From positions 181,040,001 through 181,104,000 of the forward strand of contig OZ024742.1 of assembly GCA_964016885.1 (NCBI GenBank): 64,000 nt of DNA, given 5' to 3'. The stretch's first letter is position 1. Every line of letters starts with the position of its first letter. The stretch is from Eledone cirrhosa. Lineage: Eukaryota. The notes below the pieces were generated by a model, which did no database searches, was not told the DNA's origin, and saw only the letters and a list, made by a program, of their open reading frames with translations. A program made the translations under genes and the position numbers. Positions 1-64,000 of this stretch are shown here, one piece after another.

Positions 1-520
1 AGTCTCCTGCCAGTTAGTTTTGCCCATAAAATCTGTCTAGCAATTCTTTCTTGAGACATTCTAACCATATTTCCATAGTATTGGAGCTCTGATCCCTCCG
101 GCTGGAGAAGTAACATCTCTACCTGGAGCAACACTCTCATCTCTGAGCTACACACTCTATTGAGTAACATTACTCCAAGACCCTTTAGTGGAACCCCATC
201 TTGGCAGCTCACATTCTTTCAGTCATTACCCAAGATTCATGAGAATAGGCAAAGGTTGGCATTAATACCGAATTACATGCTTTCTTGACAGGATGAATGT
301 CATGCTTCGCAGTACTGATTTTCATTCCTGCTGTGCAGTACTCAGCAGCAAGCCCATCAAGTGAATGTCGAAGATCATCTTCTGACAATTTAAGTAGTAC
401 TATGTCATCCGCAAACTCAAGCCAACTGATCCTACACCTGCCAGTCTCGATACCCTTTCCAAACCGGCTATGTGTGTCAATCCCTCCAATACTGCATGAA
501 CTGACAATGGGCCTGTGACC
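1..520 (-). mobile_element. Decayed RTE-type LINE reverse transcriptase fragment
   Basis: Minus-strand translation LEFADDIVLL...GMKISTAK...MPTFAYSHESWVMTERM shows RT motif C and the thumb region. Related fragments lie at 9225-9445 and 44585-45200. Confidence 0.8.
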
Positions 521-770
521 AGTCCTGGGAGAAATGGGATGAAAACACAAAGACTACATATTCCGAGACCCCAGAGAGGGACCAAAAGGAAGCAAACCTT
601 GACATACATGCACATGCACACATATACCAACGCACATACATGCACATGCATATACAAATATGCACATACATGCAGATACACACACATATACCAACATGCA
701 CATACACACACGTATAACAACATGCACATTCACACACATATACCAATATGTACATACACACACACACTTC

Positions 771-1240
771 TGTCAGGAGTTGCAAATGACGGGTAGCATC
801 AGCAATGGAAAGACCAATGAAAATATTGTTTCATTGGTTCAATCTAATGATTGACTCATTTCCTTTCTTTTGTCAGGAGTTACAACTGGCAGATAGTATC
901 AGCAATGGAAAGAACAATGAAAACATTATTCCATTCAACAATTGGCTCTTTTCCTTTATTATTCTAGGATTTGAGATGAGTAGATATTATCAGCAATAGA
1001 AATACCAATAGTAATATTATTCGATTTGACAATTCATACTTTTCCTTTATTAGGCCAGGAGTTGTGATAAATAGATAGTATCAGCAATGGAAAAACCAAA
1101 TGAAACAGTGTTTCCTTGGTACAATCTAACAATTGGTTGCTTTATTACACCAGGATTTGTAACTGGCATACAGTATCAGCAATAGAAAAACCAGTGGAAA
1201 AATCATTTCCTTGGTCCTACCTGACAGTTGATTCCTTTCA
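771..1240. repeat. Diverged tandem repeat, about 5 copies of a ~95-100 bp unit
   Basis: The motif caggagttg...gatagtatcagcaatggaaa...caatgaaa recurs near 771, 871, 965, 1055 and 1150. Confidence 0.75.
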
Positions 1241-1430
1241 TTTGCAAGAAAAATCTGATTTTCTTCTCAAACATTATGTTATGGTGACATCATTCCAAAG
1301 GTCAATTTTGAATGTGAAATATTGTACAGACTTCTTTCTAGCATGAAAATATTTGAAGTGAAAATTTAGAAACATATGAATGATTAACTTTTGTCGTTAG
1401 ATAAGAAATGCAATGAATATATGAATAAAT

Positions 1431-1442
1431 TATATATATATA

Positions 1443-1515
<73 letters not shown>

Positions 1516-1516
1516 C

Positions 1517-1588
<72 letters not shown>

Positions 1589-1590
1589 TT
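1431..1590. repeat. (TA)n microsatellite, representative of many in the window
   Basis: Direct reading. Other long tracts: 11853-12040, 13049-13185, 16483-16800, 18322-18738, 21650-21897, 25068-25112, 25503-25556, 43982-44030. Confidence 0.98.
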
Positions 1591-3534
1591 ATATGCATAT
1601 TTATGTGTGTTCACATGGATATATACATGTATGTATGCATATTAACATATTTAGTTTTATTTTGAAAGAGTATTTCAGCTAAAATATATAAAGATATAAA
1701 AAGTATATGACATTAAAACTCACCCCCACATACACACCACACACATACACATGCAAGCACTTATACACATGCACACATAATTACACACCAACACAAGCCA
1801 AGACTTACACACACATATACTAACATGGTTATACACACACAAACACCAATACATGCATGCATGCACATACACACATTCACACATTACATGAAGAGGACTT
1901 CAAGTCTTATATAGATTCTCTATATCATTTGCTGATGAGCAGCTGAAATGTGAAACACTCCCATTTAAATACCTTCTATAATTTACATTGAAATACATAT
2001 ATGTCTTACAAAATACCCATTCTTTCCCTTTCCTTTCATAAATGATTCAACTCCCCTTCCCTGAATGTATTTTCAGCTTTCATCTAATATTTTTCTTTCA
2101 TGTCCATTTCCCGTTTTTGATTGTTTTCACACACAACATAGTAATTCCTTTCATATTTATTTTTCCGATTTCTTTGTCACAATTTTACAGATCACTTTCA
2201 TTTTTATTTTGATACTTATTCTTGCTTTGGTTTTTCTTTCCTTTAATTTAATTGTATCTTTTTCTGTAGTTCTGTGGTGTTTTTATTTTTTCAATTCTAA
2301 TTTTAAATAACATGTCATTGCGATTATGCTAAAAGAGATTTCATTCAGTGCTATTAAGTAGAATCATTTCTTTCTGCCATATCAATATTATTAAGAATTG
2401 CCTGCAATCTTTCTCAATTGCATCTGACAGTGAAGAAGTAAAAGAAATTTTTTAAACGATGTGCAAGTTAGATATGTTGAAGCTTACCACACAAGAAGGA
2501 ACTCATTATATTTCAACACCATCACCACTACCATTAATACATACACCGGTAACACTACCACAATGATACTCTGCCTAACTTTAATGGTGAGCCGATTTTC
2601 TTAGAATAGTCATCTCCAGTCTTCAATTTCAAGAAGATACATGAAATAATACACTAAAAGTTTTAAATATCAAGAGAAGAAATATTAAAAAAACACAAAA
2701 AAATTGCAGTAAATAATAAATATATATAATATAAAATAAATATAAATAAGAAAATAAATGAATAATATATAAGGAAATAAATAAGAAAATAAATAAGAGA
2801 ATAAATACATAAGAAATTAAATAAATATATATATTTAAAAAAATAAAGATAGTATTAACATTTAAATAGTTGAATGATTAATTCTACAATAAATTAGAAA
2901 TTTCATAAAGCTGCAAGGTTTTTCTTGTAGATATTGGAGAAAAATTTGGCTATAATGAATGCAATTGTGTGATATATAAATCTTTTGTTGTTGCTGTTGT
3001 TATTGTTGTTGTTGATTTTTATTCTCCATCATTGGAAAAATGTTAGATAAAAGAAATAAAACAAAGTGAAATAAAAAAAAATGAATTAAACATATTTTGC
3101 ATAAAAAGAAGAAATAAAATATGAAAATGTTGCTAGCAGCAAATTTCTAACCATTTTATTTTAACATATTGGAATGAGAAAGAAAATATGAAACTATAAA
3201 AACTACAATCATGGAGACACTATAAACATCAAAGGTATTATCATAATTATTCATAAAAAAATTTTTAATGAAATATTTGAAAATTTATAAATTTTTTAAT
3301 TCTTTAATTCTTTTACTTGTTTTCAGTCATGAGAGTGTGGCCATATCGGGGCACTGTTTGGAAGGGATTTAGTCAATCATCTGGAATCCAGTACATACTT
3401 TTTCAAGTCCGGTCCTTATTTTATTGAACTCTTTTGTGTTGAACTGCTAAGTTATGAGACATAAACACAGACATAGATACATACACGAGCATAGACACAA
3501 ACACACGTACATATATGCATATATATATATATAT

Positions 3535-3800
3535 CATCATCATCATCATCATCGTTTGACATCCATCTTCCATGCTAGCATAGGTGAACAGGCTGTCCTT
3601 TTGTGAGGGATCAGGTCGGGGGACCGTGATTCTCTCACTCAGAACTGATTTGGCTTGGTTTCTATGGCTGGATGCCCTTCCTAACACCAACCACATTTAC
3701 ACTGTGTGCTGGTTGCTTTTTTCCATTACACCTACATGACCACTTTACAGTGTGGACTGGGTGCTCGCTTTTGTCATGACACCTACATGACCACTATAGT
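3535..3800 (-). mobile_element. RTE 3'-tail-derived element (LINE end or SINE tail)
   Basis: (CAT)n tail followed by ggctggatgcccttcctaacaccaaccacatttacac, shared with the RTE 3' UTRs in this window. Confidence 0.7.
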
Positions 3801-5749
3801 GGGCTGGGCTCTTTTCTGTATATATATATATATATACAACAGTATTTTCTATATATACAACAGTATTTTGCAGTCTATCAAATTGCATTGAAAAGGTATT
3901 TTTAAACCTAAGCCTATGAGGTGATGTATAGTGAGACTGAACCCAGAGCTTCATGGTTGTGAAACAAATTTCTTAACCACACTGCCATTCTTGCAACTAT
4001 ATATATGTATTTTTAATTATTTATTTATTTATTTTAAATAGAATTCTGAATTACATTAAAATTTCTGAAAAACAAATAAGAAATCTATAAATACAACAGA
4101 TAAATCAATAAATAGAAATATAATAAATCCTCTACAGCTGCTGAGATGGGCTTTCATTATGAAGATAATTTGGTTAAGTAATTCAACGAGTTGAAGAAAG
4201 ATAGACTTTTGGAATTTAGTTATCATTCTTATTGTGATTCAGGTTGGCTATGTTTTAGTATTTCTGGGTGTGGGCATGTGATAGTGTTGTTGTTATTATT
4301 GTTATTGCTGCTGCTATTGTTGTAGCAAGCCCGTTAATCCATTTCTATGCATATTGTTTTAGACAATCAGAAATGTTAGTACAGTCCAATAATGATAAAT
4401 TCATTGTTGGACAGAAGTATTCAAAGATGAAAGTATTTTTCTTAAAAAGGATTCAAATAAAAGGAAAGAAACAAAAAGGTGGTGTGTAGAGAGAAAAATA
4501 ATTAATAAAGGAGAATGGGAGGGAGGGAAAAATTCTGCAACACTGGCTTGGTGGTATAACTCAACTGACAAGATGGTGAAAGCATTGCTACTGAAAACAG
4601 CTAGCAATACCTACTGGATTAAACATTCCACCCCAGAAGACTTCTTCCTGAACAATAGGTTGGCCTAGGACAAGTCAAATAAACTAGAAATGGGTATGGC
4701 AAGTATTTTCCGCCTGTTATTTCAGTAGTGAAAATATTTCCTTTGTTTGGTCTTCCTGATACATATTAAAATGTTTACTCGTTTTGAAATAAAACATGTT
4801 TGCTAGCCTACGAAGTTGTTGATTTTAGGTAAATCTTGCATGATTGACACATATATTCCATATTTTGTGTAGAAATAGTGGTGGTTAAGACACTTGCCTC
4901 TGAACAAGACAATCTATCTATGTATCTTTAACCCTTTCATTACCAAATTTCTAGTAAGACACTGCTATGATTTTCATATCATTTTGAAAATATTCCAGTG
5001 TGTGGAGGGGTCTAACTTTCTCATTATTAAGTTGCTATTGGAACAAAAAAGATTCTTACATAACCTTATGATAAATATAAGCCCTCTAACATAAGCATCT
5101 GTGGTGGTTTCAGGTGGCTTTGTATTAAAAGGGTTTAAATAACCAACTATTTTTTGTGAATCAGGTGGTATAATATCACCATTGCATAATTCTTCAAAAC
5201 CTCTATGACAACTTGGTAAAACAACCACACATTTTAATAAAATGCAGGTTATATTGAAAAAAATTGAAAAAACATCATTTATTTGTGGTGTGAAAAACTT
5301 CATTGTAAGCTTTAATCATCTTCTATAATCTGTTGTTGGTTCAAACTTTTATAAGCTTGTGTAGACATTTTAACCTTTTCATTACCATATTTTCAATAAA
5401 AATACTGTCTATGGATTTTAATCAATTTTGAAGATAATTCAGATTTTAGAGGAATTTTATAATATAATTTTCTCACTATTAAGCTATTGTTTGGAGCATA
5501 ACTTAACAAAGGTTCTTACATAAAATTATAATGGAATGTTTTTAGATAAATATAAACACTTTAATATTAACTGTTTTCTATCTTTAAAAGATATTAGTTT
5601 CAGGGGATTTTGTATAAAAACTGTTAGAATATGATGCTTCAATTTTTCAAATTGGAGTAAAAAAAAATCTGTATGTTAGTAGCTAACTGAAAGAGATGTT
5701 GCATTCATATGAGAAATCATAAAAACCTACATGTTATGTGTGAGTGAGT

Positions 5750-5990
5750 ACAATCAGTGACATTATATTGAGTAACTCAAGTAAGTACAATCAGTGACAT
5801 ATTGACTCTAGTGAGTAAAGTCTGTGTCATTATAGTGAGTGGCTCCATACAATCAGTGTTATTTTAGTGAGTCACTCCAGTATAGCTAGTAATATGATAG
5901 TGAGTGACCCGAGTACAATTGGTGACATTAAAGTGAATCACTCAAGTACATACTCTCAGTGACATAGTGAGTCACTCACTTCAGTAGGAT
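5750..5990. repeat. Degenerate minisatellite, ~30-35 bp unit
   Basis: Repeated tacaatcagtgacattatagtgagt-like units. Confidence 0.7.
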
Positions 5991-6139
5991 CACACTTCCG
6001 CTGCAATGTAAAGACATATTAATATGACTGAGCCCCTTCATAGTATGTTGTTTGATGTCATTGCTGTCTTTGGCTAAGCAACAAATAGATAACTTCCAAG
6101 CATGGATTGCATGAAAACAAAAATAAGAAATATAAAATT

Positions 6140-6263
6140 TAATCCTTTCATTACCATATTTCTAATAAAAGACACTGCCTATGATTTTTCACATTATTTA
6201 TCAAAACTATTTGATAATCACATGCAGTGTCTTTCATTAAAAACATGATAATGAAAGGGTTAA
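6140..6263. mobile_element. Small MITE with TTAA ends (piggyBac-like family)
   Basis: ttaatcctttcattac ... gataatgaaagggttaa inverted termini. Related copies lie near 4927-5138, 5370-5625 and 47370-47580. Confidence 0.55.
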
Positions 6264-8399
6264 AAAGCTTATAAAAAATTATGTTTATATGAACAGAGAA
6301 TTTAAGTTTTTATGGTTGTTTTGTGTGTATTATCTCAATTAGCTTCAGTGAAAATGTTAATCAGTTAATTGTCTGTCAAAGAATTTGCAAATTTGTGAAT
6401 TATTAGTTATTAAATTGCAATCAGTAGATTTCTTCAGGTGAATCCTCCACATAAATTGCTGTGTCGAATGTTTGAATTAAAACAAACAGAAAATGTGGGA
6501 ATTTTTCAGCTGGTATACTGCTAAATTAACCATCTTAGTGCTATGAGAACTTTGTAAACGGAATTATATACTTTTCACAAGGGACTATAACAGGCATGGG
6601 CAACCTTTTGTTTGAGCAGTGGATCACATAGAGAGTGGCTCATCAAAAGGGAGGCAATTTTGAAATTAGGCATGTTATTCAGAGAGCCAAATGGGCAGCA
6701 TGAGGCTCACAGGCCACAGTTTGTCCTATACTAGAACATTTTATTATTGACAAGGGATCAGATGGTTTTGCTGCAATTTGGGTAACAAGAGAGGTCTTAG
6801 ACTGTTACAATTCATAAAGATATCCTTTGCTTTCCTAATGATTACCTTCTAGTTGGGAAAGTGGCAAACACTTCTTAGGGATATTTGACTTCCTCCATGC
6901 CAAGTTCTGTAAATAGTGCTGCTACAGGGATACCACATCAGGATCTTGGGGTCCTGGGTAGTGGTTTTGTAAATGGTGTTCAGGGACATACATAGTATAA
7001 TGATATTGATCATCTGTTTTAGGTTTTTTCTTATTAGTTTGGGTAGGGAAAGGAGAATGCTCATACATCCTTTACAGGGTTTATGAAACTAGTAATAATA
7101 TTCCTTTTGAACAGCTGGAGACTGGTGTCAACAGGATAAATATGGCCAGAAGAAACATTCCAGAAGGGAGAGGAGGAGGTTAGTATAGGGCCTGTTGGGA
7201 TGCATACTATATGGGGATGAGAGTAGAAAAAAATAAATGAATCAAGAATGCTTGAGTGAATGTGACAATGCTAGCCATCTGAGGTGATAACAAAAGACCA
7301 CAGTCATCATCATCGTCATTGTTTAATGTCTATCTTCCATGCTAGTATGTTTTGCTAGTAGTGGTAGAAAATGTTGGGAGAGGAGACAGAATGTCTATAG
7401 GTTAAAGGTTAGTGTGTATTAGTCAATCAGTTAGGTAGCCTTTTGAGAGATACAATTTTGAATATCAGTGAGTGTAGAAGCAACAGTATGAACTTATATG
7501 GTAGTATCAATTTTGATATCAGTTATCAATTGTGGCTCTTGGCTAAGCTTTGTAGAAGATTAATAGCTCTTGGGAAGTGAAGAGGAAGGCCAGTGTTGTT
7601 GAGATCTTTATTGTGATGACAATGTGTTTTGTTATCTTGAAGTATGTCTGAGATAAACTACACTTAATGTAAACACTTATCGTTTAACTAGCTGAAGTAC
7701 TACATAGATTTGGAAATGGTACACACTCCCACTACATCAAAAATACCACCACACGAAAATAAATCATCATCATACCAGCAATCACCACCCAATAATACTA
7801 CTACTAGTGCTACTACTAATAAGAAATCATCAGTATACGGGTTTTATGATTAATCCCTATAAAAATTGTGTTTGTTTTAAGCGAGGAAGTGAGGGCCTCT
7901 ATGTGGTTGCTTGACCTGCTGGAGGGGGCAGTCAAATTTCTTTCAGGTCACATCACAGCATCCTGAATTGAAAAAGGACTCTTTTGTCAACAGCTTTGGG
8001 CCCCAGTTTGGTGTCAATCCTGTACTAACCAGGGTCGGGTTCCAGGGGGAAATGTGTGTCGGGATTGAGTGAACGAACTTTTGATTTGACATTTTGTTCA
8101 TGATCACGTGTGACATGTGTCTTGTGAACACATCACATACATGTCTTTTCCTCCACAGTCTCTGACACTTCTCGGAATTCTCTAGATTTAGCATCTTTCA
8201 GCTTCAACTTAGCACTTTTGTCGAATTTGCCGTTTTGAATGCATCCACACATGCACACATGCACACAGCATCCATTCGTTTTGGTGCATCTCAGGGGCTA
8301 CAGGGCTCCCTTTTCAATGTTCGACTTCCTCTCGCCTTTGTCTTTGTTACTCACTGTTCTAAATTTTTTTTTTTCTTCAATGTTATCAAACTTGTTGCT

Positions 8400-9080
8400 T
8401 TGGGTCCCGGGACACACACAATATTCATCTCAACATCACACCTGCACTCACCCCCACAAACACAGTTTACAATCCTCTGTTCTAGCTCACTCCCAACCTC
8501 CTATTCCGTGTGGTCCAGGCATCTCTTCTCCTTACCCATTCGACGGAAGATTTAATCTCCCGCACCCCTGAACACAATGCCTGCCTCCCCTCAACCTTCA
8601 ACCCCACAGGAGGTTGATCAGTGTCACTCATGCGCTATGTGCAACAGATGCAAGTGAGGAAGAAACTGCTCCAACTGCAACAGCTACTTTCACTTTCTCT
8701 TGCATCAAACTCACAAGACACGCGTCAGATTCCTTGCACCGGTGGCACTGCCTGTCATGCCTAGTCATCCCGACACCACAGGTGGTCACAATTGCCCAAC
8801 CCAATGGGTAACTAAACCAGCTTCACTGAGATGAGTGTCTGGTGGCGAACTCCCGCCTCGGGCAGTCACGGAAAGTCATCACCAGGATTCCCAGGTCAGC
8901 CCGCGCTCCCGTGGTTGAAGCGCTAATGACTTCAATCAATCGAGCACTTGACTCAGATAATCCACGGGACTGGACCAGACTATTCAGTTTTGCTCCACTC
9001 ATACTCAGGATCCCGTTAGAGGGGAACCCGATAGCGAGAGACAGATCTGGACACTCCCTGGTTTCGAGGGTAAAATCCTC
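8400..9080 (+). mobile_element. CRE-clade-like non-LTR retrotransposon N-terminal fragment
   Basis: VITRIPRSARAPVVEALMTSINRALDSDNPRDWTRLFSFAPLILRIP resembles the RIP..AR...W..L..F....L..P block that precedes the RT in CRE-like elements. Recognised from memory, not by search. Confidence 0.5.
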
Positions 9081-9224
9081 AAAAGCTCCTTCCAGCGGGT
9101 CCTGTCACATGCAACTATCTTCAACTGATCCGACTGGATCCTCAAGCAATATCAGCCAAGATTATGGATGCTTGGGTTCTAGCTCTGGGTCTCCTGCCCG
9201 GTTGGTTTGGCCTGTAAAATCTGT

Positions 9225-9445
9225 CCAGCGAATCTTTCCTGAGATATACATTCCCATAGTATCAGAGCTCTACCTAGAGTGACTCTCTGATCTCTGAGCT
9301 ACACATTCTATTGAGTAACATTACACCAAAGACCCTCTGGAGGAACCCAATTTTGGGCGCTTGTATTAGCAATTGTATTCTTTCGGTCAATACCCAAGAT
9401 TCATGGCACAAATACCGAACTGAAGTTAGCAAGTTTGGCTTTTAC
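9225..9445 (-). mobile_element. RTE-type LINE fragment, same family as 1-520
   Basis: ctctgagctacacattctattgagtaacattac...ggaaccc...tacccaagattcatgg matches 140-245. Confidence 0.75.
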
Positions 9446-9481
9446 ACCTACAAATGTTCACATTGCAAATATAAACACACG

Positions 9482-9518
<37 letters not shown>

Positions 9519-9937
9519 TGATTTATTTGTGCATACATATATATATATTTAACATCTGTTTTTTCATGCTGCCATGAGTTGAACATATATATGCATGTGT
9601 GTGTGTATATGTGTGTGCATGTGTGTGTAATATTGTTTTTGACATGTTTTCAAATATCAATGAGTAAAAATATTTGTAATAAGCTGTAACATGCTGTGAG
9701 TACTAAAACTGGGTATGGTGAACATTATAATATACTTTTATATGAAACAATTTTATAATGTTTAATGTACAAAAAATAGAAAAGTTCCATATGTTTAGAT
9801 AATAAAACATTATATTTATAGATAAAAAAGTGCAAAAAGCTCTTTAAATGCAGGAGAAATCAATATATATATATATATAAACTAAGACTTTTTGTACATC
9901 TGTTTGTTGTCTCTTTGAATATACACATATATATATG

Positions 9938-9968
<31 letters not shown>

Positions 9969-10136
9969 ATATATATATACATATATATACATATATATGT
10001 ATATATTTATTTATTTATTTATTTATTATGTAATAAACAACATAAGATAATTATTTCATTTACTAGTGGTTTCTTTTGCATGTGGATGTATGTGGATGTG
10101 TGTGTATATGTATGTATGTTTGTGTGTATATATATA

Positions 10137-10169
<33 letters not shown>

Positions 10170-10807
10170 GTATGCATATATATATGTATATGTACGTATA
10201 TTTATTTTATATATAAATACACATATGTGTGTGTGTTTGTATGTGTGTATAGATATATATGCATGTATATGTGTATATATGTATATATATGTGTATATAT
10301 ATATGTATATGCATATCGTGTGTATTTGTTTATTTTTAAGTTGTTTTTATTTATCCCCCCTGCCACACACACTCACACCTTTCGTTGTCAACACATCCCC
10401 TTTTTGACTTTATTTTGTTTTTGATTTTGACTTTTACTTTCTTATACATATATATATATATATATTTTGTATTTTTTGTTCTTATTTATTTATTTAGATT
10501 CTAAACTACTTCCCGTATTTGTGTGTACATTTTTGAGTGCATATATATCTGTGTATGTGTATCTATTTATGTTCCAGTCCGTATTTCTATTTAGACGCAA
10601 ATACGCTTATGTGAGAAAGTATACGTCTATGTACTATTAAATATATGCACGTAGTTGCGTGTGTGTATGTTTATGTTCTGGATATTTATTTTTTTATATA
10701 TATATTTTTTCCCCTATTTTCTTTTTGCCTGTTTTTTTCAGCCTCACTTTCATATTTCCTAAATTTTGTTTTCAAATCCATACTTAATAAAAACACCATG
10801 TTATTTA

Positions 10808-10868
10808 TTCATTCTGACGACTGAAGACAGACACAACATCTGCCTTCAAGAAACCTCTGGTAAATGAA
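10808..10868 (+). ncRNA. Type I hammerhead ribozyme
   Basis: Stem I TTCATT/AATGAA; core CTGACGA; stem II TGAAG-a-CAGA/TCTG-c-CTTCA; GAAA; stem III ACC-tct-GGT; cleavage triplet GUA (after 10862). Confidence 0.85.
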
Positions 10869-10986
10869 ATAATTATCTTATGTTGTTTATTAAGTAACTA
10901 ATAAGCTCTGTAGTCTACATAGAGCACACTTTTTTCCTGTACCTTTCCGACGGAAATACTTCATTTATATATGTATATATATATAT

Positions 10987-11852
10987 ATCATCATCATCAT
11001 CATCATCATCAACGTTTAACGTCCGTGTTCCACGCTTGCATGGGTTTGGACGGGGGTTTTCCCACTTGAGGCAAGAGTGATTGTCTTGCTCGCATAGGAC
11101 TGTCTGGCGGGTTTTCTACAGCTGGATGCCCTTCCTAACACCAATCACATTTACAGTGTGGGTCTGGGAGGTTTTTACCGTGTTGCCTACACGGCCACAT
11201 TACAGCGTGGACTGTGTGTTTTTTTTTGTCGTGACACCTACACAATCTCATTTGTTTCGGCCTGGATGTTGTGGCACCAACATAACTTTACATTGAAAGG
11301 GGCGGTGTGGATGGGGTGGGGTGGTGGGACGGGGTGTATTTTGTTAGAGATGCCTACTGACTGTAGTAGGTTTTACTTTGTATTTAGGTAACGCGGGTCT
11401 TCTCTATTACTGAGTACCGCCAAAGGTCTCGGTCCAGTGACATTGTCTTAGAGAGGTGTAAGTGTGTGAGGTTGGAATTTATCAGCTCGTCCCAGGTTTT
11501 TCTGGGTCTGCCTACTCCGTAGCTACCGTCTATCTTTATTGCCCTGCACTTTGTTATCCAGCTGTCTTCTTTCATGCGCATCACGTGACCATACCAACGT
11601 AGCCTTCTCTCAAGTAAACAACATCTGATCCCTCTTATTTCTAATTTTTTCCGTAGTTCGCTTATGCTTTGCCGTTCACGTATGTTACTATTACACATCC
11701 AGCGGAGCATGCAAGCTTCGTTCCTCTCTGGTCTGCGTATATCCTCTGCACACAATGCCCAGGTCTCACTGCCATGCAACATTGCTGTTCGTATGCAGGC
11801 ATCATACAACCTGCCTTTCCTTTTTAGGGAGAACCCTTTAGTGGCTAATAGT

Positions 11853-11853
<1 letters not shown>
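10987..11853 (-). mobile_element. Young 5'-truncated RTE LINE (RT C-terminus, 3' UTR, (GAT)n tail)
   Basis: [20 protein letters not shown]...[12 protein letters not shown]...GRPRKTW. Highly similar to the copies at 16801 and 21897. Confidence 0.92.
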
Positions 11854-11892
<39 letters not shown>

Positions 11893-12176
11893 ATATATAT
11901 ATATACAATATATATATATATACAATATATATATATATATATACATATATATACAATATATATATATATACAATATATATATATATATATACGATATATA
12001 TATATATATATATACACATATATATATATATATATATATTATAATTGTAGCTCTGAAATAGCAATATATATATGGATGTAAATATAATGTATTTTGCAAT
12101 ACACTTTATGCTTAATTAAAAGCATTTTGAAGACCGTAAGCTATTGTTTTAAAGTAGTGACAAATTCACTCACTTC

Positions 12177-12270
12177 GATCTCAGCAAACAGGAGGAGATA
12201 AGCCGACATGACATGTTTCGCTTTTGTTGAAGCTTATCAAGGCCAACTACCCCGCCCGTCTGCTGAGATC
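12177..12270 (-). ncRNA. Type I hammerhead ribozyme, U3-A8 core, inverted copy
   Basis: Reverse complement of 12538-12631. Confidence 0.8.
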
Positions 12271-12537
12271 AATGATGTTATATTCTTATAGAAATCTAGT
12301 AAATAATCAGGAGCTGATTATGCAGAGCGGTTGTTGGTCAGGCAGAAATTAAAAATTAGAATTGTAGCTCTTAAATAGCAATATATATATGGATGTAAAT
12401 ACATTATATTTACATCCATATATATATTGCTATTTCAGAGCTACAATTCTAATTTTTAATTTCTGCCTGACCAACAACCGCTCTGCATAATCAGCTCCTG
12501 ATTATTTACTAGATTTCTATAAGAATATAACATCATT

Positions 12538-12631
12538 GATCTCAGCAGACGGGCGGGGTAGTTGGCCTTGATAAGCTTCAACAAAAGCGAAACATGTCAT
12601 GTCGGCTTATCTCCTCCTGTTTGCTGAGATC
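12538..12631 (+). ncRNA. Type I hammerhead ribozyme, U3-A8 core, with extended stem I
   Basis: GGCC-TTGATAA-GCTT caacaa AAGC-GAA-ACAT gtc ATGT-C-GGCT; cleavage after GUC at 12603. Enclosed by GATCTCAGCAGACGG/CTGTTTGCTGAGATC. Confidence 0.82.
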
Positions 12632-12854
12632 GAAGTGAGTGAATTTGTCACTACTTTAAAACAATAGCTTACGGTCTTCAAAATACTTTTAATTAAGCAT
12701 AAAGTGTATTGCAAAATACATTATATTTACATCCATATATATATTGCCATTTCAGAGCTACAATTCTAATTTTTAATTTCTGCCTGACCAACAACCGCTC
12801 TGCATAATCAGCTCCTGATTATTTACTAGATTTCTATAAGAATATAACATCATT

Positions 12855-12945
12855 GATCTCAGCAGACGGGCGGGGTAGTTGGCCTTGATAAGCTTCAACA
12901 AAAGCGAAACATGTCATGTCGGCTTATCTCCTGTTTGCTGAGATC
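12855..12945 (+). ncRNA. Type I hammerhead ribozyme, second tandem copy
   Basis: Same core as 12538-12631; cleavage after 12920; 3-bp deletion in the outer stem. Confidence 0.82.
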
Positions 12946-13047
12946 GAAGTGAGTGAATTTGTCACTACTTTAAAACAATAGCTTACGGTCTTCAAAATGC
13001 TTTTAATTAAGCATAAAGTGTATTGCAAAATACATTATATTTACATC

Positions 13048-13140
<93 letters not shown>

Positions 13141-13184
13141 ATATATATATATATATACAATATATATATATATATATATACAAT

Positions 13185-15395
13185 ATTATATGAGTGGATC
13201 TTGTCGAAACGCCACAACGAGAACATCGACACTAACGAACAGACGGACCAGAATCACGTGGAAAACAACAACTTAACAACCGCCACCGCCGCAACCACCA
13301 ACACCGAGCCATACCTCAACGATGCGGCGCACCTGGTCACCGACCTAACCGGCACTCTCACGAGCGACGAGCTGAAACTCCTACACCTCGGACCTAAGTT
13401 CATCGTCACACAACGTCTCGACGACAGACTCAATCTCAACATCGAGGCCAACTTTTGTCGAGCCGCTTACCAACTTAAATGGATGACCGCTGTCAACAGC
13501 GCCACAGATAATAACAGCACCAACACAACCCACCCCAAGTTCCCCACTTACCACCCCGACAACCCATTCCACCCCCCACCCACCAACCACGAACTCGACA
13601 CTAAACTCATCAGGCTAAAACACTCCATCTCGGATATACTTAACAAACACACACACACACGCACAACACATAACCTCACCAAATCTCAACTCGCCACTCT
13701 CTCCAACCTAAAATCGAAGAACCTCATCTATCTCCCCTCCGACAAGGGAAAAGAATTCTGCGTCATCAGCAGAGAGGCCTACAACATCCTGGCCCTCCAA
13801 CACCTTGACGATGACAACCTCTACTCCAAGGTCACGGGAATCACTCCCGCGCAGATAGAAGAACACATCAACTCCGCCTGGACCAACATCTGCGACCGGC
13901 GGAAGCTCCCGAAGAAGCTGAGATACAACCTCCTCACGAGGAACAGCAGACTACCCGCCTTCTACCACCTCGTGAAAACACACAAACAGGGACCCGACCT
14001 GAAAATCAGGCCCATCGTATCGAGCGTGGAGGGACCACTCTACAAAATTTCATGGCTCCTAGCCAAAATACTCAAACCCATCTTAGACACCTTGCCGGGA
14101 CACGTTAACAGCTCCGAGGAGGTTTTGAAGCGTCTGCATCAAATGGATCCCGACACCAGAAGGAATAACAGATATGCCTTCAGCCTTGATGTAGTCGCTC
14201 TCTACACCTCGGTCCCAGCACTCCCGGCCGTCAATATACTGATGGAACGCGTCCAATCCACCGACCTACACTGCTTCGGGCTCACCACCACTGACATCCA
14301 CCAACTCCTATCCATCGTCGTCGACAACACCTACTTCGGATTCCTTGACCAAATATACCAACAAACCTCGGGATTGCCCATGGGATCAAGTCTATCAGGT
14401 GTGCTAGCGATCTCCTACATGGACAACCTCGAACGCAAGGCACTCAACGCCTGCCACCCCAACGCCGTAGCCTTTTTCTCAAGATACGTGGACGATATCC
14501 TCATCCTCACATCTTCCCAATACACGGCGAACAGAATCTATGACACGTTCAACAACACGGACGAGAACAATGACTTCAGTGTTGAACACCCCAACGAAGA
14601 CGGGTCACTTGCCCTCCTCGTCTTCCGAATCAACATCACGGAACAAGGAGGGATCCACTGCAACTTCTACAGAAAGGCAGCCTGCAGGGACCTGTTCGTT
14701 CACTACAAGTCCGCCATCCCTAACAGTGCCAAAAGAGGATACATCACGAACGAATCGCGCGAATCAAAAACAGATGCAGCGATCCCGCGAGTGGTGTCAC
14801 TCATACCAAGCGATTCCTCGAGGTGCTGGAGACGAACGGGTACCCTACCTCGATCACAGACAGAATAGGAGACACCAGACGCAAGAGACAGAGAATCACC
14901 CAAGGCAAGTGCTTCCTTAAAATGCCACACCTGGGCGAGAAAACCACCAACGCTATCCGCAAGGCTATACGGGGGTAGGGCCTCGACATCCACCTGGCCC
15001 ACTCAGGCCCCTCCCTGCGAAGATGCCTCTCCAGGAAACCCGAAAAATCTACTGACGCATGCTCCCTCAGAGACTGCCCGATACGCCATGCTAACTGTTG
15101 CCTACGCACATACGTCGTGTATAAGATAGAATGTGACAGGTGCAACCAATACTACATAGGTAGCACAATTCGACCTTTGCACATCCGGATCAAGGAACAC
15201 ACTAAAACCAGGGCCTCGTCTTTCCGGAAACACATAGACAAATGCGGAAACAAAGACGGAAGGCCCATTGTCACAATTCTAGCGACTGAAAGAAACGTCG
15301 GCACGTTACGTATCAAGGAAGCGCTTTTTATCAAACGACTGCAACCGCAAATAAACAACCGATCAGAGAGAAGCGAAATGAAATGGCTGGTTTAA
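13185..15395 (+). pseudogene. PLE RT/GIY-YIG ORF with one frameshift (~14753) and one in-frame TAG (14976-14978)
   Basis: After KRGYITNE the PLE-like frame shifts to IARIKNRCSD...FLEVLETNGYP...AIRG*GLDIHLAHSG...CSLRDCPIRHANCC...VVYKIEC. The listed 623-aa ORF start is an artefact of the TA tract. Confidence 0.88.
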
Positions 15396-15756
15396 GTTAA
15401 CAAGCGATGCAACAACACACAACACACGCACACGCAAATGAGACAACTACACACACACACGCACACACACACAGTAGCATTCCAGCATACGAACATACTA
15501 CACTGCCAATACAGATGAACAAGGCAACAACACACACACACACACACTCAAGCGAGACAACAACACACGCACACACACACACAGTAACATTTAACAAACA
15601 GGCAGAGAATGGACTGACAGCTAGCGCCATCCCACTCCCTCATTCGGCCGCTGACCTCTGTACGACCGACCCCATTTCACGCGCACGCGCGCTCGGCCGA
15701 ATACCTCAGATATTCAAATCAACAAACAGCGAAAGACGCGTTCCGAGTTGTCCGGC

Positions 15757-16086
15757 AGGCAACCTTTTCCCCCACCCCGGAGGAAAACCCCAGTTGATGG
15801 ATGTGAATCCGAAATATATAGGGACTATTAAATCTCTCCCAAGGTAACTCTCTCTTGTGTTGTTATTTTTATTTTTATCCTTTATACTCTTCCCTTCATT
15901 CTACACATCTCACACATGTTATACACACCACGCATCTCAACGTACACCAACTTACATCTCTCTCTCCACCACCGGACCTTGTTACCCGGAGATTTACCCA
16001 TTTGCATTGTCGAGGCTTCAAAACGACCGAAAGATATTTACTTATTGTTCCACAATGCTTCAAGCAAACTTCAATACTCTCTTAAC

Positions 16087-16130
<44 letters not shown>

Positions 16131-16462
16131 TTTAAGAGAGTATTGAAGTTTGCTTGAAGCATTGTGGAACAATAAGTAAATATCTTTCGGTCGTTTGGAA
16201 GCGTCGACAATGCAAATGGGTAAATCTCCGGGTAACAAGGTCCGGTGGTGGAGAGAGAGATGTAAGTTGGTGTACGTTGAGATGCGTGGTGTGTATAACA
16301 TGTGTGAGATGTGTAGAATGAAGGGAAGAGTATAAAGGATAAAAATAAAAATAACAACACAAGAGAGAGTTACCTTGGGAGAGATTTAATAGTCCCTATA
16401 TATTTCGGATTCACATCCATCAACTGGGGTTTTCCTCCGGGGTGGGGGAAAAGGTTGCCTGC
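15757..16462. repeat. Long palindrome: PLE1 pseudo-LTR and its inverted copy around a (TA)n spacer
   Basis: 15757-16092 and 16125-16462 are reverse complements with only a few mismatches. Confidence 0.95.
15788..15823 (+). ncRNA. Minimal hammerhead-like motif with non-canonical core CAGUUGA
   Basis: CCC-CAGTTGA-t-GGAT gtga ATCC-GAAA-TATA-TA-GGG. An identical inverted copy lies at 16394-16429. Confidence 0.55.
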
Positions 16463-16563
16463 CGTCGTGTATAAGATAGAATATATATATATACCTAGGA
16501 TATATATATATATACATACAATATATATATATATATATATACATAGGATATATATATATACAT

Positions 16564-16675
<112 letters not shown>

Positions 16676-16693
16676 ATATATATATATATATAC

Positions 16694-16731
<38 letters not shown>

Positions 16732-16800
16732 ATATATATATATATATACACAATATATATATATATATATACAATATATATATATATATACTATATATAT

Positions 16801-18321
16801 ATCATCATCATCATCATCATCATCAGGTTTAGCGTCCGTGTTCCACGCTTGCATGGGTTTGGACGGGGGTTTTCCCACTTGAGGCAAGAGTGGTTGTCTT
16901 GCTCGCATAGGACTGTCTGGCGGGTTTTCTACAGTTGGATCCCTTCCTAACACCAACCACATTTACAGTGTGGGGCTGGGAGGTTTTTACCGTGTTGCCT
17001 ACACGGCCACATTACAGCGTGGACTGTCTGGCGGGTTTTCTACAGCTGGATGCCCTTCCTAACACCAACCACATTTACAGTGTGGGGCTGGGAGGTTTTT
17101 ACCGTGTTGCCTACACGGCCACATTTACAGCGTGGACTGTGTGTTTTTTGTCGTGACACCTACACGATCTCATTTGTTTTGGCCTGGATGTTGTGGGACC
17201 AACATAACTGTACATTGAAAGGGGCGGTGTGGATGGGGTGGAGGTGGTGGGACGGGGGGGTGTTTTGATAGAGATGCCTACTGACTGTAGTAGGTTTTTA
17301 CTTTGTATTTAGGTAAGGCGGGTCTTCTCTATTACTGAGTACCGCCAAAGGTCTCGGTCCAGTGACATTGTCTTGGAGAGGTGTAAGCGTGTGAGGTCGC
17401 AATTTATCAGCTCGTCCCATGTTTTTCTGGGTCTGCCTACTCCGTGGCTACCGTCTATCTTTATTGCCCTGCACTTTGTTATACAGCTGTCGTCTTTCAT
17501 GCGCATCACGTGACCGTACCAACGTAGCCTTCTCTCGAGTAAACAACATCTGATCCCTCTTATTTCTAATTTTTTCCTTAGTTCGTTTATGCTTTGCCGT
17601 TCACGTATATTACTATTGCACATCCAGCGGAGCATGCAAGCTTCGTTCCTCTCTAGTCTGCGTATATCCTCTGCACACAATGCCCAGGTCTCACTGCCAT
17701 GCAGCATTGCTGTTCGTATGCAGGCATCGTATAACCTGCCTTTCATTTTTAGGGAGAACCCTCTAGCGGCTAATAGTGGTATAAGCTCTCTGAACTTTTT
17801 CCATCCAGTTCTGACTCTAGCTACTGTACTTTCAGAGCACCCTCCCCCACTGCTGATTTTGTCACCCAGGTAACGGAAGCTGTCCACTATTTCTATAGAA
17901 CCCTCTGCGCAGTTGAAGGAGCTAGTACTTTGTGGGCACTTGCTGCTACTTATTGCACCAGAGCACCGGCCACATGTAAAATCTATGTTCTTAGTTAGCT
18001 TACCTGTGATCCCACTACATCTTTTATGCACCCATACTTTGCATTTGGGACATAAAATGGAGTTTCTACCTACGCCTTTCCTACACACTGAGCATGGCCA
18101 TTTCCCAGATGGGACTGCCGCCATATTTTCTTTCCTACAAACTAGAACTTTAGTCTTAGCCAGGTTAATTTTAAGGCCTTTTGATTCTAGGCCGTGCTTC
18201 CATGTTTGGAATTTCTTCTCTAGTTCGGTCATTGATTCAGCTATGAGCATTAGATCATCTGCGTATAGGAGTTCCCATGGGCAGCCAGTCTTAAACTCCT
18301 CTGTTATAGCCTGAAGGGCAA
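16801..18321 (-). mobile_element. Young 5'-truncated RTE LINE with an open RT C-terminal half
   Basis: [19 protein letters not shown], a Cys-rich finger, [30 protein letters not shown]; (GAT)n tail; internal duplication in the 3' UTR. Confidence 0.95.
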
Positions 18322-18362
18322 TATATATATATATATATATATATACAATATATATATATACA

Positions 18363-18393
<31 letters not shown>

Positions 18394-18414
18394 ATATATA
18401 TATATTTATATATA

Positions 18415-18462
<48 letters not shown>

Positions 18463-18476
18463 ATATATATACAATA

Positions 18477-18538
<62 letters not shown>

Positions 18539-19289
18539 ATATATATATACAATATATATATATACAATATATATATACATATATATACAATATATATATA
18601 TACAGTATATATATATATATATATAATATATATATATATATATACAATATATATATATATATACAATATATATATATATATACAATATATATATATATAT
18701 ATATACAATATATATATATATATAAATATATATATATAGTTCAAAGAGACAACAAACAGATGTACAAAAGTCTTATTAGTTTATATATATATATATGTGT
18801 GTGTGTTTGTGTGTGTGTGTATGTGTGTGTGTGTGTGTATGCTAGCGTGGAAAACAGACGTTAAACGATGATGATATATATATGTATGTATATATATAAC
18901 TGTATTAAAATGACAGACTTGATATATCTGGTAAATTTATAGTTATCTCATAGACAGAAGCTTTACTGATGAATAATCTATAGATGGAAGATATAGTGAT
19001 GAATAAATATATACAGATGGAAGATATAGCCATGGTTAAATATATAAAAGGAGAGAAAGAGTTGAACCAACAGACAGGTAGATGTAAGATACACATTACC
19101 TATGGCTTCAAATCATTTTGAAAGAACTTCAAGGGATTTAGTGATATAACTAGCCGTCTCATTATTAAGCTGGTGTTTGGAATATAACTTAATAAATGAA
19201 TCAAGTATACTCCGATGGATGTTTAATGTTAGTGTGCATAAGTAACATAGCATAAACAAACTGAGGGGAAAAATTAGCATCAGAGGAAT

Positions 19290-19630
19290 TGGGTGTAGAG
19301 AGAAGATTACATTGGTATGGACATGAGATGGATATGGAAGATAGAAGCTGCATAAAAAATGTAGAGAAATCCCAGTGGCTGGGACCCATGGAAGAGGCAG
19401 ACCCTGCAAGATATAGGATGAGGTTGTGAAGACTGACCCTGTGATGCATATTAAAAATAGTAGCTGCATAAATAAATATAGAGAAATCCCATTGGCTGGG
19501 AAGAGGCAGATGCAGGATGACATGGGATGAGGTTGTGAAGACAACCCTTAAAAAACTAAACCTCACAACAGAAATGCCAAATGGCCATGAGGGCTAGCGC
19601 TAAATTGTGCTGGTGAAGACCCAGCCAACA
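19290..19630 (+). mobile_element. Decayed RTE 3' fragment with internal duplication
   Basis: gaagattacattggtatggacatg...ggaagaggcagaccc...gggatgaggttgtgaagac repeated. Confidence 0.65.
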
Positions 19631-21650
19631 GTATACAATGTTGCTAGACTTATCCTCCTGTCCTCCACTCCTATTAGCACTACGCACAACCCACTCCATC
19701 CATACCTCTTCCTGTTCTTGTCCCTTAGCTGTTGCCCACGACCTCTAAAGCCCCTAGATACCCCCACTATCACATCCTAGGAGCTACTCTACTCATGACA
19801 ATGCATTTAACCCATGCCCCCTCCACTATAATCTGTTAGCTATTCTCTCCAGCACTACATCTCTACCTGGCAATGCCACCTTCACACTAGAGCTCATGAT
19901 CAAACCTTCCACCCTCTCCACCCCCACCACTTCAGTTTTCTCACAGTCCCATCCCCTTCCCCACTCATCACCCTATCAAATTCCGCCACATTTGCCATAA
20001 GTTCATAATTATCTCTCTCCTACAACCCCCCCCCCCCCCCACACACACACAGATTAGAAATGGCTTTTCTGTTGGACATGGACCAGCCCAGCACAGTCTG
20101 TAAGATGTCACAGTGGGACAACCTTTCTAGTGTTGGTGATCTACCTGCTAAATGCACCCAGTACATGCTCTAAAGCAATTAGTGATAGGAAAGGCATCAA
20201 GCTGTAGAAAGCTTGCCAAACAAAGGATTGGGAAGACCCTTCATTCATGTCAAGGACATGACAGCCTCTCTAGTATTGGTGATCTACATGATAAACACAC
20301 CCAGTATTTAATGTAAAGAGGTTTGTGATAGGAAGAGCATCCAGCTGTTGAAATCTAGCCAAACAAAGAGCTGTGAGGACCCTCAGTTGTGTCAAAGTCA
20401 TGACAGCTTCTCCTATGCTCTTGAAAGAACATGAGACTATACATAAGCAAGATGCAGACTCCCTGGCCCATCCTGGAGGTCAGTAGCACTGCTTCAGTAA
20501 TGACTTGGTCTATGTAGACCTGTCCAGCCCTTGTTAGCATGGAAAGCAAATAATAAAAGATGATGATGATGACAATGAAATGTACTTACATAAAATTATG
20601 ATGGAACATTTAAAATAAACATAAAGGCTTTAAAGCAAATGACTTTGTGCCATATAACCCAGCGCAGTACCAGGTGTTTTAGTATGAAAAGGGTTAATTC
20701 AAGATATGGAGCCCAGCTCTCTGAAAGTGTGAACACAGTTGACTTCTTACAGTGAGATGGAAGAGAGAGAAACTGATATATAGGAAGAAATGATCCCACC
20801 ACCGGAATTGTCCGTAAAAGGATGAAAGGCAAAGTTTACCCAGGTGAGATTTGAATTCAAAATGCAGTGAGTTTGAACAAACACATTGAAGTATTCTCTC
20901 TAATAACTTTGCCAATGAGGAAGATAGCCATCTACAAGAAAGAGATTTATTTATTAGAAATGAAAAATTAATTATAAGAACTGAATTAGCATTGCTTCAG
21001 GCAATGATTTCAATAATCATTCTTAATCTGTTCTTTCTTATATTCTTTAACTGGTTTCAGCCATTAAGCTGCATCCAAGCTACAGCACTGCCTTTATGTA
21101 ATTGATCATATTTTTCCAAGTCTGATGCTTATTTTATCAATCTTTATTTTGTTGAACTGCTGAGTTTTAGAACATAAATAAATACATTGCTCATATTTAA
21201 TGAAAATATGTTGACCAAGTGACACAAATTTTCTGAAATATATTCCACAGCAACATAATCAACAAAGTATTTGTTATTCTTCAACAAGAAATGTATCAAA
21301 AGAATCATCAAGAACATCAGTATATAAACGAGTTATTAAATTGATTTATAGATTGATGAAACTAGTTTTGTATTAAATAAGGTAGCTTTACATTCGAATA
21401 GAACATCACTAGCTGATTGCATTTATGATAAACTAAAAAGTTTATATCTTGCATTGATTCTTTGGAGCTCTGCTGTGTATAGAAATAAAAGAAAAATAAC
21501 ACAAATATAAAAGAATATGTAGTTTATCAATTACAGTCACTGGGGCAATTATATGTGTCTGCATGTGATTACAGTTGTTAAACCATAATATGATGTGTAT
21601 GTATGTGTGTTTTGTATGTTCTCTGCATGTGTGAGTGTGTGTGTGTACAT

Positions 21651-21681
<31 letters not shown>

Positions 21682-21722
21682 CACATATATATATATATAT
21701 ACGTACACATATATATATATAT

Positions 21723-21850
<128 letters not shown>

Positions 21851-21896
21851 GTACACACATATATATATATACGTACATATATATATATATATATAT

Positions 21897-22714
21897 ATGC
21901 CTGCATACGAACAGCAATGTTGCATGGCAGTGAGACCTGGGCATTGTGTGCAGAGGATATACGCAGACTAGAGAGAAACGAAGCTTGCATGCTCTGCTGG
22001 ATGTGTAATAGTAATATACGCGAACGGCAAAGCATAAACAAACTAAGGGGAAAATTAGAAATAAGAGGGATCAGATGTTGTTTAGTCGAGAGAAGGCTAC
22101 GTTGGTATGGTCACGTTATGCACATGAAAGACGACAGCTGTATAAAAAAGTGCAGGGCAATAAAGATAGACGGTAGCCACGGAGTAGGCAGACCCAGAAA
22201 AACCTGGGACGACCTGATAAATTCCGACCTAACACACTTACACCTCTCCAAGACAATGTCACTGGACCGAGACCTTTGGCGGTACTCAGTAATAGAGAAG
22301 ACCCGCCTTACCTAAATACAAAGTAAAACCTACTACAGTCAGTAGGCATCTCTAACAAAATACACCCCCGTCCCACCACCCCCACCCCATCCGCACCGCC
22401 CCTTTCAATGTAAAGTTATGTTGGTGCCACAACATCCAGGCCGAAACAAATGAGATCGTGTAGGTGTCACGACAAAAAAAAACACACAGTCCATGCTGTA
22501 ATGTGGCCGTGTAGGCAACACGGTAAAAACCTCCCAGTCCCACACTGTAAACATGGTTGGTGTTAGGAAGGGCATCCAGCTGTAGAAAACCCGCCAGACA
22601 GTCCTATGCGAGCAAGACAACTACTCTTGCCTCAAGTGGGAAAACTCCTGTCGAAACCCATGCAAGCGTGGAACATGGACGTTAAGCGATGATGATGATG
22701 ATGATGATGATGAT
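21897..22714 (+). mobile_element. Young 5'-truncated RTE LINE
   Basis: [25 protein letters not shown]...SVIEKTRLT, 3' UTR and (GAT)n tail; (TA)n on both sides. Confidence 0.93.
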
Positions 22715-22775
<61 letters not shown>

Positions 22776-23574
22776 TATACACACACATATAGAATATATA
22801 TATCGGTATGGACATGTGATGTAGATGGAAGATGACAGCTGTTTAAAGAGTCGAAAAAGCTCAGTGGTTAGGTCTTGTAGAAGAGACAGACCTAAGAGGT
22901 CTTGGGATGAATGGGTGAAGACTGATCTTAAAAAGCTGAACCTTACAATGGAGATGACAGCAAGAGCTGGTGACATGTACTAGAGAAGATACCTCCTTCA
23001 GAATAAAATGGGACCTACCCAATACCTGAGACCCCTTCCCTCCATTAGCATTCCTTATTAGTTATTCCTACAACCCTACATCCCACTTCAAAATTTTCAC
23101 ACACCATTTATATGATATAACCAATACATCAAGTAGGGTGGTTGGTGAAAGGAAGGGAATCCTGCTGTAAAATGCAGGCCCAAAAGAGTTGAGAGGACAC
23201 TTCACTTGTGTTAGCAGCATGACAACCTCTTTAACATTAGTGATCTGTATGATAAACGCACACAACACACACAGTAAAATAGTTGGTAATACAAAATGGC
23301 TTCCAGACATAGAAAACCTGCTAAACCAAGAATCAGGAGGAATCTTCAGATATGTGAAAGACATGACAACTTCCCTGGTACTGGTGCCACAGGAAAATAC
23401 TCTCTATAGAACTTGGCCACCAGCCACTCTGAGAAGTCAGTAACTCAGCTTGAGTACTGAGTTGATCAGTGAAGACCTGTCCAAACCTTGCAAGCATAAA
23501 AGATGGTTGTTCAAGATGTTAAATGACGATATATATATGTGTGTGTATATATGTATATATATATATATATTATG

Positions 23575-23614
<40 letters not shown>

Positions 23615-23702
23615 TTTCGTTTCTGAATTTGTTTAGCAAGATTCTTTATCTGAAATCGTGTGTTGAAACCGATATTGTTATACTTTGGGAGGGCCATGTT
23701 GC

Positions 23703-24584
23703 AAACATCTGATCCACCGAAACTCGGCCATTTCGGACCATACCAAAATCAACATACTGATTGCGGATTTGGTACGGGTGATGAGAAATGTGTCCCGCAT
23801 GTGCAACCCCGAAGAACTAGAGAGACACATACAACACTTCATCCACCGTATGCAGTTCTCTGGCTACAATCAGAGAGATAGAATCAGAGTGTATAAAGGA
23901 GCCAGAACCAAATGGGAAAAAATGGTAAATAATGACATAAATGGGACCTGCCCCTTGTATAGGAGCAAATTTTGGAATAGAATAGAAAGAACTAAGAACA
24001 AGGCCAATAGAATAAACTCATGGTATGATAGCAATAAATACCAGAGTGTAATGTTCATCAATACAACCCCTAGAGGCGAACTAGCCTACAAATTTAGAAG
24101 GGCCCTAAAGAAACATAATCTCAATATTAAGATAGTAGAAAGACCTGGTACCTCCGTAAAAACACTTATTAGCAAGACATACCCGTTCCAAAGACCCTCA
24201 TGTATAGATAAGAAATGTATAACCTGTAAAATAAGCCCCCATATTAACTGTAAAACTAGAAATGTAGTATATAGCATAAGATGTACTGAAGGACAATGTA
24301 GAAACAAAAATATAGTGTACATAGGTGAGACAGCTCGTAGTATAGGGGAACGAATAAATGAACACTGGCGAGACCTCCAAGATAATAAAGAATCATCTGT
24401 GCTCTACCAACATGCTAAGATAGAACACAGGGGTAAATTAGAGAGCATAGAAATAAAAATAGAATCCACACACAAGAAAGACGCAATGTTTAGGCAAATT
24501 ACAGAGGCAGTAAGCATAAAAGAATTAAAACCAAAATTAAATAGAAAATATGAGTGGAACAGCAACATCACAACTTACAATTAA
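23703..24584 (+). CDS. PLE2 RT thumb, Zn-finger linker and GIY-YIG endonuclease (partial, no native start)
   Basis: Uninterrupted frame with VVY...YIGET..R..EH GIY-YIG motifs. Confidence 0.85.
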   Translation, partial: KHLIHRNSAISDHTKINILIADLVRVMRNVSRMCNPEELERHIQHFIHRMQFSGYNQRDRIRVYKGARTKWEKMVNNDINGTCPLYRSKFWNRIERTKNKANRINSWYDSNKYQSVMFINTTPRGELAYKFRRALKKHNLNIKIVERPGTSVKTLISKTYPFQRPSCIDKKCITCKISPHINCKTRNVVYSIRCTEGQCRNKNIVYIGETARSIGERINEHWRDLQDNKESSVLYQHAKIEHRGKLESIEIKIESTHKKDAMFRQITEAVSIKELKPKLNRKYEWNSNITTYN

Positions 24585-24867
24585 GGACAAAATGAAAACA
24601 CACACACACATAGAACAAACAACTTACAATTGAAAACACACACAAAATGAAAACACACACACGCATAGAACAAACAACCAACCAACAATAAATAAATAAA
24701 TAAACAAACAAATAGAAAAATATAAATAGAAAAATAGAAAAATGAACACAAACACACACAGACACCCGGATGTGGCGCATGCGCAAACGGAGCACGCAAC
24801 CCACACACAAACAAAATGGCGTAGGATAGAAGAAAGGAAAGGCACAGAAACGAAGAAAGAAATCCCC

Positions 24868-24912
24868 AGTCACTGAAGAGGTCACAGTGTGTGTGACGAA
24901 AGAACTATGACT
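24868..24912 (+). ncRNA. Minimal type I hammerhead ribozyme in the PLE2 pseudo-LTR
   Basis: AGTCA-CTGAAGA-g-GTCACA gtgtg TGTGAC-GAAA-gaac-TA-TGACT. Confidence 0.85.
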
Positions 24913-25063
24913 ATATATATATAAACAACTATCTGGTTGTGGAACCAACCAACCAACCAGAAATTTATAAATTTGTAAATTTATAAATATATAATAAATT
25001 AAATTGAAGTGAAAGCAACTGGTGCGTGTGTTTCTTATTGGCAACATGGCCCTCCCAAAGTAT

Positions 25064-25118
<55 letters not shown>

Positions 25119-25305
25119 TATCATTGCTACACACACGCACACACACACACATATATATGTGTATGTATATATATATATATTTCCCGCCTTCACTATACAC
25201 CAACGTATTTATGGGTCACTTTCACGACCTTTCAGACCTGTATTAGTTGGAGTGAGGTCATATATTTTATCGTTCCTGGGGTTTTTAACCCTAGGATAGG
25301 AAAAT

Positions 25306-25386
25306 GCTTCTCTGATGATCTTTGCTTTTCCATTAATATCCACGTGATATCTAATGTTTTGCAACGTGAAACTGTACAGATAGGGC
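25306..25386 (+). ncRNA. Degenerate hammerhead-like motif
   Basis: CTGATGA, a long stem II (TTGC..CATTA.ATATC/GATAT.TAATG..GCAA), GAAA and CTGTACAG are present, but U16.1 is absent and stem I is weak. Confidence 0.4.
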
Positions 25387-25500
25387 CATTTGAATAGGTA
25401 AATATTTATATTATATTTTTTAATTTTGATTAATTTTAATTGTATATTAATTTTGATTTATTTTGAAAAATTGGTTGAATTTTACTTGTTCTGCTTATCT

Positions 25501-25559
<59 letters not shown>

Positions 25560-25768
25560 TGTGCGTGTGTGTAGCAATAATATCTGTAGGTGGAAAAAGG
25601 AAAAAGGAAAACACTGCTCCATTGAGATGAGAGCAGAAATTATCTTTTTAAGTTCATACATGGAACAAAGGTATCTTATAAAGAAAGGTCGCTATGTTGA
25701 TGCTTCTTGTTTTCTGGGGGTATGGTCAAATTTGGGCCTACATATACTACCTACATTATATATCATAA

Positions 25769-26707
25769 CTAGCAGAAGTACCCGGCGTTGCCCGGGTGTA
25801 AGTCGACCTTTGCTCTGTTGTTAAAATGTGTGAAAGTTACTTCCCGCGCATCACAGGTGCAAAAACCTTTGAACCTCAAGGAAAAAAAACAGAGGTTAGT
25901 AGACGCAGGTGTGTTATTGAGCATAAATAATGGATCAATTGTAGGTACACAGTGTATCGTTGAAATTGTTCTTTGCACGACTGACGGAAGTCAAATTCAC
26001 TTGAAATTGAATTTTCAGTTGATTTTTAAAGCAGGGACTTTTACAGCATTTCTTTTTTTTACAATTTTCGCGCTTAGATGTGCAGAAGAAGAAATAAAAG
26101 AGGCTTTATCTGAACCGCGGCATAATGGCGAGTCTACTGCGACAGTTTTCAAGAAAATCGGACGTTCCCGTAAAAAGTTTTCCCATGTGCAACTTTGCCT
26201 TGTTTTTTGCGCAAAGTCGAACCCCCGCTTCAGTTTTAGTGATTTTTTACATGAATGCGTGACCTCTGAAGTAGATTTGAGTAGCTGAAAACCTGTCCCA
26301 GTAAATTTTCTATAGGTGAAAAAAAGTTGAGCAAAATTGTGTCTAGGGTTATTGCCCTTTGCAACAGCCTCAACGTGTCTTCAAGTATAGTTTGTTAAAT
26401 TTCATTGGAATCAGACAAATTTCGTAAATATCGATTTTTGCCTCTGGTGATCCAATTATCGAAAGGTTAATGTGGCCCACGTTCATCCCCGGATCAAGAT
26501 ACATACTTGCGTCGAGTTTCATCGAAATCGGACGATTTTTGGCTTCTGGGGGCCCGATTATCGAAAATTTCAAGTAACCTATTCCAATCTACGCGTCCAG
26601 TATATGTGTCAAGTTTCATGAAAATCGGATGAACGGTGTATCCTGCAAGTTCTGGACACCAAACAAATAAATAAACAACGCCCGACTTCACTTTATATAT
26701 ATAGCGA
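25769..26707 (-). mobile_element. Non-autonomous Helitron
   Basis: On the minus strand it starts TC-gctatatatataaa and ends with the hairpin CCCGGGCAACGCCGGG followed by CTAG|T. Internal aagtttcat..aaatcgg subrepeats are present. Confidence 0.8.
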
Positions 26708-27444
26708 TATAATAAAGGGAGGAATGCGGGACTGCATCTTGAATATATTTTTTTATCCTGTTAGTAAAATAAGTTAGATTACTTTGCATAAATAATGAAT
26801 GAATATTACATAATTTTTGTACTAAATTTCGTAGCTGTTGATTAAACATAAATATTCTTATATATAATGATTGCTTATTTTAAGATTCCTTTCTTTAAAA
26901 AATGTTCAAATGTCTACACTTCCAGTTAGTGTGCGTCATTTCATAACACTTATTACATCGTTTATGTAAACTTTCATATATTTACATCATTATATAAATT
27001 TTATATTTCAGTCGCTAATTTTTTCCTTTTTCGTTTTCATTACATTTCACCATAATGTAGTATATATATATATAATATCGTCTGTTTTAAACATATCATG
27101 GATTACTTTACTGATTACAGAAGATAGTGTAACACAGTCTCTCTTCAATTTCTGTGCATATTATCAATTACGATTTTATTTGACCTATCATATCTACATG
27201 CATGTATATTTGCATATAATATTAATATGCACACTACACATGCTAGCAGAAAACCACCCGAAATGTGGTTTTTCTGCTAGTAAGTATAAATAATATGGAT
27301 AAAGGATAAATATCTCATAACTCCTTGTGGAGTCATAGAGGCACCGTCATATGGCATGTCTAGGGTACTTTTAAACCTAGTGGTGCCCAACCCTCTCCAG
27401 GTCTGAATACAGACGATTTTTTCTATAGAGGAAGAATTGACCCC

Positions 27445-27595
27445 ATTACTGGACCAGTACTTACTTTATCAACCTCGAAAGGATGAAATGCGAAGTTGAC
27501 CACAGCGGAATTTGAATGTAAAGTGTGCAATGAGGTGGGACAAATACCGTAAAGCATTCTATCTGACGCCTTATTGACTCTGCCAATTCACCGTT
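27445..27595 (-). mobile_element. tRNA-derived SINE, family A
   Basis: Minus strand reads cggtgaattggcagagtc...ttcaaattccgc...tttcatcctttcg..gataaagtaagtac. A plus-strand relative lies at 31726-31910; degenerate ones at 20790-20915 and 62740-62830. Confidence 0.75.
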
Positions 27596-27643
<48 letters not shown>

Positions 27644-27788
27644 AGGAGTTGACGGACCCAGCATATTTATCAATACCAGGACCAGTTGTATCTCAGTGTA
27701 CACAATAGGCAATGTAACATACATTCCCAGAGTATACATAGTTATTCGCTTCAATACAACACACGTAAAACGGCTGCCTATAATAGTT

Positions 27789-27898
27789 CCCGGACTCGAG
27801 TTTCCGCCGCACTAGTGCAGCAGTATGGTGCACTGCATGTTCCGTCTGCATATATTATGCAACAAAGCACATTTGGCTTATGCGGCTTCATCAGCGGG
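27789..27898 (-). ncRNA. Type I hammerhead ribozyme with a branched stem II insertion
   Basis: Minus strand: CCCG-CTGATGA-a-GCCGCA[~69 nt]TGCGGC-g-GAAA-CTCGAG-TC-CGGG. Confidence 0.85.
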
Positions 27899-29974
27899 TA
27901 TCACCTAATCAATAACCAATCGATATATATATCTATATATATATATATATATATCTGTGAGAGAGAGAATATATAGAACCAAAGTATACATGAAACATAT
28001 TGACAATATGTTTTTGTACAATAAACATATATAATCACACTGTGGGCATTTTTAACTGCCTTAGTGACATTTACACACTCAGTACAAAGGCAAAAATAAT
28101 TTTATAGTTTATATAGAGAATTTTGCAAACAATACATTTATGGGGATGCTTATTTTCATATAGTATGGGTTTGACCAGCTGGAATTAATTAGCAGTAGCA
28201 GAAACATAGCATGATTCATAAGAGAGGCATATATGAAAGTCTATACATTATGTTAATGTATAAAAGAATGTTGCTGTGGGTATTTTAAGCTGTGATCATG
28301 GTCACAGCTGCCTGAACAACCATATGAGAATTCTATATACTACTATTTCATAACCTTTTATCCATCTTCATTGACATCTACTCACTGTATGTCTGGGTAT
28401 CTAGCTTATTTTACCTCAGTACCATGCTGTTGTTGTGAGAAGATACTTCTAAACATAACTGAAACAGGAATTAGAAAGTGAGTGATAATCAAGGATTGAA
28501 AGAGGAGAGAGAGTATGATTTGGGTATGAAGGGTAAAATAGAATGCTAAGATTGTAGTGAAGGGAGTTAACAGTTGCAAGTACATGTTGCTTGATAGTAT
28601 CCTATCTTATTTTGTCATGAAGGAATACATCATCATCCCTATTTTTTGCTTGCATGGGTTAGACAGGCAGTCACATTATGAGGCCAGACAGATTAGGTGA
28701 CCATATCTTGCTCATGTTTTAGGTTTCGTTTTCTAAAGCTGTATGCTCTTCCTAATGCCAACCACTTTAGAGCATGCTCTGAGAGTTTTTTCATGGTACC
28801 AGCATTACCATCATACATGACAGACTGGATAATTTTTGTTGGGGCAAAATTATGGCACCTTACTGGAGAGGCTGGGTGCTTATTTATTTTTGTTTTTACA
28901 TATATATAATGATGCAAATTTTATTCCACAGATAATTTTTGTTAAGTATGAAATACATAGTAAAATCTAAAATATTCAGATGTTAGAATATTTGCCTTAT
29001 TTGTGGTGCCACTGTTAGCAAATATTTTGTTCCTTCCCTCATCTTTGATGCTGTGGCAGAGGGGAGGGTTACTACATTATAGCTTTATGGATTAAAATTC
29101 TGAAACACCAAGAATTATTGGCAAACTATTGTTCCCAGCCTGTGGAATTCAAGACATTCGGATGGAGATGGGTAATTGACAATGAGGTTCTTGTCATTGT
29201 TTATGCCTTACCTTACGAAAGTATCAGGTGGTGCAATCTTGAATGTTCAATTATCCCCATTGTGGTGTGATATTGAGTGTGCATGTCTTCTGCTTTTGTT
29301 GTTCTTTCTTCTCTAATTACTGTATATATTTGTATATAGGCTGAGAAATATATGACAAAAAAAATCAAAGGTAAAATGAGGGGTTGCTTATAACCGAGGT
29401 CAATATTTTGACGATTTTCACCAACTTAAAAATGTATGTAAATAAGGTACTAAAATATCTAGAGTGATTATTTTATGATGAAACACTCTTTTTCTACACT
29501 TACTACATGAGAATATTTCTGGCAAAGTTTTATTTGAACTTGTTAATACATAAATATTTCCTTCACAAATATTCATACACACACACACACAAGCACACAT
29601 GCACACACACACATGTACAAATGCGCCAACTGTTTTTTCTCTGCGACTTAATTATACTTTTTCTTTCTATCTTATTTCTGTTAGCTTACTTATTGCTCTC
29701 ATTCTCTCTCCCTCTCTCTTTTTTCTAACTCTTCCCCTCCTTATACAATTTCCTCTTAATCAATCTCTTTCTTTCAACTATTCCCTATTCATTTTGTCCC
29801 CTTGCACATAGTCTCAATCTCCCCTTTTAATGATCTTCATAAAGAAGTTTTTTTTAATAATACTTTAAACGCAAAATATATTTCTATGATGTAAAACGGT
29901 AACTAATAATATATCAAATTTTAATGATATTTTTCAATAGTCTGGCTCATAAAAAAAAAATGTAACCTGCTTAC

Positions 29975-30310
29975 ATCATCATCATCATCATTTTAAGTCC
30001 GCTTTTCCCTGCTTGCAAGGGTGGGACAGGAACTGATTCTGGCTTGATTTCTACAGCTGGATGCCCTTCCTAACACCAACCTCATTTACAGTGAGTGCTG
30101 GGTGATTTTTTGCCGTGGCACCTCCACGACCACTTTGCAGTGGAATGATAGGGATCCCAGTCCCTATCATCTACAGCTGAGTAAACTGGAGCAATGTGAA
30201 ATAAAGTGTCTTGCTCAAGGAAACAACACATCACCTGGTCTGAGAATTGAACTCACAACTTTTCGATTGCAAGGCCAATGCTCTAACCACTAAGCCATGT
30301 GCCTCCATGT
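29975..30310 (-). mobile_element. SINE with tRNA-like head and RTE-like 3' tail, family B
   Basis: Minus strand: ggcttagtggttagagc...gagttcaattc...cttgagcaagacacttt head, then ggaagggcatccagctgtagaaa...(GAT)n. A near-identical copy lies at 40945-41270 (+). Confidence 0.8.
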
Positions 30311-31064
30311 GCTTACATGATTTTAAAAATATCAAACTGAGTGTACCAATGAACTAATAACGAAAATCATTTTTTTTTTTTAAATTACACCAGTGAATTG
30401 CACCATATTGAATTTTTTTTAGTTAACTGGCGTGTGCAATAGTACAAATCTACTTAAAGCTTGTACTTGTACAACGCTAAATTGTTTCCAAGTACTTTAA
30501 GGTATCATTTCATTCGATATGTATATTAAATAAAAATATCTTACATTTGGGAGATGGTGCTATTGTTGTCTGCTTAAACAAAAAGAGCCAAAATACTCCC
30601 AGCATTTGAGTAGCCAGAAGTAAACAAAAATTCATGAAACTTAATGAAACTTTATAAAACGGATGATATAGTAAAAAGATCATTATGTAATGGAGCTGTG
30701 AAAGAAAACCTATACTCTAAACAACACTTAAAAAATTTTAAATACTAAAACTTCATAATTATATTCTCCCCTCATGAGAATTTCAAAACTGCACCATCTA
30801 AACATAATGTGTTGATTAGCTACCTCAGCTTATACATGTGTTGGAATTTTTGCCCATGTTTCAAGCATAAAATAGAGGTTGGCTTATATTCCAGTATATA
30901 TGGCACTTTCCTTCTGAAAATTGTTAAGAGTTTTTATAATTTTTGTAAATAAAATGTAATTTTTCAATCCAATATATTTTCATAAAAAATATATTGGATT
31001 ACAAATATATAGCGATTTAATAGTTGATTCTAAAATCCTCTCTCAATCATTATCATTCAATATC

Positions 31065-32205
31065 ATCATCATTTTACATGCATTGTTCCAACCTTGCATG
31101 GGTTGGATGGGTCCTCCTCAGTACATCTCTTCACTTGCCGTATTCCTTTGTCATCTCCTCTGTCAGCTTTAGCAATCTGAGATCAGCTCTCACCACCTCT
31201 GTTCAGGTCTTCCTTGGTTTTCCTCTAACAGGGCATCCCTCCACTGAGATTACTTGGCATCACCCAGCAATCATCATCACATGTCTATACCAATGCAATC
31301 TTCTCTCCTGTACACATTTGATTCTTCGTATACCCAGACTCTCCCTCCATTCATCCATGCTTTGTCTTTCTCACACATTAACATTGCATATCCATCAAAG
31401 CATGCTCACTTCATTTCTCTCTAGCCTTTGCATGTCCTCTGTGTTCACTGCCCATATTTCACTACAATGCAGCATGGCATTCCATACATTGGTATCATAC
31501 AGCCAACCTTTCATTCGTTGAGAGAAACCTTTTGTTGTTAGCAGGTGTAGCAGTTCTCTAAACTTCTTCCATCCTGTCCTTGTTCTAGCTATTATGCTCT
31601 CAGAGCACTCTCCACTGCTCACCAAGATAGAAGAGGCTATCAATCACTTCTATGGATCCATCCTGGGACTAGAAAATGTTTATATTATTTATTGTATAAT
31701 TATTTATTGTATATTGTATAAAAGAGGGCGGTGGATTGGCAGTATCGGTAGAGGGTCAGATGCCATGCTTTCCAGTATAGTTATGTCCCTTTACGATCTG
31801 AGTTCAAATCCCGCCGAGGTTGACTTTGCCTTGCATCCTTACAGGGTCGATAAAATAAAGAACCAGTAATGCACTGGGTAATTGCTGGCCTTGTGCCTAA
31901 AGTAGAAACAATTATTTATTGTATAATTATTACTGGCACCCTTACAATCAATTCACCCTGAATATCTACTAGATACAAAGTCTTCCATTCCTGTTAGTCT
32001 GTTTGTTATCCCACTCACCTCTTGTGTGCCCACGATTTGCATTGTATACATCATAGAGTTTATGCCTACTCTTTTTCTACATAGCGAGCAAAGCCATTTC
32101 TCTGTTGAGATTGGTGCCCTATATTGTTTCCTACTTATTAACATTTTGGCTTTTGCTAAATTTATTCTAAGCCCTCTTGATTCTAAGATCTGTTTCCACA
32201 GAACA
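31065..32205 (-). mobile_element. Old RTE LINE fragment interrupted by a SINE (31726-31910)
   Basis: [28 protein letters not shown] and LESRGLRINLAKAK..WLCSLCRK. Confidence 0.8.
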
Positions 32206-32717
32206 TAAAGTGCTGGAGCAAATGCCACTAAGCATTTGTCCGATACTTATTAGATTCTGCCAATCCACTGCCCTCATATCTCTCTTAATAATAAATATTG
32301 TTTAATGGAATTTTAGAGAAATATGTTTTCGAAAATGTAGATTTCTATTATATTTTCATTTTCATATTATTTATTATCAAAACAATATTGGATGGCATGA
32401 TGACACAACACCCTGATCTTTTTTTTTTTTCAGGGTTTTTTGTAACTGATTTCAAAGGAAAAATGGTGAAAGTATTCATCTTGTCAAGTGAATTTTTTAA
32501 TGAAAAACTGAAAGTATTTACTTTAGCTCTTCAGCCTCGCTATTACCTATAGCAATGTCGTGAGTGTCATGGATTGCTTCAAAAATTATTAAAAGGAAAC
32601 TCCTGCACTTCATGTTGTTGCATGTAATTACGTGTGCATGTTGTTACCCAATTTTTTCTCTTTCTTTCCTTATTATTTCAAGTAAATTGAATTTTTTTTT
32701 TTTTTTTTTCTGTCAGC

Positions 32718-33143
32718 ACAATGCTGGCTACCTACTGTAAAGCATCTTTATTTTATATAATAGCAAAGTTCGTATTTTTTCCTGAACTAATATGCTGACA
32801 ATACATATAGCTGCTTGAAATAATAAACGCAGATGCCATAGCTGTAAAAATTCTCCACATACACACATATATCTCTATTACTTAATTACATAAATATTTC
32901 ACTTGAAAATATAGAATCAAAATGAAAGAAAATATTAATTCAACACTAAGGGTGGCAATCAGTCATACACAACAAAGCGTGTCGGAGCTCACAGACCACA
33001 TCCTATTCACTGCTATCAGGGCAGAGTTGGCTGTCAGCAGGTGCGAGCCCTGCAAGGTGCAATGGCCATTCCAACACATCTCCCTTGCCTTCCTCCTGAG
33101 CAATGGATTATCCATCCTGTCAGCCAGGACCCAGAAATGGAAG
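32718..33143 (+). other. Candidate host exon (unverified)
   Basis: Poly-T tract plus ctgtcag acceptor ending at 32717 and a strong GAAG|GTAAGT donor after 33143. The 3' half is GC-richer with open frames. No protein recognised. Confidence 0.3.
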
Positions 33144-34062
33144 GTAAGTTAATTGGAGGGGGGTCATACTTGTTCGGACATCACACATTTACATATACTT
33201 CATATGAAAATTGATGGCTTTTTTGTGATTTCATGGAAGACTTACTAAAAGACACAGTCAGTATTACTCCACATTAAAAGATACTTTCAGGATTTCATGC
33301 CCTTTGAACTCTCCTTTACTTTCAAAAATCTCCCCAGATGGCAAGCTGAATGAGTTGGGATAAACAACCCAATGAATCTTAAGAGCCTGTATATGTCACT
33401 GTTGTAACACATCATCATCGTTTTTACGGGATTATATGTATGTATACATATTTATATATATATATATATCCTGTCTCCTTCTCAATAAGGAAGATGAGAA
33501 AAACTTACCTCAACACTTAATTTTAAATCTTTAATTTTTAGTTTTTAATCCTTATTAATTCTTTTTAATTGTAATATTCAACATTTGATAAGATGAATTT
33601 TATTAATACATCAAAACCGGGAATACTTTATATACGTTATAAAACTCTTTTTTTTTTAGAATTGTCCCTCTTATTTTTTCAATAATGTCACTTTGATGAA
33701 TCAAAGAAAAGGAAAAAAAGAAAAAACAGACCTTAAATATATTTTCAGAGCTATTTCCAATTTCACCTTCTCTCTCTATATATATGTATATATATAATAT
33801 CACAGGAAGTAGCCAGTATGAAATTTCATCCTTATTTCTCTCTTTTACTTTATTTTGACAAAGGGTTTTACCCAAAACATCAGATCATTTCCATTGTACA
33901 AATATTTACGTTTTCTTACTTGTATTTTGTCAACCACGTCTTTTTTTTATTTTTGTTTACTTTGTTTTAACATCTCAAGTAGTTCAATTGTCTGTCTCTT
34001 CTACCTTATTTCCATCATTCTATTTGTGTCATCTTTACTTATATATAAGGATAGGTTAAATG

Positions 34063-34110
<48 letters not shown>

Positions 34111-34377
34111 GAAAATGTCAACAAGGAAAAACAACACAAGAAAACAATAGAACACAATGATATTATATATTAGTTTAACACTTGATATAGTAGGAAGAGA
34201 ATATCTATCTATTTTTATGTTAGTCCTTCTTTGGAAGAAAGAGAGAAGGAAGAAATAGATGGATGAGAGTAAAGAAAGAAAAATAAGAGCAGGGGGAAAT
34301 GTTTTTAGATAGAAAACACTTGTGAATTTAGTCAGCCATTTTAGAAAGTTGTGTATGTGTGTGTTATATATATATAT

Positions 34378-35520
34378 ATCATCATCATTTTTACAACCAC
34401 TTTTCCACACTTGCATGAGTTAGATGGGCCCTTTTCAGCACAGCATCTCTCCATTTATTTATTTTCTTCGCCATCTCCTCTGAGTTTCAGCAATTTGAGA
34501 TCAGCACTTACCACCTCTGCTTAGGTCTCCATCTTTTGCAGTTTCCTTCAACTGAGATTTCTTGACACTTCTTTTCTCAGCGAACATCATCCATGTGTAT
34601 CACATGTCCCCACCAATACAGTCTTCTCTCTTGCACACTACTTCTGATTTTTCTTAAACTCAGTTTGTTTCTCAGTTCATCCAAGCTCTGCCATTCTCTC
34701 AGATTAACATTTCACATCTGTCAAAGAATGCTTGCTTCATTTCTCTCCAGCCTACACATCCTCTGCAGTCATTGACCATGCAGTATCTCACTTCACACAC
34801 AAGCATCATGCAACCATATTTTGTTGTCAACAGGGAGAGTAGCTCTCTAAAATTCTACCATCCTATCCTTATTCTAACTATAGGGTGGTCCAAAAGTCTT
34901 GTCACACCTTGTCACATATTTTTTTAACTTTCATTATTTTTGTTTTAATAATATAATATATAATATCATTAATTATAATATATAATAAAAACAATAATAT
35001 AATTTTCTATTTCAGAGCTCCTACAGTTTGAAAGAGAGGCTGTCTGCAAGTGTATGGACACATGATCGTGTGCATTCTGACTTGAGCATGGAGGATGTGT
35101 GACATGACTTCACTACAAGATTCGGCAAACCAACTCCTCCGAAGAGGACGATACTGCGATGGAAACATAAACTGTTTCTCATTACTTTTTGGAAGGGAGT
35201 GACAAGACTTTCGGACCACCCTGTACTATGCTCTCAGAGCACTCTCCTCCACTGCAAATTAGATCACCTAGGTTGCAGAAGTTATCAACCACTTCTATGT
35301 ATCCTTCATGTGACTGGAATAGGTTTATATCACTGACACTCTGACAATCTATGTGTATCTATTACATAGGAAGTCTTCCTTTCCTGTTAATTTGCCTACT
35401 ATCCCACCCCATCACTTGCGTACCCAAGATTTGCATTATGTACATCATGTAGAGTTTCTGCTTACACCTTTTCAGCATATCAAACAGGGCCACTTTCCCT
35501 AACTAGCTGTGTTAGAACTC
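34378..35520 (-). mobile_element. Old RTE LINE fragment
   Basis: Homologous to the RTE 3' ORF and tail (ctcagagcactctcctccactg...cctaggt; catcatcattttt tail). Confidence 0.7.
34881..35223. mobile_element. Tc1/mariner-type MITE inserted into the RTE
   Basis: TIRs (t/c)agggtggtccaaaagtcttgtcac / gtgacaagactttcggaccaccctg with TA on both sides. Confidence 0.85.
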
Positions 35521-36640
35521 TTTCCATGACCTTTATAACTTGGACTATTTTGTTTATATATGTGTATGTGTATATCTATGTAAACACGTGCAGATACACA
35601 CATAATTAGATACATATACTCAACCAAATACAATTAGAAAATATGCATACAAAAGAAACAACCAATGAAACGAGAAAAATTTTATGCTGATTTATTTTAG
35701 TGAAATACTAGTAAAACATAAACAACACTGAGACTTATCTAAATATCTTGCTCTAACAGTAATATATTTCTTATTGCTGTGAATCACGAAACAATTCCAT
35801 GTCTTTTCAATTAAACTACATTGCGTGTTAAGATTCAAAGCTATTATCTTCTGTTATGTAAATTCCTTGCTTCACTGTGGAATTGCTTACAAAATTTACA
35901 AACATTTGAAATTAGTGGAAATGGTAATAGTTTTGCATAGTTAATTCTACATGAAACAATTTCTTGAAATTTAAAGCTTCTAAAATTTTCCTTTTTCTAT
36001 TCAAATAAAATCAACAAACATCATGTATATGCAGCTGATTGCTCAGACTTTTATGAAGAACTGAAGTGATAGTTGACATAAAGAATGGTGTACTTATGCA
36101 TGAAGATGCTATAAATTAGCTTATAAAATAGGATGAAAACCCTTAAAGACAGATAACGTTTCCTGTCTTTAAGTTTATTCACCCTACTTCATAAGCACAC
36201 CATTCTTTATAGGAAATATATATATGTATATATTGTTTTTTTCTTTTCAGTAAATGTACGCACATTACATAATGATTAGGGTGTTGGATTCACAATCATA
36301 CGGTCTTCTATGAGTGGTGTGTTGTGTTCTTGAGCAAGACATTTTTTTTCAATGGGTTTAGCTATTTTTCATGAAATAAATATATGAGAAACCAATGAGA
36401 AACAAGCCTGTAGGAGGCCAACTAAAGCTGCATAGGTGCAAGCTACAGATTTCTTTTTTCTCCTCCCTGAGAATGGGGGGAAAAAAGTATCCCCCATCTG
36501 GAGATATGGCCTTAATACTTGCAACAAATTAAACTCTGTTAAAGTAACCCAAGCATCAGTCGAAACCAGATAACTGATTCACTCTTTTGATATCAAATTG
36601 CTTGAAACTACTCCTGGTTCTATGATACAAAACTTTTTAT

Positions 36641-36870
36641 TTAACCCTTTAGCATTTACATTACTCTGTATTATATTATTGTATTTTTGCAGTAAAGGCT
36701 TTACCTCACATAATTATCTCCCATGATATTGAATCTATGCGATTTTGATGATATTTATTTTGAGAACAATACATTAACATCACTATGAGCGGTCAGTTAT
36801 AGCCGGTTCGAACAGAAAGAGGTGAGTGAATTCTGGCTGGATATGGCCAGTTTAAATGCTAAAAGGTTAA
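36641..36870. mobile_element. piggyBac-like MITE
   Basis: TTAA-ccctttagcattta ... taaatgctaaaagg-TTAA. Confidence 0.75.
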
Positions 36871-39304
36871 AGTGTTTATATTTATCAAAAAACCTTCTGT
36901 CATAATTTTATGTAAAAGCCTTTGTTAAATCATATTCCAAATACCAGCTTAATAATGAGAAAATTTGTTACATCACTAACTCTATTCAAATTATTTATTA
37001 TGTTCAAATAATCATAAGATAGCATGGTAATGAAAGCATTAATTCTGCAACACTATCCTATAATTTTTTTTTTTTTTTTTTTTCCATAGATCTATTCCAT
37101 CAATATAAATCTATACAATATTGTTTTTTCAATTTCCATAGAGAGCAGGATATATTTCCACATTTTTGTTTACTTTAAACTCTCTCTCTCTCTTACCCCC
37201 TATCTTACTTGATATCTAGCTTTCTCTTCTTCTCTTCCTATCTCTCTCTCTCTTTCTTGCTTCTTCTCTCTATCTCTTTCACTTACCATGTCACATTCTC
37301 TTTCTCCGTGTCTCTCCCAGTTCTACTGTACAAAGCTATTTATTTTGAAGTGTTTATATTTATCTAAAAAAATATCCATCTGTGACAATTTCATATAAAA
37401 AAATGTTAAATATGTTCCAAGCACCAGTTTAATAATGAGAAAATTGTTACATTACTATATTCCTTAAAATATTGGCATTTTCACTGCAACCCTTTCTTAG
37501 CACACAACCAGCATATCATTTCTGTCCCCATTTCTATATCTATTTGACTGTTCTAGTCTAATTTTTCTCAAACCACACCCACCTATCTTTAAAAAAAAGG
37601 AAGTGCACATTAGACAGTGTAGTCCTACATATATAAAATCTAGATGGTTATTGTTGGATTGCCTTTGATGATAACCCTTTTTAATAGTCTGTCCAATTTA
37701 ACACCACCATCTGGTTCTTGAGCAAAATTCCCTCTACTGCAAACATTCAGGCTAAGTCTCTGGTGTGAGGATATCTTCCGCCCATCCTCCCAGCAGCCTT
37801 GGTTGCCCTGAAAAGTGTTCTGGACACTATTTTTTCTTCCTGGCTAAACAGTAAAAAATAAAAACATAGCCCTAGAGCAAAGCAACTATGACGAAAACAA
37901 CAACAACACTCTCAAAGACTCATATGTCAATGTTACTACTGTCACATCTCCCCCAGACATAGTTAACCAAACCACCCTAAACTGGCTCTGGGTCTCAAGG
38001 TTCATATTTAAATTGAAATCATTCAACATAATTTTATATAAGAACCATCATTATCATCTTTGTTTACTGACTACTTTCCCTGTTCACATATGTTAAGTTA
38101 ATATCTTAATGAAATAATTAATAATTTTAGTAAATCCCTCAAAATTCATCATCACTTAATTAAAATAGAGTGTGCATCATTGGAAATATGGTAACAAAAG
38201 TGTTAAACAACATAAACCACCCAAACACCTGACTCTAAATAAATAGCCCCAAAATACTTACTAGCCATCTGAAATATACAAGAGCAGTTAGAAAGTTGTT
38301 TACATAAGTTCTATAGAAATTTTATTCATAAATCAATTCTTTCAGAGAATCATTTAATTACTTGATATAAATGTAATTTATACATAGAAGATTTACTTCT
38401 TTTTTTTTCTGAGTAAAATATAGATATATCCTTGATATAAAAGATGTTTAAGCAAGGTCTGAAAACATTTGATCAAGCAGATGTGAAATGCTAAGGAGAA
38501 AATGTATTTTCTGTTCTATTTAAACATTAATAATATACTGCAAGATCAAATAACTTAATATATTAACTGCTTTTGTCTATTGACTACAAGTAAGCCTCAA
38601 GCTATGTCTGGCTAGTGTTACATCTCTACATGTATTTTGATATAAACATCTATTTCATGAAATGGAATTTAATACAAAGATACACTCATAATTTATACTC
38701 TAATATAAACATATAGTTCCAATATTTGGTAGTAGGAAAACTGAATGTTAAACAATGGTGATGATGACTTTACATGTACTGTAATACATGTAAGTAAAGT
38801 TCATTGAATCATTGCTTAGCTTGTGCTTCAATTACAGAAAGTCGATCAAATATGATCTTTTTCCGGGATATGATGCTAGTCTATTGCAACTAAATTTACC
38901 AACTGTTGAACTCAAGTATATCATGTGGAATGTGACTGGTTCATATACATATATATACATATACTCTGCTCATATATATATATATATATATTCTGTAAAG
39001 TGGTCATGTAGGTTTCATAACAAAAAGCACCCAGCCTACACTGTAAAGTGGTCATGTAAGTGTCATAACAAAAAGCACCCAGCAGACACTGTAAATATGG
39101 TTGGCGTTAGGAAGGGAATCCAGCCATAGAAACCAAGAAAGAAATAGTTCTGTATGAGCAAGACATGGTCACCTGACCCAACTTGCCTCAAATGGGACAA
39201 CATGTCTAACGGATGCTAAACAATGATGGGGCATATATATTTATATATCATCATCATTTTACGTCCGCTTTTCCCTGCTTGCAAGATATATATATATATA
39301 TATA

Positions 39305-40315
39305 GTTTCGTTGACAAGTATATCAATGTGTACAGACACGCCGATATATTGCCATTGGTATGACAGTGTGGTTTTAGCTCAATGTAGGATGACAAGTATA
39401 GTACAGAACCGTTATAAGTTTAGGAATAACCAAAGAGTGCTTAGAAATACATTGTTTTATTAGCTAACAGTGTTTCATCCATACCATGTGGCAGGAATCA
39501 TCAGAGCCTATAAACAAGAGTATATAAAAAGTTGCAGGCTCCATCAAGCTCAGTCACCAGAACAAGGTTAAGGGAGCAGTAGGGGGGTTCCAAGGCCAGT
39601 GCTATATAGAAAAAGTCGCATACAAGATGCACATAATGTCATAAAATGTCGTAAAAAATTTACATAAAATATTTTTTCACATAAATGGTGCAATAGCTGA
39701 TAAGGAGGTTGGGAGAGGATAGCAAGAAATGAGTGAGGGTGTTACTCAGCATGATCAAAAACAACAACAACAAAAAAAACAAAAAAAAAACAAAGAAACA
39801 AAAAACAAAGGAAAGCAAAGATACATCAATTCACAGGCAGTGCAAATAGAGGATGCAGAGCAAATAGAGGATGTAGAGGCAGATTAAGGGAGCTTGCAAG
39901 CATGAGTCCATGAGAAGAATAGTTGGTCAGCGGTGGTGCAGCTTTACATCTAGGATTGTCTATAGGAAGGATGGTGTACTCTATTTATATCGCCTTGTAA
40001 CAGGTCGAGTCTCCATATCATATCAGCACCCTACAAACAACATCCATTGGTTCCAGTTCCAAGCCTTAGGCGATATAGTACTATGTTTCCAAAACATATA
40101 CCCAGGGGATTTATCTGCCCAGGCTGTCTGTGATAAACACCTTTAATCTAAAATAAAGTAAAGGTTTTGGGTTTTTTTGTTGTTTTTGATCATGCTGAGT
40201 AACACCCTCACTCATTTCTTGCTATTCTCTCCCAACCTCCTTATCAGCTATTGCACCATTTATGTTAAAAAATATTTTATGTAAATTTTTTATGTAACTT
40301 TTTATGACATTATGT
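39305..40315 (-). mobile_element. Penelope-like element 3 remnant (endonuclease C-terminus, 3' UTR/pseudo-LTR, 5' inversion)
   Basis: Minus strand gives ELEPMDVVCRVL/DMETRPVTRRYK (endonuclease-like, frameshifted) with an HHR downstream. 40165-40315 is the inverse of 39631-39790. Ends in (TA)n. Confidence 0.6.
39456..39514 (-). ncRNA. Type I hammerhead ribozyme
   Basis: Minus strand: tttataGGCT-CTGATGA-tTCCTGCCA ca TGGTAtGGAt-GAAA-cactg-TT-AGCtaataaa. Confidence 0.7.
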
Positions 40316-40333
40316 TCAACACTGACAAAGGAA

Positions 40334-40374
40334 CGCTGTACTAGTTTCAAACTTATTAGCTATCGTCAGCAACG
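40334..40374 (-). ncRNA. Minimal hammerhead ribozyme, inverted copy
   Basis: Reverse complement of 40686-40726 with one stem II change. Confidence 0.8.
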
Positions 40375-40685
40375 TATACCTTCCTGCCAGATGATTGAAC
40401 GTCTGAAAGTATATAATTTCCTCATGCATATCGAGTGGGTTAATCGGCCGGGTGCACCGAAAATGATAAATGGAAAAAATGAAACGAAATTTCATTTCCC
40501 ACTCTTGATTCACCACGTATGGATTCACCGAACATTTATTATAATGCTCGGTGTGTTTGTAAACAAACATCCCGTATTAAGCCGTAGTGTCCAGCAACCA
40601 CGTTGCACCCGGCCGATTAACCCACTCAATATGCATAAGGAAAGTATATACTTTCAGACGTTCAATCATCTGGCAGGAAGGTATA

Positions 40686-40726
40686 CGTTGCTGACGATAG
40701 CTAATAAGCTTGAAACTAGTACAGCG
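40686..40726 (+). ncRNA. Minimal type I hammerhead ribozyme with palindromic loop III
   Basis: CGTTG-CTGACGA-t-AGCT aata AGCT-t-GAAA-CTAG-TA-CAGCG. Confidence 0.85.
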
Positions 40727-40944
40727 TTCCTTTATCAGTGTTGAACAAATGAGCAACGATGGTTGCTGGACACTACGGTTTAATACGGGATGTTTGTTTA
40801 CAAACACACCGAGCATTATAATAAATGTTCAGTGAATCCATACGTACATATATATATGTGTGCATGTATGTATATGTATACATACTACTGTACGTTTGTA
40901 TACATATATGTATGTACGTATACATACTTTTATATATATATATG

Positions 40945-41270
40945 GGTTAGTGGTTAGAGCATTGGCCTTGCAATCGAAAGGTTGTGAGTTCAATTCTCAG
41001 ACCGGGTGAAGTGTTGTTTCCTTGAGCAAGACACTTTATTTCACATTACTCCAGTTTACTCACCTGTAGAAATGAGATGATAGGGACTGGGGTCCATATC
41101 ATTCCACTGCAAAGTGATCGTGGAGGTGCCACGTAAAAAAAAACACCCAGCACTCACTGTAAATGAGGCTGGTGTTAGGGAGGGCATCCAGCTGTAGAAA
41201 TCAACCCAGAACCAGTTCCCGTCCCACCCTTGCAAGCAGGGAAAAGCGGACATAAAATTATGATGATGAT
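40945..41270 (+). mobile_element. SINE family B with RTE-like tail
   Basis: Inverse homolog of 29975-30310. Confidence 0.8.
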
Positions 41271-41406
41271 AAACATACATACACATATAATAATTATAAT
41301 AAGGAGTAGGAACGAAGTATCAATATAGCATCACTATGTTTATTCACATGTGATGCATGTACAACACTGGAATCGATAGCTCACCAGAACTATGGATTTG
41401 TCTCTT

Positions 41407-41437
<31 letters not shown>

Positions 41438-41479
41438 CATTTAGGTTAGATGGAGGAAAAAAAGTAGACACCTGCTGCA

Positions 41480-41511
<32 letters not shown>

Positions 41512-41740
41512 TGAGAGAGCCATTCCACACTGTAATATGGTCATGTAGCTGACACGGCAAAAAGCACCCACCACATACTGTAAATGAGGTTGGTGTTAGG
41601 AAGGGCATCCAGTCATAAAAACCAAGCCAAATCAGTTCTGCGTGAGTGAATCATGGTCCCCCGACCTGATCCCTCACAAAGGGACAGCCTGTTCAACCCA
41701 TGCTGGCATGGAAGATGGATGGTAAATGATGATGATGATG

Positions 41741-42179
41741 ATCATCATCATCATCATCATCATCAACGTTTAACGTCCGTGTTCCACGCTTGCATGGGTT
41801 TGGACGGGGGTAGTCCCACTTGAGGCAAGAGTGATTGTCTTGCTCGCATAGGACTGTCTGGCAGGTTTTCTACAGTTGGATGCCCTTCCTAACACCAACC
41901 ACATTTACAGTGTGGGTCTGGGAGGTTTTTACCGTGTTGCCTACACGGCCACATTACAGCGTGGACTGTGTGTTTTTTTGTCGTGACACCTACACGATCT
42001 CATTTGTTTCGGCCTGGATGGCGCGGCACCAACATAACTTTACATAGGACGGGGTGGTGTGGATGGGTGGGGGTGGTGGCGGGACGGGGTGTATTTTGTT
42101 AGAGATGCCTACTGGCAAGGCGGGTCTTCTCTGTTACTGAGTACCGCCAAAGCTCTCGGTCCAGTGACATTGTCTTGGA
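41741..42179 (-). mobile_element. RTE 3' end, tail-to-tail with a plus-strand RTE-tail element (41520-41741)
   Basis: 3' UTR nearly identical to 10987-11450; (GAT)n(CAT)n junction. Confidence 0.85.
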
Positions 42180-42599
42180 TATATACATATGATAATTTCT
42201 GACTTACAAGATGCTAAATTCGAAAGACACATCCTATAATTAACAAGTATATTTTGGGAAAAGACGGTTTTGACAATTTATGAATACATCAAATATCTAT
42301 TACATAAAAATATATAATTCAAAACAAAATACTTATTTATTAACAACAATTAAAATGCTGCTACAGGATATGTTTACTATAAACTGTCAACAAAACTCCA
42401 TTCTGTTCAAAGAATTTTGCACCAGGTCTCTACTTTGAAGATAATATTTTTCCTCCATCTAACCCAAATGATAACATTTTTTTTTTAAATCACCATCTTA
42501 ATTTTACGTTTTCCTATACTGGCAAATGACGGACATGTTTCACAGCAGTTTAACACTTTCCACAGTCCTTCAAAATCTATTCTTCACATCAACAGAGAA

Positions 42600-42930
42600 A
42601 GTTGGCTCAGTGGTTAGAGCATTGGGCTTGCAATTGAGAGGTTGTAAGTTTGATTCTCGAACCAGGTGATGCCTTGTGTCCTTGGGCAAGACACTTTATT
42701 TCACGTTGCTCCAGTTTACTCAGCTGTAAAAATGAGTTGCGACATCACTGGTGCCAAGCTGTATTGGTCATTGCCTTTCCCTTGGACAACATTGGTGACA
42801 TGGAGAGGGGAGACTGGTATGCATGGGCGACTGCTGGTCTTCCACAAAACAAACCTGCCTAGGCTTGTGCCTCAGAGAGAAACTTTCTAGGTACAAAACC
42901 ATGGTCATTCATGACCAAGTGGGGCTTTTC
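42600..42930 (+). mobile_element. tRNA-derived SINE; relatives at 53450-53720, 57712-57990 and 63680-63980
   Basis: ggctcagtggttagagc A-box-like head; cttgggcaagacactttatttcac core. Confidence 0.75.
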
Positions 42931-43199
42931 AGAGTCATCAACTCCGACAAGACTAAAAGGTCATCATTACCGTATGCCACTTCTGGTCATTTCATATAAT
43001 AATTTGATCCAATGCTATATATCAGATGGGCAAGCATCTGACATTTCTGACAATACAAGAGATGCTGGTAATCCCAGCCAGGACTGATTTAAGCCATTTT
43101 GAATGGTCCTCATATTATCCAAGTGCTTTATCATTAGATGAAAGGTTAGCCCAGTATGTATGATGCTCATCATTTGTAGGTTTGATGAGTTCATCCAAT

Positions 43200-43400
43200 A
43201 TGGTAGACAGGTGTCTGTCTAACCTTGTAGACAGATGTTGTTTTGTCTTGTCAGGGTACCCACCCTCCCTTGTAGAAAGATGTTGTTTTGTCTTGTCAGG
43301 GTACTCACCATCCCTTGTAGACAGGTGTTGTTTTGTCCATCCAACTTTGTAGATGGGTGTTTTCTCCTATTAAAGTGGACACTCAACCTTGTAAATTAGA
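43200..43400. repeat. Minisatellite, ~45 bp unit
   Basis: cttgtagacagatgttgttttgtcttgtcagggtac repeated. Confidence 0.75.
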
Positions 43401-43976
43401 TAGCTTTTGGTTTCTGTCTTGCTATGGTATCCATCCATCCTGTACACATCAGGGGGAGATTGTAGTGTGAAGATGTTAATTTAGTTACCTGGTGGCCAAC
43501 CATGAAAGATGTAGTATTGGTTTACATGATTGTCAGTAGATTATTTTTTGATCTGACCTGACATTGTCATATGTTAATATCTTCATAAACTATTCTATTC
43601 CTATAACTTAACCTCAAACTATATTCCAACATATTAACTCTTTATATTAGTGTCCTGACATAATCCAATGTTATAAATTCTTGTAACAGGAAACATGGTT
43701 GAGTATATATAATAACTTAACCCAACATCATATCGTAACATAAAGCAATGTTGTATTCTGATAAATGTACAGTGTTAAATTCCAATAAGCAGGCTCACTG
43801 ATTTATTCCAATAATCTGAGCAAATGTCATATTTCTTATATATACTACCAGGCTTATATTCTTGGATCTCAAACCATTTTATATTCTTGTATATTCAATC
43901 ATGTTATATTCCAATATCTTCATTGAAACTTCTATTCTAATAATTTGACCTTATGCTATATATATCACACACATAA

Positions 43977-44033
<57 letters not shown>

Positions 44034-44584
44034 ATGTACAATTGTATATACACATTACATTATAATGTGAGGTTCTTCAATAAGTTTAGCCAATTTTCTC
44101 TTGCCTACTTGATAACTGCAATAAATTAGGAACTAGTGGTTTCTTGACCTGTGGAAAAATAGCAGCCAAATCTATGTTGACCCTTTTGTGACTGTATTTC
44201 TAATGAAATACACTGTATTTGAATTACTTGTTAATATCCTGTTACGATTTAGCGAAAAATATCTAAAAATGTATTTTTAAACTCAAATATTTATAATATT
44301 TTTATGAGTGGACACACATTTATGAAACTTTGCAGTAAAGACGTTAATTTTTAATGTGATGCTGTCATAGTGTTGCTTTCTACTTTTCATGAATGCTTTG
44401 CTAAAATGGTTTTATGTGGTACAGGATATTAAGAGTTAATTAATGAAGAATTTAGAGGGAATTACAAAATGATTAATTATTTTATTAATTAGAGAGCAAC
44501 TTAGCATACAGTTAATTATGTGTGAAAATTTTAATTTAATTAGAAACTCCTCTTTTTCATCGTCTTATTCCTCGCTCACTATTT

Positions 44585-45200
44585 CTGAGAGGGTCTTGGG
44601 GGCAGAGTCCTCAAATGCTCCTTCCAGCGAGTCCTTTCAGAAGCAACTATCTCCAACTGATCCAGCTTGATGCCCAATCATGACCAGCTAAGCTCATGGT
44701 CTGCTCCTGTGTCTCCTGCCTGTTGGTTTTTGCCTGTAAAATCTGTCCAGTGATTCTTTCCTGAGACAGTCTAACTACATTTCCATAGTATCGGAACTGT
44801 GATCTCTCAATTCGGTGAAGTAGCACCCCTACGTAGAGTGACTTTCTGATCTCTGAGCCAAGCACTCTATTGAGTAACATTACTCCAAAGACCCTTCGGA
44901 GGAACCCCATTTTGGTTGCTTTTATTCACTATCATATTCTTTCAGTCATTACCCAAGATCCATGACCATAGGGAAGGGTTGTCATGAATACCGAATTGAA
45001 GATAGCGAGATTAGCTTTTACATCTACCTCCCTTCTTCTGATTACTAGATACTGAAACTAGCACATTACTGCACCAACTCCTGCAATTCTTGCACTTAAT
45101 TCAGCCTCTTGCCTTTCAATCACTCGTGAACACGGCCCCGAGATACTTGAACTTCTCTACCTGTCTCAGTGGAATGCCATTTACACAAAGTTCCATGGAT
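44585..45200 (-). mobile_element. RTE-type LINE 3' fragment (family of 1-520)
   Basis: MGFLRRVFGVMLLNRVLGSEIRKSL...IERSQFRYYGNVVRL. Confidence 0.8.
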
Positions 45201-45465
45201 ACTGCAGATTTGAATGGAAGGTGGAAACTATCTGGCAACCATTTCTAGCAAGCTGAACAAATATGTAGAGTGAGGCTTTTCAAAGTGGTCCATAGAGAGC
45301 CCTAGAGGTGAATATAGTTTTAGGGCTGACATATGGTGAATTTACTAGTGTGTATTTATTAATCCCTTTGTAACAGGACATGTAGGCTAGCTTTCATATA
45401 TTGTACACATAGGAGAATACCTGATAGGCTGTGATGGCTACTAATGATATTTCATAAAGGAGGTG

Positions 45466-46392
45466 GGTGTTCAGAGTGAGGACGGGATGGAAGAAGTTCA
45501 GGGAGCTACTACCACTGCTAGCTACAAAAGACTTTTCCCTCAAAATGAAAGGCAGATTATATGACACATGTAGAGGTGCAACAATGTTGCATGGTACTGA
45601 GACCTGGGCACTGTGTGCAGAGGTCTTACAAAGATTAGTAAGAAATTAAGCTTGCATGATTCGATTGATGTGTAATAGTAATATATGTGAACGACAAAGC
45701 ATAAATGAACAGAGAGAAAATCTAAGCATAGGAGGAATCAGATGCTGTGTGCAAGAGAGGAGATTGCATTGGTATGAACATGTAATGCATATGAAGGATG
45801 ACAGCTGAATAACAAGATGCGAAGCACTTAAAGTTGATGGAAGCCATGGAGTAGGAAGACCCAGGAAGACTTGGGTTGAGGTGATAAAAGCTGACCTTGC
45901 ATAAGTGGACCTCTCAAAAGCAATGACACAAGACCGGGATCTCTGGTATTATGCAATAATACAGAAGATCCACCTTCCCATGAGCACAAGCTAAAGCATA
46001 CATCTGGTATGCACCACCTTCACCTTCATTCCCCCTTCCACACACCTTCCATGTCCTAACACTCTGACCTCATAAACGCTCATATAGCCACCTTCCTAAG
46101 CCCCACACAGCCTTCCCACCAAAGCTCCCACACTGTGTAGTGGTTGTGTAGGTGTCACGACAAAAAGCATACAGCCCACACTGTTAAGTGGTCCTGTAGG
46201 TGTTACAAAAAAAGCACCCAGTGCTCACTGTAAATGTGGTTGGTGTTAGGAAGGGCATTCATCTATAGAAGCCAAGCCAAAATCAGTTCTGTATGAGTAA
46301 GACATGGGCATTTGACCTCAACTTGCCTCAAATAGGACAACCTGTCTAACCCATGCTAGCATGGAAAATGAATGTTAAATGGTGATGATGAA
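45466..46392 (+). mobile_element. Older RTE LINE 3' fragment
   Basis: [31 protein letters not shown]...HGTETW with stop codons; 3' UTR and gatgatg tail. Confidence 0.88.
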
Positions 46393-47904
46393 GAATTTTA
46401 AAGAATAAAAAAAATTGTCTATGGAGTTTAAAACCTAAACAATGGATAAATAATAGTTATAGAGAGGGGATGTTTCCTAAATGGACAGCTAATTGACCAT
46501 TGAAATCTTTTTACATATATATACACATATATGGCATGGACCTATAATACCTGATGGAGCTGTAGGGTCACCATATTGACATAGGGCATTTCTTGGGGCA
46601 TTTTTCAACTTGGCAGAGCCCATCTCCTGTCCAGGTCTGAACACAGCAGATTTCTTCCAGAGAAATATATAGAATGATAGAGAGGTGAGAAAGAGATATA
46701 TGTACATATATGATTAGATAGGAACTCTTTCAAATGGGTACTTTTGTTTCATAGAAATAGAGCAGTGCTGGTATCAAAAGGATTATAGTAATATAATCTT
46801 TCAAAAGGTCTGTGTAGCTATGTAAGGTCTTCACACAGACAAATATGTAACCACAACAACAGGGCTTACGTATATAGAGAGGGAACATACAGAAAATATA
46901 GTATTACTAGGCATTGCATGCACTTTACATAGAGTACTGTCAATACAATAGACACAATAACAGCATAAGCAACACTGTATACATCGAAGGTACACAGAGC
47001 TGTGCTTCATAATACATTGACAGCACATAAAGAAAAGAAGACTAATAATAATAAGGATTTATTTATGTATATGTTAATGATTATAGTTGCCAGGACTAGT
47101 TGAAATTCCATGCTAGCTTTCTTTTATTTTGTTGCATAAATTTATAATATTTCTTCATAATATTATTCCATTATGCTGAAGATTTTTATAATAATGAGCT
47201 AGATATCAGATAAAGGTTATTGAAAAAAAATTAGCATTTGAATAAGTTATAGTGTTAGTAACAACAGAATAAATTCTGGTCTTCTCTAGTAAGAAGGTGA
47301 TCCATTGGTGTATTGTACTCAACTCAGATCTTTTATTGGCTGTTTCTTACAAACTATAAACAGCACCCCTCAACCATAACTATTTTTGTTACCATATTTC
47401 TAATGAAAGACGCTGCCAATAATTTCCAAATAATTTTCAATTAAGAATTTGAAAAGCTGGTATTTGGAACATAACTTTATATATAATTATATAAAATTAT
47501 GAAGGAAAAATTATATATATATATAAATACTTTAAAACAAAAGGGGACAGTTTCAAGCAGATTAGTATCAAAATGGTTAACATATATATTGACTAAATAT
47601 TGTTGAAAATGCTTTCCTAATCTATGAATAACACTGAAACCCATGTCTGTGTGTAGAACTCTTTTCTAATCACCTCTCTTCAAACCCAAGTGTGTTGTTC
47701 TTCAACATATTGCACATCATTGTGTCTTCGAAGCTCCCTATGGGAAATAAAAGAAGGTAACATATTGAGTATAAATGGCACCATAAATACAAGATCCTTA
47801 CTTGTAACACATTTCTTGGATAAATTATGATGCTACAATTTTCTTGAGTGACTATATTTTCATCAATAAATACAGATGTAGATTTGCAAATATATATATA
47901 CTTA

Positions 47905-48098
47905 AGAGGGTATGCTGAAAAGTTCATAAGCTAACTATGAAGGAGTGGTGCCCAAGCTGTGAAATATTGCATGCATTAATTTCAACTCTTCTTATTAATA
48001 ACTGCATTGTTTCTTTCCAGGGACTATGTTAGAAATAAATTTCATTTAGTCATTCCATGAGAGTATCTTGGGTCAACCTATAAATCTTTCAGCCAACT
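47905..48098. mobile_element. Mariner-type MITE; inverse relatives at 50365-50555 and 56350-56550
   Basis: gagggtatgctgaaaagttcat...gctgtgaaatattgcatgcattaatttcaac is shared among three copies, with weak TIRs. Confidence 0.6.
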
Positions 48099-48624
48099 CA
48101 CATGCACAATGACCTAGTGATTAGGGTCAGTCATAAAATTGTGGGTTCAATTACTGGATTTGACTGGCACATTGTGTTCCTGAGTAAGACACTTCTGTTG
48201 ACATTGCTTTTTGTGGTTAGACTGGAGACCCTATCTTTAAAACACCTGATAAACCTCCAATGGTATGTAACCATCATAGGATACTAGCTAAACATTTTAG
48301 TGTGACCTGTAAATTTCATTCATTTTCATTTCCTAGCACATACACATTAGGCATTTTGGATTGACTGAGACTCTTTCAGTGATTAATTAAGCTCGTAAAT
48401 AAGCCACCAAGGGCAAACCTCAGAGTCAAAATAAATACAAGGAACATAATAAATTTGCTTCTAACCCCAGTATTGAGTCCTACCAGTTGGGAAGGGCATC
48501 CAGTCATAAAAACCAAGCTACAAACAGTTCTGCATGAACAAGACATGGTCACTTAATCTGGCTTGTCCCACAACTTGACAACTCATCTAACCCTTGCTAG
48601 CATAGAAAAATGGACGTTAAGCAG

Positions 48625-48664
<40 letters not shown>

Positions 48665-51600
48665 TCCTGTAAGTGAACAACTCTGATGTATATGTATTAT
48701 TTATCATCATCATCATTTTACATTTGCTTTCCATGTTGGCATATGTTGGGCATGTTGTCATGGCCCAAGACTAGACCGGTCATACATTCCATATTTAACA
48801 TGATTTCTTTAGATACAATTCATAACACCAACCACTTTACAGTTTACATATGTATCATTATCATTTAATATCCATTTTTCCAAATTTGCGTGAGTTAAAT
48901 AGGATGTTACAACATATTCAAGGCCAATATTTTGCTGATTTTCACCAACTTCAAAATTCTATGTAAATGAAGTGGTAAAATATATTTGCTTTGAAGGTGA
49001 ATTTTACATCAGTTTTACTTTTGATGGGAAATTTACTTTTGATGTGTTTTGAATTAATATGGCCTTTAAAATGGTCAGAAATTGGTAAAATAATCATCAC
49101 TTAATAGACTACTGAAACAAAACCCACACACTAAATAACACTTTAAACATTTCAAGTATCAAAATATTAAAACTTCATAAATATATTCTCTATGCATGAG
49201 GATTTCAAAACCGCACAATTTAACATTGTATGTTCACCAGCTACCTTGTCTTATACTTGGAGTTTGGAGTTTTGTACATTTCTCAAACAAAAAATAGGGG
49301 GCTGGCTTCATCATCATCATCATTTAATATCTATCTTCCACACTAGCATGGGTTAGATGTGTTTGTCCCATTTAGAGACAAGTTGGGTTGGGTGAGCGTG
49401 TCTTGCTCATATAGGACTGTTTCTGGCTGGTTTTCTACAGCTGGATGCCCTTCCTAATGCCAACCATATTTTTAGTGTCTGCTGGGTGCTTTTTGCCATG
49501 TCTTTTACACAACCACTTTACAGCGTGGACAGGATGTTTTGAGGTACCAACATAATATATGCAAAGTGGTCCTGTAGGCGCCACGGCCATAAAGCACCCA
49601 GCACTCACTGTAAATGAGGTTGGTGTTAGGAAGGGCATCCAGCTGTAGAAATCAAGCCAGCATCAATTCCCGTCCCACCCTTGCAAGCAGGGAAAAGCGG
49701 ACGTAAAATGAAATGATGATGATACATATATATATGCGTGTATATACACATATCATACATACACATATATATATATAGTAATAATAAATTTGAAGACTAA
49801 AATCCAAAGAGGGCTCAATAAGGATAAATATATATCAAATATATAAGAACCCTAGAGCAAATATTTATTAAAATAACAGATTAAAGTTTAAGCAAAGAAT
49901 CGCTGATATATATATCATCATCATCATCGTCATTTAGCATCCATCTTCCACACTAGCCTGGGTAGGACGGGTTGATCCTTAGGGAGAAAATCAGGTCAGA
50001 GGACCTTGTTTAGGTCACCCAGGGAAGATTTGAGCTTGGTTTCTACAGCTGGGTGCCCTTCCTAATGACAACCACATTTACAGTGTGGTGCTGGGTGTTT
50101 TTTGTTGTGTCACCTACACAACAACATTACAGTGTGGACTGGGCACTTTTTGTCATGTCACCGACACAACCACTTTACAGTGTGGACTGGGCACTTTTCT
50201 CTTGGAAGTAGGGAGAGGGAGGAAACTTGAGGAAATTGCGGACATAGCTAATAGGGAAGGGATGGTTACCACAAAGGGAGGTGTATGAGAGGGGAGGTTG
50301 AGGAAGGTGTGGCCTACTAGGTAAAAATAAGCCTCAGCCTGAGAATAATAGAGGGCAGGGAGACTTGGCTAAAAATTTCATATGCTGACCAAGTTACTCT
50401 CATGGAATGACCAAATGAGGTTTATTTCTCAACATAGTTCCTGGAAAGAACCAATGCAGTTTTGATAAGAGTTGAAATTAATGCATGCAAGATTTCACAG
50501 CTCTAGCATCAATCCTTCAAAGTCAGCCTATGAATTTTTCAGTTAAAACTTGTACATATCTTCTGATGAGAACCCAATGTATTTTGCAAATTGATTATCT
50601 TTTTTTTTCAATTTATAAGGCAATACATAAAATTTGACATGTTTAGAAGTCAATATACTCAATGAATAAAGTTATATGCACATTTATATAGTCTCAGTCA
50701 CTTCTGGACTGTATGTATGTATCTATGTATATGCGTCATATGTCAAATTCTGACATTTTGTCAACCTCTCTACTGTGTGACTGATAACATCTCATGTTTA
50801 TACATAATGTTTATACATAATTTGCATACATCAATACATCACCATGAATGTGTGCTCATATAATGTATATTTGTGTTTATACGCATTTGTACATGCTTGT
50901 GCATAAATTATATATTACATTCTAAATGTGCATGCATAAATTGTATGTGCATGCATAAATAACTGTGCATAAATTATGACTTCAGATATTCATGCATGTT
51001 TAATGCATTCTATACTTGTACATGCATGTGTGTGTGTGTGTGTGTGCGTGTGTGTGTGCGTGTGTGCATGTGTGCATGTATGTGTGTGTGCGTGTGTGTG
51101 TGTGTGTGTGGATACATTGAGACTGGTTTTGAGGAAAGACTTAGTCACTGCAGCAAAAGTGCAGCAAAAGTGTTCTCAGCAAAAGTGACTACTTGGAATA
51201 TTGTTGGTAGCTTGGAAAGACAACTATCCCAGGATCCTTCTGGCTCTTGTAGATAGAATCTGAAGGAGTGATAACCTAGCTTCACTACCTTCACACCATA
51301 TATCTCTGTTTGTAGATATATGAAAGACAAGCCCACATGAGCCTAGCAGCTTCCTTCTATCATCATCTCGCTATTCCACCTGTTTGATATCATGCTGTTG
51401 TGTGTTTTTATCTGAAATTGGATATATAAAGTTAAAATGGAAATTCCCATTCTGTAGGAATTATAATATATTGCTTTCCAATTACAATGTCTCTAAAATC
51501 AGATCTATTTAATCTTAAAGTAGTGAGTTACAGTAAAAGATATGATAAATTGTAAAATCTACTTCACCACTGTCTCATTTATCTCAACTGTTTATATATG

Positions 51601-51689
51601 AAATGAAATGAAAATATCTTATGCTTCTTAATCAGATGTTTGGTCACTGCTTTCTTTCCTCCATGTAGCATGTCTAAGAGAAGTTTACT

Positions 51690-52116
51690 CATGAAGTTCA
51701 TCTCTCACCAGGTTGCCTTTGGCAATAAATCACAGATATGATAAGCAATACTGCTCCTTCATCTAGCATAGTGCTGCAGCAAAATATATAGACATTCTAA
51801 ACTATGTCTAAAGAAAGGCTACCTGGCTGATTTGTAAGAAGTGACTCATCAGGAGAATCCAGCCTCTGGCTCACAGGCAAGCCATTTCCTCTTTTTGCCT
51901 TTTCTACCATTATTACTACAGTGACTCTACTCGAACAATAAATCACAGATTTGATAAGAAATACTGCTCCTACATCTAACACAGTGCCACTGCAAAATAT
52001 CATATATAGACATCTTTGATTGTGTCTAAAGAAAGGCTACTGATTTGTATGAAGTGACTCAACAATGCACTCCAGCCTCTGCCACATAGATATGCTGTTT
52101 CTTCTCCTTGCCTTTT

Positions 52117-52130
<14 letters not shown>
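51690..52130. repeat. Tandem dimer with ~213 bp period
   Basis: caataaatcacagat.tgataag.aatactgctcct occurs at 51723 and 51936. Confidence 0.8.
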
Positions 52131-52153
<23 letters not shown>

Positions 52154-53132
52154 AACCTTTGCTGCTCACTAACACTCTGTCTGGCCCACAGATACACTCT
52201 CCTCTCTTTGACTTTTATATTGATACTACAATGGCTTCTGCTCCTTGGAACTTGCTGGTCATGTGCACCATACATTCACACCCACCTGAGAAACTTTCTC
52301 TCCTTCCATCACCCATATTGTGTCTCCCCTTCTCCAAGAAACCTACTAACTACAATGACGAGTCCTGTTTCTTGCTTTACTTCCTTGACCATGTTTTTCC
52401 TGACTTTATCAACTTACAATTGTTCAGACCGAACATTAACTGCATTGAGCTAACATACCCCAGTGGGCCTACAAGTGTTATTGTTCCAATCCCTTCCTTC
52501 AGACAAAGCCACATGTCTGGGAATATCTTCAAATAGTAGAGTAAAGTCCCTTCCTCTTGACCAAATCATTTGCCTTATAAGCAGTGCCAGATTTACCATT
52601 GTGGTTAGGTGTGCTTAACCACAGGGCCCCGTTGGCCAGGGGAACCCATCTTCCCATCTAAAAATGTTTTACCTCCTTCAGGGCCCAAGTAAGGGGCCTC
52701 ATAACTTAACTAGCACAGGTCCTCATTTGCCCTAAATCTGCTTATAAGACCTACAAATACAAAAGTACATTCTCAACCTCCAAACCAAACCATATGTCTG
52801 GGAAGGCCTACAAATGTAAACAAGCCATCTGACTAAGGTGTACATTAGTGATAACAAATAAGAGAAAGAGTACTCATTACCAGAAGTAGAGTATAAATCA
52901 TTTAATATTGTTAACTGAAACCAAACTGGCTGATATTAGAAGTTGTAAAAAAGTGTGTAAATCTATCAACACATTAACTGACTGAAAATAAACATTGTTG
53001 TAGCCCTTGTTGAAATTTGTAGTTTCAGCTAGTTTGGTTATAGCAATTATATACACACATGCAAGCATATATATATATATATATATATACGATATATTAA
53101 CAAATGGAAACTAAATTTATAAAACCATATTT

Positions 53133-53195
53133 ATTTCATTATACATATTTCAAGGACACCAAGTTAAATTATGGTGTGCTTTCATCAGATAAAAT
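53133..53195 (-). ncRNA. Type I hammerhead ribozyme
   Basis: Minus strand: ATTTTAT-CTGATGA-AAGcACACCA taatttaact TGGTGTcCTT-GAA-ATAtgTAT-A-ATGAAAT, within a ~260-bp segment between TA tracts. Confidence 0.75.
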
Positions 53196-54099
53196 ATAAT
53201 ATAGAGCAGTTTTATAAATAAATATTGACATACCCTTAAAGAATGCGACCATTACTGTTGGAAGCTCCCGGATAATTTGTTGAGTGCTTTATATCAGTTA
53301 TAAAAATATTTGCTTGTTGTTTCCCAACAATTTAAATAGAACTTCTACATATATATATATATGTTATTAAATATGTTAGGATGCAACACTGACTCTTTGT
53401 TCCTTTATTCTTATAGTCTGTGTGTGTGTGTATATATATGTATATATAGTGGAGGCATGTGGTCTAGTGATAAGAGTGTTGGACTTACAATCATAATGTC
53501 ATGGGTTCCTTTCCTGGGTTGCACGTTGTGTTCTTGAGCAAAACACTTCATTTTACATTTCTCCAGTATACTCAGCTGAAAAGGAGTACCAGCAATAGCT
53601 GGAGGTTTAACCCTGTGATGGACTGGCGACTGTCCAGGGGAAAGTCTTGTACTCTCAGTCACTTCACACCATGAAACCGGGATAAGCACTGGCCAAATGA
53701 GCCTTCTGGCTTAAGACAGACTTTAGCTTTTAGATATATATATAACATCCTTCATGCTGGTGCCACAATAAAATGTGCACAGTATACTCTGTAAAGTGGT
53801 TGGTATTAGGAACGACATTCCACCATAGGAAATATGTGAAACATAGGGTTGAAAGGACTCTTGAACTTTGCCAAAGACACAACAACTACTTTAGTGCTGG
53901 TGTCATGATAAAATGTACCCAGTACACTTCTGCAAATTGAAGGGATGTATATAAGCATAATGCCACCACTGTCCTGTCTGTATGGACAGTGGCTTTAATT
54001 GAATGCTGATTTGGTCTGTAATGTTTCGTCCAGCTTATGCTAGCATGGAAAAACAGATCTTAAATTATGACAATAATATATATATATATATTATTGTCA

Positions 54100-54474
54100 T
54101 TAGAAACTCACTCAGATGGTGGATGGGTGCTACACGAGAATGCTGAGGATGGCTCTGAACATTAATCAGTATACACTGAGGATGAAAAACTCAGAGCTGT
54201 ATGGGAGCCTCCCAAAAGTCAGTTCAAAAGTGACACAGAGGAGACTGAGGTTAGCTGGACATGCTCACCGACATCCAGAGTTGACATTGCACTCAGTGCT
54301 CCTGTGGGAGCCCCTACATGGACACACTGGAAGAGGAAGACCAAGGTTAACGTATGTTGATGCCCTAAGGACAGACACTGGTCTGTTGGAGACGCAGGAC
54401 ATGGCAGCGATAATGAGGGACAGAGACCGCTGGAGAGAACTCGTCCATGGATCTCGGGAATTTTACCCACCCTA
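54100..54474 (+). mobile_element. Second RTE-like LINE family, ORF C-terminus
   Basis: DGCYTRMLRMALNI...NSELYGSLPKVS...RRLRLAGHAHRH...LLWEP.HG..GRGRPRLTYVD...MRDRDRWR. Confidence 0.85.
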
Positions 54475-54661
54475 GATATATATATATGTATATATATCTA
54501 TATATTTAATTACATAATAAACAACACACTATAATTATTCCTTTACAAAAGGTTTCAGGAAACTAGACAATCCTAACAGAAACGTCCAGTATGTAATTAG
54601 ATAGCTCTGTTCAATACATGAAGCCTTTTTCTTTCCTTAACTTTTTCTACGGAAATTCATA

Positions 54662-54700
<39 letters not shown>

Positions 54701-55440
54701 ATCAAAATATGGTTAAAAGAGTTCCATGTATTTTATTATGCGCATTTCAAAAACAAATATCATCATGAGATAACATTTACGTTTTTGTCAGATAAAATAG
54801 GGAGATATGATATGAAGGTTAAAAAACACTTGTGAATAGTGCAGTTTTAAATCAACATATGAAAAGTAATTTAAGATTGATGTGTGATATTGGGAAAAAA
54901 ATGAGGGGGGGTGGAAAGGATGAAAAAGAGGAGGAGTTGAGAGTAAGGAATGGTGGGGGAGGAGTATAATAAGGAAGGATGAGATAGGAGGAGAGATGGG
55001 TGATAGAAAGAGAGAGATAGCCTTTAAAACTGAGAAAAATATATTGTTTCACAGAGAGAGGTTAAAAAGCCGTTGGAAGATAATATATAATTTAAAAGAA
55101 TTTGAAAATTGATGAAGAGAAAAAATTAAGAATAATGTTAAATTAAGGTTTGTATATTGAAGGGTTTTAATAATATGTGCAATGAAAAGAAATTGTTAAT
55201 ATGTATTATTAAAATAAGAATATTAATGTTATTAAGGATATAATGTGAAAAGAAGTAGAAGAGTGGATGAATTATGAATTTAGAGGAATTAGTTAGTGTT
55301 TAAGTTTGTTTTTATGTAATGTAATATGTATGCATAATATATGTAAATAGTTTGTTTACACATTGTAGAGTACTACTTATCCAATATCTACATTGCTTTA
55401 TTGTACTACAATAAAACTCACCTCCTACATTATATATATA

Positions 55441-55652
55441 TATAAGGAAAAAAGATGAAATCGAAAATTCAACTGGAGTCTTATTTTTTTTTAAATATAT
55501 ATATATTTGAGAAAAACCACAGACCTTCCATCTTAACTCTACTTTTGAAAAGCAGAAGAACTGCGAAACCGGTAAAGGAACCAAATAAATATATATATTT
55601 TTTTTAAAATAAGACTCCAGTTGCATTTTAGATTTCATCTTTTTTCCTTATA
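55441..55652. repeat. Hairpin with ~70-bp arms enclosing a hammerhead
   Basis: tataaggaaaaaagatgaaatc...caactggagtcttatttt / aaaataagactccagttg...gatttcatcttttttccttata. Confidence 0.85.
55542..55577 (+). ncRNA. Minimal hammerhead ribozyme, U3-A8 core
   Basis: CTT-TTGAAAA-GCAG aagaa CTGC-GAAA-CCGG-TA-AAG. Confidence 0.75.
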
Positions 55653-58189
55653 CTTTCACTCGTGTAGGACACCTCGGTTATTTTTCATTTTGTAAAAAAA
55701 CCTCACTTTCGAATATATATATATATATTTTACTGCAAACTCTGCTAAGAGTATTGCAATCACTTGTCAGATTATAGTGTTTGGTACACTTTTAGCCGCA
55801 TGAACCTGTAACATATCCTGAACAAGCAATGCCTGTGCTTTGAAGGTTTTTAAGTGGGGAAAAACCTTGCACTCGACTAATCCCACTCTCTGAGCATCGA
55901 AAACACTACCCAAAAAGGCGAACTGGTCAGCATCATTGGATGTTTCCGAAGCCACAAGTATTTTTCAGAGTTTCCCTCTCCTAGAAAGGTGTTGTAAGAA
56001 CAACTGGGGGGCCTTTCACTGCCACATGTAATATATATATATATATATACTAGCATATTGTCTGACAATATTTACAGTAAAAAAATATTTGATTTAATGC
56101 TTCCTTGATTAGAACATTCACTGTAAATATGTTTGAATTCTCAAATTTTCCTCACCCTTTTCTCTCTTATAACTCCTGCCATTGCCAGATTTCAATTTAC
56201 ATTCATTTATATAAATTACAATAATTTTCTTTCATAATATCATTATCAACTAACTTACGATGACTTTGTTATATGTATGTATTTATCCATCTATCTTTGG
56301 ATGGCTATTGGGATTCTTGCCTAATTGTTATTGTTCTTTGAAAATAGATATGTTGGAAAGTATGAGGGTTCATAGGCTGACCAAGATACTCTCATGGAAT
56401 GACCAAATGCGATTTATTTTTCAACATAGTCCCTGGAAAGCAACTAAGTAGTTATTAACAAGACACATTGAAATTAATGCATGCAAGATTTCACAGCTCT
56501 AGCAACACTCCTTGATAGTTAGCCAATGAACTTTTCAGCTGACCCTCATATACATAAATAGATAGCTATATATAGACAGTGAGACAGACATATTGACAGT
56601 CAGGAAAACAGATACATAGATAGATAGATAGATAAACAGATAGACAAACAGATAGATAGATAAGCAGATGCATAGCCAGAATGAGAGACAGATGTGTTAA
56701 AAAAATTGACCATCTCTACATGGTCAACACATACACACACTTATATACATATATATTGTTTGCTCTCATGATACGGGTGGATACGTTTGTCAACACTGAG
56801 ATAGAGAGAGGGAGAAGTAGGGAGGAAGATAAAACTCATGTATTCTCATATTTCTACTTGCCATGTGATCATGTGTTTTATTATAATGATATATATATTT
56901 ATAGACAAACATTGTATTAAAATTGGCATGTTCCTGTATTGCTGGGAAATTTGGTAGTTAGTTTATTCCCATCAGACTACAATACATTATTAGTAACTAT
57001 TAATTATTTGAATGTAAGAATAACATTTCGAAAATTGTGTACTTGTATTTAATTTGCTAATTTGAATTATATTGTGAGATGCTAAAGTCAGTATAATGAG
57101 TGAATATGTAATGAGATATATAACAAGACTCATGCCTACCTTGGGGAAGCACGTAACTTAGAAAATAGAAAATTATAATATAGTTCATTTTAATTAGAAT
57201 AGAGCAGCTATTGTATACATCATTATCCTTTTATGCCTGTCTGCTTTCATTGCTCCTCTGGAAAATGAAGACCAGCCAAGAGAACCAATGAGATGCTTTT
57301 GACACCGAATGCCTATAGAAAATCCTTGGCATCAGGTGAGATGACTTCATCACCAACATAGAAGTCCATTAACAAATTTACCAATAACGTGTGTCTAACA
57401 GCATGTGCACGTGTCGACTTGGTTGGTTAGCTGGGATGTGTCATATGACTCCCAAATGAGAGACATGCTAATCAGCTCCTGTATTAGTATTCCCTATTGA
57501 AAGAGGTAAGGGGGATGTCCCAAGATGAACTGGTGGCATGCAATTGACCTGGAATATTTCAACAAAATTTGAAATGGTATATTGATAGAAGCAAATGGCC
57601 ATGGTCATTGCTGCCTTTTGGGTGCCTTATGTGTCTCAAGACATGCGAGCTTCTAAGTCTAAGCAATATATATATATATATATATATATACACATTCATA
57701 AACGCAGTGAAAGCACATAGTGTGGTGGTTAGGGTGTTCAGCTCATGATTGTAAAATCATGAGTTTGATTCCTAAACTGGATAGGGTGTTGTGTCTTTCA
57801 GTTAATGCTTTATTTTACTTTGATCCAATCCATCCTGCAAGTAAAAAGGAAACTGTACCTGTAAATCAAGTAAATAGCCATGTCACACATTGTGTCACTG
57901 AATTTCCCTGAGAACTTATAAATACACGTGTCTTTGGAATGCTGAGTCACTTACACATTAATTTCTCAAGCAGGCAGTTCTGTTGATTGAATCAACTGGA
58001 GCACTCATCATTGGAGATCTAACACACACACATGCACAAACTCCCACATATAATTGAAAAGAAGGAAGCATAGAAGTACTATTATTAGAGGTTGCTGAAT
58101 ATGGGAAATGCTTGAGAAGGGGAGGTTCTATGACAGGTAGTTCCAACAGAGGGGCCTGTTGCGAAAGTTGACAGCAGTATGCTCTCTCA

Positions 58190-59590
58190 AGCAATTAAAA
58201 ACATGATGACAGGGAAGGCAACTTGTGGAGTAGGCTACAAGCTAGCCACTGGCATTTTCAAACTGGTAATACTCATAGCCAATAACTGGTGCAGCAAAAT
58301 TGTCAACTTCTACATGGGAAAAGATAATGCCCTTGAATGTAACAATTATAGAGAAATCAAACTGATTGACCATCTTATGAAAGTTATGGAAATGGTTATT
58401 GCAGAATTGATCAAGAGCAAAATTAAAGGAGATGTGACACTGTTCAGATTTGTGTTGGCTAGGAGCTATACCAATATCATCTTCCTAGTGAGATAACTAC
58501 AAAAATACTTAACTAGGAATATGTTCCCATGCTTAGCATTTTTTTATCTGGAGAAGATCAACAAGGAAACTAGACATAGAAGTATGGCTTGTAAGGGCTG
58601 CGAAAGCCATGTACAGAGATGCAATCAGCAAGTCATGAGTCAGAAATGAGTGCAGTGATGAATTTGGTGCACCAACAGAGACCCATCAAGGTTCAGTCTT
58701 CTGTCATAAGAGAGAAATGTATGACTGGCTGACCATGGAAATTCATACATGTAGATGATCTAGTTCTCATAACTAAACCCCTGGAAGAGGGTAAGAAGGA
58801 TTCCCAGACTTGAAAGCATAATCCTGAATTGAAGGGTCTCAGAGTAAAGCTTGGAAAGATTAAAGTTTTTTAGGGAGTAGGGAATAAGATAAGACTTTGA
58901 TACCATCAGAAAAGTGGTTGTGCTTGATATGCAGTAAAATAGTAGTCAGAAATTCCATATGGTGTACCCAATGTAATCTATGGATATACATGTAATACAG
59001 CAACATCACAAGCAAGCTGACAGTCAAGGTAGACTTTGTATGTGGTAGATGCTCAAGAGTCATTAGCAGTAAGAACACATGTAGCAAATTCTTTCAAATG
59101 CTCAAAATGTAGACTAAAAATAATTGATAGATTATGTAACTTAGATGATATCATTAGCATTGGATATAGGTGTACAGAAAGTATAAGAGCAGGATAGCTA
59201 TTACCACTGCTGGCAACTAAAGTTTTTTTTTCTTCTGAGTGGATGGCAGACTGTTAGTTCCTTGCATACAAACTGCTATGTTGTATGGTAGCAAAATATG
59301 GACCATAAATGCATATGATCTAAAACCGCTGGAAAGAAATGAGCTGTGAAAGTACCAAGGTATAAGAGGAATCAGTATACTAGAGAATGTGGCAATGGTA
59401 TGGACATGTGATGCACATGGACGATGTTAGATGCACAGAAAAGTGCTGACCCCTTGAAATTGATGGAATCTGTATAAGAAGGTGAAACAAAGTAGCAAAG
59501 TTGGTCCCCAGAAAGCTAAAGCTCATGACTGATCTGGCTAAGGACTATGATTATTGGCAGTATGCAGAGCTAGAGAAAACATGTCCACCC
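58190..59590 (+). mobile_element. Highly decayed RTE LINE RT region
   Basis: YMGKDNALECNNYREIKLIDHLMKVME, VDDLVLI-like and W.C.IC finger remnants with many stops. Confidence 0.8.
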
Positions 59591-60162
59591 TTAGAAGCAA
59601 GTCAGTCTATATACTGCTATTAAGTCCCCCTCTCTTCCCATTAACCTGTATATTATACACTCCTCACTTTTCGATATATTAATTCACTGTGTAATGCTAT
59701 GATTATACCCAATCCCATCACTTTTGTTCTTATCAATATTTTTAATCACACACTGTAACAAGTCTTTATGGAAAGGGGATAGTAAGACTCTGTGTGTCTG
59801 TGGTGTGTGAGAGAGAGATGGTGGTTTTAGTATTATCCGCACTGAAATTTAAAAAAAAATCTTGGTTGATTATATTATTTGTATATGTATGTATATGTAA
59901 ATATATATAAATGAAAAGTATAGAAATTATTATGAGCAAGAAGCACACAGTATTTCATAATATATAGGTGACTATAGCGTCAAAATGGGAAAATAGTTAA
60001 CGTAAGATGTGGGAAAAATAATTCAAACTCAATTCAAAAAGAATCAGGATATAGATTCATCCAACAGAATTTAGTGAAATCCAGGGAAAAATCAATGGAG
60101 CCTTAACTCATGATAAAATAAAGTTTAAAATACTCATCCTTCAATTTGGGAAAACTACAAAT

Positions 60163-60242
60163 GCTCTGTATAGTCTTGAAAAGACTATTTCACGAAACTT
60201 TAAGTGGGGATGGTTACGGTTGGATCCGATCATCAGCAGAGC
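60163..60242 (-). ncRNA. Type I hammerhead ribozyme with a long stem III
   Basis: Minus strand: GCTCTG-CTGATGA-tCGGA...TTCGt-GAA-ATAGTCTT ttc AAGACTAT-A-CAGAGC. Confidence 0.8.
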
Positions 60243-60799
60243 TCAACACGATAACCAAAATCTCACTGATTATAATATGCCAAAAAGGGAATTTAAAAGC
60301 AGGCTAGTTCAACATCATGCGTAATTATGAAAATAAAACGCACATGTGGAGATAGGGTTGGTGACATCAGAATGAGACGAATGTTTGTTTACATGAAATA
60401 ACAGTCAAAAACATTCCGAAAAAGCTCTACAATAAGGAGTTCAGCAAAAAGCAATATTATCGTGTTTTTGTTTTGTTTTGTTTTTTAAAAGACCGGGATT
60501 AGTCAAAAATAATTTAAGCACTCTAGGAAAGAAATCCGAGTATAAATATAAATGAAAAGTATAGAAATTATTATGAGCAAGAAGCACACAGTATTTCATA
60601 ATATATAGGCGACTATAGCGTCAAAATGGGAAAATAGTTAACGTACGATGTGGGAAAAATAATTCAAACTCAATTCAAAAAGAATCAGGATATAGATTCA
60701 TCCAACAGAATTTAGTGAAATCCAGGGAAAAATCAATAGAGCCTTAATTCATAATAAAGTTTAAAATACTCATCCTTCAATTTGGAAAAACTACAAATA

Positions 60800-60879
60800 C
60801 TCTGTATAGTCTTGAAAAGACTATTTCACGAAACTTTCAGTGGGGATGGTCACGGTTGGATTCGATCATCAGCGGAGCT
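60800..60879 (-). ncRNA. Hammerhead ribozyme, second tandem copy with a stem I mismatch
   Basis: Same core; stem I CTCCG/CAGAG. Confidence 0.7.
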
Positions 60880-60922
60880 CAACACGATAACCAAAATCTC
60901 ACTGATTATAATATACCAAAAA

Positions 60923-60955
<33 letters not shown>

Positions 60956-60959
<4 letters not shown>

Positions 60960-61418
60960 GTAAGACGCCTCACGCCCCCTGGCGGATAATAGACCAGGCC
61001 TAGTTGTCTCCCCCTGGTTAAGAACACCAGAGGTAAACAGAGACAGCCACTGGAAAGCAGACGGTATACACGCCACAGAAAACAGCCTCTGTACCACGAA
61101 ACGATAAACAGCCAAGGGAACAGCAAACAGCAAACCCCACAATACCTTTGTAATTGTAATACGCTCCCATCACAACAACTGGATCACGTATATATTTGGT
61201 ATGTTTCATTTGTAATATAATAAACACATATAAACAAAATAAACATCACCATTATTTACATTGTTAAATATAACTCTCGTTGTGGTTATTGTCTTGTTTA
61301 CGCACACACCCACTCACTTTGTTATAATTCTCACTTACAAAAATGATAAATAGATGAGAGACCTTCCCTCACGTCAATGTCGATAAACAATCCAACTAGG
61401 ATACATCATTTTACCACA
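60956..61418. mobile_element. Probable solo LTR inserted in (TA)n
   Basis: TG...CA ends with imperfect inverted termini TGCAGTAAGA/TTTTACCACA, AATAAA signals, and TA tracts on both sides. Confidence 0.5.
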
Positions 61419-62839
61419 TATATATATATATATACACATGCAACATAAGTAAAACATTTAAAATGTCATATTGATATTTAATACTTGGTGATTGTTTCTA
61501 AATAAACTCTGGAATTTTCACAGGGTGAGTTAGTTTGTTGTCAACTAAAATGTTTATTTATTCAAATCTATTCACATCTAATACAAACCTTTCTGTTACT
61601 GAAATGGCACTAATATTAATGAGGAAATATCATTAAATGTCACAACTGAGAAAATCTGATGGCTTGTAATATTGTTGGCTTTCAAGGGATATTCGGTATT
61701 AGTCATCGTAATACTGACATCTCAAAACTAAAGTAATAATACAAAGGTTCCTAAACAATGTTTCCAAGCATATAGGCTATTAACATGTATTCTTCCACCA
61801 TATCTCTTAAGTTACAGAAAATAAACACAGTCATAAACACAAATGTATACACAGACAAGGATAAACAAACACACACACACATGATGGACTTCTACCCAAT
61901 TCCGGTTGACCAAATTCCACTCATAAAACATTGTTCAACTCATGGCTATGGTAGAACACATTTACCCAAAGCGTTATTCAGTGAGAGTAAACCTGAAACC
62001 ACATGGCTGCAAAGCAAAATCATTAACCTCACAGCCATGCCTGCACCTTAGTAAGAAATCAATATATTTGCTAATATGAAATAGAGATGAGATTGTGCCA
62101 GCTTAGAGAAGAATCTAGATAAGATTGTAATTGAACCATTAATGTTAGAATATGTAATAAGAGATATATTATTGTTATCATAATATATTTATATATTTGA
62201 GGATTTTGTGAATGTGATAAAATACTTGATGGTTCTTTTCAATGATAATTATCTCAGAACATAAGAATTACTTGCATAATTCAAACTGTTTTCTTGCAAA
62301 CATATGAGCAACTATGAATGAAAGGATAAACATTGTGTAACATATCTAGCTTCTTCAGCATGCAATAAAGTGATTTCTTCCAGAACAAAGGCAGCATAAT
62401 TTTGAAGAAAGAAAGGAAAAGTGACAACTACTTTTTCAATTGTCATTGATCTGTCAAGCAGTTACATTATTTATTGATATATTTATTTGATATCTCATTA
62501 AGTATCACATTCATCTGTTTTTCTCAAAAGTATTCTAGTATGGATAGTCAATCTGGAAGAGCTTTAGCCTAAAATTTGCTCATGTATTTTGCTTTGGGGG
62601 TATTTTCTTTGATGGGGTCTTAGAAAGAAGCAAGAATTTTTTAAGGTTTTGTAGGGATTTATGATAATGCTACTTTTTAGATATACTGATGTTATTAATT
62701 CCTGATAACATTGATATACTTCATAAATATATTAATAGCAAATTGGTAGAGTCATTTGGGTATTGGAGTAAATGCCTCAGTATTGTTCCAGCTCACTACA
62801 CTGAGTTCAATTTTCCTTGTCAGTATTGTTAAAGTACCA

Positions 62840-63240
62840 ATCTAGCATGGTGAACTGGTAGAGTCAGTGTTGATAAATAGAGTCATATGTGGTGAACTGG
62901 TAGAGTTGGAGGTCAATAAATATAGTACTGGTCTAGTGTGGTGGATTGGTGGAGTCAGTATTGAGTAATAGAGTACCAGTCGAGTGTAGTGAACTAATGA
63001 GATCTGTGTTGATTAATAATAGAGTACTAGTCATATGCTGGACTGGTGGAATCTGTGTTGATTAATAGAGTACTAGTCATATGCTGGACTGGTGGAGTCT
63101 GTGTTGATTAATAGAGTACTAGTCTAGTGTGGTGGACTGGTGGAATCTGTGTTGATTAATAGAGCACTAGTCATATGCTGGACTGGTAGAATCTGTGTTG
63201 ATTAATAGAGTACTAGTCTAGTGTGGTGGACTGGTGGAAT
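62840..63240. repeat. Minisatellite, ~45 bp unit
   Basis: ggactggtggaatctgtgttgattaatagagtactagtc repeated 5 or more times. Confidence 0.85.
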
Positions 63241-64000
63241 CATTAGAGAGCCAGATAGAATTCTTTGTATTATTTGCTCCAGCTTTATGTATTCTGTCAA
63301 ACCCTGCTCTCACCTAGCAGACCCATGTTTAAGGGTTTGAAACTCTACTATATACAAACCCTTAGTTAACCGTGAAATAGTATCAAAATCATCCATGCTA
63401 TTGAACTTGTTGAGAGTAAATGATATTGGGTGATGGTGATGATGATGGTGTTGTTGTTGTTAAAGCTATAGGTGAATGAATGGAATACTGAAAACAACTG
63501 AGACTATACATACTATTTAGCTACTTGTTTTGAAATGATTTCAAGTAACATCTGTATAAAGTTAAGACAAGATTAACCCATGCATTAATGTATTTCATTA
63601 GAAATACATTCTTTTTCAATTAATTAATAAATAATATTATCAATAATGTCATTACTAAAATAGCAACATAACAAATGGGAAGGTGCTTGACTTAGTGGTT
63701 AGAGTATCCGATTCACAATCATGAATTTGTGACTTCAATTCCTGGATTGGGCAATGCATTGTGTTCTTGGGCAAGACACTTTATTTCACATTGCTCCAGT
63801 TCACTCAGCTATAAAAAGGAGTTGTGACATTGGACAACATCAATGGTGCGGAGAGGAGAGACTGGTATGTAAGGGCGACTGTTGGTCTTCTACAAACAAC
63901 CTTACCCAGACTTGTGACTCAACAAAGAAACTCTCTAGGTGCCAATCCCATAGTCATTCATGACTGAAGAAGGTCTTTTAACTTAAAATATTCTTATATA

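Follow-up and report, generated by a model that had tools for sequence, protein, structure and literature searches.

Two-armed insertions of a 317-nt hammerhead retrozyme in Eledone cirrhosa suggest mobilisation by a Penelope-like element

The window analysed here, a 64,000-nt stretch of Eledone cirrhosa DNA (assembly GCA_964016885.1, contig OZ024742.1, positions 181,040,001 to 181,104,000), contains one copy of a young, 317-base, non-coding hammerhead repeat family sited in a (TA)n microsatellite. By its sequence features the element is a non-LTR retrozyme, and on the best reading of its insertions it behaves as a non-autonomous EN+ Penelope-like element (PLE). That PLEs mobilise this retrozyme we regard as highly probable. 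The fuller account that we favour on balance is that a PLE RT/GIY-YIG protein writes the retrozyme in trans, priming on both strands of (TA)n and likely rolling along a 317-nt RNA circle.

Organisation of the window element

The element spans 12038 to 13048, plus an (AT) run common to element and flank, and comprises an inverted and a direct arm joined head to head. Its features and neighbours are given below in window coordinates, with L and S denoting long and short 3' ends.

11855-12037, no strand: (TA)n target microsatellite, left flank, read from the sequence
12038-12401, minus: inverted arm of 1.2 units (~370 nt) with its own hammerhead; 3' end long (L), at monomer position 167
12038-12063, minus: 26-nt tail (monomer 142-167) past the internal (AT)5 at 12064-12073
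12182-12259, minus: type I hammerhead of the inverted arm, predicted cut after 12205
12397-12411, no strand: head-to-head junction, a 15-nt imperfect palindrome with an exact 5-nt overlap at 12397-12401
12397-13058, plus: direct arm of 2.1 units (662 nt); 3' end short (S), with 13048 the last specific base and (AT) common to the target thereafter
12538-12631, plus: hammerhead 1 on a long stem (12538-12551 with 12618-12631), predicted cut after 12603
12564-12567, 12568-12574 and 12575-12588, plus: stem I, U3-A8 core and stem II of hammerhead 1
12592-12602, plus: near-palindromic stem III of hammerhead 1
12604-12920, plus: cut-to-cut monomer of 317 nt, the predicted excised and circularised RNA
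12855-12945, plus: hammerhead 2, core 12885-12891, predicted cut after 12920, 3-nt deletion near 12928
13049-13187, no strand: (TA)n target microsatellite, right flank
13188-16090, plus: PLE1, inserted separately into the same TA run, 5'-truncated, frameshifted near 14760, with RT and GIY-YIG

An earlier note on this DNA had proposed a retrozyme with tandem GUC cleavage sites 317 nt apart, preceded by an inverted copy. Both features hold: the triplets end at 12603 and 12920 on the plus strand, with a third ending at 12205 on the minus strand, and the arms on either side of the switch at ~12401 (12033-12401 and 12407-12775) are 98% complementary. The head-to-tail units are near-identical as described, apart from a few substitutions and a 3-nt deletion. 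ATG ORFs reach at most 28 aa in a family monomer treated as circular, in keeping with the claimed lack of an ORF; PLE ORF matches lie outside the arrays (38 loci of 10 kb). The long stem carrying the hammerhead is present in the predicted fold (z -5.0 for the hairpin and -3.7 for the monomer relative to shuffles). The reported dissimilarity to the PLE1 pseudo-LTR also stands, with only TA low-complexity sequence shared among the matches listed. Rfam miRNA matches at 12364-12444 correspond to the palindromic junction and all fall below the gathering score.

Truncated, RT-coding LINE fragments on the minus strand, which we take to be RTE-like, lie at 11000-11858, 16810-18290 and 21440-22300, bounded by (TA)n and (ATC)n. 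A TA run between two of them received both the retrozyme and the PLE1 insertions.

A young family with several sister families

A 29-nt core of the element has 549 exact matches across the 3.0-Gb genome, compared with 0 for a control. Scoring 40 of 1345 candidates yielded 255 matches on many contigs, the full-length ones being 98-100% identical. The units are tandem, 317 nt long, non-coding, dispersed, equipped with a type I hammerhead and 35% in GC, which agrees with the earlier identification as a retrozyme. The plant LTR retrozyme, with its type III hammerhead in LTRs and 4-bp TSD, is ruled out by the type I hammerhead, the tandem units and the TA flanks.

Subfamily A1 diverges from a reference copy by 0.22% (125 of 57060 bases, L043 omitted) and subfamily A2 by 0.8%, markers being excluded in both. 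The insertion had been called very young, and the youth is borne out; however, with ~6 differences in 1 kb against 0.22% for its subfamily, the window copy is not among the youngest. Sister families B and C have copies ~95% and ~94% alike, respectively, and the 310-nt units of sister family D are mostly 98-100% alike; further variants also exist. At L031, L040, L043, L045, L052 and L158 we observed more hammerheads with a palindromic CUAG stem III, some at ~460-470-nt spacing, which probably represent additional retrozyme families.

Hammerhead ribozyme

Rfam Hammerhead_HH9 matches the element at 12549-12626, 12867-12943 and, on the minus strand, 12182-12259, with E values of 6e-4 to 8e-4 and scores of ~31 bits against a gathering score of 52. 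The catalytic core reads UUGAUAA, a U3-A8 variant, rather than CUGAUGA, and is accompanied by the G10.1-C11.1 pair, GUC, GAAA and three stems of a type I hammerhead. Over the core region, 162 of 170 copies (some from overlapping loci) are identical. Across the sister families, in 12 natural copies, 96.6% of alignment cells pair, and the 3-8 pair is U-A in 8 copies and C-G in 4. Changes on both sides occur in 16 of 26 pairs, including C3-G8 to U3-A8, a level reached by 0 of 500 shuffles. As these 12 sequences are related and hand-picked, and the structure was derived from one of them, we treat the covariation as support and not as a probability. It supports a functional ribozyme that appears to be under selection, consistent with the RNA-level selection previously suggested from the stem.

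Stem III is self-complementary in all families seen, with a predicted self-duplex of -11.9 kcal/mol in the window family, suggesting that cleavage may occur as a dimer. The active fold is calculated to lie above the predicted minimum by 5.3 kcal/mol in the window subfamily, 2.9 in B and 0.5 in C, tertiary contacts excluded, a gap that would speak against easy cleavage. Family D differs in both its hammerhead and its long stem, and keeps ~74% identity at monomer 70-214, around the ends; this retained region is likely the one recognised by protein. Small palindromic, TA-flanked insertions with a hammerhead near that of family D occur at L279 (9727-9800), L271 (near 8000) and L162 (near 5400), and are possibly minimal two-arm PLE derivatives resembling MITEs.

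Insertions pair one short and one long end

We mapped 67 loci, 39 from the best-scoring matches and 28 from the ordered core-match list; removal of one duplicate (L180, of L179) left 66. The second copy in L041 was left out, and the satellite L200-L201 was handled separately. Two arms meet head to head in 52 loci, while 13 have one arm and one has three pieces, so the PLE-style inverted arm noted in the window recurs in 52 of 66 insertions.

The 3' outer ends fall at two places. In 59 of 117 arms the end is at position 141, the end of the internal (AT)5 (short), and in 54 of 117 it is at 166-175 (long), 24-34 nt past the (AT)5 or 34-44 nt from its start. The two are paired within insertions: 46 of the 52 two-arm loci carry one short and one long end, one has two short, one two long, and four have an odd end or a gap end (mixed ends in 46/48, p 4e-12). 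The tail is accordingly one-sided in 46/52, and TA opens 110 of the 116 outer flanks that could be read. When 37 loci on two contigs were taken irrespective of score, 27 proved to be short/long pairs, two had an odd end, seven had one arm and one had three pieces, with neither two short nor two long ends in any. The same pairing occurs in every two-arm locus with both canonical ends in family B (6), C (6) and D (5), from 19, 20 and 13 loci; the remaining 35 of those 52 are one-armed, multi-piece, odd-ended or incompletely covered, and one three-piece C locus has two short ends. Exceptions to the rule in the main set are L035, with two long ends at a palindromic site centre, L057, with two short ends, and L032, whose arms represent two haplotypes. 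The genome-wide search thus yielded something other than the variably permuted ends that had been envisaged: outer ends are fixed, and the inner junction alone varies.

The template of the arms

Rolling reverse transcription of a circular RNA had been the earlier explanation of the array, and at the level of sequence this part is favoured by seamless joints, passage through the cut site and variants fixed across units and arms. Among 245 crossings of the cleavage site we found 0 indels and 1 substitution, and only 7 of 117 inner ends lie within 10 nt of the cut, against 7.4 expected. Indel-free crossings and the lack of inner-end enrichment at the cut make a cut linear monomer an unlikely template. 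Counted per locus, and with positions 128-142 and 165-176 omitted, the unit variants comprise 77 fixed ones that every covering unit carries, 14 mixed ones and 178 singletons. Of the fixed variants, five are private, each occurring at a single sampled locus, and three of these are present on both arms; at the five loci the private variant is carried by 3-7 of 3-7 units. Such fixation favours a bottleneck to a monomer followed by re-amplification. The arms, which reach 13 units and 4132 nt, also agree with each other: at marker 252 they are concordant in 39 of 39 loci, where 14.9 discordant loci would be expected, and at six other markers there is at most one exception each. Arm concordance could also stem from one active source at a time, and L032, with discordant arms and hence two templates, counts against a circle, as does the failure of eight of nine Xenopus retrozyme dimers to cleave in vitro (bioRxiv 10.64898/2026.07.22.740005). 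Taken together, we consider a circular template fairly likely.

The strongest competitor retains the both-strand PLE priming argued for below, with an uncleaved linear multimer transcribed from homogeneous arrays as template and the hammerhead serving another step. Seamless joints and the lack of a stop at the cut fit it equally well, the disfavoured active fold is in its favour, and so is the use of unprocessed RNA by the PAc protein, as described in the available text of PMC11167929. At L036 and L186, moreover, a unit-specific variant is present on both arms, which is what a multimeric template would produce. However, a linear donor can neither lengthen arrays nor fix a new variant in all units, whereas the private variants are fixed at five loci and arms extend to 13 units; mixed variants, which number just 14 against 77 fixed, also weigh against it. 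We therefore hold this alternative to be rather unlikely and prefer the circle.

Priming at both strands

Inner ends are evenly spread round the monomer (KS p 0.23). In 20 of 52 loci the arms overlap by at least 4 nt at the junction, where 2.3% would be expected by chance, and inserted bases replace the overlap in nine of 52; overlaps were taken from BLAST ends, and the longest contain mismatches. The lengths of the two arms are uncorrelated (rho 0.03). Independent arm lengths and two distinct, fixed 3' ends indicate two priming events, and priming on both strands is, in our assessment, likely. They give no support to the one-off 5' inversion of a single cDNA that had been suggested for the window copy.

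Close to that suggestion is a scheme in which one cDNA folds back and primes itself, its copy becoming the inverted arm, similar to the self-priming model discussed in PMC3846280. The window locus by itself would fit such a fold-back, its junction lying in a 15-nt imperfect palindrome at which both arms stop at the same position; across loci, 31 of 46 fit one direction, and arm concordance would follow naturally. An arm copied from the other must, however, fit inside it, and 15 of 46 loci fit neither way, as many as with shuffled arms (12.7 +/- 2.6), so that fold-back appears to fail as a general rule. Moreover, a common stop position for both arms is confined to 2 of 46 loci, and the longer arm is the short-ended one in 27 loci and the long-ended one in 19. 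Fold-back is hence improbable as the source of the inverted arms, and two primings are preferred.

Array growth and assembly

Tandem units might instead have arisen in DNA, by unequal crossover or slippage after a single insertion per locus of a monomer derived from a pseudo-LTR; a satellite model is discussed in bioRxiv 10.64898/2026.07.22.740005. Growth of this kind does occur. The array at L200-L201, longer than 17 kb, begins with a normal long end and an inverted arm and continues as a mosaic of higher-order 304- and 316-nt units, and L157 and L160 are long divergent arrays; we read these three as retrozyme arrays that have become satellites, with sizes from several kb to >17 kb. In ordinary arrays, however, unit variants are singletons and not common to units (178 singletons and 7 mixed on one arm), and both arms are tandem with their short and long ends intact, which leaves this explanation very improbable for them and returns us to reverse transcription as their origin. 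An assembly artefact of a palindrome within TA repeats has a negligible chance of explaining the window array, even though no read or contig in the four runs examined (one recorded as DNA, three of unrecorded kind) spans it and N gaps adjoin two loci, since units differ specifically, the junction differs per locus, four families share one end rule and all four independent runs hold pieces of the family.

Relationship to Penelope-like elements

The hallmarks of EN+ PLEs are present in the retrozyme: the inverted 5'-truncated arm (52/66), the one-sided tail (46/52) and the TA flanks (110/116). The geometry of two distinct ends in (TA)n recurs in autonomous PLEs of the same genome. PLE1, for example, ends at 16026-16045 or at 16084, with a tail in which its own ORF begins. 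This tail (~40-50 nt) is longer than that of the retrozyme, and PLE1 has no canonical hammerhead. Its RT copies are 97.9% alike, and the family is very large and young, with 14997 candidates; aa identity is 94-100% in the 150 scored, and open frames of 850-920 codons are present in some copies. PLE1 is excluded as parent on sequence, having nothing in common with the retrozyme bar TA low-complexity among the matches listed, and is possible as a helper in trans.

We searched for a partner with the Pfam GIY-YIG profile, inspecting 30 loci, 20 long-ORF loci and 20 pLTR loci. Among these 30 + 40 GIY-YIG/pLTR loci, from 150 scored of 10597 candidates, no alignable pLTR of an autonomous PLE was found. 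One PLE family resembles the retrozyme at the level of motifs only, with a U3-A8 hammerhead, a similar stem II, an internal (AT)7-8 and a 30-40-nt tail; its copies are 92-95% alike and thus older than subfamily A.

Several further PLE features were observed in the window. The PLE1 pseudo-LTR carries a hammerhead-like motif at 15788-15823, mirrored near 16395-16430, with a 5' core unlike CUGANGA, a 4-bp stem II, GAAA, a palindromic TA stem III and a CCC/GGG stem I. The motif is near-invariant in ~40 matches among the loci sampled and may be a novel core variant or a decayed ribozyme. At 15753-16482 two PLE1 ends stand tail to tail in one (TA)n, and the other arm of the second insertion is 20 nt of the endonuclease-coding region (matching 15113-15132) that runs into TA with no normal end. 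A second 5'-truncated PLE family, at 23616-25070, has a short inverted arm with a ~59-nt tail, TA flanks and a canonical-core hammerhead in its 3' repeat. The region of 55545 holds a PLE pseudo-LTR fragment with a U3-A8 hammerhead, from a long-ORF family whose copies are 97-99% identical.

Proposed mechanism

In the mechanism we favour, arrays would be transcribed, and the hammerhead would cut the transcript at GUC, probably as dimers formed through the self-complementary stem III. The monomer would then be ligated, as shown for other retrozymes. A PLE protein would cut both strands of (TA)n and start cDNA at (AU)5 for the short end and 24-34 nt downstream for the long end, with one start site per strand; the ends are seen in the DNA, and the priming is what we infer from them. 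Each RT would travel an independent distance of up to 13 units and through the cleavage site, as the arms record, after which the cDNA 3' ends would join, often by the short inverted microhomology found at the junctions. In some arrays, later expansion of the DNA would produce mosaic satellites, as observed at one locus.

More tentatively, with the odds a little against so specific a picture, the arrays may preserve, like fossils, the workings of the Penelope reaction: an RT/endonuclease dimer takes one circle, starts one cDNA at the (AU)5 site on one target strand and another ~30 nt away on the opposite strand, rolls on both and joins the two ends. If so, a single mechanism would account for three features of all EN+ PLEs, namely inverted pLTR, one-sided tail and tandem copies, and the 317-nt circle would be a complete cis-acting substrate. 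In the parts of the literature available to us, the mobilising enzyme of animal retrozymes and the origin of PLE inverted repeats and tails are open questions; the first would here be answered by anatomy and not by co-occurrence. Any PLE mechanism now has a counted rule to account for, namely one short and one long end, independent arm lengths and common variants. The minimal 317-nt RNA suits an in vitro comparison of circular and linear templates, and natural C3-G8/U3-A8 hammerhead pairs are available inside one lineage.

Comparison with known systems

Metazoan non-LTR retrozymes, described in mussel, coral and axolotl, are built of tandem units of 150-450 nt that carry one type I hammerhead apiece, lack an ORF and have GC below 50%; a self-paired RNA is predicted for them and PLEs were proposed as their mobilisers (Cervera & de la Pena 2020, PMC7229834). 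The window family shares the tandem units, type I hammerhead, missing ORF, low GC and predicted self-pairing. The published elements are head-to-tail with occasional TSDs, which the (TA)n targets would hide in ours, and the available text of that report is without the inverted arms, fixed ends, tail and (TA)n targeting that the window family has. Ours differs further in its U3-A8 core and in circles that are predicted only.

EN+ PLEs have an inverted pLTR and a 30-40-bp tail on one side (PMC8557442, PMC3846280). Like them, the window family has a head-to-head 5'-truncated copy, a tail at one end, AT-rich or microsatellite targets, a hammerhead in the repeat and, by our reading, two internal RT start sites; unlike them, it has no ORF and its entire unit is 317 nt. 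The non-coding PLE derivatives of green algae, the Chlamys elements such as MRC1, also form multicopy head-to-tail insertions (PMC8557442). Their 3' ends are similar to those of their autonomous partners, and the N-terminal-EN PLEs covered in the available text of that paper are without canonical hammerheads. Schistosoma Cercyon PLEs carry minimal U3-A8 hammerheads with the same core covariation and palindromic stem III (PMC4209133), whereas the window core sits on a full stem III with a long stem I extension, in tandem arrays.

Xenopus retrozymes have been presented as non-autonomous PLE derivatives on the basis of co-occurrence and pLTR homology, and one of nine of their dimers cleaved in vitro (bioRxiv 10.64898/2026.07.22.740005). 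We reach the same conclusion on the mobiliser from insertion anatomy, pLTR homology not having been found among the sampled loci. In the preprint text available, 'tail' is absent and 'inverted' appears in one reference title only. Two-arm retrozyme insertions with short and long ends were not described in the literature searched, subscription papers and supplements being places where a description may exist.

A biochemical parallel is the purified Poseidon protein (PAc), a predicted dimer that cuts and extends both strands in vitro, uses mainly unprocessed RNA and starts RT at two internal sites bounding the tail (PMC11167929). As far as the accessible text goes, its start site showed no strand difference and no homology to the cut DNA, whereas each insertion here pairs one short and one long end and the short site is an (AT)5 that matches the target. 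The class of element is already known, and it is the short/long pairing within single insertions, new within the literature searched, that these loci add.
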